From assembly GCA_965218295.1 (NCBI GenBank), contig CBDCKN010000014.1, positions 64,001-128,000 on the forward strand: a stretch of DNA of 64,000 nt, written 5' to 3'. The notes beneath the pieces are model-generated. The model was not told the origin of the DNA, did not search any database, and worked only from the letters and a program-made list of their open reading frames with translations. A program made the translations under genes and the position numbers. Position 1 is the stretch's first letter. Each line of letters opens with the position of its first letter. Positions 1-64,000 of the stretch are shown here, piece by piece. The stretch comes from Longimicrobiales bacterium (GTDB lineage Bacteria > Gemmatimonadota > Gemmatimonadetes > Longimicrobiales > Gaopeijiaceae).

Positions 1-962
1 TCGTCATAGGCGCCGGCGATCCCCGCACCCCCCCCCCACCATGCAGCCAGGGACCGAGCTGGAGCCTCCCGCTCTCACGTGCGCGCTCCCCTCCCCGCTC
101 GCGGATCGCGTTGAACAGCCTGCTCTGAGCATCGGTGTAGCGATCGTACCAGCTCGCGTAGTGGAAGATCGGCACGTCGATCTTTTCGATCTGTTCGTTC
201 ACGTTGAGTTCCCGCCAATAATCATTGTAGTACGGGTTCTCGATCAGGTCCTGGAACATGTCCGACATGATGGCGTCCCGGATCGACAGGTTCCCCTCCT
301 GCTTCCGGCGGTACCATTCGAACCAGGCGTCATCCGGCACGGACACGCTGGGGCCGGCCGTCTGCCTGCCCACGGCGAGGGGACGGGGCTTAGCCATCTC
401 GCGTTGAGTCAGCAGCCATCCGGGGAGGTGCATCTGGAGAGCGCCCCCCTGGTAGTGGATGTACCGGTAGGGGTCGCCGAAGGCGTGGGCGCAGAAGACC
501 GCGGCCAGGTGGGGGGGGGTCGTGGGGGAGGATCGCGTACTGGTTCACGCAGGGGAACGAGAGCCCCATCGTTCCGACCTTGCCGGAGGACCAGGGCTGC
601 GTCCCCGCCCACTCCACCGCGTCGTGGCCGTCGGGACCGAAGATCCGGTACCAGTAGTACTCCCCTTCCGACCGGTAGCGACCCCGCTCGTCCTGGATCA
701 GCACCGCGTATCCCCGTGCCGCGAAGTAGTCGGCATGCGGATAGCTGCAGTCGCTCTTGTCGTAGGGGGTCCGCTCCATGATCACCGGCCAAGGGCCGGT
801 CCCCTGGGTGGGAAGGTAGACGTCCGTGGCCAGCCTGACGCCGTCGCGCATTGGGACCATCACCTCCCGGCACTCGTAGGTCTGCGGCGCGGCCGGGCGG
901 GGAGCCGCCAGGACCGATACGGCGACGGCAAGGCAATGGAGGATCCGGGTCTTCCTGCTCAT
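1..962 (-). pseudogene. CocE/NonD family (S15) hydrolase, frameshifted at a G9 tract, runs off the window start
   Basis: Signal peptide, then VPMRDGVRLATDVYLP, ERTPY, QDERGRYRSEG and DGHDAVEW. After the G9 at 511-519 another frame continues HLAAVFCAHAFGDPYRY...DVPIFHYASWYD...LGPWLH. Confidence 0.85.
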
Positions 963-1432
963 TCTTCTTCCTCCGGGTTTGGTGCCAGAAGTGGGGGCGG
1001 CAGCGCGGGACGGCGGCCCCGATGAAGCTGGCGGGTGACGATATGGCTGTAGTCCCAGTCCGAGCACCGGATCGAGACCTGACCCTCTCCGGGGTTGCGT
1101 CCGGTCCGCCCCGGAGCCGGGTTGCTGGTGACGAAGCCCGGCGAGATGAACAGTGTCCTAGTGCCCGGGCGGGAGGAGACCGGACACGTTACAATGCTGC
1201 GCGGACCCGGCGTGGTCAAGGAAGGGCGGAGGCGGGGTGGAATCGCCGCGCCCGAGGCGGCGATCACGTACCGGATCCGGCACGGTCATGAACAGCGCCG
1301 GGACGCCGCATGACGGACCCGTCGTCCCCTTCGAACGCTCGTGGCCCCACGTCCTCCCTATGGACCCCGAAGGGGGCCCCCCATTGCCCTCTCGGGCGAC
1401 GGGCCCCGGCCCGATCCGAGGAGAAAAAGTCC

Positions 1433-1461
1433 TTGACGCTCCGTCCCGCCCCCCGTATTCT
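1433..1461 (+). promoter_or_regulatory. sigma70-like promoter
   Basis: TTGACG (1433-1438), 17-nt spacer, TATTCT (1456-1461), upstream of the ATG at 1539. Confidence 0.5.
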
Positions 1462-1545
1462 TTTCCAGCGAAAAGACCCTTAGGATTCACGCGGCTTGGC
1501 GGACATCGACCCGTAGGTCCAGTTCGTGGAGCCGACGCATGAGGG

Positions 1546-1737
1546 GTCCTGGAGGGGAGCCGGCTGAGCTGGGATCTGGGGCTTTCCCTGGCGACCAACA
1601 AGAACCGGGTGGAGGACCTGGCAGGCCTGGCAGCGATCTCGCTGAGCAGGAGCCGACAGCACCGGGAGGGCTTCCCCCTGTCCAGCTTCTTCTTCCGGAG
1701 GGTGGTCTCGGCCGAGTTCGTCTCTGGAAACAGCGGC
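1546..1737 (+). pseudogene. internal fragment of a SusC/RagA-like TonB-dependent receptor
   Basis: Frame reads LSWDLGLSLATNKNRVEDLAG...QHREGFPLSSFFFRRVVSAE, which resembles SusC barrel strands. Confidence 0.55.
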
Positions 1738-3405
1738 GGGCCCGCTTCTGGAGGTCGCCCAACGAAGAGACCCTGCTGGAGCCGGGCCGGGTCTACCGGC
1801 TCGACGTGAACATGTTCCCCACCGCGAACGTGTTCAAGAGGGGACACCGAGGTTGGGTCAATAGGTGTGTAAACGTATTAGGCGGCGTTCTTCCGCTGTT
1901 GGTGTGAGACGGGCTTTCCGTCTTCGAACTTTCTTCCTTCAAATACGTCCTTGAGGAGGTGAGGAGCGTCGAGCCTTCGGAACCGCTTCTCGGCCACCAA
2001 GAGCAACTTCCAGATTAGCGCCGTAAGCGCTCTCGACCCGCTTGAACCGCTTCGCTGCTGTCGTCCTGAGCCGTACCGCGGCGAACGGGCTCTCGACCAC
2101 GTTCGTCGTGCGTAGATGCTTCCAGTGGTCCTCGGGGAAGTCGTAGAACGCTACCATCCGCTCCCAGTCGTCCTCGAGTACGTCCACTGCTTTCGGATAC
2201 CACGGCCTATAGCGTCGGGCGAACACCTCGCGGGCCTTCAGGGCCTCGGCCCGGCTCGGTGCGTAGACCACGGCCCGGAGAAGATCCTTCGCCTCGCCCT
2301 GCTCCCGCTGAGGTAGTCGGTCCAGCACGTTCCTCATCTTGTGGTTCCAGCACCGTTGCTCACCCGCCTCAGGCCATACCTGCCGTACTGCGCCCCAGAT
2401 CGCAGCGTTACCGTCCGCCATCAGAAGCCGGGGCGCCTCGATGCCGCGTGCCTTCAGGTCCCGCAACACCTCGGACCAGGACTCGACCGACTCTCGGTAG
2501 CCCGCTCTCAGGGCCAACACCTCTTTCGTCCCGTCTCGCATGGCACCCAGCACCACCAGCAGCGCCGCTTTGTCCCGCTCCAGCCCTGCCTTCACATAGA
2601 TCCCGTCCGCCCACACGTAGACGACCTCACGACCCTCCAGGCGACGCTGGCTCCATTCCTCGAACTCCGCCGTCCATCCCGCCCGCAGCCGCCGAATCGA
2701 AGACTTCGACAGCGGTGCCCCCTCGCCCAGCAGGCCCCGCATCGCCAACTCGAAGTCTCCCTCCGCCAGTCCGTGCAGATACAGCTCCGGAAGCAGAGCG
2801 CCCAGCTCCTTCGTCCGCCTCGCGAACAACGGCAGCACGCGGCTCTCGAACCGCTCCTCAAGGCCTCGAACTCGAGGGCGTCGGAGTGTGATCGTGCCCG
2901 AGCTCATCGCCAGCCGCCTCGGCTTGCCGTATCCGTTGCGGTAGCCCTCGGTCGCGTCCACCACCCTCCTGCGCTCTGACTTCTCTCGCCCTAGCAACTC
3001 CGTGACTTCCTCCTCCAAGATCTGTTGAATGAACTCCTGCGCCTTCTCCCGAACCACTTCTTCCAGAACTTCCCACACGGGCGTCCTGGACTCACCCTCG
3101 GGTCCCACCGTATTCTTCCTCACGAGGCGTCGTTCCTTTCCCCCGGGCTGTCACCCGGAGTTCGCTGGTTATTACTCAGCGGAAAGGTACGTCGCCTCTC
3201 TTTTTACACACCCTTTGATCCTAGCTCGGGACACCGGATCCGGGTGGACGTCTCCAGCTCGAACTTCCCGCGCTTCGACGTGAACCCGAACACGGGGGAG
3301 CCCCTGGGACGACACCGGCGCATGATCGAGGCCGACAACACGATCCATCACAGCGCCACCCACACGTCCCATATCGTCCTGCCCATCGTACCTTCGGCGC
3401 GGTGA
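1738..3405 (+). pseudogene. C-terminal remnant of a CocE/NonD hydrolase, split by IS256
   Basis: ARFWRSPNEETLLEPGRVYRLDVNMFPTANVFKRGH (to 1848) resumes at 3228 as GHRIRVDVSSSNFPRFDVNPNTGEP; close paralog of 5126-5421. Confidence 0.85.
1849..3227 (-). mobile_element. IS256-family element, copy 1; transposase 3123 to about 1878 with an extra A near 2025
   Basis: Mutator-type transposase (GYRNGY, WADGIY, QRCWNHK, RTTNVVES). Imperfect terminal IRs GAGGTTGGGTCAATAGGTGTGTAAA / GAGCTAGGATCAAAGGGTGTGTAAA. 8-bp TSD GGGACACC at 1841-1848 and 3228-3235. Confidence 0.95.
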
Positions 3406-3510
3406 GCTCGGCATCAGGACGGCCTCCCGGGGGGCGGGCGATCCGTCGCGCCGCCGGAGCAGGCACCCTTCGAGCGAAAGGAATGAAGGAAGGGGAAGGA
3501 AAGGAAAGGT

Positions 3511-5421
3511 ATGCGAATGATGAGACGACGTTCAACGAAGGTGATGACCGTCGCAGCGGGCGCCCTCCTCTGGGCCCCCGCTGCCGGCGCGGTGCAGACG
3601 GAGGCCCCGCCCTACGATGGCGTTGCCGTCGAGACCGACCTCATGATCCCCATGCGGGACGGGGTGAAGCTGGCCACGGACATCTACCGGCCGGCCCGGA
3701 ACGGTGTCCCCGTGGAGGAGCCCCTCCCCGTCCTCCTCTACCGGACGCCGTACGACAAGACGCGCTGGAGATCTCCTCCTCAGGGGATCTCCCAGAGGGA
3801 GTTTTTCGTGAAGCACGGGTACGTGGTGGTGGTGCAGGACACCCGGGGCCGGTACAAGTCGGAGGGGCTCTTCCCCTACAAGTACCACGAGTTCGACGCC
3901 CCCGACGGGTACGACACCATCGAGTGGCTGGCGAACCTGCCGTACACGAACGGCAAGACCGGGATGTGGGGGACCTCGTACAACGGCCTCACGCAGGTCG
4001 ACGCCTCCAAGACGAATCCGCCGCACCTCACCACCATCGTGCCCAACCACGGCTCCATCTGGAACTCCTGGGAGCACCACATCCGCCATCAGGGGGCCTA
4101 TCACTGGGCGATCCAGCTGCCGTGGGCGCTCACCTCCGGGCTGCCGGGTGAACCACGTGCTTCCCTGCACGAGGAGTTCAGCCGGGAGGAGGCGATGGAC
4201 TGGCTCAGGGCGTTCCCCATCCGGAAGGGGTTAAGCCCCCTGGCCATGGCTCCGAACATCGAAGGCTACATCATTTCCCAGTCCACGCAGGGGGAGGCGA
4301 AGTACTACAGGGGGATCGGCCGGAACTGGGAGGACTACTACGAGCAGACCGCCGACATCCCCATGCTCCACATCGGGGGGTGGTGGGACGTCCTGAACGG
4401 GGGGATCGTCCAGAACTACGTCGGCCTGTCGAAGAAGAAGGGGCCCGTCCGTCTCCTGGTCGGCCCCTGGGACCACGGTAAGAATGACTGGACCTGGGCC
4501 GGCGAGGTGGAGTTCGGGCCCGAGTCGGCCGTCCACGACTTCCACACCTACTTCCACCTCCGGTGGTTTGACCACTTCATCAAGGGGAAGACCACCGAGG
4601 TGGAGGACGAGGCCGACGTCCGGGTGTTTGTCATGGGCACCGGCGACGGCCACAAGGACGGCAACGGCCGCCTCTTCCACGGCGGCTACTGGAGGGACGA
4701 GAGCGCCTGGCCGCTCCCGGGCACCCGCTTCACCAACTACTACTTCCACGGGGACGGGAGCCTGAGCCCCGCCATGTCCGGCTCCGGGCCCCCCTCCACC
4801 ACCTACAGCTTCGACCCGGCGGACCCCGTCCCCTCCATCGGGAGCGCCTACTGGATCTCCCCCGGCCCCTACGACCAGCACGAGCGGGAGGACCACTTCG
4901 GCTCGAAGCTCCCCTACCTCCCCCTCAAGGCCCGTCCCGACGTGGTGGTCTTCCAGACCGAGCCGCTCCAGGAGGACGTGGAGGTGGTGGGGCCCCTGGT
5001 GGTGAAGCTCTTCGTCTCCTCCTCCGCCCTGGACACCGACTTCACCGCCAAGCTGGTGGACGTCTACCCCCCCAGCCGGGACTACCCCCGGGGCTTCGAC
5101 ATGAACCTGGCGGACGGGATCTTCCGGGCCCGCTTCTGGAAGTCACCCGACGAGGAGAACTTGCTGGAGCCGGGGGAGGTCTACGAGCTCGACATCAAGC
5201 TCTTCCCCACCGCTAACCTCTTCAAGGAGGGGCACCGGATCCGGGTGGACATCTCCAGCTCGAACTTCCCCAAGTTCGACGTGAACCCCAATACCGGGGA
5301 GCCCCTGGGACGACACCGGCGCATGATCGAGGCCGACAACACGATCCATCACAGCAGCGCCACCCACCCGTCCCACATCGTCCTCCCCCTCGTCCCTTCG
5401 GGGCGCGGCGGGGAGCGCTGA
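3511..5421 (+). CDS. secreted CocE/NonD family hydrolase
   Basis: Signal peptide, IPMRDGVKLATD, RTPY, GTSYNG nucleophile, GGWWD, GPWDH and a PepX_C-like C-terminus. True start may be 3517-3544. Confidence 0.95.
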   Translation: MRMMRRRSTKVMTVAAGALLWAPAAGAVQTEAPPYDGVAVETDLMIPMRDGVKLATDIYRPARNGVPVEEPLPVLLYRTPYDKTRWRSPPQGISQREFFVKHGYVVVVQDTRGRYKSEGLFPYKYHEFDAPDGYDTIEWLANLPYTNGKTGMWGTSYNGLTQVDASKTNPPHLTTIVPNHGSIWNSWEHHIRHQGAYHWAIQLPWALTSGLPGEPRASLHEEFSREEAMDWLRAFPIRKGLSPLAMAPNIEGYIISQSTQGEAKYYRGIGRNWEDYYEQTADIPMLHIGGWWDVLNGGIVQNYVGLSKKKGPVRLLVGPWDHGKNDWTWAGEVEFGPESAVHDFHTYFHLRWFDHFIKGKTTEVEDEADVRVFVMGTGDGHKDGNGRLFHGGYWRDESAWPLPGTRFTNYYFHGDGSLSPAMSGSGPPSTTYSFDPADPVPSIGSAYWISPGPYDQHEREDHFGSKLPYLPLKARPDVVVFQTEPLQEDVEVVGPLVVKLFVSSSALDTDFTAKLVDVYPPSRDYPRGFDMNLADGIFRARFWKSPDEENLLEPGEVYELDIKLFPTANLFKEGHRIRVDISSSNFPKFDVNPNTGEPLGRHRRMIEADNTIHHSSATHPSHIVLPLVPSGRGGER

Positions 5422-5460
5422 GGCTTTCGTCCACATCAACGCGTCCCCGCAACCGGAGCA

Positions 5461-5494
5461 GTGGCCGGGATCCTCTCTCCAGGATCCCGGCCAC
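5461..5494. terminator. perfect 14-bp hairpin downstream of the CocE gene
   Basis: GTGGCCGGGATCCT-ctctcc-AGGATCCCGGCCAC; no U-tract. Confidence 0.4.
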
Positions 5495-5529
5495 CCGCAT
5501 TAGGGCCCACCCGGCTACCTGGGACGCGC

Positions 5530-5707
5530 GAGATCCCGCCCTGAGCCGCCGGACCTTCGTCACGCCCCAGGGAGAGAGCACCCGGAGGAAGTGCGTGACG
5601 CCGGCGGGAACGTAGTGGGCCCACAGGTGGGGGTTGTGGATGGGAAAGGGGACGATGGTGAACCGGCCGGGATCCATCTCGGCCTCCACCAGCGAAACCT
5701 GCACCAT
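5530..5707 (-). pseudogene. fragment of a nucleotidyltransferase (NMN adenylyltransferase-like)
   Basis: MVQVSLVEAEMDPGRFTIVPFPIHNPHLWAHYVP...FLRVLSPWG resembles the C-terminal part of cytidylyltransferase-like proteins. Confidence 0.4.
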
Positions 5708-5709
5708 GA

Positions 5710-8035
5710 GGCAAGATGCGTGAGAAGCAGCCCAGTGATCTCGTTCGCCACATCGTTATCGTTCTCGGACTGCTCAGGACCGAGGGTTTTGCCGAGGGTG
5801 TCGACGATGAGGAGACGGGCTCCGGTCTGTTCCAGCGTGGCGATGAGACCCTCCTCGAAGACGGGGTCGTCAAACCGAGTTGGGTACCGGTTGATGACCA
5901 CGCGTCCGTCCAGGACTTCAAAGAATTCCTCGACCGTGGAGTCCTCAGACAGCAAGTCGTGTTCGACAAGCCACCCCAGGATCCGGATCGGAAAGTCGCG
6001 ATGCCCCTCCGCAATGAGGAAGATCACCGGAGACTCGGATATCTCGGACCCAAGCCAGGAACAGCCGAAAGCCACAGACAATCCCAGGTCGATAGCCAAC
6101 CAGGTCTTACCCAGGGAGAAATTGGATACAAGCGCACCCACACCCCCCGCCGGGACACGACCCTCCACGAGGTACGGCCCCTCCACCGCGACGTCGTCGG
6201 CCGTCAGCTCTCGGAGGAGGGGTGCCCCGGCCTGGTCCCGCGTGAACCCCCCTCGTTCACTAGGTGGTGCGTACCATCGGAATAATCGGCGCCCCTCGTG
6301 CACCGACCCTACCCGGTTCTTTAGCTCCTTGGCGACTGCTGCTTCTACGATCCGTCGCTCCCGCTGCGGGAGGTCAGACATTGCAGAGTGCACCTGATCC
6401 AAGGCGGCTGAGCTAGGATCAAAGGGTGTGTAAAAAGAGAGGCGACGTACCTTTCCGCTGAGTAATAACCAGCGAACTCCGGGTGACAGCCCGGGGGAAA
6501 GGAACGACGCCTCGTGAGGAAGAATACGGTGGGACCCGAGGGTGAGTCCAGGACGCCCGTGTGGGAAGTTCTGGAAGAAGTGGTTCGGGAGAAGGCGCAG
6601 GAGTTCATTCAACAGATCTTGGAGGAGGAAGTCACGGAGTTGCTAGGGCGAGAGAAGTCAGAGCGCAGGAGGGTGGTGGACGCGACCGAGGGCTACCGCA
6701 ACGGATACGGCAAGCCGAGGCGGCTGGCGATGAGCTCGGGCACGATCACACTCCGACGCCCTCGAGTTCGAGGCCTTGAGGAGCGGTTCGAGAGCCGCGT
6801 GCTGCCGTTGTTCGCGAGGCGGACGAAGGAGCTGGGCGCTCTGCTTCCGGAGCTGTATCTGCACGGACTGGCGGAGGGAGACTTCGAGTTGGCGATGCGG
6901 GGCCTGCTGGGCGAGGGGGCACCGCTGTCGAAGTCTTCGATTCGGCGGCTGCGGGCGGGATGGACGGCGGAGTTCGAGGAATGGAGCCAGCGTCGCCTGG
7001 AGGGTCGTGAGGTCGTCTACGTGTGGGGCGGACGGGATCTATGTGAAGGCAGGGCTGGAGCGGGACAAAGCGGCGCTGCTGGTGGTGCTGGGTGCCATGC
7101 GAGACGGGACGAAAGAGGTGTTGGCCCTGAGAGCGGGCTACCGAGAGTCGGTCGAGTCCTGGTCCGAGGTGTTGCGGGACCTGAAGGCACGCGGCATCGA
7201 GGCGCCCCGGCTTCTGATGGCGGACGGTAACGCTGCGATCTGGGGCGCAGTACGGCAGGTATGGCCTGAGGCGGGTGAGCAACGGTGCTGGAACCACAAG
7301 ATGAGGAACGTGCTGGACCGACTACCTCAGCGGGAGCAGGGCGAGGCGAAGGATCTTCTCCGGGCCGTGGTCTACGCACCGAGCCGGGCCGAGGCCCTGA
7401 AGGCCCGCGAGGTGTTCGCCCGACGCTATAGGCCGTGGTATCCGAAAGCAGTGGACGTACTCGAGGACGACTGGGAGCGGATGGTAGCGTTCTACGACTT
7501 CCCCGAGGACCACTGGAAGCATCTACGCACGACGAACGTGGTCGAGAGCCCGTTCGCCGCGGTACGGCTCAGGACGACAGCAGCGAAGCGGTTCAAGCGG
7601 GTCGAGAGCGCTACGGCGCTAATCTGGAAGTTGCTCTTGGTGGCTGAGAAGCGGTTCCGAAGGCTCGACGCTCCTCACCTCCTCAAGGACGTATTTGAAG
7701 GAAGAAAGTTCGAAGACGGAAAGCCCGTCTCACACCAACAGCGGAAGAACGCCGCCTAATACGTTTACACACCTATTGACCCAACCTCAGGCGGCTGGAA
7801 GATCCTGCCAATCCACATCCCCGAGCAGCTCGGTCGACCTGATGCCTCGGAGGAAGCCACAAGACGATTCTGTCGCATCGGGTTGCGTGATGTCGAGGTC
7901 TGCCTCGAACAAGTCCCGGACGTCGGAGGCCTGGCCCTGGAGCCAATCCCATCCGACCCGGAAGGGCGGTACGAAGCTCTCCCACTCCCGCTCAACCAGA
8001 TCGGGGTCGTTCCAGCCCTCCCAACGGGCATATGT
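5710..8035 (-). pseudogene. phage/satellite primase-helicase remnant (PriCT-2-like tail plus AAA_25/RepA-like helicase), split by IS256
   Basis: Removing the IS restores one frame: YARWEGWNDPDLVEREWESFVPPFRVGWDWL...QDLPAA|LDQVH...; then Walker A-like SLGKTWLAIDL, FLIAEG, Walker B LLIVDTL and SENDN. Truncated at both ends. Confidence 0.75.
6410..7788 (+). mobile_element. IS256-family element, copy 2; transposase 6514-7759 with an extra G near 7025
   Basis: Near-identical inverted copy of 1849-3227; 8-bp TSD AGGCGGCT at 6402-6409 and 7789-7796. Confidence 0.95.
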
Positions 8036-8170
8036 AGGGGCTCGGCTCTCTCTCTCCTTGTGCGCCGGTCATCCGACGCAGTCCTCCTTGCAGCAGGCGC
8101 GGCTTGCTCAGTACGCAAAGGCGGGCAAGCTTCTGCTAGTACGAAAGACAAGAATGAGCGGGAAGCGTTG

Positions 8171-8896
8171 ATGCATGCCATAGAAACTATTCGGCCATCC
8201 ATGCATCAACTCAGGATCGTTGATGGTGAGAAACTCAGGGGCGTGCTCCGCGAGCTGTACGAAGAGCACGGGCCTGAGCGGGAGCCAGCGGAGTGGCTGG
8301 GGCTTCAGCAGCCGACCTTCCACAAGCTATTGACGGGCAAGACTAAGAAGGCGATCAGCTTCACTACGTACTCGAAGATCTGCGTCGCGCTCGGCGGCCA
8401 GCCGCATGCACACGGCCGGGAGATGGAGCTGGTCCCCCCGTTCGCACCGAGACCCGATGAACCGGAATCATACGACCAACGCCGAAAGCTGGCCCTCTAC
8501 CGAGCCGTCGAGCCTTTGGCTGACGCGGTCGATACTTGGGATGTCGAGCGGTCGTGGGCGGAACTGGATGCCGCCGATCTCCTGCGCCCCTATCTCAGGG
8601 CCGCCCTCAAGCGTGAGGCGGTCCTGCTCCGTGGACGGGGGCGTGAGTTCGAGAGGGTCAGGAAGGCCCGTCCCCCGATGACGTACTATGAGTACCTGGG
8701 TGAGTTGACCGTTAGAGACCATTTCTTCGAGGACAACCCGGGCGCGACCGAGGCAGACTGGCAGGCTGCCCTCAAGGCTTCCGAACAGGAAGAGGAAATA
8801 GAGACCGTGGGGATCGGCACTCGCCCGGAGGCACACGCTCACAACCCCTCGGGCAAGTGCCGGGGCGAGTGGACGGTGAGGTCACTCGCCCCGTGA
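8171..8896 (+). CDS. hypothetical protein with XRE/HTH-like N-terminus (possibly degenerate or chimeric)
   Basis: EKLRGVLRELY...AEWLGLQQPTFHKLLTGKTKKAISFTTYSKI is HTH-like; divergent from the primase-helicase. Confidence 0.5.
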   Translation: MHAIETIRPSMHQLRIVDGEKLRGVLRELYEEHGPEREPAEWLGLQQPTFHKLLTGKTKKAISFTTYSKICVALGGQPHAHGREMELVPPFAPRPDEPESYDQRRKLALYRAVEPLADAVDTWDVERSWAELDAADLLRPYLRAALKREAVLLRGRGREFERVRKARPPMTYYEYLGELTVRDHFFEDNPGATEADWQAALKASEQEEEIETVGIGTRPEAHAHNPSGKCRGEWTVRSLAP

Positions 8897-9005
8897 AAAG
8901 CCAGTGGGGCAGCGGACGGGCGCGTGTGGGCGCGTGCGGGGCGAGTCGAAGGCATCACCACTCGCCCCGGTAGGGTGTGCCCGTAAGGGCACCCCCGGGC
9001 GAGTG
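8818..9005. repeat. cluster of about 7 CGGGGCGAGTG-like motifs in both orientations (iteron/origin-like)
   Basis: Copies at about 8818, 8850, 8861, 8883, 8937, 8959 and 8995. Confidence 0.7.
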
Positions 9006-9115
9006 AGCCCGAGTTAGGAGAAGGACAAGGAGCACTGGAACACACCCCCTGCCATCAGGGGGTCGTCGGTTTTCGTACAGGCGCTTCGGAACCCGTCGGT
9101 ACATGGTCCCACTCG

Positions 9116-9243
9116 TTGCCCATCCACGCATCCGCTCGTCACATCCTTGCATGGGCGAACGGTGAGAGTGCACCTTGGCATGGGCACGGCCTCGCCTCGA
9201 TCAAGCCGGGTGCCGGACTCGGAAAGGGTCTTAAAATGCCTAT
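9116..9243. repeat. dispersed IS-end-like repeat, copy A
   Basis: Shares TTGCCCATCCACGCATCCG and CTCGCCTCGATCAAGC.GGGTGCCGGACTCGGAAAGGGTCTT(T)AAAATGCCTAT with 28581-28726. Confidence 0.75.
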
Positions 9244-9349
9244 GGCGCCGCTCCATCGCACAAATCGGGTTGGGCGCGCTCCTTGGCGTTCCGTTGGCCG
9301 TGTGGCTCTTCCGGTCCCTTGCTAGGATCCATTTCATGACCCAGTTGGC

Positions 9350-11695
9350 ATGACAGCCTCCGGCGTGGCTCAGCCCGATCAAGCGACCGGTCTTTCACTG
9401 GATACGCTCGACGCGGTTCAGCGAAGGGTCCTTTGGCTCGCAGTCAGCATGGTGCACCATGCGAACAGAGTGCGGAAGGTCGAATCCGGGGTGAAGGTCG
9501 GGGGGCACCAGGCGTCTTCGGCGTCGATGGTGAGCATCATGTCGGCGCTGTACTTCGGAGACCTGGGCGCCTCCGACCGGGTCTCGGTGAAGCCGCACGC
9601 GGCGCCGGTCCTTCATGCAATCAACTACCTTCTCGGCCAGCTCGACGCGAGTTACCTGACGCAGCTCCGTTCCTTTGGAGGGCTCCAGAGCTATCCCAGC
9701 CGGCTGAAGGATCCGGATCCGGTCGATTTTTCTACGGGTTCGGTGGGGATCGGGGCGACCAGCACGATCTGGAGCGCGATGGCACATCGGTATGTCTCGG
9801 ACCACTTCGATGTGCCCCGGGGAGGAAGACAGATCGCTCTCGTCGGCGACGCGGAGCTGGACGAAGGCGCCATATGGGAGGCGATTTCGGACCCGATGGT
9901 CCCGCGCCTCGATGAGGTCCTCTGGGTCGTCGACATCAACCGTCAGTCGCTCGATCGGGTCGTGCCGGAGATCGCCGTGGGGCGAATCGCGGCAATGTTC
10001 GAGGCGGCGGGTTGGCATACGGTAACGACCAAGTACGGTTCCAGGTTGCGTGAGTTGTTCTCGCGACCGGGAGGAGAGGGGCTACGCCAACGCATCGACA
10101 CGATGTCGAATCAAGAGTACCAGCGGCTTCTCGTCGCTGACCCGTCCGAGCTGAGGGAGCGACTTCCAGGTGGGGCGGGCTCCGAGCGTTCCGAGATTCA
10201 AAGGGTAATCAACGAACTCGACGACGGGGAGCTCCTCGGGGCTATCCGCGACCTCGGCGGCCACGACCTAGGGGATCTCCTTCAGGCGTTCCGCGAAACC
10301 GATGCGGTCTCCGACCGACCGTCCGTGGTCTTCGCCTATACGATCAAGGGCTGGCAATTGCCGATAGAGGGGCACCCCGCGAACCACTCTGCCCTCCTCA
10401 CTCAGGAGCAGTGGGAGCAGCTAGCCAGCCACCTCGGCGCCGACGCGGCGGAGCCCTGGGCGATGTTCGACTCCGACTCTGACGCTGGCCGACTTTGCCA
10501 CAGTGCGGCCGAGAGGCTGAAGCGCGATCCGATTCAGCTGACTCCCCTGCCGCGCATCCCTGTCGAACTTGGCCGGAGCCATACATCGTCCGTCTCTACG
10601 CAGCAGGCCTTCGGTCGTTTCTTCAGCGACCTCAGCAGGGAGGCCCCCGAAGTCACCCGGCACGTCGTCACAGTGAGCCCGGACGTGGCTTCTTCGACCA
10701 ACCTCGGCGGCTGGATCAACCGCGTCGGCGTCTGGAGCATGCGTGAGCAGCGCGACTGGTTCGCTGATGACTCGGGGACCGTTGTGCACTGGAGCGAGGG
10801 TGGTCAGGGCCAGCATATCGAGTTGGGGATCGCCGAGGATAACCTGGTCGGTCTTCTCGGGGAGCTCGGGTTGACCTGGGCGCGGGACTGGCAGCCACTC
10901 CTTCCGATCGGGACTTTGTACGACCCCTTCGTCAATCGGGCACTGGAGCCCTGGTCGTTCGGAATCTATGCGGGAGGTCAGTCGATCCTCGTCGGCACGC
11001 CGTCGGGGGTAACGCTGGCGCCCGAAGGTGGCGCCCACCAGTCGATCGGCACACCCTCGGTCGGCCTGGAGCAGCCCGGATGCGTGGCGTGGGAGCCTGC
11101 CTTCGGTCAGGATATGGAGTGGACCCTGCTGCACGCTCTATCCCAGCTCGGTCGCGCTGACGGTACCTCAGCATACTTCAGGCTCTCGACCCGACCGGTC
11201 GATGAGCGACTTGCCCAGGTCCCCGACGACCTCGGGCTCAGGGAGGCCCGACGAAAAACGGTGTTGGCCGGGGGCTATCGGCTGCGAATGGCGCCCCGAA
11301 ATCCGGAGGTCACGCTCGTCGGGGTCGGCGCCATCATGCCCGAAGTGTGCGAGGCAGCGGACGAGCTAGAGAGGTCGAACTTGGCGGTCGATGTCCTATG
11401 TCTGACGTCGCCGGACCTGATATTCCGTGCTATTCAGGCGAGGCAGGGGCTTTTAAGGGCCGACCATTCAGTTCTCGACCATCTCTTCCCGCCGGATCGC
11501 CGGTCACCGATCGTGACGGTGATGGATGGTCACCCGCACACCTTGGCGTTCCTAGGCGCCATCCACGCCGTTCGCATCGTTTCGCTGGGGGTAAGTGACT
11601 TCGGACAGTCCGGCGACATCCAGGATCTATACCGGCACTTCGGAATCGACAGCGACACGATCGTGGGTGCGGCGTTCGACGTGATGGAAGGGTGA
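9350..11695 (+). CDS. pyruvate dehydrogenase E1 (homodimeric AceE-like)/transketolase-family ThDP enzyme
   Basis: KVGGHQASSAS, KPHAAP, GGLQSYPS, STGSVG, GDAELDEG...N ThDP motif, ELGIAE and EGGAHQS. Confidence 0.9.
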   Translation: MTASGVAQPDQATGLSLDTLDAVQRRVLWLAVSMVHHANRVRKVESGVKVGGHQASSASMVSIMSALYFGDLGASDRVSVKPHAAPVLHAINYLLGQLDASYLTQLRSFGGLQSYPSRLKDPDPVDFSTGSVGIGATSTIWSAMAHRYVSDHFDVPRGGRQIALVGDAELDEGAIWEAISDPMVPRLDEVLWVVDINRQSLDRVVPEIAVGRIAAMFEAAGWHTVTTKYGSRLRELFSRPGGEGLRQRIDTMSNQEYQRLLVADPSELRERLPGGAGSERSEIQRVINELDDGELLGAIRDLGGHDLGDLLQAFRETDAVSDRPSVVFAYTIKGWQLPIEGHPANHSALLTQEQWEQLASHLGADAAEPWAMFDSDSDAGRLCHSAAERLKRDPIQLTPLPRIPVELGRSHTSSVSTQQAFGRFFSDLSREAPEVTRHVVTVSPDVASSTNLGGWINRVGVWSMREQRDWFADDSGTVVHWSEGGQGQHIELGIAEDNLVGLLGELGLTWARDWQPLLPIGTLYDPFVNRALEPWSFGIYAGGQSILVGTPSGVTLAPEGGAHQSIGTPSVGLEQPGCVAWEPAFGQDMEWTLLHALSQLGRADGTSAYFRLSTRPVDERLAQVPDDLGLREARRKTVLAGGYRLRMAPRNPEVTLVGVGAIMPEVCEAADELERSNLAVDVLCLTSPDLIFRAIQARQGLLRADHSVLDHLFPPDRRSPIVTVMDGHPHTLAFLGAIHAVRIVSLGVSDFGQSGDIQDLYRHFGIDSDTIVGAAFDVMEG

Positions 11696-12087
11696 GGCAC
11701 CCTCGCGCTGAACCAGAATGAGGAAAGAGCTCCGAGCGAGATTCTCACGGCCAGATTCACGTCGAAGGATATAGCGAGGCGGAAGGCGGAGAATCCCTCC
11801 CGAGGCCGCGTGGAGAACGAATAGTAGGGGCGTTACTCAAAAGGGAGCCTCCTCGCGATTCCCTGACCAGAGCCGCACGCCACAGGAGCCGCCCCGTAAA
11901 TGCGTCGAGGGGGGGGTAGATCGACCTTTCCAGATCAAGCGATTACCGCGCATGTGCGGGATGTTATGGGCCTGTGCTGTCTCAGGCTGCGCTCCGCAGA
12001 CCGGGATCCCGGGGTGGCCGTGGGGTACTTCCAGCGGTCCGCGTTCTCGAACGGACGAGCCGTTCAACCTCGTCTAGGAGCGCAAGT

Positions 12088-12395
12088 ATGCCGTCTCAGA
12101 TCCGTCGTACAGAGTATTTCTACACAACCGTGAAGGATGAACCGGGCGACGCCTACAAGCTCCTCTCGCTGCTCGCGGAAGTGGGCGTGAATCTCCTCGC
12201 CTTTACCGCTGTGCCGATCGGTCCTCTACACACGCAGCTCACGCTCTTCCCCGCAGATCCGCCGAAGCTGACGCACGCGGCGAAGGACGCGGGCTTCGTC
12301 CTGGATGGGCCCCACCTCGCGTTCATCGTGAGCGGGGACGACGAGCTCGGAGCCCTCGCCGACATCCACTCCGAGCTCTACCGGGCGAACGTCAA
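12088..12395 (+). pseudogene. ACT-domain protein, 3' truncated
   Basis: RBS AGGAG; VKDEPGDAYKLLSLLAEVGVNL...GDDELGALADIHSELYRANVN, then unrelated sequence. Confidence 0.7.
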
Positions 12396-12426
12396 CCGGT
12401 GGAAGAGGCTGCGGGGAGCGGGCTCT

Positions 12427-12580
12427 TCACAACGGGTACCGCTCCGCGAGGCGCCGGGCAATGACGAGCTGCTGGATCTCGTTCACCCTCTCCCCACGAT
12501 GAGGACGGACGTGTCGCGGTAGAATCGCTCGATGGGGAACTCCTGCGAGTAGCCGTACCACCGTGATTCGCATCGCCTCC
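12427..12580 (-). pseudogene. acyl-CoA dehydrogenase C-terminal fragment
   Basis: EAMRI..GYGYSQEFPIERFYRD...NEIQQLVIARRL spread over shifted frames. Confidence 0.75.
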
Positions 12581-12584
12581 AAGC

Positions 12585-12857
12585 CTCTCCGAGATCGAGT
12601 GGCTCTTTCGCAGCTGCAAGGGCGTGGACCTCGAGGTGCGACCGATCTACCACCGCAGAGAGGACCGGGTCCGGGCTCACGTCTTCCTCTATATGCTGGC
12701 GTACTATGTGGAGTGGCACATGAGGCGGGCTCTGGCCCCGCTGCTCTTCGACGAGGAGGACCCGGCCGGGGCCGAGGCCCGGCGGACCACCGTCGTGGCT
12801 CCGGTCCAGCGCTCTCGGACCACCCAGAAGAAAGCCCAGCGGACCCGCCACCAATAG
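12585..12857 (+). mobile_element. IS1634-family transposase C-terminal fragment
   Basis: DLEVRPIYHRREDRVRAHVFLYMLAYYVEWHMRRALAPLLFDEED. Confidence 0.8.
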
Positions 12858-12932
12858 AAAAAGCAAAGCAGCACAAGGAATCCCATATTCGACGTAGCCG
12901 GGATCTTCGGCCCAAGCTTTACTAGCTCAGCC

Positions 12933-14378
12933 TCAGTCTCGGTCTGGCGGAGTCCACATACGGTTGTACTTAACTGGCATGTACTGATCACCACGGATAA
13001 AGCGCGAGGTGTAACTCCCGTCCAACGACCTCGCCAGCTCATTGAGGTGCTCCGGGTCCGTGCTCCCCCAGCTTCCGGTGTCCAGGCGGTGCATCATAGT
13101 TTCAATCAGGGCATGGCTTTCTGTAGGGGTGAAACCACAGTGCGTAGGCGCCTCGATGATTGCTGTGCGGTACAGGTCATCCTTGCCGTTTGCGCGTACC
13201 AGATCGGTATAACCTTGGGCCAAGCTAAGGGGAGCTAGAGGATCTCCGATCTCGTGCATCCGCAGAACCGGAACCTGCGGATCGCCCACGTAATTGCGCC
13301 CGGGCGCACTCCACCACTCGATTGCCTCTTCGTCCGCCGAGATGCGGGGAAACGCGTTGATCCGCTTGAGATCATCCTGAAGATCAAGACCGGCTTCCTG
13401 ATACAGCTGACGAACCGCTCGCTTGTTGAACTCGTTGCCGTTGTTGAAAAACTCCCTGTAGTCGACGCCGGTGTTCCACGATAACTGAGTCGACCGCTCA
13501 AAGCCGGCCGTGTTCTCGAACATGTACCGTGATATACCGCCTATTTGGCGGGGGGCGGCACCAAGGAGAACACTCTGGTACATACTGTACTGAAGCGCAG
13601 CTACATCGTTCCGATCCGGATTCGGCTCCGTCGGGGTCGTCCATTCCGTTTCCTGTCCGATCGTCATGGCAAGCGCAATACGGGCCCGGCCCCCCGGAGT
13701 CTGCTGGGCAGCCCTGATCGCTTGGCGCCACGCAAAAGCGAGTGAGGTGTATTCTGGTCGTAGGGAAGAGCTATGAGGAAGATCCACGATACGCAGGTCA
13801 GGAGCGATCAACGCCTTCAGGACAAACCACTTGTCCAGCTTCGTATTCATCAACCACACCCGGTTTGGCGCGGCCGTGGCGATCACGCCATCGACCCGGT
13901 CGGAGAAATCCTCCGCAATGGCGAGCCCGGCGTGGCCGCCTCCGGAGCATCCATATTGGATGACTCGATCCGGCTTACGGAAGTGCTCCTCGAACACATC
14001 AAGCACCGTATTGAGATGCCTAATCTCTCTCGCGGGATCGTAGTTGCCGACCCATCGGCGCTCATGCCGGGCCGTTCCTGATACGGCGTACCCCTTTTCG
14101 AGCAGGTATAGATAACGATCGCTGTTGGCACCAGAGGCATAGTCCAGATCCCTGATGAGCGTTCCGTTCCAGTTGGATGGAACCCGCATCAGGTACCGCG
14201 TTCCATCGCCAAGCGTACCTCCCTCCTCGGTGTACGTTACCTGCGCGGTGGTCCCGGTGCCGCACCCGATCATCAGCCCAACAAGGAAGGCGACAATCGA
14301 CGCCACAAGCAGTCGGCCTCCAAGATCTCTCGCTGGCGAAAGGGCACCACGGGGGCCAGCCGGCGTTGTTCTCATCAT
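12933..14378 (-). CDS. tannase/feruloyl-esterase-like alpha/beta hydrolase, copy 1 (putative lipoprotein)
   Basis: VPSNWNGTL, GCSGGG nucleophile, EIGDPL and THCGF (CS-D-HC arrangement); signal ends LMIG-C. Confidence 0.8.
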   Translation of the reverse strand: MMRTTPAGPRGALSPARDLGGRLLVASIVAFLVGLMIGCGTGTTAQVTYTEEGGTLGDGTRYLMRVPSNWNGTLIRDLDYASGANSDRYLYLLEKGYAVSGTARHERRWVGNYDPAREIRHLNTVLDVFEEHFRKPDRVIQYGCSGGGHAGLAIAEDFSDRVDGVIATAAPNRVWLMNTKLDKWFVLKALIAPDLRIVDLPHSSSLRPEYTSLAFAWRQAIRAAQQTPGGRARIALAMTIGQETEWTTPTEPNPDRNDVAALQYSMYQSVLLGAAPRQIGGISRYMFENTAGFERSTQLSWNTGVDYREFFNNGNEFNKRAVRQLYQEAGLDLQDDLKRINAFPRISADEEAIEWWSAPGRNYVGDPQVPVLRMHEIGDPLAPLSLAQGYTDLVRANGKDDLYRTAIIEAPTHCGFTPTESHALIETMMHRLDTGSWGSTDPEHLNELARSLDGSYTSRFIRGDQYMPVKYNRMWTPPDRD

Positions 14379-14479
14379 CGTTGTCTCCTTTGCATCGTCT
14401 CAGACCTGCAAACCTGGGACCTGATCCACGTCGTTTCCGTTTCCCCGTTTCCGTTTCCCACAGGGCGATCGTGATTGCG

Positions 14480-14508
14480 GAAGTAGGTTGGACATCTAAT
14501 CCTGTCAA
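14480..14508 (-). promoter_or_regulatory. sigma70-like promoter with a near-palindromic operator in the spacer
   Basis: Minus strand TTGACA-17 nt-TACTTC; spacer contains TTAGATGTCCAA; conserved at 20548-20576. Confidence 0.55.
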
Positions 14509-14542
14509 GGGGTTACCTTATGGGCCATGTTGCTGTAGCAGG

Positions 14543-14640
14543 TGAGGTGCTCCCCGAGATCTGATCCGGTTTTTCTCCGATTCCTCAGACGAGAGGAGGG
14601 ATCATGAGACGGAGTCGATTCACCGAGGAGCAGATCATCG
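14543..14640 (+). mobile_element. IS3-family left end and orfA start (remnant)
   Basis: TG-starting end, RBS GGAGG, then MRRSRFTEEQII. Confidence 0.7.
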
Positions 14641-14771
14641 ACCCCCTCGGCCCGTTCGGGACGCCCCCCACATCCCGAAGGCATCCTGAATCAAACGGCC
14701 CGGTGCATTTGGGCTGGCTGGATGAAGCTGCCTGCCGCATGATGGACGTGCGGGGTGAGCGCAGGAGACGC

Positions 14772-14826
14772 TGAACTGTCACCCATCAACCCGTGACGTT
14801 CTGTCACCCATCAGCTTGCTGGTTCA
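14772..14826. mobile_element. IS481-like end remnant
   Basis: Two CTGTCACCCATCA repeats followed by a terminal GGTTCA. Confidence 0.45.
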
Positions 14827-15039
14827 CTGCCGGCAACAGGTGGTAGGAGCCCGAGGCAACCGCTGGCCGGGGCCGCCTAGCGGTCGGAACGGCCGGTGAC
14901 ACGACTGGGCCACCTTCTTCGAATCGAAGATCCTGTGCCGTGAGCGCACGAAAAGGCGCGTGAAGCTCTCTTCCCTTGATCGGAGTGAGCCCGGGAAGGA
15001 TGGCCAGGAGTTCGGGGGAAGCCGCTCTCAGCATGGTCG

Positions 15040-15330
15040 TCTCAGGAAGAACGACTCCGTGGACTTCGTGCGCCCCTTGCGCTCTGCTTTTTCAGAGGCG
15101 AGGTTGCCGGTTCCGCTCGGGCCCTCCGCCCTTCGCTCGAGTTCGCCAACCCGTACTCGTTATCCGACATGCCTCGGCGCGGGTAGGGCAAGGATCGCCC
15201 AGACGCGCTGACGCACGCGGTCGTTGTCGCGGTGCTTCTCGACGATCTGGAGCTACTCGTACGGCCCCGACTGCTTCGCTCGGAGGAACATGGGCCTTCT
15301 CGGTCTCCACTACATGGGAAGATTAGGAAG
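15040..15330 (-). mobile_element. IS1634-family transposase N-terminal remnant
   Basis: Minus frame MFLRAKQSGPYE*LQIVEKHRDNDRVRQRV, with an internal stop. Confidence 0.65.
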
Positions 15331-15405
15331 AATACATGGTGCGCCTCCTTGTGCTTGTGCTGGGGCGGGTGAAGATTTGCGCTTCGGGCTCCTGACACCT
15401 TCAGC

Positions 15406-15451
15406 CTACGCCTATGCCTGGGGAGGCGCGACTTCTTTCCCAGGCCTTTCA
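15406..15451. repeat. 46-47 bp hairpin repeat, copy A
   Basis: CTACGCCTATGCCTGGGGAGGCGCGACTTCTTTCCCAGGCCTTTCA; similar copy at 18926-18972. Confidence 0.75.
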
Positions 15452-15464
15452 CTGCATCAGGGTT

Positions 15465-15493
15465 GAGGTGTCCACGAAACCGGGTCAACTCCA
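15465..15493. mobile_element. isolated IS3-family terminal repeat
   Basis: GAGGTGTCCACGAAACCGGGTCAACTCCA, an IS3-like end finishing in CA. Confidence 0.55.
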
Positions 15494-15697
15494 CGGCAGA
15501 GGCGCTCGATGCACCCCCCTCCGGTCCGGTTGTTCCCACGGGGAGGGAGGGAGACCCCAGGGGGGGCGAGCGAGGGCCCTCGATCCCCTCCGCTCTGACC
15601 GGCCGCAGGGCCCTAGTTTCGTGGCCGATGTCCACCACCCCCCTACCCGGAGCCGTTCGGGGGAGAACCCCACAGCCCCGGCCCCGGGGAGAGACCG

Positions 15698-17224
15698 ATG
15701 AGCGAGGACGGACTTCTCAGGCGCAACGTGCTCCGGTCCCTCGACTACGTCGAGCGGGTCGGGAACCGGCTCCCGGACCCCGTCACCATCTTCATCCTCT
15801 TCAGCTTCCTCGTGCTGGGAGTGTCGTGGGCGGCGGCGGTCCTCGGCGTCCGGGCCACCCACCCGGGGACCGGGGAGGACGTGACTGCGATCAACCTCCT
15901 CACCAGCGAGAATGTTCAGCGGATGCTCGTGGAGATGCCCCGGACGTTCACCGACTTCCCGCCCCTAGGCATCGTCCTCCTCGTCATGCTCGGGATCGGG
16001 GTGGCCGAGCGGACCGGCCTCATCGAGACGGTCCTCAAGGTTTCCGTCCGGAGCATGCCTCCACGCTTCATCACGGGGGCCATCGTCCTGGCTGGGATCC
16101 TCTCGAGCATCGGTGTGATCGCCGGGTACGTGGTGGTACTCCCCCTGGGTGCCCTCGTTTTCCACGGGATCGGCCGTCACCCCATCGCCGGGCTCGCCGC
16201 CGCCTTCGCCGGCGTTTCCGCCGGGTTAACTGCGAACCTCTTCCTCACCCCCCTCGACCCCCTCCTGACCAGCTTCACCCAGCCGGCGGCCCAGCTCCTG
16301 GACCCCGAATACGTCGTGGACCCCACGGCGAACTACTGGCTCATGATGGCCCTCGTCCCCGTCTTCACCGTGGCGGGGATCTACGTCACCGAAAACGTCC
16401 TGGAGCCACACCTGGGCCCGTACGAGGGGAAGGTGGTCCTGGAGGAAGTGGAGGAGGACACACTCACGCCGGAGGAGCGGAAGGGGCTCTGGACCGCCGC
16501 CGTCGTCGCCCTCCTCACCCTCGCCGTCGTCGCCCTCATGGTGGTGCCGGAGAACGGGATCCTCCGGGGCGAGAACGGGGAGATCACCCCCTTCCTGAGC
16601 AGCATCGTGTCCCTGATGCTCTTCGTCTTCCTTCTTCCGGGCCTCGCCTACGGGATGGTGACCCGGAAGATCAAGAGCGACCGGGACGTGGCCCGGATGA
16701 CCGCCGACGCCATGGCGAGCATGGGTCACTACATCGTCCTCGCATTCGTCGCGGCCCACTTCATCGCCTTCTTCGCCTGGTCGAACCTGGGCCTGATTCT
16801 GGCCATCACCGGGGCGGACCTGCTCCGGGCCGTGGGGTTCACCGGCATCCCTCTATTCGTCTCCTTCGTCTTCGTCTCGGCCTTCATCAACCTCTTCATC
16901 GCAAGCATGTCAGCGAAGTGGGCCATCATGTCCCCCATCTTCGTCCCCATGTTCATGCTTCTGGGCTACTCGCCGGAGCTGACCCAGGCGGCGTACCGGA
17001 TCGGGGACTCCTTCACCAACATCCTCACTCCCCTCCTCCCCTACTACCCCCTTGTGATTACCTTCGCCCGGAAGTACGAAGAGGACATTAGGATCGGGAC
17101 CCTCCTCAGCGCGATGCTCCCATACTCCCTCGCCTACGGCGCGCTCGGAATTGGGATGGTGGTCCTCTGGATGGCCTTCGGGTTCCCCCTGGGACCGGAC
17201 GTTTCGATGTACTACAGGCCCTAG
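15698..17224 (+). CDS. abgT: AbgT family transporter
   Basis: ERVGNRLPDP, FPPLGIVL, GRHPIAGLAAAFAGVS, SAKWAIM and AYRIGDSFTNILTP. Confidence 0.9.
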   Translation: MSEDGLLRRNVLRSLDYVERVGNRLPDPVTIFILFSFLVLGVSWAAAVLGVRATHPGTGEDVTAINLLTSENVQRMLVEMPRTFTDFPPLGIVLLVMLGIGVAERTGLIETVLKVSVRSMPPRFITGAIVLAGILSSIGVIAGYVVVLPLGALVFHGIGRHPIAGLAAAFAGVSAGLTANLFLTPLDPLLTSFTQPAAQLLDPEYVVDPTANYWLMMALVPVFTVAGIYVTENVLEPHLGPYEGKVVLEEVEEDTLTPEERKGLWTAAVVALLTLAVVALMVVPENGILRGENGEITPFLSSIVSLMLFVFLLPGLAYGMVTRKIKSDRDVARMTADAMASMGHYIVLAFVAAHFIAFFAWSNLGLILAITGADLLRAVGFTGIPLFVSFVFVSAFINLFIASMSAKWAIMSPIFVPMFMLLGYSPELTQAAYRIGDSFTNILTPLLPYYPLVITFARKYEEDIRIGTLLSAMLPYSLAYGALGIGMVVLWMAFGFPLGPDVSMYYRP

Positions 17225-17830
17225 CTCAGCTTACGTGCGAAGAGTGGTAGCAAACGAGTCAAGTTTTCAGGCAGCGAGCCGTAGCTGTCCACAGCAGTCA
17301 TCCATGGCCTCCTCGATGCGGCGGAAGGCAACGTGGAGCTTCAAGCCTGGTCTGGATTCGGTTTCGAGCACCTGGGCGAGCCCGTCGCGCACGATACGGG
17401 CGTAGGCCCGGGTGAAGGAGAGGGTGGCTCGGAGCCCGAAGTCAGTCAGCCGGTAGCGGTGGCGGCCCTCCATGCGCTCGATGAGCCCATGCAGACGGAG
17501 TCGCCGGAGGTCGTAGGTCATCCGGCCCGGGGTGATGTGGCCGGGATCGATCCCCAGCAGTGGAGCGACATACTCCCGCAGATCGCGATTGGAAAACCCG
17601 CGGGGCTGGAGACGGAAGACCACCAGGGCGGACAACAGCTTCTGCACGCGCTCGTCGTCGAAGCGAAGAGCCGAGACCCGCCGACCGTTCACCTTGAGGG
17701 GTCGAGCCACCTGGCGGGAAGCGTCCTCACCGATTCGGCAGTCGTGGGTCAGTCGTTGGACGTCCAGGAGACGTCGGTTGGCCTGGAAGCCGACCTGGCG
17801 TAGCACCGGGAGGTTCTTGAGCCGCCTGCC
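17221..17830 (-). mobile_element. C-terminal remnant and end of an unclassified putative transposase with a winged helix
   Basis: RLKNLPVLRQVGFQANRRLL...GFSNRDLR...MTYDLRRLRLHGLIERMEGRHRYRLT; stop at 17267, then a short tail ending in CTAG. Confidence 0.55.
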
Positions 17831-17831
17831 G

Positions 17832-17967
17832 ATTGAGGTTCTCGCTACAGCGGATCCTCTGGTGGAGGACGATGGTGCCCTCCTGGTCGAGGATGCAGAG
17901 GTAGAGGGTTCGGGCATGGAGGTCGACGTCGCAGTAGTGCAGGTGCTACTTTCGATAGAATCGCATG
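17832..17967 (-). mobile_element. IS110-family transposase N-terminal fragment
   Basis: MRFYRK*HLHYCDVDLHARTLYLCILDQEG (degenerate GxDLH motif, internal stop). Confidence 0.7.
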
Positions 17968-18067
17968 GTCCCCTCTTGGGCGTGATGTGGAATCGCAATC
18001 AACATCCTTTGAAGACGACTACTATTGTGAATAACGTGTTCGCAGCCAATCGATGGAGGAAGGCGAC

Positions 18068-18862
18068 ATGACGGCAATCACTGAAAAAGACCCCCTGAAG
18101 GTGTACTGGCAGCCAGGCTGCTCGAGTTGCCTGAAGACCAAGGAATTCCTCATCTCGAACGGCATTGAGTTCGAGTCCATCAACGTGCTCGAGGACGAGA
18201 ATGCCTTCAAGGAGCTCGAAGCCCTGGGCGTTCGGATGGTGCCCATCGTCGCTCGCGGGAAGGACTGGGCCAACGGCCAGGTGTTCCGGGACGTCGCTCG
18301 GGTGGCTGGGTTTGCGTGGAGCGGGCACAAGATGCTCTCGCCTGAGGAGATGGTGGCACGGATCAACAACGTTCTGGAAGGGGCAATGCGCTTTCTCCGC
18401 CAGATCCCGGAGGAGAAACTCGACACCATGCTCCCCGGCCGTCCGCGCTCTTACCGCCAGCTTGCCTACCACATCTTCCAGATCCCCGACGTGCTTTTGG
18501 ACCGCGTCGAGCGGGACGTGCCCTATACCTACGAGTCGCTGCTGGGCCAACTTCCGCCGCAATTGAAGACCAAGGACGATCTGCTGAGCTACGCCGCAGG
18601 CGTAAAGGCGCGGCTGAGCGCCTGGTGGGAGAGCAAGGGACGAGAGACTGATTTCAATCAGCCCGGCAAGGTCTATTACGGCGACGTCACCCTACACGAG
18701 GTGCTCGAGCGCACCGGCTGGCACTCGGGACAACACACACGCCAGCTCATGCTTGCTGTGGGAAAGCTCGGCATCGAGCCGGATGAGCCGCTGACCGGCG
18801 CAGACTTTGCGGGTCTTCCCATGCCGAAGAACGTCTGGGACGACGAGAAGACCTGGGATTAG
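18068..18862 (+). CDS. glutaredoxin-like (CxxC) plus DinB-like fusion protein
   Basis: YWQPGCSSCLKTKEFL; then RQLAYHIF...ERTGWHSGQHTRQL, a DinB-type His pattern. Confidence 0.85.
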   Translation: MTAITEKDPLKVYWQPGCSSCLKTKEFLISNGIEFESINVLEDENAFKELEALGVRMVPIVARGKDWANGQVFRDVARVAGFAWSGHKMLSPEEMVARINNVLEGAMRFLRQIPEEKLDTMLPGRPRSYRQLAYHIFQIPDVLLDRVERDVPYTYESLLGQLPPQLKTKDDLLSYAAGVKARLSAWWESKGRETDFNQPGKVYYGDVTLHEVLERTGWHSGQHTRQLMLAVGKLGIEPDEPLTGADFAGLPMPKNVWDDEKTWD

Positions 18863-18925
18863 CCAAGAAAGGCTTGGAGTTTTGGCCTGGGCACCGCGCG
18901 GGCAGACTCCGGTCTTGCAGTACAA

Positions 18926-18972
18926 CTACGCCCATGCCCGGGGGAGGCGCGACTTCTTTTCCGGGCCTTTCA
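18926..18972. repeat. 46-47 bp hairpin repeat, copy B
   Basis: CTACGCCCATGCCCGGGGGAGGCGCGACTTCTTTTCCGGGCCTTTCA. Confidence 0.75.
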
Positions 18973-18988
18973 ATTCAATGCCTCAGCC

Positions 18989-20431
18989 TCAGTCTCGGTC
19001 TGGCGGAGTCCACGCACGGTTGTATTTAGCTGGCATGTACTGATCACCAGGGATAAAGCGCGTGGTGTAACTCTCGTCCAACGACCTCGCCAGCTCATTG
19101 AGGTGCTCCGGGTCCGTGCTCCCCCAGCGTCCGGTGTCCAGGCGACGTATCATAGTCTCAATCACGGCATGGCTTTCCGTAGGGGTAAAATTACAGTGTG
19201 TAGGCGCCTCGACGATTGCTGTGCGGAGTAGGTCATCGTTGCCGTTTGCGCGTACCAGATCGATATAACCTTGGACGCCGCTAAAGGGAGCTAGAGGATC
19301 TCCGATCTCGTGCATCCGCAGAATCGGAACCTTCGGATCGCCCACACTTCTTCGCCCGGGCGCACTCCACCACTCCATTGCCTCTTCGTCCGCCGAGATG
19401 CGGGGAAACGCGTTGATCCGCTCGAGATCATCCTGAAGATCAAGACCGGCTTCCTGATACAGCTGACGAACCGCTCGCTTCTTGAACTCGTTGCCGTTGT
19501 TGAAAAACTCCCTGTAGTCGACGCCGGTGTTCCACGAGAACTGAGTCGACCGCTCAAAACCGGCCGCGTTCTCGAACATGTACCGTGATATACCGCCTAT
19601 TTGGCCGGGGGCGGCACCAAGGAGAACACTCTGGTACATACTGTACTGAAGCGCAGCTACATCGTTCCGATCCGGATTCGGCTCCGTCGGGGTCGTCCAT
19701 TCCGTTTCCTGTCCGATCGTCATGGCAAGCGCAATACGGGCCCGGCCCTCCGGAGTCTGCTGGGCAGCCCTGATCGCTTGGCGCCACGCAAAGGTGAGTT
19801 CGGGGTATTCTGGTCGTAGGGAAGAGCTATGAGGAAGATCCACGATGCGCAGGTCAGGAGCGATCAGCGCCTTCAGGACAAACCACTTGTCCAGCTTCGT
19901 ATTCATCAAGTGGGTTGGGACATATGCGCCCGTGGAGATCACGCCATCGACCCGGTCGGAGAAATCCTCCGCAATGGCGAGCCCGACGTTACCACCTCCG
20001 GAGCATCCATAGTGGATGACTCGATCCGGCTTACGGAAGTGCTCCTCGAACATATCAAGCACCGTATTGAGATGCCTAATCTCTCTCGCGGGATCGTAGT
20101 TGCCGACCCATCGGCGCTCATGCCGGGCCGTTCCTGATACGGCGTACCCCTTTTCGAGCAGGTATAGATAACGGTCGCTGTTGGCACCAGAGGCATAGTC
20201 CAGATCCCTGATGAGCGTTCCGTTCCAGTTGGATGGAACCCGCATCAAGTACCGCGTTCCATCGCCAAGCGTACCTCCCTCCTCGGTGTACGTCCTCTGC
20301 GCGGCGGCCTTTTCGGCCGAGGCGGTCAGCCCGACAAGGGAGGCGACAATCGACGCCACAAGCAGCCGGCCTCCAAGATCTCTCGCTGGCGAAAGGGCAC
20401 CACGGGGGCCAGCCGGCGTTGTTCTCATCAT
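18989..20431 (-). CDS. tannase/feruloyl-esterase-like alpha/beta hydrolase, copy 2 (SPI-type signal)
   Basis: Close paralog of 12933-14378; GCSGGG, EIGDPL and THCNF; signal ends AAA-Q. Confidence 0.8.
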   Translation of the reverse strand: MMRTTPAGPRGALSPARDLGGRLLVASIVASLVGLTASAEKAAAQRTYTEEGGTLGDGTRYLMRVPSNWNGTLIRDLDYASGANSDRYLYLLEKGYAVSGTARHERRWVGNYDPAREIRHLNTVLDMFEEHFRKPDRVIHYGCSGGGNVGLAIAEDFSDRVDGVISTGAYVPTHLMNTKLDKWFVLKALIAPDLRIVDLPHSSSLRPEYPELTFAWRQAIRAAQQTPEGRARIALAMTIGQETEWTTPTEPNPDRNDVAALQYSMYQSVLLGAAPGQIGGISRYMFENAAGFERSTQFSWNTGVDYREFFNNGNEFKKRAVRQLYQEAGLDLQDDLERINAFPRISADEEAMEWWSAPGRRSVGDPKVPILRMHEIGDPLAPFSGVQGYIDLVRANGNDDLLRTAIVEAPTHCNFTPTESHAVIETMIRRLDTGRWGSTDPEHLNELARSLDESYTTRFIPGDQYMPAKYNRAWTPPDRD

Positions 20432-20547
20432 CGTTGTCTCCTTTGCATCTCAGACCTGCAAAGTTGTCTCCTTTGCATCGTCTCAGACCTGCAAACCTGG
20501 GACCTGATCCACGTCGTTTCCGTTTCCCACAGGGCGATCGTAATTAC

Positions 20548-20576
20548 GTAATAGGTTGGACATCTAATCCTGTCAA
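20548..20576 (-). promoter_or_regulatory. sigma70-like promoter/operator, copy 2
   Basis: TTGACA-GGATTAGATGTCCAACC-TATTAC. Confidence 0.55.
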
Positions 20577-20705
20577 GGGGTTGCGATGACCGGTTGAGAC
20601 CGCCCGGGTACACCGGAGCGTACAACGTCGCGGGGCCCGAGTCGCCGCTGTCATGGGCCGAGATGCTGTACGGCATCCGGGCCGTCATCAGCACGCCCGT
20701 GTCCT

Positions 20706-20870
20706 TCACCTAATCGAGATTAGGTGGCTCCCCGCGACTACAGCAACTGCCCCGGAACGGATAAGAATATATTGTGCCTCGTTCTCCTTGAAAGAGGCGT
20801 TGATGGGGACAACAATCGCCCCTATCTTTGAGAGTCCCAGCCAGGTGTAGAGAAACTCTGGGACGACCTC
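20706..20870 (-). pseudogene. acyl-CoA ligase (AMP-binding) fragment
   Basis: PEFLYTWLGLSKIGAIVVPINASFKENEAQYIL. Confidence 0.75.
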
Positions 20871-20884
20871 GAGGCCCGGCGCCG

Positions 20885-21345
20885 ATTCTATGAGCCTCCG
20901 ATCCTGTACATGACGCTTACCTGGAGCTTCAGCCACGGCTGGGCGGAATCCGCTGGAGACGTGGACGATGCCGCAGTCGTCCATCTCGGCGGGTCATCCG
21001 AGTTCGGTCGCGAAGTCGTGGGGGAGATGAACCGCATCGGAATGATTGTGGACATCTCTCATGTCTCCGACGAGACCTTCTGGGATGTGATTGAGGTTAC
21101 CCGCGCACCGGTCATCGCCTCCCACTCCTCCACCCGTGCGCTTACCGACCACCCACGCAATATGACCGACGACATGCTCCGCGCCGTGGCCAACAACGGA
21201 GGGGTGGTCATGGTGAACTTCTACACACATCTCCTGGACCCGAAGAAGACAACGCCCTGGAACGCCGTCAAGAACTGGGTGCGAAGCCTCGGAAGCTCTG
21301 GAACGCCCCTGTCTGTACTCGCCGATCACGTCGATCACGTGGTGA
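20885..21345 (+). pseudogene. membrane dipeptidase (M19) internal fragment
   Basis: YMTLTW, FGREVVGEMNRIGMIVDISHVS, PVIASHSS, HPRNMTD and DHVDHVV. Confidence 0.85.
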
Positions 21346-21354
21346 AAGACCCGG

Positions 21355-21418
21355 TGCGTCAGCGGTCATAGCAATGTATGGAGTAGCCACACTTTAAGAC
21401 TGCAATGTATGGAGTAGC
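21355..21418. repeat. two 17-bp direct repeats, IS21-end-like
   Basis: GCAATGTATGGAGTAGC at 21371-21387 and 21402-21418, after TGCGTCAGCGG. Confidence 0.6.
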
Positions 21419-21702
21419 GCCCTGGTTCCTGAGGATGCCCGTCCTTCACGGCCCTCCACAGGTGCTGGGACTAACATAGGATGTGGTACCACTCTTGGGG
21501 GCAGGTCAGTCATATCGGCCTCCAACGCTCTTGAAATACGAACCGCTATGGCTGTGCTCCCGCTTGTTTGATCGGCCGGACCGGGCTCCCTGCGCGGGCC
21601 GGCGCGTTTCTGGTGGGCGGCGCCGTCGCTTGCCTCGCCCCGGCCGTATGCGCAATTATGCGCGTCCTGCAAAAGAGTAACAACACGACCGGAGGCAAAT
21701 CC

Positions 21703-22914
21703 ATGCTCGCTGACACCGCGCCCGCCACGCCGCCCCTCGCCGGCGTGAAAGTGATCGATATTGCGAACTTTCTCGCCGGCCCGCTCGTGTCGATGTTCTT
21801 TGCCGATTTCGGCGCCGAAATCATCAAGGTGGAGCGGCCCGAGACCGGCGATGAAATCCGCTATTGGGGCAACAACAAGAACGGTGTCGGCTTGATGTAC
21901 AAGCTGATCAACCGCAACAAGAAATCCATCACTGGAGACCTGCGGACGCCGATCGGCGTCGAGATCGTCAAGCGGCTGGTCAAGGATGCGGACATCCTGA
22001 TCGAGAACTACCGCAAGGGAACACTCGAGCGATGGGGCCTCGGCTACGACGTGCTAAGCGAAATCAACCCGGGCCTGATCATGGTGCGTCTAACCGGGTT
22101 CGGGCAGACCGGCCCGAACAGTCACCGACCGGGCTTCGGCACGCTCGCCGAAGGGTATTCCGGCTACGCCTATATCACGGGATATCCAGACCGACCACCG
22201 CTGCTGCCCGGCTTCGGGCTGGCGGACGACACCGCCGGGCTGATGGGCGCTTTCCTCACGATGGTCGCGCTGCAGGAGAAGAACCGCTCGGGCAAGGGGC
22301 AGGTCATCGACTTCGCGATCTACGAACCCTTGTTCACCCTGCTCGGGCCGCAGGTTGTCGACTATGACCAACTGGGCCTGGTGCAGGAGCGCAACGGCAG
22401 CCGCCTGCCCTTCACGGCACCGCGCAACACCTACCGCACCAAGGACGACAAATGGGTGTCGATCTCCGGCAGCGCGCAATCGACCTTCGAACGCATGTGC
22501 GAAGCGCTCGGCGTGCCGGAGCTGATTGGGGACCCGCGCTTTCTCGACAACCGCTTGCGTATCCAGCACTCCCCGGCCCTCGACGACGCCCTGCAGGCGG
22601 CCATCGAGAAGTTCGACCGCGACGCGCTCATCGAGCTGTTCGACAAGTTCGGAGCCGCGGTAGCGCCGTGCAACAACATCAAAGAGATCTTCGAGGATCC
22701 TCATTTCCAGGCGCGGGAAAACATCGTCGCCGTTGAGGATGAGGAGCTCGGCGGCCCGATCCGCATGCAGAACGTCGTCGGCAGATTCTCGCGCACCCCG
22801 GGCAAGATCCACCACGCCGGGCCGATCCTCGGCTCGAGCAATCGGGAAATCCTCGTCGAGCAGCTCGGCTTCGACAAAGAAGAACTGAAACTGGCGGGCT
22901 ACCAGCTCGATTGA
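21703..22914 (+). CDS. CaiB/BaiF family (class III) CoA-transferase
   Basis: PLAGVKVID, FGAEIIKVE, NRNKKSI, ADILIENYR and GFGQTGP. Confidence 0.95.
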   Translation: MLADTAPATPPLAGVKVIDIANFLAGPLVSMFFADFGAEIIKVERPETGDEIRYWGNNKNGVGLMYKLINRNKKSITGDLRTPIGVEIVKRLVKDADILIENYRKGTLERWGLGYDVLSEINPGLIMVRLTGFGQTGPNSHRPGFGTLAEGYSGYAYITGYPDRPPLLPGFGLADDTAGLMGAFLTMVALQEKNRSGKGQVIDFAIYEPLFTLLGPQVVDYDQLGLVQERNGSRLPFTAPRNTYRTKDDKWVSISGSAQSTFERMCEALGVPELIGDPRFLDNRLRIQHSPALDDALQAAIEKFDRDALIELFDKFGAAVAPCNNIKEIFEDPHFQARENIVAVEDEELGGPIRMQNVVGRFSRTPGKIHHAGPILGSSNREILVEQLGFDKEELKLAGYQLD

Positions 22915-22928
22915 AGGAGGACATCGCC

Positions 22929-23951
22929 ATGTTGTCGCTACCCGAAAAGGTGATCGTCGTCGAGGTCGGGCCGCGCGACGGCCTCCAGTCGCTCGATCAC
23001 TGGGTGGATACCGACAAGAAGATCGCGATGGTCGACCGGCTGAGCGAGGCCGGCTTTCCGGTGATCGAAGTCACCAGCTTCACCCATCCCAACGTGGTGC
23101 CCCTCCTCACCGACGCCGAGGAGGTGCTGGCACGCATCAAGCGCCGTCCCGGCACGGTGTACCGCGCGCTCGTGCCCAACAAGCGCGGCGCGCTGAGAGC
23201 CGTCGCCACGGATGTGGACGAGATCCTAGGCCTAATGACGGTCAGCGCCAGCTACCTCGCCAAGAACCAGAATATGACGCTGGACGAGGTGATCGCCCAG
23301 GGTGGCGAGTGCCTGCGCGTCGCCGAGGAAGCCGGCCGCGCCTTCATCATGGCCCTTGGGATGTCCCTTTTCTGCCCGTATGAGGGCGTGATCCCGCCGG
23401 AAAGCACCCTGGACTGCATCGCCCGGCTACGCAATCTCGGCGTCCGCCGCTTCTCCCTGGCGGCCAGCACCGGCATGGAGGAACCGCGTCAGGTGAACGA
23501 GTTGTTTCGCCGGGCCTTCGCCCGTTACCCCGATTGCGAGTTTGGCTTTCATCTGCACGAAAAGATGGGACTCGCGCCGGCGAACCTCATCGCCGCGCTG
23601 GATGCCGGTGTCACCATGCTTGAAGGGTCGATCTGTGGCATCGGCGGCGGCATCGTTTTCCCCGAGGGCGTCGGATCGATCGGCAACCTGCCAACAGAGG
23701 ATATCGTGCATTTCCTTAACGAGATGGGGATTGATACCGGGCTCGACACCGGCGAAGTCCTGGCGGCCGCCAGCGACGTGGCCAAGATCGCCGGCATTCC
23801 GCTGAACAGCCATCTCGGCAGCGTTGGCATGCGGAGCGATATCACCCGCCGGGAAACCCGGCGGCGCACGCAGCCTGAGCCAGGGGCCCCGCGGAGGGAT
23901 GCCAAACCCGGACCGCCGGTGTCGCCCGCGGACCCCGGTCTAAAACGCTAG
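22929..23951 (+). CDS. hydroxymethylglutaryl-CoA lyase-like protein
   Basis: EVGPRDGLQ, FHLHE, GIGG and GNLPTED; C-terminal tail may be read-through. Confidence 0.9.
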   Translation: MLSLPEKVIVVEVGPRDGLQSLDHWVDTDKKIAMVDRLSEAGFPVIEVTSFTHPNVVPLLTDAEEVLARIKRRPGTVYRALVPNKRGALRAVATDVDEILGLMTVSASYLAKNQNMTLDEVIAQGGECLRVAEEAGRAFIMALGMSLFCPYEGVIPPESTLDCIARLRNLGVRRFSLAASTGMEEPRQVNELFRRAFARYPDCEFGFHLHEKMGLAPANLIAALDAGVTMLEGSICGIGGGIVFPEGVGSIGNLPTEDIVHFLNEMGIDTGLDTGEVLAAASDVAKIAGIPLNSHLGSVGMRSDITRRETRRRTQPEPGAPRRDAKPGPPVSPADPGLKR

Positions 23952-23954
23952 ATT

Positions 23955-24040
23955 GCGGACGAAGCCTTCGAGATCCTCCGGGCCCGGCCCCACGGGCATG
24001 TGGCGGCGGTGCTGGGCACGTTGCGGAAGCTGGGCCTCGC
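23955..24040 (+). mobile_element. IS1634-family internal fragment
   Basis: EAFEILRARPHGHVAAVLGTLRKLGL. Confidence 0.6.
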
Positions 24041-24437
24041 GTACCGGAGGCCGAAGGCGATCGACGTGTACTGGGTCCCCTGGTCCGAGTGATGGATCAT
24101 GGCCTCGGGCCGGCGCTGCCAAACGGCCATGTTCAGTGCGTCCAGCACCAGCTCGGTGCGGAGGTGCGTGGCCATCGACCATCAGATCGGGCGCCTGCTG
24201 ACCCTCGTCGTCCTAGACGGTGGTGCGGGTTCCCTTCCGTCGGCTGACGCCCTCCAGGCCCGCCTCACCCATCAGGCGGGCCACCCGCTTGCGACCCACC
24301 CGGATGCCGCCCTCAGCCTGGAGTTCGGCATGGATCCGGGGCGAGCCGTAGGTGCGTCTGGAGTGCTTGTGAATCGCTCGCATCCGCTCCAGAAGCACCG
24401 TATCCTCCCGCGCCCGCTCCGACCGGCATAGCCTGGT
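24041..24437 (-). mobile_element. IS3-family orfB remnant with internal deletion
   Basis: SRRTYGSPRIHAEL...GRKRVARLM and MATHLRTELVLDALNMA...IHHSDQGTQYTS. Confidence 0.85.
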
Positions 24438-25668
24438 TGTGCTGAGACGGTATTCACCTGACAGTTGACCACGAGAGAGGACGGTGGCCAGCCGCCCTCG
24501 CCGGAGCTAATTGAGAGATGTCGAAGTCACTCACTTAGCACGGGAGAGAAGATGACCACCGTCCAGGGGGAGAAGATAGCGCGCCGCAAGCTGAGCCTGC
24601 TACAGTTGGCCCAGGAGCTCGGCAACGTGAGCAAGGCGTGCAAGATCGTGGGCTACAGCCGGCAGCAGTTCTACGAGATCAGGAGGAACTTCCAGCTTTA
24701 CGGGGCCGAGGGGCTGATCGACCAGCTTCCGGGGCCGAAGGGACCGCACCCGAACCGGGTGAGTGAAGAGATTGAGCAGGCGGTCTTGGCCCACGCCTTG
24801 GAGGCTCCGACGCACGGAGCTCAGCGGGTCGCGGACGAGTTGCTGCTCGGAGGGATCCAGGTGAGCTCAGGAGGCGTACGGGGCGTGTGGAGCCGGCATG
24901 GCCTCACCACGAAGCACGAACGGCTGCTCAGGCTCGAAGAGACGGCCAGGGAACGGAAGCTGAAGCTGACCGACGAGCAGATCGAGCTGCTGGAGCGCTT
25001 CAGTCCCGAGTTCCGGGAGCGCCACATCGAAGTCCATTACCCGGGCGACCTCGTCGCCGTGGACACGTTCTTCGTCGGAACGCTGAAGGGGGTCGGCAAG
25101 GTGTACCTGCAGACCGTGCTCGATTGCTTCAGCCGCTACGCCTGGGGCCGGCTCTACACGAGCAAGCTCCCGCTCACGGCGGTGCAGGTGATGAATAACG
25201 ACGTGTTGCCGTTCTTCGATGAGCACCGGGTCCGGGTGAAGACCGTGCTCAGCGACAACGGCCGCGAGTTCTGCGGCCGTCCGGACCGTCACCCATATGA
25301 GCTGTTCCTTCAGCTCGAGGACATCGAGCACCGCACGACGAAGGTGGGCAGGCCCCAGTCCAACGGCTTCATCGAGCGCTTCCACCGCACGCTCCTCGAC
25401 GAGCACTTGAGGGTGAAGGGCCGCACCACCTGGTACGAGACCGTCGAGGAGATGCAGCAGGACCTCGAGGCGTATCTGGAGACCTACAACCGGAAGCGGC
25501 CGCACCGCGGTCGAGCCATGGAGGGCCGCACGCCCTATCAGGTCTTCAAGGCCGGTCTCACCGACGCCAGGAAGGCCGCAAAGGCCAGGAAGGAGGAGGC
25601 TAAGACGAAGGCAGCCTAGACACAGCTCCGGCGAGGGCCAACTGTCAGGTCATTACCATCTCTGTACA
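24438..25668 (+). mobile_element. IS481-family element, copy 1 (transposase about 24552-25619)
   Basis: TGT...ACA ends; HTH plus rve DDE (VDTF, SDNGREF, NGFIERF); 6-bp TSD CCTGGT at 24432-24437 and 25669-25674. Confidence 0.95.
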
Positions 25669-25812
25669 CCTGGTCGCTTCTCTCAGTTCACCTCTAAGAG
25701 GCCCAAGAGGACACCTCACTACAAGGGGTAGTACGTACTTGAGTGAAGGACACACCCCCGAACCTCCCAAGTGAATTCGGCACGTTTTTGGACCGCAGCC
25801 GATGCAAGATCT

Positions 25813-27945
25813 TTATCGCTGGCTCCTAGCTTGAGTTTCCAGAAGAATATCGGACTTCATAGCCCCATCGATAATGCTATCCGCATCCTCCTGAAGTAAT
25901 AAACGCTTCGCGACTAGCTCAGCGGTGGCCGCATGGACTTGAGTCACATAGCCTTCATGATTTCCATAACGTTCCGCAAGCGACAGTCGCGGATCGCCAC
26001 TTTCCACTCGTTCCGCCTTTGTTCGGGCGAACGGAATGAAGGACCCCCGCAAGATATAACTTTCGTTTTCAGCGCCAGCATGTTCGGATCGCAGGTTCCA
26101 GGCCGTATATGTGCCGAGTGGAACCATCAGGGTAACGGACTTGACGCCAGCGACGTCGTTCCCATCCACGTCCACCTTAGGCACCAGCGGCCGCCAAGCT
26201 TTCCCGGGCACGATTCTTGGCGGATGGTTCGTGATAACGCCTTCCGTCAGAAATCTTGGACCGTAATCAAAGAGTGGCAATTCATTCATTCGCGGCATGT
26301 ATGTGACACCCGAAATTCGTGGAAAGCCTGTTGCTTCTTGGTCTGGGGTCACCAGTGTTCCGTCGTCAATGCGCGGATACATGCTCGGTGGCGGCTCCGT
26401 TCCATAACGAACCCATTCGTCCAATGCCGCCAGGAGCGCACGCGTGATATCATCTAGCGGGGCGGGGTTCGTCAATTCCTTGTGGAGTGGAGCTAGGCCA
26501 TGGCCCAACCCCATGGTCGCGTAGGGAGATCCTCCATGCTGTGTGCCTGCAAAAGTATAATGTCTAACATTGTCAGGGAGCGTAAGATCGGTTGCACCAA
26601 ACGGATCCGTTGTCACCAATGACGCACGACCGTTCCAATATTCGTGCGAGCTCACTGTATGAATGATCTTTGGACAATTGGACATCTGCTCGCAGCGTGC
26701 TAGCACGCCATCAACTCGGTCCGAAAATGGGTCCTTCATGACGTTATAGGCAATAGGAAAATCGTAAGATGGGAAATCCTCCTCATAATGCATAATGTAT
26801 CCCCGCCCTGGCGCCGCGAACCTCATATTAAGCGGATTACGTCCGGCTGCGACGTGAGCCCACAGCCCGTCTACAAGCGATCGGCCATTCACATCTACGT
26901 GGAACCCCATATACAAGAGCTGTCTCACATAGCGACCTGTTTGTGATGCCCCGCCAATTAAGACTCTCTCTATGGTTGGTTTTCCGTCAACAAAAAGAGG
27001 GTTTGGCGTGCCGTTTGAATCGAATTCATAAAAACGAAAAAACGACAAAGCGTCTCTCGTCGATGCAAGACCAAGCCCCATTACTTTCGGATTCTGTGCT
27101 TCGTAGATCAGTTCATAAATCCAACCCGTCCTAAAACCCGCCGGAACACAAAGATGCATTGGGCTTGGGACAACAACCGCTTTAGATGAGCCCCACCGAA
27201 CTCCGAGGGGACAATACGCGAACATCCAGTCAGAGTTGGAGATAGGAATCCGTTCGTCCCAATAACGCTCTCGAACGGTAAGGACTGCACCTATATTGTC
27301 TGTGCTTACGACCTCGTAGCCATCATGTGCTGAGTAACTCTCGATTGGCGAAGTCGGATTCAGGCCCAGGTGTGGCCCGTGCCCAAGTGGCACGGTGAAC
27401 ATAGATGGTTGGTCCAAGATATAGTTCATCCGGACTCGCCCGGTAATGGGCTGACCGTCGTTCGTGGCGACCGGAACTTTCATCAACAATCTATTGCCTC
27501 CAGGCAAAATGTCACCCTGCCAGGCAATATGTGATACAATGAATCCGCGACGCAGTAAACCCGGTGCAAGTGCCCTGGCTCCCAAACGGCCACGATTCGG
27601 AACCCAGCTAAAGAGCGTTCCATTTGCCTTTGAGGGATCGACAGGCCGTAAGACCACGAACTGAGCTTGATATTCCACCCGACCAAGCGCATTGAGAGGT
27701 GCTCTATCAATATCGACGATCTCTCGATTACGCGGGTGACTTGGATCTATTTCAACCGCGAGCGTACCGACAAGGCGTTCATAGGGGCCAGCTGCGCCGA
27801 AACTTTCACCGTTAGCATATGGATACACCTCGTAAGTTACCTCAACTTTATGGTTGGGGTCTTGAATAGCCTGGCCAGACGCCCCTGACACCACCGCCAG
27901 AACGTCCACGAATGTTGTCAGAATGCCAATCACCGTTCGCATCAT
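25813..27945 (-). CDS. secreted alpha/beta-hydrolase-domain protein
   Basis: Signal peptide, FGAAGPYERL, VPNRG, GASQTGRY, EYWNGRASL, AGTQH, DVDGN and DPRLSLAERY; visibly lower GC than its flanks. Confidence 0.85.
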   Translation of the reverse strand: MMRTVIGILTTFVDVLAVVSGASGQAIQDPNHKVEVTYEVYPYANGESFGAAGPYERLVGTLAVEIDPSHPRNREIVDIDRAPLNALGRVEYQAQFVVLRPVDPSKANGTLFSWVPNRGRLGARALAPGLLRRGFIVSHIAWQGDILPGGNRLLMKVPVATNDGQPITGRVRMNYILDQPSMFTVPLGHGPHLGLNPTSPIESYSAHDGYEVVSTDNIGAVLTVRERYWDERIPISNSDWMFAYCPLGVRWGSSKAVVVPSPMHLCVPAGFRTGWIYELIYEAQNPKVMGLGLASTRDALSFFRFYEFDSNGTPNPLFVDGKPTIERVLIGGASQTGRYVRQLLYMGFHVDVNGRSLVDGLWAHVAAGRNPLNMRFAAPGRGYIMHYEEDFPSYDFPIAYNVMKDPFSDRVDGVLARCEQMSNCPKIIHTVSSHEYWNGRASLVTTDPFGATDLTLPDNVRHYTFAGTQHGGSPYATMGLGHGLAPLHKELTNPAPLDDITRALLAALDEWVRYGTEPPPSMYPRIDDGTLVTPDQEATGFPRISGVTYMPRMNELPLFDYGPRFLTEGVITNHPPRIVPGKAWRPLVPKVDVDGNDVAGVKSVTLMVPLGTYTAWNLRSEHAGAENESYILRGSFIPFARTKAERVESGDPRLSLAERYGNHEGYVTQVHAATAELVAKRLLLQEDADSIIDGAMKSDILLETQARSQR

Positions 27946-28580
27946 CTTCCTCCGCTCTTCCGATACGGGTTTTGCGCACCTGTATCGACATCGGCGCACA
28001 CAATTGCACAGCCCAACCGACGCAGTTGCAGGTCTACTGCGAATGTAGCCTCGGTAATTCACGGTGGCCAGGAGGTTCACGGGTTTTCGGATTCGAGGCT
28101 CTGATGGGATCGTTGTGTTGCGATGAGGTACTCGAAGAGAGACTCCCCCCTTCCCCCAGGTCCTGGCGGAAACTCCTCCGCGTCCAGGGCCCTGCGGCAT
28201 TCTACTGCCGCTTACCCTGTCCGGGAAGAAGCCCGAGAGGAGAACTCAGTTAGGGCGTTGTGTGGCTTCTTCTATCCGACTGAAAACCTAAAATACAACG
28301 GCATTTTGGCCTACTATCGACAGAGAGAATAGCGAATGATCGGCAATATGATGCACCTTGACCAATCTGTAACATTGAAACTCAGGGATCGCGAGATAGA
28401 GCTTGACTACTCGGATTTGATGAGGACTTCTTTTCTCTCGATCAGACCGGCGGGTTCGACCCCGCCGATCCGGAGCCGATTCGCGAGCTCGAGTTCGATC
28501 AGTCGCAGCCAGACTGAGAGCTGCCCGACGGATCACGGACCCGCCGTCCCCGACTCGGGGTCGGGGCCGTGCGGTATCTC

Positions 28581-28726
28581 TTGCCCATCCACGCATCCGA
28601 TCGTCTCGTCCTTGCATGGCTGGACGGCGAGCGCGCACGTTGCCCTGGGGTCGTGCCTCGCAAGGGGAGGGTCTCGCCTCGATCAAGCAGGGTGCCGGAC
28701 TCGGAAAGGGTCTTTAAAATGCCTAT
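28581..28726. repeat. dispersed IS-end-like repeat, copy B
   Basis: Similar to 9116-9243; both end AAAATGCCTAT. Confidence 0.75.
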
Positions 28727-29047
28727 CCCTAAGAAGACCGAGGGGCGTGCAAGACGGAAAGGGAGTGGTTGGAGCTGGTGAAGAGCGAGTGCTGGAAACT
28801 ATACCCGGACATCGGCGAAAATACCGGAGTCCGCAACGCCATCATCGAGTTAATCGGTGATGACTTGACCGCTATGTGGCGGTCCAGGGAGGGCCTTGCG
28901 CCCCGTCTTACCAATGGACTCCCCAGCGAAGAGGACCTTCTGCACGGGCTGTGGCGGGAGTTGGGTATTATTGCCGATGGGGTGGCCGCAGAGACTTAAA
29001 ACCGTTACCGGCTCCGGCAGGCCACAATAAAACTTTGATTCAATCAA

Positions 29048-29081
29048 TCCCCCCGGCAACCATTGATGGTTGCCGGGGGGA
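29048..29081. terminator. perfect 16-bp inverted repeat just upstream of the SDR ribosome-binding site
   Basis: TCCCCCCGGCAACCAT-tg-ATGGTTGCCGGGGGGA followed by ACTTTT. Confidence 0.5.
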
Positions 29082-29099
29082 ACTTTTGGGAGGAACGCC

Positions 29100-29909
29100 A
29101 TGGAACAGCAGAGGCTCAGGCTCGACGGGAAAGTCGCGATTGTTACCGGCGCCGGCTCCAGCGGGCCCGGGGTGGGCACCGGAAAAGCAACCGCTACCCT
29201 GTTCGCCCGGGAAGGCGCCAAAGTCCTTCTGGTTGACCGGGTGGCGGCCCAGGCTGAAGCAACCCTAGCCACCATTAGAGAGGCGGGCGGCGAAGCCTCG
29301 GTGTTGGAAGCGGACGTTACCCGGAACGATGATTGCCAGGCTGTGGCCGAAGCCGCCGTGGAGCGCTACGGCGGGCTGCATGTGCTGTTCAACAACGTTG
29401 GGATTATGGGCCGAGGGAGCGTGGTGGACGTTAACGAAGAAGATTGGGACCGGGTACTGGACGTCAACCTCAAGAGCATGATGCTGACCAGCAAGTACGC
29501 GGTTCCTCGCATGGCCGAAGGCGGCGGCGGGTCGATCATCAACGTTTCGTCAATCGCCGGACTGCGGGCCGGCAGCGGTGGCTCCAGCATCTCCTACTCC
29601 GCTTCCAAGGGCGGGGTTGTGGCTTTGACCACTTCCATGGCAGTCTACCACGGTAGAGAGAACATCCGGGTTAACTGCATCGCGCCGGGCCACATTTACA
29701 CGCCCATGGTTTCGGCAATGACCAATGAGACCCGCGACTTGCGGCGCAGGGCCGGCCCTCTGGGCACCGAGGGCACGGCTTGGGACATCGCTTGGGCGGC
29801 AGTATTCCTTGCCAGCGACGAAGCCCGCTGGGTCTCCGGCGTGGTGCTACCCGTGGACGCCGGGTTGCTGGCTACTACACCCTTGGCCATGTTGGAGCAC
29901 CTGAGATAA
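29100..29909 (+). CDS. short-chain dehydrogenase/reductase
   Basis: TGAGSSGPGVGTG, NNVG, YSASK and IRVNCIAPG. Confidence 0.95.
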   Translation: MEQQRLRLDGKVAIVTGAGSSGPGVGTGKATATLFAREGAKVLLVDRVAAQAEATLATIREAGGEASVLEADVTRNDDCQAVAEAAVERYGGLHVLFNNVGIMGRGSVVDVNEEDWDRVLDVNLKSMMLTSKYAVPRMAEGGGGSIINVSSIAGLRAGSGGSSISYSASKGGVVALTTSMAVYHGRENIRVNCIAPGHIYTPMVSAMTNETRDLRRRAGPLGTEGTAWDIAWAAVFLASDEARWVSGVVLPVDAGLLATTPLAMLEHLR

Positions 29910-29982
29910 TAGACCAACGGCGTGCCACGAAGGGCCCATCGAGTTCGACTTACGTGTGCCTCCGCGGTTAATACTCCCGCTT

Positions 29983-30300
29983 CTACTCGGCGTCAGGATG
30001 GGTCGTGATGAACCGGGCGGCCTTTGCCGGGTCGACGTGGGGAGCGCGTACTTCCACTCCGGCTTGCTCCTCCTGAAGCAGGAAGGTAACACTGCTGTCC
30101 CGGTCTGCCCAACCGCGGTTCATCCCCTGAATTGCGATTTGCTCCACTAGATTGGCCACCGGCATAGGCACGTTGAATTCCCTGCCGAGGTCCGTAGCCA
30201 GGCCTATGTCCTTCCGGGATAGCGACAACGCAAAGCTTGGCGGGTCAAACTCGCCGCGAAATACCGTTCTGGCCATGCCCTCGTGCAGCCCGCTCATGCG
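29983..30300 (-). pseudogene. 3-hydroxyisobutyrate dehydrogenase-family C-terminal fragment
   Basis: FDPPSFALSLSRKDIGLATDLGREFNVPMP; NAD-binding N-terminus absent. Confidence 0.75.
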
Positions 30301-30513
30301 GCCCAAAGCTCCCCGGCCCCAGAGCGACGATCCCCGAGACGATGATCACGCTCACCTTCCCAATGAAAGGAGCGGCACCCGGAAGCCTTCATAGGTGCGT
30401 AATCATGCAGACGAATAGACGCTGAACGAGCAGCATATCTATGCGTTTAGGGCCCTTCTGCGGCCCATAATCCCCAGAGTGCCCGTGTTCGCTTGATTCC
30501 TCTCAGATGCGGA

Positions 30514-30541
30514 GGTTCGTAGAAGAGACATTATGTAAAGT
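30514..30541 (+). other. dif-like XerC/XerD site
   Basis: GGTTCGTAGAA-GAGACA-TTATGTAAAGT (11-6-11) compared with E. coli dif GGTGCGCATAA-TGTATA-TTATGTTAAAT. Confidence 0.6.
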
Positions 30542-30629
30542 TGAGAGCCCCAGAAGCCGTTGATCCTGCATAATACCGTGGGTTCTGTGTGACCCGTCGC
30601 TTACCCTGAGCTGAAGTCGTTCGTTATAT

Positions 30630-30895
30630 ACGCGGAAGGGGACACCACCATGATCCTCCACATCAGCACCACGGACGAGCTGGCCCTATGGGTGAACGGC
30701 CGCTTCGCCGGCTACTACTACAGGAACGGCTACCTTCACGACGACTGGAACGCGTGGCACGACTTCTGGAAGAATCCAGCCCGCGAGGGACGTAGGGACT
30801 CCCTCCGACTGCGAAGGGGAGAGAACGCCATTGTCCTCAGGGTTCGCAATGGCCAGTTCGCGTCTGGAGGCTTCTTCGCCCGCCTTCAGTCCTGA
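30630..30895 (+). pseudogene. C-terminal beta-sandwich fragment of a hypothetical protein
   Basis: LHISTTDELALWVNG...LRRGENAIVLRVRNG...GGFFARL; no clear N-terminus. Confidence 0.45.
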
Positions 30896-33546
30896 CGCAA
30901 CGCCTTGGCCGGGTCCACCCCTGCTGCCCTCTGGGCCGGCAGCCAACTGGCGATCCCCGCCACGAAGGACAGCGCCAGAGCGACCGAGGCATAGGTCAGA
31001 GGGTCCGTAGCGCTCACACCAAAGAGCAGCGAGGTCATCACCGAGCTCATCAGCCACGCGCCGACGAGGCCGACGATGACCCCCACCCCCGCCAGGCCCA
31101 TCCCCTGCCTCACGACCATCCCCCGGACCTCGGGGGCCGAGGCGCCCAACGCCATCCTGACCCCGATCTCCCGTGTTCGCTGGGAGACCACATAGGAGAT
31201 CACACCGTAGATTCCTATCATCCCAAGAAGCAGCGCCACGCCGGACGCCACGCCGAGCATGGCCACCGTGAACGATGTCCTCGCCGTCGCATGTCTCGAG
31301 ACCTCGGCCATGGTCCGTGGTGTGGAGATCGGGATGCGGGGGTTCAGGGCACGGACCTCGCGGCGGATCACGGAGAGGATCGCCGTCGGCTCTCCCGAGA
31401 CCCTGACCACGAGGGTCAGCGCGCGATGGGCCTGCAGTTGCTCGCCGCTCCCGAGGACCGTCGGACGGTAGATCATCCCCTCGGGCGGTTCCTCGAGGCC
31501 CTCGTAGTGCACGTCGCCGACCACACCGACGATCTCGAGCCCATCCGGTTCGCCGTCAATGCGCCGACCCACCGCGCTGCCGTTGGGCCACCACCTGTCG
31601 GCGAACGATTCGCTCACGATCGCCGCGGGTGTCTGGTCCCCCCGGTCGCCGGCCTGGAAGGTCCTGCCCTCTATCAAGGGGATGCCGAGCACCTCGAAGA
31701 ACCCTGGGCTGGCATAGTTGTTGTTCGCGAAGATCGGCCGCTCGCCCGGTCCCCGCGGGTGATCCTCGAGCTCCTGCGTCGTGAAGGACACGCCACCCCC
31801 GAGAGACACGCCAGCGACGAGCCCTACCTGTTCCACTCCGGGCTGAGCCTCAAGGCGCTCCCTGAGTTGCCGGAAGAAGTCGGCGGTCTCGGCAGCACCC
31901 GAGATCTCTGCAGACGGTACAGTGAGTCGGACGGTCATCACCCCTTCACCGTCGAAGCCGGGGTCCACCGAGCGGAGCGCCACGAAGCTTCGGAGCATCA
32001 AGCCCGAGCCCACCAGCAGCATGAGGGCCAGACCGACCTGTGCCACCACGAGTCCGTTCCGGAGTAGGTGCCGCCCACGCCCATCGGTGGAGCCCTGCCC
32101 TCCTCCGTCACGGAGCTGACCCGCCAGATCGGGCGCGCTGTAGCGCACCATGGGAAACAGGCCGAACAGGAGTGCCGCGGCGAAAGAGATCAAGACCGTA
32201 AAGCCCAGAACCCGGAGATCCACACCCACCTCCGCAATCCGGGGGATGTCGGCGGGGGTGAGGCTCGTCGATACCCTTACCGCTATGGCCGCGAGCCCGA
32301 CGCCGAGCACGCCTCCGGCCGCCGACAACAGAAGGCTCTCGCTCATGAAGGACCGCATCAGCTGGAGTCGGCCGGCCCCTACCGCTACCCTGAGCGCCAC
32401 TTCTCGCTGCCTGACCTCGGCGCGAACCAGAAGGAGGTTGGCGACGTTGGCGCACGCGATGACCAGCACCAGGCCCACCGTGCCGAAGAGAATCCAAAGG
32501 GTTCGGGTCATGTCGCCGACGATGGCGTCCTTGAGGGGCCGAACGACGGCCCTGAGGCTCACCTCGGCCAGGAAGGCCGGGGCGCGGTCTTCCGGAAACA
32601 GCTCCGCGAGACGGCTGACGAGCCCCTCGAGCTCCGTATTGGCTCCCTGCACAGACGCCGCTTCGGAGAGCCTGGCGATCCCGCTTGCACCGAAAGCGGC
32701 CAGCGGCGCCCGGGCCGGATCGACCATCAGGGGAATGTAGAGCCGCGCGTCGGAATCAGGATACGCGAAGCCGGCGGGCATGACGCCGACGACACGGCGG
32801 TTCACACCACTCATGTCGACCGTGCGTCCGACGATGGCGGGATCGGCCCCGAAATGGCTCCGCCAGAGTGCGTGGCCCAAAACCACGACGGGCTCGGCAT
32901 CACGCTCGCCATCCTCGGCGGTCAAAGCCCGTCCCACCACCGCGTCCACGCCAAGGACCGGGAAGAAGGACGGGGTCACCGACCGGCCCAATATCCGCTC
33001 CGGATCCCCATCTCCCATCAGGTTCACGACCGTGCCCCGGTGCATGGCGATGGATTCGAACGAGCCGGCCTGGTCCCCGTACAGAAGGTAGAGCCCAGCC
33101 GATATGGGAAGGCGGTCCTCGCCGCCGCGTCCTTCGTGCTGGACCGACACGAGCTCGCCAGAGTCGGGGTATGGCAGCGGCTTGAGAATCACCCCGTCCA
33201 CCAGCGTGAACACGGCGGTCGTGGCCCCGATTCCCAGCATGAGAGTCACCACGGCCACCACGGTGAATCCGGGGGAGCGCACCAGCGCCCGCAGCGCGAA
33301 CCGAAGGTCGTTGAACAGGCCCGTCATCCTCATCGTCTGCTTCCTCTCCCAAAGGGCGTCAATCAAGCAATTAAGGGTTCGTACTCGGAGCTTCAGGCGA
33401 GCCTGTGCCGACGCGCCGTCCCTCTCGATCAGTCGGTGCCACGCGTAGGCCACCTCGGCCTCCCACTCCCTCCGCCAGGCTCCCCTTCGCGAGGGGGGAA
33501 CCAGCCGGGAAGCCCAGCCGATGAGTCGAAGCCCCGGCGTTGTCAT
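30886..33546 (-). CDS. duplicated MacB/FtsX-type permease (ADOP-like)
   Basis: DLRFALRAL..SPGF, LVIACANVANLLL, R.REVALRVAVGA and QRTREIGVRMALGA; two repeats; no adjacent ATPase gene. Confidence 0.95.
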   Translation of the reverse strand: MTTPGLRLIGWASRLVPPSRRGAWRREWEAEVAYAWHRLIERDGASAQARLKLRVRTLNCLIDALWERKQTMRMTGLFNDLRFALRALVRSPGFTVVAVVTLMLGIGATTAVFTLVDGVILKPLPYPDSGELVSVQHEGRGGEDRLPISAGLYLLYGDQAGSFESIAMHRGTVVNLMGDGDPERILGRSVTPSFFPVLGVDAVVGRALTAEDGERDAEPVVVLGHALWRSHFGADPAIVGRTVDMSGVNRRVVGVMPAGFAYPDSDARLYIPLMVDPARAPLAAFGASGIARLSEAASVQGANTELEGLVSRLAELFPEDRAPAFLAEVSLRAVVRPLKDAIVGDMTRTLWILFGTVGLVLVIACANVANLLLVRAEVRQREVALRVAVGAGRLQLMRSFMSESLLLSAAGGVLGVGLAAIAVRVSTSLTPADIPRIAEVGVDLRVLGFTVLISFAAALLFGLFPMVRYSAPDLAGQLRDGGGQGSTDGRGRHLLRNGLVVAQVGLALMLLVGSGLMLRSFVALRSVDPGFDGEGVMTVRLTVPSAEISGAAETADFFRQLRERLEAQPGVEQVGLVAGVSLGGGVSFTTQELEDHPRGPGERPIFANNNYASPGFFEVLGIPLIEGRTFQAGDRGDQTPAAIVSESFADRWWPNGSAVGRRIDGEPDGLEIVGVVGDVHYEGLEEPPEGMIYRPTVLGSGEQLQAHRALTLVVRVSGEPTAILSVIRREVRALNPRIPISTPRTMAEVSRHATARTSFTVAMLGVASGVALLLGMIGIYGVISYVVSQRTREIGVRMALGASAPEVRGMVVRQGMGLAGVGVIVGLVGAWLMSSVMTSLLFGVSATDPLTYASVALALSFVAGIASWLPAQRAAGVDPAKALRQD

Positions 33547-33860
33547 CAGGCGGGTGCCGTCCCGGCATCGAAGAGGCGATGGAGCGTCGGAAAACGCTCC
33601 AGGACCTCCCCCATGGCCTCTTCACCGACGGGGGTGATTCGGTAGTAGCGGCGGGCGGGACGCTGCTCGGCTCGAGCGAGGGCCTCATCCTCCCACACGC
33701 CCTCCAGCACGCCTCGCCGCTCGAGACGACGCAGGAGGGGGTATACGGTCCCGTCGGGAAGGCCGGTGGCGTCCATGACGTCGAAGCCGTAGCGGTGACC
33801 GTGCCGGATGGCCAGAAGTACCGCCGCCGTAGGGTAGGTGAGGCTGAAGAGCCGTCCCAT
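33546..33860 (-). CDS. PadR family transcriptional regulator
   Basis: YGFDVM...GTVYPLLRRLERRG...RRYYRIT..G; translationally coupled to the permease. Confidence 0.95.
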   Translation of the reverse strand: MGRLFSLTYPTAAVLLAIRHGHRYGFDVMDATGLPDGTVYPLLRRLERRGVLEGVWEDEALARAEQRPARRYYRITPVGEEAMGEVLERFPTLHRLFDAGTAPA

Positions 33861-33947
33861 GATCGTGTCTTCCCGTCCTCGCGCTTCCCTCATCCATGGG
33901 CTCAGCCGCCAACAGGCGCACCGCTACCCGACTCTCTCTACTTCTCT

Positions 33948-33995
33948 CCCTACCACAGAATTCTAGCCCACCCTACCACACAATTCTAGGTAGGG
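33948..33995. promoter_or_regulatory. tandem 19-bp boxes upstream of padR (putative operator)
   Basis: CCCTACCACA(G/C)AATTCTAG at 33948-33966 and 33971-33989. Confidence 0.55.
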
Positions 33996-34069
33996 TTCAC
34001 CGGGTGAGATGCCGGATGCCGGGAAAGGGTTGCCGGGGGGACATGCATGTGCGACTCAGGCGAGGCAGC

Positions 34070-34498
34070 TCACTTCTTTGCGAGGCTGGCATAGAGTCGC
34101 TTGACCACCTGGATCTGGCCGGCGTGGTAGGTGTCGTGCAGGACGATCCCCATGAGTAGATCGGCGTAGGTGTATTCGTTTTGTCCGCCCGACAGCTCGT
34201 CCAAGCGCGACGGGTCGAAATCTCGCATGGCCTCGATGAGCAGCGTGTGATACTCGCGCACGAGGGCCCGGTCCTCCTTCCAAGAGCTCACCGTGATCTC
34301 CTCGGGCGGAGCCGGCCAGTTGGAGGGTGAGCGGGGGAATCCGCCGTGTGCCCCTCCCGTGATCCTGCGCCGGATCGCGTAATTCCAGTAGGCGATATGT
34401 AAGGTCAGATCCCAGATGCTGTGCCGGTCGGGCGCCGGCTTCTCCGCGGCAGCCTCCTGCATGTCCGGTAGCACGTGCGAATACACGTCCATCGTCAT
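34070..34498 (-). pseudogene. 5'-truncated DinB-family gene fused in frame to a tyrosine-integrase tail
   Basis: MTMDVYSHVLPDMQEAAAEK (integrase C-terminus) joined to RHSIWDLTLHIAYW...HDTYHAGQI (DinB). Confidence 0.75.
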
Positions 34499-34678
34499 AA
34501 CCCTACTCGAAGGCTGAATCCTACTACGCTCCTGGGAATTCTACGCCTGTGAGAATGGAGGCCATGAGTGCGGGGTGGTCATCGGAGAGGCGACGCCCAA
34601 GTCGGTCATCACCCAGACCGGATGCCCCTCACGATACTGGCTCGTCTTTCTCCATAAGGCCCAGCTGCTGCAACTCTA

Positions 34679-34720
34679 CTAGTGCTTGATTCACGTCTTC
34701 TAGTACTCGATTCACGTCTT
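34679..34720. repeat. 21-bp tandem repeat, two units
   Basis: CTAGTGCTTGATTCACGTCTT / CTAGTACTCGATTCACGTCTT. Confidence 0.7.
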
Positions 34721-34762
34721 CGACAGTCATGCCGATAGCCTCCTACCTCCCTCTTCCTTGAG

Positions 34763-34809
34763 TGTTAGCGGCGGCCCAAAATTGCACAGATGTGGCGGCC
34801 GAAAATTGC
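34763..34809. mobile_element. IS21-family terminus truncated by IS256
   Basis: TGTTAGCGGCGGCCCAAAATTGCACAGATGTGGCGGCCGAAAATTGC: TG start with a repeated internal motif. Confidence 0.6.
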
Positions 34810-36186
34810 GAGCTAGGATCAAAGGGTGTGTAAAAAGAGAGGCGACGTACCTTTGCGCTGAGATTTAAACCAGCGAGCCCGGGTGACAGCCCGGGGAAAG
34901 GAACGTCGCCTCATGAGAGAGGATATCGCGGGACCCCAGGGTGCGTCCAGCAGGCCGATGTGGGAGACGCTCGAGGGGATGGTTAGGGAGAAGGCGCAGG
35001 AGTTCATCCAACAGATCATGGAGGAGGAAGTCACGGAGTTGTTAGGCCGGGAGAAGTCAGAGCGCAGGAGTACGGTGGACTCGGCCGAGGGCTACCGCAA
35101 CGGATATGGCAAGCCGAGGCGGTTGGCGATGAGCTCGGGCACGATCACACTCCGACGCCCTCGGGTTCGGGGCGTCGAGGAGCGGTTCGAGAGTCGGGTG
35201 CTGCCGTTGTTCGCGAGGCGGACGAAGGAGCTGGGCGCTCTGCTTCCGGAGCTGTATCTGCACGGACTGGCGGAGGGAGACTTCGAGCTGGCGATGCGGG
35301 GACTGCTAGGCGAGGGGGCACCGCTGTCGAAGTCTTCGATTCGGAGACTGCGGGCGGGATGGACGGCGGAGTTCGAGGAATGGAGCCAGCGTCGCCTGGA
35401 GGGCCGTGAGGTCGTCTACGTATGGGCGGACGGGATCTACGTGAAGGCAGGGCTCGAGCGGGACAAGGCGGCGCTACTGGTGGTGCTGGGCGCGATGCGA
35501 GACGGGACGAAGGAGGTGTTGGCCCTGAGATCGGGCTACCGAGAGTCGGTCGAGTCCTGGTCGGAGGTGTTGCGGGACCTGAAGGCACGCGGCATCGAGG
35601 CGCCCCGGCTTTTGATGGCGGACGGTAACGCTGCGATCTGGGGCGCAGTACGGCAGGTATGGCCTGAGGCGGGCGAGCAACGGTGCTGGAACCACAAGAT
35701 GAGGAACGTGCTGGACCGACTACCTCAGCGGGAGCAGGGCGAGGCGAAGGATCTTCTCCGGGCCGTGGTCTACGCACCGAGCCGGGCCGAGGCCCTGAAG
35801 GCCCGCGAGGTGTTCGCCCGACGCTATAGGCCGTGGTATCCGAAAGCAGTGGACGTACTCGAGGACGACTGGGAGCGGATGGTAGCGTTCTACGACTTCC
35901 CCGAGGACCACTGGAAGCATCTACGCACGACGAACGTGGTCGAGAGCCCGTTCGCCGCGGTACGGCTCAGGACGACGGCGGCGAAGCGGTTCAAGCGGGT
36001 CGAGAGCGCTACGGCGCTAATCTGGAAGTTGCTCTTGGTGGCTGAGAAGCGGTTTCGAAGGCTCGACGCTCCTCACCTCCTCAAGGACGTATTTGAAGGA
36101 AGAAAGTTCGAAGACGGAAAGCCCGTCTCACACCAACAGCGGAAGAATGCCGCCTGATACGTTTACACACCTATTGACCCAACCTC
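34810..36186 (+). mobile_element. IS256-family element, copy 3 (variant; intact transposase 34913-36157)
   Basis: Same terminal IRs as copies 1 and 2; flanks AAAATTGC and AGAAGATC do not match, so no TSD. Confidence 0.95.
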
Positions 36187-37134
36187 AGAAGATCCTTCGC
36201 CTCGCTCTGCTCCCGCTGAGGCAGCCGGTCCAGCACGTTCCTCATCTTGTGGTTCCAGCACCGTTGCTCGCCCGCCTCAGGCCATACCTGCCGTACTGCG
36301 CCCCAGATCGCAGCGTTACCGTCCGCCATCAAAAGCCGGGGCGCCTCGATGCCGCGTGCCTTCAGATCCCGCAACACCTCCGACCAGGACTCGACCGACT
36401 CTCGGTAGCCCGATCTCAGGGCCAACACCTCCTTCGTCCCGTCTCGCATCGCGCCCAGCACCACCAGTAGCGCCGCCTTGTCCCGCTCGAGCCCTGCCTT
36501 CACGTAGATCCCGTCCGCCCATACGTAGACGACCTCACGGCCCTCCAGGCGACGCTGGCTCCATTCCTCGAACTCCGCCGTCCATCCCGCCCGCAGTCTC
36601 CGAATCGAAGACTTCGACAGCGGTGCCCCCTCGCCTAGCAGTCCCCGCATCGCCAGCTCGAAGTCTCCCTCTGCCAGTCCGTGCAGATACAGCTCCGGAA
36701 GCAGAGCGCCCAGCTCCTTCGTCCGCCTCGCGAACAACGGCAGCACCCGACTCTCGAACCGCTCCTCGACGCCCCGAACCCGAGGGCGTCGGAGTGTGAT
36801 CGTGCCCGAGCTCATCGCCAACCGCCTCAGCTTGCCATATCCGTTGCGGTAGCCCTCGGCCGAGTCCACCGTACTCCTGCGCTCTGACTTCTCCCGGCCT
36901 AACAACTCCGTGACTTCCTCCTCCATGATCTGTTGGATGAACTCCTGCGCCTTCTCCCTAACCATCCCCTCGAGCGTCTCCCACATCGGCCTGCTGGACA
37001 CACCCTGGGGTCCCGCGATATCCTCTCTCATGAGGCGACGTTCCTTTCCCCGGGCTGTCACCCGGGCTCGCTGGTTTAAATCTCAGCGCAAAGGTACGTC
37101 GCCTCTCTTTTTACACACCCTTTGATCCTAGCTC
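36187..37134 (-). mobile_element. IS256-family element, copy 4 (3'-truncated, inverted)
   Basis: Inverted near-identical copy of the first 948 bp of copy 3, abutting the right IR of copy 3. Confidence 0.95.
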
Positions 37135-37312
37135 ACGTTGTCAGTTGCCGGTGCTGTTTTGGAGTGAGACCGTGATGAGCTTACTACTGAATTGTCCACA
37201 GGGCTTCCTGGTGCCGGTGCCGCCGGGCCTGCCTGGTCGTTGCGGGCATTTATGACATCCGGTATCGTTCGCCGATGCATTGCTCTTAATCGTCTTGCGG
37301 GAGAGTGGATAG

Positions 37313-38677
37313 ATGGAAGAACTCCGCGTTCTCTCCGTGTGCGGAAACCTGGGCTACGGGTTCCCGGTGGAGTCCCTCGCCGCCGGCATTGCCCGCGATC
37401 CCCACTACATGGGCGCGGACAACGGCTCGACCGACGGGGGGCCCTACTATTTAGGAAGCGGAGACCAACTTACCAAGCGGGGGCAGATCGTCCGCGACCT
37501 TGGGCTGTCCCTCGCCGCTGCGCGGAAAAAAAAGATCCCGTACATCATCGGCTCGGCTGGCACGGGGGGCGGGAATCCGCACGTGGACAGCGTGTTGGAT
37601 GTCCTCCACGAAGCCTCGAAAAAAGAAGGCCATCGCTTCAAGCTCGCTGTCATCCGCGCGGAGATGGACAAGGAGTTCGTAAAAAAAGCCGTGAGAGAGG
37701 GCCGGGTACGCCCTCTGGGCAGGCTGGGAGATCTCACAGAGGGGGCAGTGGATGAGAGTGTAAGGATCGTGGGGCAAATGGGTCTCGACCCCTTCATCCG
37801 AGCTCTGGAAGGCGGGGCGGACGTGATCGTCGCGGGGCGGTCCTGCGACACGGCGATCTACACTTCTTACGCTGCCATGAAGGGCTACGATCTGGGACTC
37901 GCCTTCCACATGGCGAAGATCATCGAGTGCGGCGCTCAATGCGCCATCCCCATTGGCGCGAACGATTGCATCCTGGGTACGTTGAAGGAAGACTGCTTCG
38001 AGCTCGAGCCCATGAATCGGAACATGCGCCTTACCCCAAACTCTGTCGCCGCCCACATGATGTACGAGCAGCCCGACCCCTATCTGTTCTACGAGCCGGA
38101 GGGGACGATCGACCTTCAGGGCACCGAGTTCGAGCAGATGGACGAGCGCCGCGTCCGGGTGCGGGGGACCCGCTTTTTTGAAGCAGAGAAGCCCACCATC
38201 AAGCTCGAAGGAGCCCGACTGCGCGGCTACCGGACGATTGCGGTGGCCGGAATGACCGATCCCATTCTGCTGAGCAAACTGAATGACGTCGAGGATAAAG
38301 TGAGGGAAAAGGTCGCGGAGATGGTGCAGACGAGCCTCGCACCGGAGGACTATGACCTCCGGTTCATCTTCTACGGACGCGACGGCGTGATGGGACGCCT
38401 CGGCCGTCAGGAGCCGGGGCCCGCCCACGAGGTGGGCGTCGTGATGGAAGTGATCGCACCGGACCAGCCGACGGCAGACGCCGTGCTCGCTCTGACGAGA
38501 AGCACGTTTTTGCACTGCGGCTTCGAGGGCAGAAAGGCCACGGCGGGCAATCTCGCTTTTCCCTTCTCGCCTTCTGATTTCCAGGGCGGGCCCGTCTACG
38601 AGTTCCACATCTACCATCTCATGGAGCTCGAGGACGCGGGTGCCCCCTTCGAGGTCGAGATTTCTCAGGTGGGCTGA
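37313..38677 (+). CDS. AtuA-like (DUF1446) family protein
   Basis: GNLGYGF, DNGSTDGGPYYLG, GSAGTGG, VGQMG, GADVIVAGRSCD, HMAKIIECGA and SVAAHMMYE. Confidence 0.85.
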   Translation: MEELRVLSVCGNLGYGFPVESLAAGIARDPHYMGADNGSTDGGPYYLGSGDQLTKRGQIVRDLGLSLAAARKKKIPYIIGSAGTGGGNPHVDSVLDVLHEASKKEGHRFKLAVIRAEMDKEFVKKAVREGRVRPLGRLGDLTEGAVDESVRIVGQMGLDPFIRALEGGADVIVAGRSCDTAIYTSYAAMKGYDLGLAFHMAKIIECGAQCAIPIGANDCILGTLKEDCFELEPMNRNMRLTPNSVAAHMMYEQPDPYLFYEPEGTIDLQGTEFEQMDERRVRVRGTRFFEAEKPTIKLEGARLRGYRTIAVAGMTDPILLSKLNDVEDKVREKVAEMVQTSLAPEDYDLRFIFYGRDGVMGRLGRQEPGPAHEVGVVMEVIAPDQPTADAVLALTRSTFLHCGFEGRKATAGNLAFPFSPSDFQGGPVYEFHIYHLMELEDAGAPFEVEISQVG

Positions 38678-38686
38678 GAGGTCGAG

Positions 38687-38998
38687 TTGGACCGGTTGTA
38701 CGATCTCGCCGAGGTTTTCCGAAGCAAGAACGCGGGTCCGCTCTTAATCACTGTAGATCTGCTTTTCGCTGATGAGGCGACATACACACGGGTTGCGGAC
38801 AGCGAAGTCCTCACGCCGGGAACCGTTGCCGAGCTGTACGAACTGGAGCCGGAGGACGTAAAGATCGTCCATTTCGACGCTGCCAACGCCATCAAGATCA
38901 CCATGCCAAGAAAGGGGCCCACCTCGGGCGCTCCCGGAGATCGGGACGTGTATGGGGCGCAGCAGCATGGGCCATTGCTCGGAATCATGATCCCCTAG
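38687..38998 (+). CDS. DUF4387 family protein
   Basis: RSKNAGP..ITVD...AIKIT...DRDVYGAQQHGPL. Confidence 0.9.
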   Translation: MDRLYDLAEVFRSKNAGPLLITVDLLFADEATYTRVADSEVLTPGTVAELYELEPEDVKIVHFDAANAIKITMPRKGPTSGAPGDRDVYGAQQHGPLLGIMIP

Positions 38999-39028
38999 CT
39001 CTCTTACGGGCCCCGGACCGATGCGAAG

Positions 39029-40456
39029 ATGGATGTCCGACGCGTCATAGATCAGATCGAGAGCGGCTTCGAGCCTGCCCACGTCGAGCGCCTCTTGAAG
39101 TACATCCGGCAGCCGAGCGTCTCGGCGTTGAACTGGGGCAATCAAGAGATGGCCGAAATGCTGGCGGAGGAAATTCGCCAGGCGGGCGGCGAGGCCGAAG
39201 TGGTTGAAACGGCGGAGTTTCCGGTGGTCTTCGGGCTGATCGACGAGGGGGCGCCCAGGACCCTCCTCTGCCACGGGCTTTACGACGTGACGCCGGCCGA
39301 AGAGCCGAACTGGCTGAATCCCCCGTTCGAGCCCCAAATCCAAGACCTGCCGGGCCTGGGTCGCTGCGTGGTGGGCCGCGGCGCGGAGGACATGAAAACG
39401 GGCATCGCCTGTGTCATGAACACGGTCTTCGCCGCTCGTGAGGTGGGAGAGAAGCTTCCCTTGAACCTCATGTTCGTCCATGAAGCCTCCGAGCTCGGAA
39501 GCGGCGGGATGAAGGACTTTTTCCCGCGCTACAAGGGGAAGATGAAACGCGTGAACGCCGTCTACTGGCTCTGTCCCATGGCCCAGACAGACGGCACGCC
39601 CATCGTGCCCCTGGCTCTCAAGGGCAACCTTATGGGCCGGCTGTTCTGCCGTCCGGGTGAGTGGGGCGGGCCGATCGGGAATGAGATGCACGCCCTGCAT
39701 TCGAACTGGATCGGAAACCCGGCCGACCGCCTGGTGACGGCCGTTGCCTATCTGGAAAAGAGGCTCGAAGAAATCTACGAAAAAGGAGAGGGCTGGGTGC
39801 CCAGCGCATCCCAGGAGGCACTCTGCCGGGCGCTCTCGGCGCGCATTGACCCGAAGCGGATGAAACAGAGCTTGGGAGTCAACCGATTCAAGCAGGATGA
39901 CTTTCACGCTGCCGTGAGGGAGCACCTGTTCCGGCCCGAGTTCACCGTGATAGGCCTCCAGTCCGGCTTCATTGGGGAGGGCAAGTCTGTCAAGGTGAGC
40001 ATCCCTTCGGAAGCCCAGGCGGTGGTGAACATGCGCTTTCAGCCTGGCGAGGACCCAGACGAGCGGATCGAAAACGTCCGCAGGATCCTCGCCGACGGCG
40101 GTTTCGGGGACATCGAGTTCGTTGTGAACAACCACTACGCGGGTGGCGGCACCCCGCCCGATCATCCCCTGATCGGGTGCTTCCTGAAGGCCCACAGGGA
40201 CATGGGCGCAGACCCGGAGGTCTGGCCCGTCCACCCGGTGGGGATGCCGGTGGCGCTCTGGACGGAGGAGCTGGGCATTCCCTGGATCGGCGGCCTGCCC
40301 TGCAATGCCATGCGCAAGCACGCGGCAAACGAGTACGCCCAGCTTGCGGGAATCCTGCAATCCGAAGTATTCCTGGCGCACTTCTTCGAGGGCTTTGCGA
40401 ACACGGCCGTCGACGAGGACGGCAACGAAACGGCCCGCATCCGCTTGCCGGAGTAG
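39029..40456 (+). CDS. M20/M25/M40 family metallo-hydrolase
   Basis: HGLYDVTP, GRGAEDMK, SELGS, HALHS and KHAANE. Confidence 0.85.
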   Translation: MDVRRVIDQIESGFEPAHVERLLKYIRQPSVSALNWGNQEMAEMLAEEIRQAGGEAEVVETAEFPVVFGLIDEGAPRTLLCHGLYDVTPAEEPNWLNPPFEPQIQDLPGLGRCVVGRGAEDMKTGIACVMNTVFAAREVGEKLPLNLMFVHEASELGSGGMKDFFPRYKGKMKRVNAVYWLCPMAQTDGTPIVPLALKGNLMGRLFCRPGEWGGPIGNEMHALHSNWIGNPADRLVTAVAYLEKRLEEIYEKGEGWVPSASQEALCRALSARIDPKRMKQSLGVNRFKQDDFHAAVREHLFRPEFTVIGLQSGFIGEGKSVKVSIPSEAQAVVNMRFQPGEDPDERIENVRRILADGGFGDIEFVVNNHYAGGGTPPDHPLIGCFLKAHRDMGADPEVWPVHPVGMPVALWTEELGIPWIGGLPCNAMRKHAANEYAQLAGILQSEVFLAHFFEGFANTAVDEDGNETARIRLPE

Positions 40457-40778
40457 TCGGTGCCGCTCGCGACCTACACCGGCTGGAGCCTGTTCAACGC
40501 CGAGTTCGGCCTGACACAGCGATCTCGAGCATGGAGGGGTCCTACATCCCGCTCCGCTCACGCGAGTGACCCGGGAGTCGAGCAGCGACCTGCGCCGGTC
40601 GATCGAGGAGTGCTACGAGAGCCGCGCGCAGTATCTCGGGCTGGTCTCCAGCGCCGCCCTTGAGCAGATTGCGTAAGGCTACCTGCTGGCCGAGGACATG
40701 GCGCGGATGGTCGAACAGGCCGGACGGCACTGGGATTATCTGGTCGAGCAGAAGCCGATCTCGTCTGCGTCCCGGTAG
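40457..40778 (+). pseudogene. C-terminal fragment of an alpha/beta-hydrolase-domain protein (paralog of 25813-27945)
   Basis: VPLATYTGW...GSYIP...DLRRSIEECYE...GYLLAED across shifted frames. Confidence 0.7.
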
Positions 40779-40851
40779 CGAGACGGCGTTGCGGAACGAA
40801 GGTAGAGGCAACCGTGAACACATGGCTTTAGTCATGCGAAAGGGGCAAGAA

Positions 40852-42801
40852 ATGAAGATGGTGAGTTACTGGTGTCGTACGGGTGCGGTGGGTGCCGTCG
40901 TCCTGATCGGTCTGCTAACGCTGCTGCGGGCAACTGTGCTGCACGCGCAAAGCGGCACAGCCGTGGCGACCGAATATGAGGTCGTCGTCGCCAAGAACGT
41001 CATGGTCCCGATGCGTGACGGGGTACGCATGGCGACCGACATCTACCGTCCGGCGCGCGGCGGCGAGGCGGAGCCGGGGCCGTTCCCGACTCTCCTCTCG
41101 CGCACGCCTTACGGCAAGAACGGCTCCCAGAACACCGCGCGGTTCTTGGCGCGGCACGGCTACATGGTGCTCATTCAGGACACGCGCGGCCGGTTCGATT
41201 CCGAGGGCACGTTCTACATCTACGTGAACGAAGGTGAGGATGGCTACGACGCCGTCGAGTGGGCCGCCGCCCAGCCCTGGTCGACCGGCGACGTCGGCAC
41301 CTTCGGCGGCTCCTACCTCGCCGCGACACAGATGTCCCTGGCGGTCGAGGCTCCCCCGCATCTGAAAGGGATGTTCGTCAGGGTGAGTACCTCGAACTAC
41401 TGGGAGGACGGTGCCGGCTCGGGCGGCGCCTTCGCGCTCCTCCACAACCTGACCTACGCCATGAATCTGGCGAGGAACAGCCAGGAGGCGATGGAGGATC
41501 TGCCGCGAAGCCGCGCCCTCACGGCTGGAGTCCAGCGCGACCAGCTCGCGCAGTGGATTCGCGCCTATCCGTTCTACCCCAACACGTCACCGCTGGAGCT
41601 GATCCCGACCTATCAGCGCTGGTTCAACGACTGGGTCGACCACCCAGACTTCGACGATTACTGGAAGCAGAACGGCTACACCTTCGAGCTCTACTACGAC
41701 CGGATCCCCGACATCCCGACGTATTTCATAGGCGGCTGGTACGACATCTTCCTCCGGGGCACGCTGAATAACTTCGCCGGCCTGATGGCAAAGAACTCCA
41801 GCCTCACCAAGCTGATGGTGGGTCCGTGGGAGCACGGCGTGGGGTCAGTGCGACGTGGGGATGTGGCCTTCGGACCCGAGGCCGAGGTCGACCTCGAAAT
41901 CGAGCGGCTGCGCTGGTTCGACCACATCCTGAAGGGAGAGGATGCCGGCGTGCTCGACGATTCGCCCGTTTGGCTCTTCATCATGGGCGGAGGTGACAAC
42001 GACCGGACCCACACCGGCAAGCTCGACCAGGGTGGCGAGTGGGTCTCGGCCTTGGCCTGGCCTCCGCCGCAGTCCACGGGGCGCGAGTTCTACCTGCATG
42101 CCGACGGCCGTCTCGCGCCGGATCCGCCCATCGGCGCGGCCGGACCGACCACCTACACGTTCGATCCCGCCAACCCGGTGCCGACGATCGGGGGCAAGGT
42201 GAACTCGGGTGCCCAGCTCGTCCCCCCGGCCCCGTTCGATCAGCGGTGCATCGCGGGGGAGATCTTCGGGTGCGAGGACGACCTGCCGCTGTCGGCCCGT
42301 CGGGACGTGATCGTCTTCCAGACGCCACCGCTCCAGGAGGACGTCGTGGTGCTGGGGCCGGTCTCGGTCAAGCTGTGGATCTCCTCTTCGGCCAAGGATA
42401 CGGACTTCACGGCCAAGCTCGTCGACGTCCACCCGCCGAGCGAGGATTATCCATCGGGCTACGACATGCTGCTGGCCGACCGCATCGTCCGCGCGCGTTA
42501 CCGGAACAGTCTCGAGACGGCCGAGCTGATGGAGCCGGGCGAGGTCTACGAGATCACCATCGACCTGCTGGGCATCGGCAACCGCTTCGAGGCGGGCCAT
42601 CGTATTCGTCTGGACATCTCGAGCAGCAACTTCCCGTTCTTCGACGTCAACCCCAACACCGGTGAGCGTCCGGGGCACCACACGCACATGGTCGAGGCCA
42701 TCAACAGCATCTACCATGACGCCGAGCATCCGTCGCATCTGATGCTGCCGATCATCACGGCGGAGACCACCACGAGCGCGGGCCAAGTGGGCAGACGCTG
42801 A
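40852..42801 (+). CDS. secreted CocE/NonD family hydrolase
   Basis: VPMRDGVRMATD, RTPY, GGSYLA, GGWYD, GPWEH and DISSSNFP. Confidence 0.95.
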   Translation: MKMVSYWCRTGAVGAVVLIGLLTLLRATVLHAQSGTAVATEYEVVVAKNVMVPMRDGVRMATDIYRPARGGEAEPGPFPTLLSRTPYGKNGSQNTARFLARHGYMVLIQDTRGRFDSEGTFYIYVNEGEDGYDAVEWAAAQPWSTGDVGTFGGSYLAATQMSLAVEAPPHLKGMFVRVSTSNYWEDGAGSGGAFALLHNLTYAMNLARNSQEAMEDLPRSRALTAGVQRDQLAQWIRAYPFYPNTSPLELIPTYQRWFNDWVDHPDFDDYWKQNGYTFELYYDRIPDIPTYFIGGWYDIFLRGTLNNFAGLMAKNSSLTKLMVGPWEHGVGSVRRGDVAFGPEAEVDLEIERLRWFDHILKGEDAGVLDDSPVWLFIMGGGDNDRTHTGKLDQGGEWVSALAWPPPQSTGREFYLHADGRLAPDPPIGAAGPTTYTFDPANPVPTIGGKVNSGAQLVPPAPFDQRCIAGEIFGCEDDLPLSARRDVIVFQTPPLQEDVVVLGPVSVKLWISSSAKDTDFTAKLVDVHPPSEDYPSGYDMLLADRIVRARYRNSLETAELMEPGEVYEITIDLLGIGNRFEAGHRIRLDISSSNFPFFDVNPNTGERPGHHTHMVEAINSIYHDAEHPSHLMLPIITAETTTSAGQVGRR

Positions 42802-43036
42802 GTGTCCAAATGGACGGCCTCAAGGGCCGCTAGCGGATGCGGACGGCGGCGGATCGCGGAGCTGAAGCTAAGGCTAGGAGATTCAAACGCCTTCGAGGGA
42901 GAGAAGGCCGGGTGGTTGGAGGCGGGATGAATCTGTAGGGAGTCGGGGGGGGGGGAAGGAAAAACACGAGAGTAGATGCTTGCGCCTACCGGCCCGCTCT
43001 CGGATGTTGACCTGGCCCGATCCTGGAGTGCGCTTC

Positions 43037-45720
43037 ATGTCCGATCCAGTAGTCCGCCTGAACGCTGCCTTAGAAGGCCGCTATGCCATCGAGCGTGAGT
43101 TGGGTGAGGGCGGGATGGCCACCGTGTACCTGGCCGAGGACATCAAGCACAACCGCAAGGTGGCCCTCAAGGTCTTGAAGCCTGAGTTGGCTGCGGTTGT
43201 CGGTGCCGAACGGTTCCTGACCGAGATCAAGGTCACCGCTAACCTGAATCATCCGCATATCCTGCCTCTCCACGATTCCGGGGAAGCCGACGGCTTCCTG
43301 TTCTATGTCATGCCCTATCTGGAAGGGGAGAGCCTTCGGGACCGGATAGACCGCGAGAAGCAGCTTCCGGTGGATGAGGCCGTGCGGATCGCCACGGCTG
43401 TGGCCAACGCCTTGGATCATGCGCATCGTCACAAGGTCATCCACCGGGACATCAAACCCGCGAACATCCTGCTCCAGGACGGCGAGCCGGTGGTGGCGGA
43501 CTTCGGGATCGCACTGGCTGTCGGAGCAGCAGGGGGCACCCGACTCACCGAGACGGGACTCAGCCTGGGCACACCCTTCTACATGAGCCCGGAGCAGGCG
43601 ACGGGTGATCAGCCGGTGGGCGCTTCCACCGACACCTACGCCCTGGGGTCCGTGCTGTACGAGATGCTGGTGGGCGAGCCTCCCTATCCAGGAACGACCG
43701 CCCAGGCAGTGCTGGGCAAGATCATCGCGGGTAAGCCCGTCTCGGCCACAGAGCAACGTCCGGCGATTCCGGCGAACGTGGACGCGGCGCTGCGGAAGGC
43801 CCTGGAGAAGATACCGGCGGATCGGTTCACCTCGGCGCAGGACTTCGTGAGGGCGCTGGGTGATGAGCACTTCCGGTATGGGGAGGCAGTTGCGAGAGTC
43901 GATGGTGCGGTCGCGAGTCCGTGGAATCGAGTGGCGATCCTGGGTTGGAGCGCTGCTGCTGTATTTGCCGTCACCCTCGGTTGGCCGCTCCTCCGTTCCG
44001 AGCCTCCCGAGCCTCCTGGGCCGATCACCCGGGTTTCCGTGCTGATGGGAGAAGATCAGTCCTTTCATTCCAATTTCGGAGTACTCGACCTTTCGACCGA
44101 TGGATCGCTCATGGTCTACAGAGGTCGAGGTGATGAAGGGCAACCTCAGGTGTGGGTGAGGCGGTGGGATGCCTTGGAGGCCACTCCGATCCGAAACACG
44201 GACGGGGCTTTCAGCCCGACGATTTCTCCTGACGGTCGCGAGGTGGTTTTTGGAGTGGCTGGCTCGATTCGGGTCGTCCCCCTCCAGGGGGGTATCGCGG
44301 ACCCTCACCGAGTCAGCCTGGTGCTGCCCAAGCTGGAGTCCGGAGGGTGATTGGGTCTATTACGTCAACGTGTCGCGAGGACTGAGCCGCGTGCCAGCGA
44401 GCGGTGGACCGCCCGAGGTTGTCACCCAGGTGGATAACACAGCCGGAGACGTTATCAATTTGTGGGTGGATGTGCTGCCGGGTGGCAGGGGCGTCTTGTA
44501 CATGGCGGCGGGGGCTGGGAATACCAACCAAAGAATCCAAGCCCTGGACCTGGAAACCGGCGAGATCAAGGATCTGACACCGGGCCAGACCCCACGGTAC
44601 AGCCGCGCCACCGGCGATCTGCTCTTCATGGACGCGAACGAGGGCACCCTTTTGGCCGCCCCCTTCGACGCGAAGAAGCTGGAACTTACGGGCGCGGCGG
44701 TGCCAGTGGCGGAAGAAGTGCTGCAACACGCCCAGGCATGGCCGTTCTTCGACATATCCGCATCGGGCAGGCTTGTTTACCGGACAGGTAGGGGAGGGGA
44801 TCTCGTCACCCCGGTATGGGTGGAGCGTGACGGAACCGTCCGAGAGGTCGATCCTGGATGGGAGTTTCCCGGCAACTTTGACCTTTCCAGTGTTGCGCTT
44901 TCCCCCGACGGCACCCGGCTCGTCACGTCGATCACGGACTCAGACGGGACCACAGACCTGTGGGTCAAGCAGCTGGACACCGGCCCTTTGTTCCGCCTCA
45001 CGTTCGAGGGAACGGAGAACCTCAGGGCTCTGTGGTCGCGGGACGGACAATTCGTCACGTTCGTGTCGAATCGTGCGGGACAACGGGATCTGTGGAGAAA
45101 GAAAGCGGACGGGAGTGGCCCGGCTGAGCTAGTGCTGGACAGGGAGCGGCCTCTCCAGGAATTCGTCTATTCGCCCGACGGCACCTGGCTGGTCTTTGTG
45201 GAATCAGACGGCGGGACCGCCAACTCCGACATCTACGGCATACGCCCCGGGGTGGACAGCGTAGCGACTCCGTTGGTCACGGAGGGGTCAAGCGCCGATG
45301 AGATGTCACTTTCCCCCGACGGTCGCTGGCTCGCCCATACCTGGGTACAGGACGGCGATGTTCAGGTGTACGTGCGTCCCTTCCCCGACGTTGATGCGGG
45401 CAGGTGGCAGATATCCACGACTAGGGGCGATGAGGACCGTGTGGGCACACAATGGTCGAGAGTTGTTCTATCAGGGCACGACGAACGCTGACGAACAAAT
45501 GGTTGCCGAAATCATCGGAGATCCATCGTTCGCGGTGGGGGAGCAGCGAGTCCTGTTTCCCTTGGCCACCTACCTAATCGGGAACGGTCACGCGGGATAC
45601 GACATCAGCCCGGATGACCAGCGATTGGTGATGCTGAAGGCCGTGGGGGGAGAGGACGACAGGCAATTGATCCTTGTCGATAACTGGTTCGAGGAGTTGA
45701 AGGAGCGGGTGGGCAACTAA
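43037..45720 (+). pseudogene. Ser/Thr protein kinase with a TM segment and PD40/TolB-like propellers; two frameshifts (about 44290 and 45425)
   Basis: LGEGGMATVY, VALK, HRDIKPAN, DFG and YMSPEQ; SPDG repeats; ends VDNWFEELK. Both shifts fall in G runs. Confidence 0.9.
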
Positions 45721-45728
45721 CGGTCCCG

Positions 45729-45763
45729 GTGGGTGAGGCGGTGGGATGCCTTGGAGGCCACTC
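45729..45763 (+). repeat. exact 35-bp copy of 44152-44186
   Basis: GTGGGTGAGGCGGTGGGATGCCTTGGAGGCCACTC at both positions. Confidence 0.9.
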
Positions 45764-45858
45764 GAGAGTGCTGCGCCCAGGTGGCCTCCGTTGGGTCGCC
45801 TCATCAGAGGCCGGGAACCCATCCCGACCTGACCGGGCCCGAAAGCCCGGTTTCGGCA

Positions 45859-46044
45859 TTAGTAGCCTGCCATGAAGTGGATCAGCCTGGTCACGTCATC
45901 CAAGTCCAGGAGAAGGTGGTGGTTGCCGTCCGCGTCCACATTGTGGTCGGCGGGCACCCGCAGAATCACGACGGGTGATCCGTCCTCCGCGAGTGGTATC
46001 TTAGTAACCGTCAAGCCAGCGATCTCTCGCTTCGTGCTACTCAC
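45859..46044 (-). CDS. small hypothetical protein (61 aa)
   Basis: GGAGG RBS before GTG; protein-like composition. Confidence 0.45.
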   Translation of the reverse strand: MSSTKREIAGLTVTKIPLAEDGSPVVILRVPADHNVDADGNHHLLLDLDDVTRLIHFMAGY

Positions 46045-46181
46045 TCTGCGTCCCTCCGTTGGGGTTGTGGCTCGGGAGAATCTAACGCCCCCGATGCTCG
46101 GTCAGTTCCCGTACAGCGCCTCTCGACGAGTAGCGCCGCATAACGATTCTGTTAGGAGGCTCCTCCTCAGAAGGGAGTTTC

Positions 46182-46649
46182 GTGCTAGTTCAAGTCGGTG
46201 TGGATAGCCTCGGGTTGGACCGGAAGACCAAGATGCCCGTCGTCGTTCTCAAAGAGGAAGGCGGGGAGCAAGTGCTCCCCATTTGGATCGACCCCAATGA
46301 GGCCAGCGCCATTGCCAGGGGGCTCACCCAGATGAAGTTCTCCCGTCCACTGACCCACGACCTCCTAGTCTCCGTGTTGGAGAGCCTGGGCGGAGAACTC
46401 GAGAAGGTGGTCATCGGTCCGGTGGAGGGAAATCTTTTCTTCGCTGAGATGATCATGCGCCGACACGGAGAGGTCATCTCCATCGATGCGCGCCCGTCCG
46501 ACTCAATAGCAGTCGCATTACGTATGGAGGCCGAGATCTTCGTGCACAGCGATCTGCTGGGCCCCGCCTCCGTCGAGTTGGCGGAAGATCAACCGTCTGC
46601 TACACATAGATTCCAATACAATCCATACGTGTCTGATAAGATTCTATAA
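46182..46649 (+). CDS. bifunctional nuclease family protein (DUF151), C-terminus supplied by the inserted element
   Basis: LPIWI...EA.AI, RPLTHDLL and IDARPSDSIAVAL. Confidence 0.9.
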   Translation: MLVQVGVDSLGLDRKTKMPVVVLKEEGGEQVLPIWIDPNEASAIARGLTQMKFSRPLTHDLLVSVLESLGGELEKVVIGPVEGNLFFAEMIMRRHGEVISIDARPSDSIAVALRMEAEIFVHSDLLGPASVELAEDQPSATHRFQYNPYVSDKIL

Positions 46650-46757
46650 CTAGAGCTATTACAATGAGTTATGTAGGACACGCCCGGTTGCACTGTCGCT
46701 GTGTGTCCACTATGTTCCCGTACATGACATACGATACTTTATACGGGGACTCCCGAA

Positions 46758-47963
46758 TTGGATTTGCCCAAACACCGAGGCAGGCGCCCGCATAACGCAC
46801 TCAGCGCGGCCTTCGTGCGCAGCGCCAAGCCCGGATACTACTGCGATGGGAACGGCCTCTATCTGCGTGTGGACCGATCGGGCGCGCGCCGATGGGAGCA
46901 GCGTCTGCGGATCCAGGGTCGAAACCGCACGCTGGGGCTCGGGGGCTACCAGCTGGTATCGCTGGCCGAGGCGCGCGAGAAGGCATTCACGAACCGCAAG
47001 ATCGCGCGCTCGGGCGGTGATCCGCGTACCGAGCGGCACAAGGTCCGGGACATGCCCACGTTCGCCGAAGCGGCCGCCGGCGTTCTGGAACAGCTCCGGC
47101 CGGGCTGGCGCAGCGCCAGGCATGCGAAGGACTGGGTCTCCAGCCTGCGCGTCTACGCGTTCCCACAGCTGGGCCATCGACCGGTCGGCGAGATAACGAC
47201 AGCCGACATCCTGGCGGTGCTGACACCGATCTGGCACGCCAAGCAGGTGACTGCCAGACGGGTGCGCCAGCGCATTGGGGCGGTGATGAAGTGGGCGGTG
47301 GCGATGGGGCTTCGGCCGGACAACCCCGCCAGCGATGTGCTCGGTCAAGCGCTTGGCCGACAGCGCGTCGTAGTCCGGCACATGCGCGCGTTGCCTCACT
47401 CGAAGGTCGCGGGCGCGATGGAGACGGTGCGGAAGTCGCACGCTTACCCGGCCACGAAACTCGCCTTCGAGTTCCTGGTGTTGACGGCGGCCCGCTCGGG
47501 AGAGGTTCGCTCGGCGCACTGGGATGAAATCGACCTGGAGGCTCGAGAGTGGACGGTTCCCGCCGAACGCACGAAGGCCCATCGCCCCCACAGGGTGCCG
47601 CTGTCCGGGCGCGCCGTGGAGATACTGAGCGAGGCGCGGACGCTCGGGGGCGGCAGCGGTCTCGTTTTCCCGTCGCCGGAGGGCCGCGCATCTGCCCACA
47701 GCAGACTCTCCACGCTGCTTCGAGACCTGGGTATCGCGGCCGTGCCGCACGGCTTCCGGTCGAGCTTCAGGGACTGGTGCGGCGAGTGTTCCAACGCACC
47801 GCGTGAAGTCGCCGAGGCCGCGTTGGCGCATGCGGTTCGTAACAAGGTGGAAGCTGCCTATGCGCGTTCGGACCTGTTCGAGCGCAGGCGCGTCCTGATG
47901 GACAATTGGGCTGCGTATCTGGCGGGCGAGCGTCTGGACCCGGAGGCCGAACCGGCTCGCTGA
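46758..47963 (+). CDS. P4-like tyrosine integrase
   Basis: Arm domain DGNGLYLRV...LGGYQLVSLAEAR; LTAARSGE, HGFRSSFRDW, LAH and AYAR. Confidence 0.95.
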   Translation: MDLPKHRGRRPHNALSAAFVRSAKPGYYCDGNGLYLRVDRSGARRWEQRLRIQGRNRTLGLGGYQLVSLAEAREKAFTNRKIARSGGDPRTERHKVRDMPTFAEAAAGVLEQLRPGWRSARHAKDWVSSLRVYAFPQLGHRPVGEITTADILAVLTPIWHAKQVTARRVRQRIGAVMKWAVAMGLRPDNPASDVLGQALGRQRVVVRHMRALPHSKVAGAMETVRKSHAYPATKLAFEFLVLTAARSGEVRSAHWDEIDLEAREWTVPAERTKAHRPHRVPLSGRAVEILSEARTLGGGSGLVFPSPEGRASAHSRLSTLLRDLGIAAVPHGFRSSFRDWCGECSNAPREVAEAALAHAVRNKVEAAYARSDLFERRRVLMDNWAAYLAGERLDPEAEPAR

Positions 47964-48056
47964 TCCGCCGCGCTCGCAGTGTCGGCGGACGAGTCCGTCA
48001 GGCGCTGAAGAGCAGGGGCGCGAAGGCTGGCTCACGACCCGTATGTGGACGCCCCC

Positions 48057-48333
48057 CGGGTTGGCAAGCCTGACTTCGAACCGAGGTTGGTGGCAATCAG
48101 GTCCGGTACTGTCGTATGTCCGGCCTCTTGATGCAGCCCTCGTTGGCTGCGGGCCCGTATGGTGTTCGTGAGATCGGATCCAAATCGTTAGGTCGGGCTC
48201 GGTGGCCCTTCGGGTCATCCTGGTGTTTCCGATCCCGTCTTCCAGACCGTTTGCCCTTACTCGTTCTTGCGTCCTGCTGCCCACATCTCCCAGCAGCTTT
48301 CTCTGTTTGCGCTTCTCTCCTTTCATTGGCCGG
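48057..48333 (-). ncRNA. putative bridge/seek RNA in the non-coding region downstream of the recombinase
   Basis: Target-matching segments at 48186-48191 and 48211-48218; donor-matching segment at 48113-48119; each loop contains an internal hairpin. Confidence 0.8.
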
Positions 48334-49356
48334 TCAGGCGGCAGCGCGAACCCGATGGATCTCCTTCTTCGTGGTCAGCGCCCAGACCATCCGCGCCGTC
48401 CTGTTGGCGAGCGCCACCGCGACCAGCATCTTCGGCTTGCGTGCCAGCATCCTGGCCAGCCACGGATCCGTGATCTCGCCGCGCCGGATCGCGTTTTGGA
48501 CGACCGCCATGGCTCCCGTGATCAAGAGCCGCCGGAGATCGCGCTGGCCCATCTTCGATATCCTGCCCAGCCTCGGCTTGCCGCCGGTGGTGTGCTGCCG
48601 CGGCACAAGGCCGAGCCAGGCCGAGAAGTCGCGCCCGCGCCGGAAGCTCTCCATCGGCGGTGCGAAGGCCTGCAGTGCCATCGCGGTGATCGGTCCGATT
48701 CCGGGGATTGTCATCAGCCGCGCCGTCTCTTCGCGCTCCCGTGCGCTCGCCCGGAGCTTCCTGTCGAATCCATCGATCTTCTCATCGAGCTCGTCGATCC
48801 GCCCGAGCAGCAGCCATCCCAGCTCGACGACCGCCTCCGGCAGGCCGACGTCCCCGTCTTCCAGCACCCAGGCCAGTTGCCCGATCCGGGCCCTGCCCTG
48901 CGGAGCAACAACTCCGAACTCGGCGAGGTGACCCCGAAGGGCATTGATCGTCTGTGTGCGCTGGCGCACCAGCAGGTCACGCGTGCGAAAGAGCATCCCC
49001 TGACCCTGCTGCGCTTCGGTCTTGACCGCCACGAAGCGCATGGTCGGACGCTGTGCGGCTTCCGAGATCGCCTCCGCGTCCGCCGCGTCGTTCTTCTGCC
49101 TCTTGACGAAGGGCTTCACGTAGATCGGGGGAACCAGCTTCACCTCGTGACCGAGGGCCACGATCTCCCGGCCCCAGTAGTGGGCGCCGGCGCATGCCTC
49201 CATCGCCACCGTGCAAGGCGGCTGCGCGGCGAGAAAACTCAGCAGCTTCCCGCGGCTCAGCTTCCTGCGGTACGCTACCGACCCGTTCGCCTTCGCCCCG
49301 TGTACCTGAAAGCTGCGCTTTGCCAGATCGATCCCGATGATGCTAACCTCCTCCAT
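48334..49356 (-). CDS. IS110 family recombinase/transposase
   Basis: GIDLAK, MEAC, KNDAADAEAI, IPGIGPITA and WLGLVP.Q.TTGG. Confidence 0.97.
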   Translation of the reverse strand: MEEVSIIGIDLAKRSFQVHGAKANGSVAYRRKLSRGKLLSFLAAQPPCTVAMEACAGAHYWGREIVALGHEVKLVPPIYVKPFVKRQKNDAADAEAISEAAQRPTMRFVAVKTEAQQGQGMLFRTRDLLVRQRTQTINALRGHLAEFGVVAPQGRARIGQLAWVLEDGDVGLPEAVVELGWLLLGRIDELDEKIDGFDRKLRASAREREETARLMTIPGIGPITAMALQAFAPPMESFRRGRDFSAWLGLVPRQHTTGGKPRLGRISKMGQRDLRRLLITGAMAVVQNAIRRGEITDPWLARMLARKPKMLVAVALANRTARMVWALTTKKEIHRVRAAA

Positions 49357-49553
49357 TGGATGCCTCCTCCCTCAGATGGTCGATATCGCTCAGTACCATC
49401 TTGGCACATTGCGATGCCGCCGGGAGGGGGCGTCCACCCCATCGTTAGCAGTCATGAGCCAGCCTACCCCTTGGGGCCACGCTTCGCGGGTCCCCGGCAG
49501 GGGCTGGCGAGGGGCTGGGCCCCCTCTGACCCCCCCAACGGCAACAGCGCATC

Positions 49554-49670
49554 ATGAGCGCTGGACGCGCCGTGTGGGTGAAGATCCGCGCCAGCGAGGC
49601 GGAGCCTGCCGAGTGGCACGCTAAGGCGCGCTCCGCAGGCTTGACGCTGTCGGATCTGGTGCTGCGGATT
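49554..49670 (+). pseudogene. MobC/ribbon-helix-helix relaxosome protein, truncated
   Basis: VWVKIRASEAE.AEWHAKARSAGLTLSDLV; no relaxase follows. Confidence 0.65.
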
Positions 49671-49803
49671 CAGCCTTTTGACACAGTACAAATAGGGCAT
49701 GGAAACAATGCAATTATGCTATTGACGAGACGGTTTCAGCGAGCCCAAGATTTCCGTTGAAATCGCTGCTGGACTCCCATCTTTCGGACATTCAGGAATC
49801 CGA

Positions 49804-50142
49804 ATGAGCTGTCACCGAACCATCATCCGGCTGTCAGCGGTGCTAGCGGTTGTGGCCTTGGCCACGGGGTACGGGGACGGTGACAGCCCTGCCGCGCCTC
49901 CAACGCCAGAGCCCGCCCGTCCGACGAGTGCGGGTAGCGGACAGGGAACGGCAGACCTGGACCGTGCGGCGCTGGTCGCGCTCTACAACGCGACGAACGG
50001 GCCGAACTGGACCAACAATGACAACTGGCTGGCCGACGTGCCGCTGGAGGAGTGGTACGGGGTGGTGACGGGCAGTGACGGGCGTGTTACACGACTCTCT
50101 CTGTGGGAGAACAATCTCACCGGCCCGATCCTCCCGAACTAA
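49804..50142 (+). pseudogene. truncated secreted LRR-type protein (N-cap only)
   Basis: Signal-like N-terminus; DRAALVALYNATNGPNWTNNDNWL...WYGV...GRVTRLSLWENNLTGPI, then stop. Confidence 0.75.
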
Positions 50143-50319
50143 CCACATATTATGTAACCGACATTATCACAATATGTTAGAACATGTGGCCGCAAATGAT
50201 GTATCACTCAGGATATACATTTCTGAGCGAGATTCCATGGGACCCAACCGGATGTCGGTGGATCAGATTCTGGTGATTGCCGCAGGCCAAATGCTACTGC
50301 CTGAGATCAGGATCGGCAG

Positions 50320-50650
50320 TCACCGTCCTCGGACCGGCAGCCTCCGGACCACCACGCTGGGCACATCGAATTCACCAAGCTCAATGAACGCCGCCAGCCC
50401 GTTCGGGCCGAAGGCGTCGGGCATCTCGGTCGTCCCGGTGCGGTAGGTGCCGACGTATCCGCCCTCGGTCGTCAACACATCGATTGGGCCGTCCTCAAGA
50501 AGGCTCTCGCCTTGGCGCATCACCCAGATCCGGCCCTCCCAAGTAGTCTGCAATCTCAAGAGGACGGGTATCTCGGGGTAGAAGGGCTGAATCTCGCCGA
50601 ATTCCTCGCTCACGTTTCCGGAATCCACGGCTGTAGAACCGGTGACAGTC
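50320..50650 (-). pseudogene. C-terminal fragment of a 6-bladed beta-propeller-like protein
   Basis: FYPEIPVL...WEGRIWV...GPIDVLT.EGGYVGT...PDAFGPNG...EFDVPSVVVRRL. Confidence 0.7.
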
Positions 50651-50934
50651 CACCGCGTCGGCTGGCTTAGACGCCCAAGGCGCGCTAGGTCGAGTCGTCC
50701 ACGGGACGCCGGACACGCGTACGGTGCCCATGTTCTTGCCATACATCGGGGAGTCCGATGGCGGACAGCAGCCCATGCCGCCAAGTGTTCCAGTTCGACG
50801 CCGAGGGAGGCGCATCGCCCCAGGCAGGGGTTGGAGGCGTTGGCCATGCTTGTAGATTTCAGATGGTATCGCAAAGGGACGCCGGGCTTTCCGCGAGGCT
50901 CCCCCAGAGGCGCAACCAGACAGGGAGAGCACCG

Positions 50935-53730
50935 ATGGTATCGACAATGAGACTCAGGGTTGCGCTGCTGGTCGTGTTCGCGATGGCAGCCACGGTGAGG
51001 GCCGCTGCGGCGCAAGGCACGCTCGAAGGAACGGTGACGGACGCGACCGACCGCCCGCTCGCGGGTGTGCGCGTCACTCTCGCAAGGCCCACGGTCTCGG
51101 ATCCTGTCCAGACGAGACTCTCGACCACGGGCGACGCGGGCACCTACCGGATCGAGGGCATCCCGGCGATCCCCCACGAGGTTCGGTTCACCCGCATCGG
51201 CTACGGTGCGCGGACGTTGGAGGCCTCGTTCGCCGACGACGAGACGACAAGGCTCGATGTGACGCTGTCCGAAGCGGTGATCGCGATGGAGAGGCTCGTC
51301 GTCATCGGCTCGCGCGCGCAGCCGCGAACCGCGACCCAGTCGATGGTGCCTCTTGACGTGGTTTCCGCGTCCGAACTCACGGGCCAGGGCACGCCCGATC
51401 TCAGCTCGCAGCTCAGGAGCGTCCTGCCCTCCTACAACGTGGCCGACGAACCGATCAGCGATGCCGCCATGATCGCCCGCCCGGTGAGCATCCGGAACCT
51501 GGCGCCGGAGCAGACGCTCGTGATGGTCGACGGAAAGCGCCGCCACCGCTCCGCCGTCATCGTTCTCTGGAACGGGAACGGCGTCGCGGACGGGGCCCAG
51601 GGGCCCGACATCTCCACGCTGCCGAGCATCGCGATGAGCCGGGTCGAGGTCCTCCGCGACGGTGCATCCGCGCAGTACGGCTCCGACGCCATCGCGGGCG
51701 TGATCAACGTCGTGCCGAAGAACAACCGCTCGGGCGGCAGCTTCGAGGTTCGGGCCGGCCGCTACCAGGAGGGCGACGGCGACATGGTCACCGCCGCCGG
51801 CAACATCGGCCTCCCCTTGGGCGAGACCGGATTCCTCAGCCTGAGCGGCGAATTCGGCCAGTCGGACCCCACGAGCCGCAGCATTCAGCGAAATGACGCG
51901 GCCGCCCTTGGGGCCTCCGGCTTTCCCGTGCGGGACCCCGCGCAGATCTGGGGATCCCCCGACGTGGACGACAACGTCAAGCTGTTCGCGAACACGGGCT
52001 ACGCGTTCGGCGGCGGCACGGAACTCTACGGGTTCGGCAACTACCACACGAAGCGGGTCGAGGGCGGCTTCTACTTCCGGAACCCGAACACACGCGATGC
52101 CGTGTTCAGTATCGACGGCGGGGAGACTCTCCTCATCGGCGACGTTCTCGACGCCCGGGACGGCGTGCTCGACGGCTCGGCGAACTGTCCGGTCGTGCAC
52201 ATCGTGAACAACGTGCCCGATCGTGCAGCCATGGAGCGCGTCCGCAGCGACCCCAACTGTTTCTCCTTCCAGGAGCTGTTCCCGGGCGGCTTTACGCCGC
52301 AGTTCGGCGGGGACGCGTTGGACGCCTCCGCCGTCGGAGGGATCAAGGGAACGACCGCCGGCATCGAGTGGGACCTGAGCGCGGGCTGGGGCACGCACAG
52401 GATCGACTTCCTCATGAAGAACACGGTCAACGCGTCGCTCGGCCCGGAGACGCCGACGGAATTCCGGCCCGGGATCAACCAGCAGCGGGAGTTCAACCTC
52501 AACCTCGACGTGCACTACGAACTCGGGGAGGGGACCCTCCTCGCAGGGGGATTCGAGCGGCGCGTGGAGAGTTTCGAGATCGTGCGCGGCGACCGGGCCT
52601 CCTGGGAGCTCGGCCCCTACCTTGAGCAAGGGCTCAGCGCGGCCTCGAACGGTTTCCCGGGGTTCGGGCCGCTGTCCGAGGGGAGATGGGACCGGCGCAA
52701 CGTCGCGGTCTACGGCGACGTGCACCGCGAAGGCGCGGACGACCGCTGGCAGGCGGGCCTGGCGCTCCGGCTCGAGGACTTCGAGGACTTCGGGACGACG
52801 TTCAACGGAAAGCTCTCGGGACGCCTGCGTCTCGTGGAGGGGTTCGCGCTCCGCTCCAGCGCGAGCACGGGGTTCCGGGCGCCGACCCCCGGCCAGCAGA
52901 ATCTCCGGCACATCGGGACGATCTACGATCTGACGCTCATGGAGTTGGTGAACAGCGGCACGATCCCGCCCACCTCGGCGGTCGCGCGGCGCAGGGGCGG
53001 CACGCAGCTGCAACCCGAGACTTCGGTGAACGTGGCGCTGGGCGCCGCCCTCACCCGCGGACCGCTGATCGTGACGGCGGACTACTTCCGGGTCGCGGTG
53101 TCCGACCGGATCAACCTCAGCACCGACTACACGCTCGAACCGCATGAGATCGACGAACTCGTCGCTGAGGGCGTCGAGGGCGCGCGCAACCTGGCCCGGT
53201 TCCGGTACTACAACAACGACTTCTCCACCCGCACGCAGGGAGTGGACCTGGTCGCCAGCTACTCGCCGCCGGCGCTGAGCGGGAATACGACCTTCAATCT
53301 GCTGTTCAACTACACGCACACGAGGGTCACGGAATACGCCGGAGAGGATCCGAATCGGCTGCCCTCGGCAGACGTACCGCTGCGCGTCCGGCAGCTGCGG
53401 GAGGCCCTGCCCACGACGCGGGGGAGCCTTTCGGCGACGCACCGGGCGGGACGCCTTCGCTTCTTCGGCAAGGTGGGCTACTTCTCGGGCTGGTACGACT
53501 GGCTCGACGATTACACCTACGGGGGCAAGGCTCTCGTGGACGCGGAAGTCGCCTACACGCTCGCCAACTCCGTGACCGTCACGCTCGGTGCCGAGAACCT
53601 GTTCAACACCTTCACGGACGTGAATCCGGGGGCCGCCGCGAACGTGGGGAACCTCTACAGCCAGAACTCGCCGTTCGGGTTCAACGGCGGCCTGTTCTAC
53701 GTCCGGGCGAGCTACGCGTTCGACTGGTAG
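50935..53730 (+). CDS. TonB-dependent receptor with an N-terminal carboxypeptidase-regulatory-like domain
   Basis: LVVIGSR, LVMVDGKRRH, RVEVLRDGASAQYGSDAIAGVIN, TGFRAPT and a terminal aromatic residue. Confidence 0.95.
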   Translation: MVSTMRLRVALLVVFAMAATVRAAAAQGTLEGTVTDATDRPLAGVRVTLARPTVSDPVQTRLSTTGDAGTYRIEGIPAIPHEVRFTRIGYGARTLEASFADDETTRLDVTLSEAVIAMERLVVIGSRAQPRTATQSMVPLDVVSASELTGQGTPDLSSQLRSVLPSYNVADEPISDAAMIARPVSIRNLAPEQTLVMVDGKRRHRSAVIVLWNGNGVADGAQGPDISTLPSIAMSRVEVLRDGASAQYGSDAIAGVINVVPKNNRSGGSFEVRAGRYQEGDGDMVTAAGNIGLPLGETGFLSLSGEFGQSDPTSRSIQRNDAAALGASGFPVRDPAQIWGSPDVDDNVKLFANTGYAFGGGTELYGFGNYHTKRVEGGFYFRNPNTRDAVFSIDGGETLLIGDVLDARDGVLDGSANCPVVHIVNNVPDRAAMERVRSDPNCFSFQELFPGGFTPQFGGDALDASAVGGIKGTTAGIEWDLSAGWGTHRIDFLMKNTVNASLGPETPTEFRPGINQQREFNLNLDVHYELGEGTLLAGGFERRVESFEIVRGDRASWELGPYLEQGLSAASNGFPGFGPLSEGRWDRRNVAVYGDVHREGADDRWQAGLALRLEDFEDFGTTFNGKLSGRLRLVEGFALRSSASTGFRAPTPGQQNLRHIGTIYDLTLMELVNSGTIPPTSAVARRRGGTQLQPETSVNVALGAALTRGPLIVTADYFRVAVSDRINLSTDYTLEPHEIDELVAEGVEGARNLARFRYYNNDFSTRTQGVDLVASYSPPALSGNTTFNLLFNYTHTRVTEYAGEDPNRLPSADVPLRVRQLREALPTTRGSLSATHRAGRLRFFGKVGYFSGWYDWLDDYTYGGKALVDAEVAYTLANSVTVTLGAENLFNTFTDVNPGAAANVGNLYSQNSPFGFNGGLFYVRASYAFDW

Positions 53731-54540
53731 CGGGAAGGGCCTCGTCCAGGAACCTACGGTCGCAGTCCAACACCAGTCCGCGAGTCCGCGAGTAACCGTT
53801 CGGGCAAACCGTGGGCTCGACCTCCTGCGGGTTCGCCCTTGATGGCGACAGGGCAACCGACGAAGCGTCCCTCCTCCACCTCCATGAGGACGGGGGCAGG
53901 GAGCGGGCATGCGACACATGGTGTCGGACCGATACGGTCGCTTCGCCTACCGCGTGACAGGACTTCGCGGCTCGCGATCCCATGGGGTAAGATAACCCTC
54001 AACCGCCCGAGCCATCCGTGTGTAACTATTCAAACTGACCCACTACTTCGATCGTGTAGGTGGTCCCGTCGACCGCGAACGACGTCTGGCTGAGGCTCCC
54101 GTCGTCTGGACTGAAGCCGTAGACGCCCCAACCACCCCAGCCGCCGGACGGTTCCACCTGGCCAAGCGTCAGACAGGCGGTCAGATGGCGTTAGCGCTCG
54201 GGCGCGTGGCGATCCGGGGCCGACACGTCCGTTCAGTAAGCGTTCGGCGGGGTGACTAGAGGCGCCTCGCCAGTACGTTCCCGAACGCCCTCGCCGTCGC
54301 GACGAGATTCCAACCTTCGGGATCGCCACGTCGTCATCTGCCGGGTCTTCCTCAGCCCCGCGCGACGCCCAAGGGAGCACCCGTCACGGGTTCCGCGAAC
54401 GTACCGTAAGCTCCCGTGTAAGCGCCCGCCAATTATACGGGATCACATACGATAGAAACGAGTCGGACCAGAAACTACTGCATCCATAACTAACTACAGG
54501 TCATATACTTATGATGACATAGGGACAGGATAGACAGACT

Positions 54541-54606
54541 GATCAACCGGCCACGGAGAGCGATGTCGGAGCGGAGGAACCCGACACCCCAGCGTCCACA
54601 GACTAG
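54541..54606 (+). pseudogene. displaced original 3' end of the DUF151 gene
   Basis: DQPATESDVGAEEPDTPASTD*, in the frame defined by the GATCAACCG repeat. Confidence 0.7.
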
Positions 54607-54717
54607 TGTTCCGTTTCACGGATGCACCGTGCCCTCGACTGGCCGAGACACTTTGGTAACGCGGGTCGATCCCAAGTAGCGCTCGGCGCGCAGTGAGAGC
54701 CGGCTGACCGGCCCGGC

Positions 54718-55101
54718 TCAGAACTCCTCCAGCAGCTTCCTGGCCTTCTTAGGGTTGTCGCAGACGATGGCGATCTCGATGAGGTCGTCCGTGATCCCGG
54801 TGACGTAGAGCGCCTCGAGGTTGATCCCCGCATCGCCGAGTCGGTTCGTGACGGCAGCGAGCTCGCCCGGCTTGTTCTCGAGTAGCACGGCGTGCACTTC
54901 GCTCTCCTCGAAACGGATGTTCGCTTCCTGGAATGCGCGGCGTGCTACTTCGATGTCGTCGGGTATGATGCGCGCGATCGCGTGGCCGCCGACACTGACT
55001 ACCGCCAGTGCCCTGATGTTGGCACCGCGTCGCGCGAGCGCCTGCGCCACGCGAGCGAGATCGCCTGGGTGATGCGTCAGTTGGATCGAGCAGTCCTTCA
55101 T
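54718..55101 (-). CDS. tandem ACT-domain protein
   Basis: HHPGDLARVAQAL...GANI and ENKPGELAAV...GINLEALY. Confidence 0.9.
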   Translation of the reverse strand: MKDCSIQLTHHPGDLARVAQALARRGANIRALAVVSVGGHAIARIIPDDIEVARRAFQEANIRFEESEVHAVLLENKPGELAAVTNRLGDAGINLEALYVTGITDDLIEIAIVCDNPKKARKLLEEF

Positions 55102-55433
55102 GGTCCTCTCCTGTGAAGACAGCGGAAGATACCAACAAGAGCCTCAGGTGCATCGCGGCATGTCGAGGTCCGGCCTGCAGTACAAGCCGCATGTGGTAAC
55201 GCCCGATGTTCATTCAATGTCCACCGGATGGTCGTCATACGCCATCCGCAGTACGGCCTCGTACGTATATTCACGACATGAACATACGTATACTCTCCAA
55301 AGAACAACTAGGCCAGCATCCCAAGAAGCGATAGCTGCTGGCGCGATGAACTCGAGACTCGCGCCTTTCTCTTGCGATCACCATACTTGGTCGCGCAGCC
55401 CGAGTGAGGCCAGCCCGGAGTCATTAGGCGGCA

Positions 55434-56664
55434 TGTACAGAGATGGTAATGACCTGACAGTTGGCCCTCGCCGGAGCTGTGTCTAGGCTGCCTTCGTCTT
55501 AGCCTCCTCCTTCCTGGCCTTTGCGGCCTTCCTGGCGTCGGTGAGACCGGCCTTGAAGACCTGATAGGGCGTGCGGCCCTCCATGGCTCGACCGCGGTGC
55601 GGCCGCTTCCGGTTGTAGGTCTCCAGATACGCCTCGAGGTCCTGCTGCATCTCCTCGACGGTCTCGTACCAGGTGGTGCGGCCCTTCACCCTCAAGTGCT
55701 CGTCGAGGAGCGTGCGGTGGAAGCGCTCGATGAAGCCGTTGGACTGGGGCCTGCCCACCTTCGTCGTGCGGTGCTCGATGTCCTCGAGCTGAAGGAACAG
55801 CTCATATGGGTGACGGTCCGGACGGCCGCAGAACTCGCGGCCGTTGTCGCTGAGCACGGTCTTCACCCGGACCCGGTGCTCATCGAAGAACGGCAACACG
55901 TCGTTATTCATCACCTGCACCGCCGTGAGCGGGAGCTTGCTCGTGTAGAGCCGGCCCCAGGCGTAGCGGCTGAAGCAATCGAGCACGGTCTGCAGGTACA
56001 CCTTGCCGACCCCCTTCAGCGTTCCGACGAAGAACGTGTCCACGGCGACGAGGTCGCCCGGGTAATGGACTTCGATGTGGCGCTCCCGGAACTCGGGACT
56101 GAAGCGCTCCAGCAGCTCGATCTGCTCGTCGGTCAGCTTCAGCTTCCGTTCCCTGGCCGTCTCTTCGAGCCTGAGCAGCCGTTCGTGCTTCGTGGTGAGG
56201 CCATGCCGGCTCCACACGCCCCGTACGCCTCCTGAGCTCACCTGGATCCCTCCGAGCAGCAACTCGTCCGCGACCCGCTGAGCTCCGTGCGTCGGAGCCT
56301 CCAAGGCGTGGGCCAAGACCGCCTGCTCAATCTCTTCACTCACCCGGTTCGGGTGCGGTCCCTTCGGCCCCGGAAGCTGGTCGATCAGCCCCTCGGCCCC
56401 GTAAAGCTGGAAGTTCCTCCTGATCTCGTAGAACTGCTGCCGGCTGTAGCCCACGATCTTGCACGCCTTGCTCACGTTGCCGAGCTCCTGGGCCAACTGT
56501 AGCAGGCTCAGCTTGCGGCGCGCTATCTTCTCCCCCTGGACGGTGGTCATCTTCTCTCCCGTGCTAAGTGAGTGACTTCGACATCTCTCAATTAGCTCCG
56601 GCGAGGGCGGCTGGCCACCGTCCTCTCTCGTGGTCAACTGTCAGGTGAATACCGTCTCAGCACA
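55434..56664 (-). mobile_element. IS481-family element, copy 2
   Basis: Same 1231-bp length and identical transposase sequence to copy 1, inverted; no clean TSD (GCGGCA vs CACGGC). Confidence 0.95.
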
Positions 56665-56712
56665 CACGGCACGATCCTCGGCCGAGCCAGAAAGGTGAGG
56701 GGGAGGGTATCG

Positions 56713-57279
56713 ATGCCCAAGTGGACATTCGAGCCAGGTCATACGGCAGCGGAGTTCCGCGCGCGGCACATGATGGTCAGCAACGTTCGCGGCGCCTTCA
56801 AGAACGTGCGCGGCACGCTCGACTTCGATCCGGCCAACCCAAAACTGTCATCCGTAGAGGCAATCATCGATACGGCAGAGCTCTGGTCAGGCGAGCCCGA
56901 GCGTGACGCTCACCTGCGAAGTCCGGCCTTCCTCGACGTCGAGCGTTATCCGCAGATCACGTTCAAGGGGGATCAGGTAGAGGTGATCGGCGATCATGAC
57001 TACGTGGTCAGCGGCGACCTCACGATCCGAGGAATAACTCGCGCGGTCCCTCTCAGAATCAAATACCTCGGTACATGGCCAACGCCCTGGTGGGAAGAGG
57101 AGGAGGGAGAATGGGTGAACAAGGGGCCGAAGTCACGGGCAGGCTTCCTGGCCGAGACCGAGATCAATCGTCACGACTTCGAAGTGAGTTGGAACGATAC
57201 GATCGACAGAGGCGGCATCGTTGTCGGGGACACGGTACACATCACTATCGATGTTGAAGCGGTTCTCGACGACGAATGA
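56713..57279 (+). CDS. YceI family protein
   Basis: HTAAEFRARHMMVSNVRG.F, RDAHLRS..FLD, GDLTIRGIT and INRHDF. Confidence 0.92.
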   Translation: MPKWTFEPGHTAAEFRARHMMVSNVRGAFKNVRGTLDFDPANPKLSSVEAIIDTAELWSGEPERDAHLRSPAFLDVERYPQITFKGDQVEVIGDHDYVVSGDLTIRGITRAVPLRIKYLGTWPTPWWEEEEGEWVNKGPKSRAGFLAETEINRHDFEVSWNDTIDRGGIVVGDTVHITIDVEAVLDDE

Positions 57280-57422
57280 GCTGACCGTGCAGAGAGGTGA
57301 TGAGGAGACTTTCACGGTGATCTCGGCTCATGGACGCGGTAATCTATCGCTTCGACGGGTTGACGAGGGTAGACTTCGGGCAGCAGTGACCTCATGCTCA
57401 GACGATCACAAGGAGGGTATCC

Positions 57423-57848
57423 ATGTGGGTAGGGCGACTCGTGGACCTCATCGAGGACCATGCGGATGAGTTGACCGATCGGCTCGTACGTAGGATGCGT
57501 GAAGATCCGCGGGCGACCGGTTACCACCGATTCGATGATGAAGAGCTGGGAGAGCGGGCCCGCGAAGTCTACTCCCACCTCGGGCGATGGCTCGGAGAGA
57601 CCTCCGAGAGTGCCGTCGAGAGCGAGTACTTTCGTCTCGGCAAGATTAGGCGTGCGGAGGGGATACCGCTCTCCGAGGTGGTCATGGCGCTCCTCTTAGT
57701 CCGTCGCAATCTGTGGCATTTCGTCGAAGCTCAGGGCGCCGACACCAGCCTGGAGCTCCGACAGGAGCTCGACCTCGAGCTACTCGTGGTCCGTTTCTTC
57801 GACCGGGCCATTTTCCACACGGTACGGGGGTATGAGTCCGGGGGCTGA
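57423..57848 (+). CDS. hypothetical all-helical protein (RsbRD_N/HisK_N-like)
   Basis: LIEDHADEL...YFRLGKIRRAEGIPLSEVV.AL...FFDRAIFH..RGYE; good RBS. Confidence 0.7.
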   Translation: MWVGRLVDLIEDHADELTDRLVRRMREDPRATGYHRFDDEELGERAREVYSHLGRWLGETSESAVESEYFRLGKIRRAEGIPLSEVVMALLLVRRNLWHFVEAQGADTSLELRQELDLELLVVRFFDRAIFHTVRGYESGG

Positions 57849-57942
57849 CGGCGCCGTCTAACGGTTGGAACCTTCCAAAACTTATGAGGCGATGATCTCG
57901 TAGTGTGGATGGGTTGACGATACACTGGACCGTGAGAGGCTC

Positions 57943-58254
57943 ATGTCACCGCGGAAGACTATTCTCAGGGAGCTGGACCAGCTTCACGACGGCGAAGGTG
58001 CCGGACGCTACACGCGACCGAGCGCAATGCCCGGATACGGCGGCAAGGCTGCCAAGTATCAGGAAGCCGTCAACGGACTGCTGAAAGACCGCCTCATCGA
58101 CGGGAAGAAGGATGAGGAGGGTCGCATGGCTGTCGCTCTGAATCCCCATCGAATCGCTGAAGTGCGCAAGGAGCTTCGGCCCTGGTTCACCCGGCCGATG
58201 ACCTGGTTGGTAGCGGTGGCGGCAGCGGGCCTGGTCGCCCCCTTCCTGATCTAG
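57943..58254 (+). CDS. hypothetical protein with a C-terminal membrane anchor
   Basis: RBS GAGAGG; hydrophobic C-terminus WLVAVAAAGLVAPFLI. Confidence 0.7.
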   Translation: MSPRKTILRELDQLHDGEGAGRYTRPSAMPGYGGKAAKYQEAVNGLLKDRLIDGKKDEEGRMAVALNPHRIAEVRKELRPWFTRPMTWLVAVAAAGLVAPFLI

Positions 58255-58326
58255 TGTCCCGTCCCAGAAGTTCGGAGACGGACACTGAAGGGCCCCGCCA
58301 CGAGGCCTCTCGGCCCGTTGGCCGGC

Positions 58327-59450
58327 TCAGCAATTCACGAACTCGTGCCCCTTCGGCATCAGCCGGAAGGGGATCTCGTCCCACATTCCTGTCAGTTTCG
58401 GTCGTAGCGTATCCAGGACTTCGCGGTCCGGAGCGAACACCAGCACGCTGCCCCCGCCTCCAGCCCCCATCGGGAATGCCTCGGCGCCGAGTGCGGCGGC
58501 GTGCTCGCCCAGCGCCTCGGCCCCGGCCATGTAGGGTGGCACGAGATCGACCCGCACCTGCCTGAATCCGCGAATGCTCTCGAGCACGCGCTCCCAATCA
58601 CCTAGGCGCAGCCCCTCACGGTACTCGTAGGCGTATCCCGGGAGCTCCGTCAGTCGTGGGAAGGACTCCTCGTCGCGGAGCATGCCGCGCCAGGTCTGGT
58701 TGACGGTGGAGCTGAACCGCGTCTTCCCGGTATGGAAGACCGCCATGCGTTCCTCCAAAGCTTGGTATTCGTCAGGCGGGACGAGCTCGTAACGCACGGA
58801 CGTACCGAGGCCCTGGCGAGGCTGCCCCGGGATCCCCCACGGCAACCAGACGTAGTCCACGACGCCACCCCAGACCACGTTGGACTGTTCCTGGGTGCCG
58901 GTGAGACTGGTGCCCAGATCCTGCTCGAGACGTGAGGCCAGAGCCACGATCTGGGGTCCATCCATGGGGTCGCCGGCCAGGCGATTGGCCAGGAGGCACA
59001 CCCGGTCATGGCCGTTGCCGAGCCCCCGAGGTCCGCCGACAAGAGCCCCGGGCGCAGGCTATGGAGATGAAAGGCCACGCCGCTCACGCCGAAGGCATCG
59101 GCCGCTTTAACGAGCCAGTTTTCCTGCGTTGCCGCGACTTGCCCGGCCCGCGCTACCACCTCCGTGCCATACTCGGACGAGCGGACTGCGATCATGTCGG
59201 TTTCGTAGGGGTGGACTTCGACCCGCGATCCCGTGTCGATGGTCAGGCAGATGGTGCGGGGAAGCGCTGCGCTCCACGCTGCGGTGGGGTCGGAGTGCGG
59301 ATCGTCGGGCCAGATCGGAGGTCGCCACAGCCCCTGCTGGAACTCACGCATGTCCAGGGTGGAGCCCGGTCCGTCGATGCGGTGGCGGGCGATGATCGTG
59401 GGGAGCTCACCCTTCTCCTGGGCGGCCTGAAGCCGGGCACGCAGGTCCAA
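58327..59450 (-). pseudogene. GHMP kinase family protein, frameshift near 59000
   Basis: SADLGGSATA, LTGTQEQ, HTGKTRFS and MGAGGGG; one G missing in a G run. Confidence 0.85.
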
Positions 59451-59462
59451 GGGGCGAAGGGC

Positions 59463-60848
59463 CTAAGGAAAGTAGGTGGGCTCGCTGGCCATCCAGCCCG
59501 TATTGCCACCGGGGGACTGCACGTACAGGAATCCCTCGAAAATCCCCAGCACCGACACGCCCGTGCCGGCCTCCACAGCCTCCATCATCGGCGCGCTGTC
59601 ACTGGGACCGCTCACCAACGCGGAGGTCTGTGCCACGACCTGGCTCCGAAGAGGCTCACTCACGGCCTCGGTGAGGCGAGCGGCCACAAACCCGGCCTGT
59701 CCGTCCGGGAGGCGTACCCGATACCAGGGCCCGGCAGCTGCCAGGACTCGCACGGGGGTGTGCTCCTCGAGCTCGACCACAACCGTGGCTCGACGGCTGG
59801 GCCCCCCTCTCAACCGGATCCCTTCGTTGACCGTTCGGGTCCATGCGCCCAGATGGTCCAAGGGAGCGGAGGTCGCCACCAGGTCCTGGGAGGGCTTGTA
59901 GAGGAAGTAATACGGGTCCACCGGTCCCTCTCTCCGCCGGTACACCCCGAAGTGGAGGTGCGGCGCGGTGGTTCGGGCGTTGCCGGTGTTGCCCACGAAC
60001 CCGAGGAGGGTGCCCTTGGTGACGCGCTCCCCCGATCGTACGACCTGGCTGTCGAGGTGAGCGTAGTAGATCGAGTTGGGCTCCTCGGAGTCGCGGACCC
60101 AGACGACCTTGCCGCCGATGTCGGTGTCCCGGACGCGAGTGACGCGGCCCTCCGTGGCGGAGTGGACGGGCGTGCCCTTGGGTGCGAAGATGTCCACGCC
60201 GTGATGGCTGCGCCGTCCGGCCTCCCGGTCGGCACCGAAGACGCTCAGAATGGCCCGGTTGTTGCGGCCCTCTACAGGGAAGGCCATGGATGCTTCGGCC
60301 CTCAGGACTATGCGGTAATGGCCCCCTCGGAGGAGCTCGGGTTGCAGGCGGACCACGTAGCTGGCGCCACGGCTCGCCACGTACTCCACCATCCCCCGAA
60401 CCGAGTCAGAGGAGAGTACCGGCAGTGGAGCCCGCTCTGGGGTGCTCTGCATTCGGTAGACGTCCACGAACAGCCTGGTAGGCTCACCGCCGTTCAGCTC
60501 CACGTCGATGGAGAGACGCTGACCCCGCCTGAGCTCCACCAGATAGCTTCTGGCGTCCGGTGACTCGGGAAAGAGGAAGCCCTCCTCTTCGAAGGGAAGC
60601 CCGACCGTAGGGGCTTCGTCGAGGGCGCGGGCCGCCGCCTCCGACCACGCCGTGCCCAGGGCGGTCTCGGCCAGACCTACGGCGCGAAGAGACTCGAAAT
60701 ACGCTTCATGAGGCGTCAGATCGCGGAACTCGTTCCGGATCTGATCGACCTGCTCGCAGGCGGAAATGAAGAGTAGGACGCCAAGGATCCCGCCGCCACG
60801 ACACGACCACACCCCGCCCCATCCCCTTCGATAGCGCTCAGTCCTCAT
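59463..60848 (-). CDS. M23 metallopeptidase with SH3-like domains (lipoprotein-like)
   Basis: ISAC lipobox, HHGVDIFA, YYAHL, VGNTGNA and PHLHF. Confidence 0.9.
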   Translation of the reverse strand: MRTERYRRGWGGVWSCRGGGILGVLLFISACEQVDQIRNEFRDLTPHEAYFESLRAVGLAETALGTAWSEAAARALDEAPTVGLPFEEEGFLFPESPDARSYLVELRRGQRLSIDVELNGGEPTRLFVDVYRMQSTPERAPLPVLSSDSVRGMVEYVASRGASYVVRLQPELLRGGHYRIVLRAEASMAFPVEGRNNRAILSVFGADREAGRRSHHGVDIFAPKGTPVHSATEGRVTRVRDTDIGGKVVWVRDSEEPNSIYYAHLDSQVVRSGERVTKGTLLGFVGNTGNARTTAPHLHFGVYRRREGPVDPYYFLYKPSQDLVATSAPLDHLGAWTRTVNEGIRLRGGPSRRATVVVELEEHTPVRVLAAAGPWYRVRLPDGQAGFVAARLTEAVSEPLRSQVVAQTSALVSGPSDSAPMMEAVEAGTGVSVLGIFEGFLYVQSPGGNTGWMASEPTYFP

Positions 60849-61007
60849 GCGCCCAATCCATGCGTTTTTCCCATTCGGCTTCCTTTCCTGCTCAACGATG
60901 TCCACCGCCTTCCAACGTGCGATGTCTACCGCCCTGTACCATAATTGGACGGAATTGTTGAGATTTCTATGATTCTCGACATCCTTCCTGACCAGAGGGC
61001 CCCTTGC

Positions 61008-62294
61008 ATGGTACGAATCGCCGAGATCGAAGCCGGCAGCATTGCGGACGAACTCCACCTCGAGATCGGGACGCGCATCGTCCGGATCAACGGGCAGCGA
61101 GTCCGCGACGGCATCGATCTGACCTTCCTCCTGGCGGAGAGCGCCCTCGAGCTCGAGACCGTGAACCCGCACGGGGATGCGGTCTGCTACGAGATCGAGC
61201 GCGAGCCGGGGGAGCCCGTCGGCATCATCCCGGCACCCGACACGATTCGTGAATGTGCGAACAAGTGCGTGTTCTGCTTCATCGATGGGAATCCCAAGGA
61301 TGTGCGTGACACACTCTGGCTCAGGGACGACGATTTCCGGCTCTCGTTTACGTACGGGAGCTACGTGACGCTCACGAACCTGGGTCCCAGGGGGATGGAG
61401 CGCCTGGTTGAGCAACGGATCAGCCCGCTCTACGTGAGCGTGCACGCTACGGAGCCCGAGGTACGTGAGCGTTTGCTGGTCAACGAACGGGCCGGCCTCA
61501 TCATGGAGCAGCTCCGGTTTCTGCTCAAGGGCGGACTCGAGGTCCATACCCAGGTCGTGCTCTGTCCCGAGTGGAACGACCGTGAGCACCTGGACCGCAC
61601 CATCGACGACCTCTACGCGCTGGGGGAGGGCGCTCGGTCATTGTCGGTCGTGCCAGTGGGGCTCACGAAGTACAATCTGGGCCGCCCGGTCCGGCTCCTG
61701 ACACGGGAAGAGGCCTTGGCGGCCATCGGACAGGTGGATCGCATTCGGCAACGGGCCCTTGAGGAGCGGGGCCGAGGTTGGTGCTACGCTGCCGACGAGA
61801 TGTACTTGATCGCCGGCGGCGATTTTCCCCCGGACGAATACTACGACGAGGCCTCCCTCACGGAGAACGGGGTGGGTGCTATGAATCGCTTCGTGCGCGA
61901 GTTCGAGAAGGGACTGCCCCACGCGCCGGCCCTTCCGGGGCGTACGCTTCGCATCGTCACCGGACTGTCGATGGAGGGGCTGTTCCGGGAGAGGGCGCCG
62001 CGCCTGGCTGAGGCCACCGGAGCCCAGGTGGACGTGATCGGCGTGGTGAACGATTTCTACGGTGACAGCGTGACGATAGCCGGACTCCTCGGCGGTCGGG
62101 ACATCGTACAGGCCGTGGGCGACACACGGGAAGACGAGCTAATGCTCCTGCCGGCCGAGGCGCTCAACGCCGATGACCTGTTCGTCGACAGCCTGCCGCT
62201 GGGAGAGGTTCGAGCCGCCCTGGCACCGGCGGACGTCGTGACCGGGTACGACCTCCTCGAGTGCCTCGGAAGCCTCTCGCAAGCGCACGCATGA
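61008..62294 (+). CDS. DUF512 PDZ/radical SAM-like protein
   Basis: CANKCVFC, DDDFRLSF, YVSVH, VVPVGLT and ENGVG. Confidence 0.92.
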   Translation: MVRIAEIEAGSIADELHLEIGTRIVRINGQRVRDGIDLTFLLAESALELETVNPHGDAVCYEIEREPGEPVGIIPAPDTIRECANKCVFCFIDGNPKDVRDTLWLRDDDFRLSFTYGSYVTLTNLGPRGMERLVEQRISPLYVSVHATEPEVRERLLVNERAGLIMEQLRFLLKGGLEVHTQVVLCPEWNDREHLDRTIDDLYALGEGARSLSVVPVGLTKYNLGRPVRLLTREEALAAIGQVDRIRQRALEERGRGWCYAADEMYLIAGGDFPPDEYYDEASLTENGVGAMNRFVREFEKGLPHAPALPGRTLRIVTGLSMEGLFRERAPRLAEATGAQVDVIGVVNDFYGDSVTIAGLLGGRDIVQAVGDTREDELMLLPAEALNADDLFVDSLPLGEVRAALAPADVVTGYDLLECLGSLSQAHA

Positions 62295-63607
62295 GTAGGA
62301 CCTTGCCGGTGGTAGCCGTGGTGGGCAGGCCCAACGTGGGAAAGTCCACCTTTTTCAATCGCGTGATCGGCGGGCGCGTCGCCATCGTTGACGAGCGGCC
62401 CGGTGTCACGCGGGATCGGAATTTCAGCAAGGCCGACTGGGCCGGTCATCACTTCTACGTGGTCGATACCGGAGGCGTGATCGAGGGCAGTGACGAGCCC
62501 TTGGATCGGGCGATTCGAGAGCAGGCATACGCTGCCGTGGCCGAGGCCCACGTCATACTCTTCCTCGTGGACGGCAAGGCCGGCGTCCATCCTCTGGACG
62601 AGCGCCTTGCGGAGATCCTCAGGAAGAGCGGCCCCCCCGTGCTGCTCGTCGTGAACAAGATGGACAACCTTCCCCGGGACCAGAGTCATCTGGACCTCTG
62701 GAGCCTGGGCATGGGCGAGCCAATTCCCGTGAGTGCCCTTTCAGGAAAAGGCTCGGGCGACCTCCTGGATGCCGTGGTGGCCAGTCTTCCAGGGCAGGAG
62801 GACGTGGATGAGGAGGAGGGCGTGATCCGGGTAGCCGTGGTTGGAAAGCCGAACGTCGGGAAGTCGAGTTTCGTGAACCGGCTCTTCGGGGAAGATCGGG
62901 TGGTGGTGAGTGAGGTGCCCGGCACGACCCGGGATCCGGTGGATTCACTTCTCCAGTATCACGGCAAGAACCTCGTTTTCGTGGACACGGCGGGGCTCCG
63001 CCGACAATCCAAGATCAAGGACTCGCTGGAGTACTATTCGGCCCTGCGGACGGCCAAGGTCGTGCGCGAAGCCGACGTGTGTCTCGTTCTCGTGGACGCC
63101 ACCGAGCCCATTCACGTGCAGGACCTCAAGGTGGTCGAGCAGGCCTGGGAGGCGGGCGCGGGAGTGATCCTCGTAGCCAACAAGTGGGATCTGGTCGAGA
63201 AGGATCACCAAACCGCCCCGCAGTTCGAGAAGGATCTGAAAGAGCGGGCACCTTTCCTTCGATGGATTCCGGCGGTCTTCACCTCCGCTCTATCCGGTCA
63301 ACGGGTCAGGAAGTGCCTCGACGTGATCCTCGAGGTCCAGGAGGAGCGGCACCGAAGGATCGCCACCGCCGACGTCAACGAGGCCCTGGCGGGACTGCTG
63401 CGCCACCAGCCACCTCCACACAGCCGGGGCCGTCGGGTGAAGATCCGATACGGGACGCAGGTCTCGGTCGCGCCTCCCACCTTCATCTTCTTCGCCAATC
63501 TCCCAAAGGCCCTTCCCGAGCACTACATTCGCTACGTCCACAACAACCTAAGAGATCGTTGGGGGTTCGTGGGGAGTCCCATCCGAGTCCGCTTCAGGGA
63601 GAACTGA
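62291..63607 (+). CDS. der: ribosome biogenesis GTPase Der/EngA
   Basis: Two G domains (GRPNVGKS, GKPNVGKS), DTGG/DTAG, NK.D and a KH-like tail. Confidence 0.98.
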   Translation: MSRTLPVVAVVGRPNVGKSTFFNRVIGGRVAIVDERPGVTRDRNFSKADWAGHHFYVVDTGGVIEGSDEPLDRAIREQAYAAVAEAHVILFLVDGKAGVHPLDERLAEILRKSGPPVLLVVNKMDNLPRDQSHLDLWSLGMGEPIPVSALSGKGSGDLLDAVVASLPGQEDVDEEEGVIRVAVVGKPNVGKSSFVNRLFGEDRVVVSEVPGTTRDPVDSLLQYHGKNLVFVDTAGLRRQSKIKDSLEYYSALRTAKVVREADVCLVLVDATEPIHVQDLKVVEQAWEAGAGVILVANKWDLVEKDHQTAPQFEKDLKERAPFLRWIPAVFTSALSGQRVRKCLDVILEVQEERHRRIATADVNEALAGLLRHQPPPHSRGRRVKIRYGTQVSVAPPTFIFFANLPKALPEHYIRYVHNNLRDRWGFVGSPIRVRFREN

Positions 63608-63612
63608 CCTCC

Positions 63613-64000
63613 GTGAGTCCGTACGTCCTTCTCGCGCTGGCGTACGTCACCGGTGCGACCCCTACGAGCTACCTCGTCGGGAAGGGCGTGTACGGGACCG
63701 ACCTGCGGACCGAGGGAAGCGGGAACCTGGGAGGCACGAACGCATTCCGGGTGCTCGGCTGGAAGGCGGCGCTTCCGGTCATCGTGATGGACATCTTGAA
63801 GGGCTGGTTCCCCGTGTGGTACTTCCCACAGATCCATGGTGACGCGCCCTGGACGTGGGCTCTGGCATATGGCGGCGCGGCCATCGTCGGCCACGTGTGC
63901 TCCTTTTGGGTGGGCTTCAAGGGAGGGAAGGGGATCGCTACCAGCGGCGGCGTATTCATTGCGGTGGCGCCCATGGCGCTTCTCGCAGGTCTAGCGACCT
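63613..64000 (+). CDS. plsY: glycerol-3-phosphate acyltransferase, partial
   Basis: DLRTEGSGNLGGTNAFR, DILKG and GH...FKGGKGIAT; follows der. Confidence 0.95.
   Translation, partial: MSPYVLLALAYVTGATPTSYLVGKGVYGTDLRTEGSGNLGGTNAFRVLGWKAALPVIVMDILKGWFPVWYFPQIHGDAPWTWALAYGGAAIVGHVCSFWVGFKGGKGIATSGGVFIAVAPMALLAGLAT

Follow-up and report, generated by a model that had tools for sequence, protein, structure and literature searches.

An IS1111-type insertion sequence with a predicted guide RNA matching a hairpin near a likely transfer origin, and relatives probably redirected within the same mobilisable family

The closest described systems are the seekRNA-guided IS1111 elements ISEc11, ISKpn4, ISPst6 and ISPa11. 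In the available part of PMC11187229, the IS1111 group is recognised by sub-terminal inverted repeats of 11-13 bp, set in by 7 nt at the left end and by 3 nt at the right end, and the targets given for the group are attC, REP, Tn21 repeats and linear sites. The bridge recombinases IS621 and ISCro4 belong to the IS110 group; they carry the target and donor guides in one RNA, which is located in the left end, and they use a dinucleotide core (PMC11208160, in part). Other RNA-guided elements parasitise a conserved site of another mobile element, namely the terminal repeats of Tn21 for IS4321/IS5075 and the catalytic codons of IS3 for ISEc21, as far as the accessible excerpts of these sources go. 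It is known that IS110/IS1111 elements use other mobile elements (attC, Tn21 repeats, IS3 codons) and hairpins as targets and are naturally redirected, but the natural targets of their guides, and the reasons for them, are still poorly charted.

The element described here, IS-A, resembles the seekRNA elements in its repeat offsets of 7 and 3 nt, its 3' non-coding region and its 340-aa DEDD enzyme, and also in the position of the top-strand guide before the bottom-strand guide and in natural redirection between close relatives (PMC11187229, in part). Unlike them, as they appear in the same excerpt, it has a target beside a predicted nic, and its group has in addition a covarying donor-matching segment. 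The combination of target and donor guides in one RNA and the dinucleotide core are shared with IS621 and ISCro4 (PDB 8wt6 and 9t56), whereas the position of the RNA is not, and the sequence match to these two enzymes is confined to the C-terminal domain (E values of 8e-12 and 3e-8). IS4321/IS5075 strike transposon ends and ISEc21 a transposase gene, in contrast to the conjugative origin considered here. The explanation that we favour, and regard as fairly probable, is that IS-A is an intact IS1111 element with a predicted guide RNA that fits a hairpin lying 14 nt from the likely nick of a ColE1-type transfer origin, and that it belongs to a local group whose guides were likely rewritten to three sites on one abundant mobilisable family that carries an integrase.

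IS-A is located in the window, i.e., the whole 64,000-nt stretch of DNA that was analysed, and comprises the following features.

48042 to 49444, minus strand: IS-A, IS1111-type insertion sequence of 1403 bp, delimited by its ends and the empty-site joint
48334 to 49356, minus strand: DEDD transposase/recombinase, 340 aa, intact frame (Pfam PF01548 and PF02371; NCBIfam NF033542, 7.7e-97)
48045 to 48056: sub-terminal inverted repeat of 12 bp on the right side, set in by 3 nt from the IS-A end
49426 to 49437: left sub-terminal inverted repeat, 7 nt from the IS-A end

Group membership was judged from a DEDD transposase of 330-350 aa, sub-terminal repeats, a long downstream non-coding region and the guide order. 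Both PF01548 and PF02371 scored above the Pfam cut-off, the sub-terminal repeats matched perfectly over 12 bp at offsets of 7 nt (left) and 3 nt (right), and the transposase gene was followed at its 3' side by a non-coding region of 292 nt (48333-48042). The CG at 49443-49444 is the only copy of the core dinucleotide that belongs to IS-A. The retention of non-CG target bases at the right junctions of the homologous loci L131 (GG), L099 and L012-L014 (CA) indicated that the target is not duplicated and that the left-end dinucleotide is owned by the IS. By its transposase, repeats, non-coding region, guide order and lack of duplication, IS-A is a member of the IS1111 group of IS110. A promoter-like sequence, TTGCCA-18 nt-TACGAT, was predicted across the joined ends of IS-A, and no circle joint was present among those listed in four runs. 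The nearest named relatives of the transposase (86-91%) came from Gemmatimonadota/Longimicrobiales assemblies, with one partial match in an alphaproteobacterial assembly.

The target site flanks the element as follows.

48024 to 48038, plus strand: left hairpin arm of the target site; the 5' guide matches the target half at 48034-48041
48040 to 48041, plus strand: CG core of the target, with the insertion point after 48041, where the joint skips 1403 nt
49451 to 49465, plus strand: right arm of the hairpin, holding the predicted nic motif on the minus strand

As the first-pass annotation had described, the excision of IS-A brings the two arms together as a 15-bp inverted repeat, which has a single mismatch at 48035 and encloses a loop of 9 nt. 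An uninterrupted site was found in the same genome (G000:C3:555643-555480; 95.8% identity over 165 nt, where one extra base in the query produces an alignment gap), and a joint skipping exactly 1403 nt was seen in all four public runs, which came from four studies. The further argument that the guide matches the perfect form of the hairpin failed, as the mismatch is a guide U opposite a target G, i.e., a wobble. Moreover, the free sites in G000 and in a second genome, G301, carry the same C allele, and the U-G position is therefore uninformative on a perfect hairpin; the T allele was shown by one contig in X1. The distal base of the 3' guide of IS-A also mismatches the target, so a better target may exist elsewhere. 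A second copy of IS-A, on contig C13, is identical to the window over 1659 bases that extend into the flanks, and the whole stretch compared has 93.5% identity over 2930 nt. This copy was rejected as a second independent insertion because of the shared identical flanks; the two copies represent one insertion that was later copied by recombination, or an assembly join.

The predicted guide RNA is encoded in the non-coding region of IS-A.

48170 to 48236, minus strand: predicted target-binding loop of the seek/bridge RNA, with an outer stem, an inner hairpin and two unpaired guides (consensus fold)
48211 to 48218, minus strand: 5' guide, matching the integrase-side flank and core at 7 of 8 nt plus one U-G wobble
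48186 to 48192, minus strand: 3' guide, matching the mobC-side flank at 6 of 7 nt
48113 to 48164, minus strand: predicted donor-binding region, in which 48120-48113 matches the IS-A right end and core

The guide segments reported at first reading were recovered on the minus strand, with ATGACCCG at 48218-48211, (C)CTAACG at 48192-48186 and a GGGC/GCCC hairpin at 48208-48195 between them. The consensus fold of 25 homolog loops consisted of an outer stem and an inner hairpin, with compensatory changes in 7 of the 15 pairs. Both guide tracts were unpaired in it, contrary to the possibility raised earlier that the matching segments are base-paired; this call belongs to the consensus fold and not to the single-sequence fold, in which 2 nt of each guide were weakly paired (unpaired probability 0.36-0.45). 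The whole non-coding region of IS-A folded no better than shuffled sequences (z -1.19), and a search of Rfam returned no family near threshold.

The parsing of 87 loci gave 47 guide loops. Of the five positions that lie outside the core, the 3' guides agreed with the left flanks at 4.48, compared with 1.40 in shuffles (27 distinct guides), and the 5' guides shared a run of 5.1 nt with the right flanks, compared with 3.1 nt (21 distinct guides). None of 10,000 shuffles reached the observed value for either guide, in a test in which the relatives are not independent and two mis-parsed flanks were left in. The alignment of flanks across homologs, suggested by the first-pass annotation, thus showed that the guides covary with the insertion sites above shuffles. 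In the IS-A RNA, the match to the top strand lies 5' of the match to the bottom strand, both in loops, which is the IS1111 order according to the available part of PMC11187229. Judged from the sequences, the guides of IS-A are real.

In the donor segment, the four variable nucleotides agreed with the right end of the own IS in 29 of 30 homolog loci (shuffle mean 8.5), a count made without the 20 tandem rows of L010, and 48164-48156 resembled the complement of the IS-A left end by eye. In our analysis, this donor-matching segment fits the donor loop of the bridge-RNA model (PMC11208160, in part). The register of the 5' guide relative to the core shifted by up to 2 nt between close relatives and by 1 nt between copies of one element (L001, L002, L024, L084, L095, L099 and the window), which suggests a flexible spacing between the two target halves. 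At L010:4169-6957, one IS1111 copy was followed by about 20 near-identical tandem units of 131 bp, each consisting of the donor-loop half and the IS right end; they could have arisen by repeated one-ended recombination or as an assembly artefact.

The element interrupted by IS-A contains the following features.

46758 to 47963, plus strand: P4-like tyrosine integrase of the host element, 401 aa (Pfam Phage_int_M 3.6e-28, Arm-DNA-bind_3 and Phage_integrase)
49473 to 49514, plus strand: origin inverted repeat, which varies between family members, and conserved G-rich box
49554 to 49700, plus strand: truncated mobC/mbeC-like gene, 49 codons, homology lost near 49662, no relaxase after it

The start of the mobC-like gene at 49554 lies 89 nt past the hairpin, in agreement with the distance of about 90 bp noted earlier, and its frame matched the Pfam NikA-like model with an E value of 1.2e-4, below the cut-off. 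In the right hairpin arm, the minus-strand sequence is CTGGCTCA, which is identical at 7 of 8 positions to the ColE1 nic octamer CTGGCTTA (PMC5703827, in part). The exact ColE1 octamer was present in several family members, and the orientation of the nic-like motif to mobC is the same as in ColE1 with mbeC. Each origin site comprised a fixed core, a variable palindrome next to it and a G-rich box. Such nic-like sites numbered 19 in G000, 25 in a third genome, G248, and 22 in G301, with none in the controls. A nic-like core was located 97-141 nt upstream of all 12 mobC-like starts found in G000, and a similar core occurred in the four plasmids with related relaxases that were examined; one of these has the exact core, and in the other three it was recognised by eye. 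Furthermore, among nine left types with several members, five showed shuffling of the left and right origin halves at the nic motif, which is what a nick site would produce. With the cut position that we assume inside a ColE1-type octamer, nic falls between 49458 and 49459, and we infer a ColE1-type origin cut at this position. The insertion of IS-A is 14 nt 3' of the predicted nic on the nicked strand, and nic, palindrome and mobC stay joined. Since mobC is truncated in the window and no relaxase follows, this copy could move only in trans.

An intact copy of the family (G000:C9) contains the integrase, the hairpin, mobC (MobC 2.3e-11, NikA-like 1.3e-14), a relaxase with an overlapping frame and an mbeD-type start. 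The best NCBIfam model for the intact relaxase was ColE1 MbeA (4e-25), at 88.9 bits against a curated cut-off of 500. Inspection by eye of the relaxase in L100 showed three histidines instead of an H-E-N motif III, which we take to be the mark of the MOB-HEN relaxase subfamily. In the intact relatives, MobC, Relaxase and MbeD were above the Pfam cut-offs (MbeD being the small gene in L127), and the frame at the mbeB position had no Pfam match. The family is like the ColE1 MOBP5 region (oriT, mbeC, mbeA, mbeB, mbeD) in its apparent gene order, overlapping frames and orientation of the nic-like octamer, but it is joined to a chromosomal P4-like integrase, has a 3-His relaxase and 19-25 origin copies per genome, and carries an added hairpin on the leading side of nic.

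It was also considered that the repeat upstream of mobC is a promoter/operator or a non-autonomous repeat. The origin function is a predicted one, many copies are without mobC or relaxase, and typing with MOB-suite recognised none of the four related plasmids as mobilisable; set against the similarity and orientation of the octamer, the variable inverted repeat beside a fixed core, the apparent mbeC-A-B-D gene order and the shuffling at the core, these points leave this explanation highly improbable. The placement of the insertion at a transfer origin, as proposed in the first-pass annotation, thus stood in that the site appears to overlap a ColE1-type origin of an integrase-mobC-relaxase family, but not in the dedication of the IS-A guide pair to origins.

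Several features of the origins are recorded here as separate observations. The hairpin holds a nic-like motif twice, once in each orientation (e.g., 48024-48041 and 49445-49465 in the window), and its interior is highly variable except for a loop TA (96% and 84% of 49 sites). Many copies of the family are reduced to the origin alone, and fragments of the integrase 3' end lie near some origins, hinting at possible nesting.

The conservation of the target was analysed in the free origins, 17 of them in G000 and 27 parsed from 30 fetched of the 59 sites listed elsewhere. The hairpin was kept as a structure in 13 of 17 and 12 of 27, respectively, with a highly variable interior. The expected ATGACC-CG-TTAG in mobC-proximal hairpins was thus borne out for the structure but not for the sequence, as the 12-nt target was exact in only 1 of the 17 free origins of G000 and in none of the 27 elsewhere; four more origins in G000 and five more elsewhere were within two mismatches. 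The sole free AYGACCCGTTAG in G000 and the sole one in G301 both lie inside this hairpin, and the 60-nt windows on either side of the 19 origins make up 0.064% of G000. A search of 300 further genomes from the order did not find the exact IS-A guide pattern, and in a metagenome collection a relaxed version of it had three chance matches, none of them an IS. Two short contigs from other studies (X11 record 4 and X5 record 26) join an IS right end at this hairpin position, one of them with a different upstream sequence; with less than 31 nt on one side and no link to guides, they are only suggestive of further hairpin insertions.

A sister element, IS-A', was present in G301 in three identical copies, with a transposase of 92% amino acid identity to that of IS-A. 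The target loops of the two differ at 5 of 17 guide positions and are otherwise identical, and the guides of IS-A' match exactly the start codon region of an mbeD-like gene. One copy is inserted at the mbeD start inside an integrase-mobC-relaxase element, and the other two occupy degenerate sites in loci where no mob or integrase gene was seen. In G000 the hairpin is occupied and four mbeD starts are free, where composition would predict 0.01, and in G301 the mbeD start is occupied, none is free, and the hairpin site is free; the pattern of free and occupied sites is reciprocal between the two genomes. The other relatives of IS-A at 86-88% had unrelated guides and sites. One relative of 86% identity (L024:530-545 and 1850-1870) was located by eye inside an apparent transposase gene, which we take to be of the IS21 type and which would be a further target within a mobile element.

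These data bear on an explanation in which the guides of IS-A drifted from a sister directed to mbeD, or are aimed at some other site, so that the hairpin is a near match in a repeat-rich mobile region and only the relative IS-B, described below, is directed to the origin. Such drift would agree with the single insertion event of IS-A and with the remaining distal mismatch and wobble. Since ATGACC and CGTTAG occur both at the mbeD start and in the hairpin, a small guide change leads from one to the other, and copies of a single element differ by 1-2 nt in the spacing of their guide halves. In three of four runs, the guide-covering contig carries the letters of the sister and not those of IS-A. 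However, with the guide changes the CG falls at the core in register with the hairpin and the guides no longer fit mbeD, the four mbeD starts of G000 were left free, and the X11 and X5 contigs, although only suggestive, show the IS right end at the hairpin position. Drift without redirection is on balance rather unlikely, and rewriting of the guides within the group is preferred.

IS-B, a relative of IS-A with 61% amino acid identity, was found via similarity to the IS and not via searches of origins. Its guides match the core of the origin, which is conserved, and the beginning of the palindrome. All three copies, one in G248 and two in G301, are inserted 10 nt 5' of the predicted nic with three different flanks; two of the three are broken. 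Two copies precede a truncated mobC start (by eye), and the third has a 3' guide match of 5 of 7 with no mobC seen beside it. A perfect free target of IS-B is present in G248, and an IS end joined at the IS-B position also appeared in run X7. The three genomes from the genus hold seven independent insertions whose RNA can be read, a count that leaves out an eighth copy, L114, whose RNA is lost. Five of the seven were located in the mobilisation region, and four were no more than 14 nt from nic. A quick-method tree, which sets IS-B outside the IS-A clade but does not give its exact place, showed IS-B on a long branch. The inner hairpin of the RNA is identical in IS-B and IS-A, so an exchange of RNA modules is possible and the two cases may not be independent.

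Searches with patterns of IS-end/origin junctions gave 13 matches in 22 genomes, of which nine were inspected: three were the IS-B copies, four were not IS ends, and two were IS ends located elsewhere than at this origin. A viral junction match was rejected, as it was not an IS. No exact junction of the IS-B type was found in 400 genomes of the phylum, where a single match with one mismatch occurred, and the IS-B guide pattern was absent from 24 further genomes. At the origin G000:C3:551468, the nine bases after the IS-B insertion point are the first nine of the IS right end, and a decayed mobC and relaxase adjoin; this may be the scar of a deleted IS-B-type copy.

The target of IS-A could also be the stem-loop itself or a signal at the 3' end of the integrase gene, as for REP- and attC-targeting IS1111 elements, with the closeness of nic being incidental. 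The hairpin begins 2-60 nt past the integrase stop in several copies, and inspection of the four plasmids by eye did not show it upstream of nic. The family commonly uses hairpins as targets (PMC11187229, in part), and a target stem-loop adds specificity for ISPpu10 according to the available part of bioRxiv 10.64898/2026.03.19.712850. No terminator-like site was called at the empty locus, however, the right arm itself contains the nic motif, similar hairpins also occur in origins without an integrase directly upstream, and IS-B and IS-A' insert outside the hairpin loop. This alternative was considered unlikely.

For IS-A, the proposal that the element is programmed for oriT is partly supported: it is known from one insertion, and its target is exact in just the single free origin mentioned. 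It is better supported for the group, in which all copies of IS-B lie beside nic. On the published model, IS-A would be excised to a circle whose junction promoter would drive expression of both transposase and RNA; one guide would then base-pair with each strand, to the left and right of the core, leading to insertion without duplication (PMC11187229 and PMC11208160, each in part). As IS-A spares the linkage of nic, inverted repeat and mobC, it would ride on the leading end of the transferred strand and enter the recipient first. IS-B parts nic from the inverted repeat and would block transfer. IS-A' would remove mbeD, a putative entry-exclusion gene; MbeD is described as such in the available part of PMC5935869. 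A family with about 20 copies per genome and movement from cell to cell would be a rewarding target, and one that is selected and not just convenient. A broader idea is that the IS1111 elements of this Gemmatimonadota genus specialise in parasitising one family of ColE1-type origins and can be re-programmed among its sites, acting by leading-side docking with first entry into each recipient, by separation of nic from its binding repeat, which immobilises the element, and by knockout of mbeD; this idea, with the variable hairpin interior as an escape in an arms race, is tentative and somewhat doubtful.

No title or abstract opening in the literature searched, a scope that ended short of subscription journals and bioRxiv supplements, describes an IS110/IS1111 element aimed at a transfer origin. 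The five searchable supplements of PMC11187229 contained no match for oriT, mob or relaxase, and in the available part of 10.64898/2026.08.14.744561 oriT appears only in the plasmid-capture methods. Transfer origins would thus be a new target class for a known RNA-guided system, as suggested by few events. Three functional sites of one mobilisable family appear to be addressed by as many guide pairs, two of which belong to enzymes with 92% identity. The free and occupied sites in the same genomes provide a ready test of natural reprogramming and of tolerance to wobble and spacing, and the same system can show whether an insertion adjacent to nic promotes or prevents horizontal spread. The analysis further brings to light an abundant family of elements combining an integrase with ColE1-type mob genes in an uncultured lineage.

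Two further observations concern the window. Past the truncation of mobC, a stretch of lower GC content at 49700-50150 contains a 112-aa lipoprotein-like fragment with a weak leucine-rich-repeat match and is likely decayed cargo. At 55483-56637, an intact 384-aa transposase with an integrase core (rve), presumably IS481-like, was found, and similar frames occur elsewhere in the genome.
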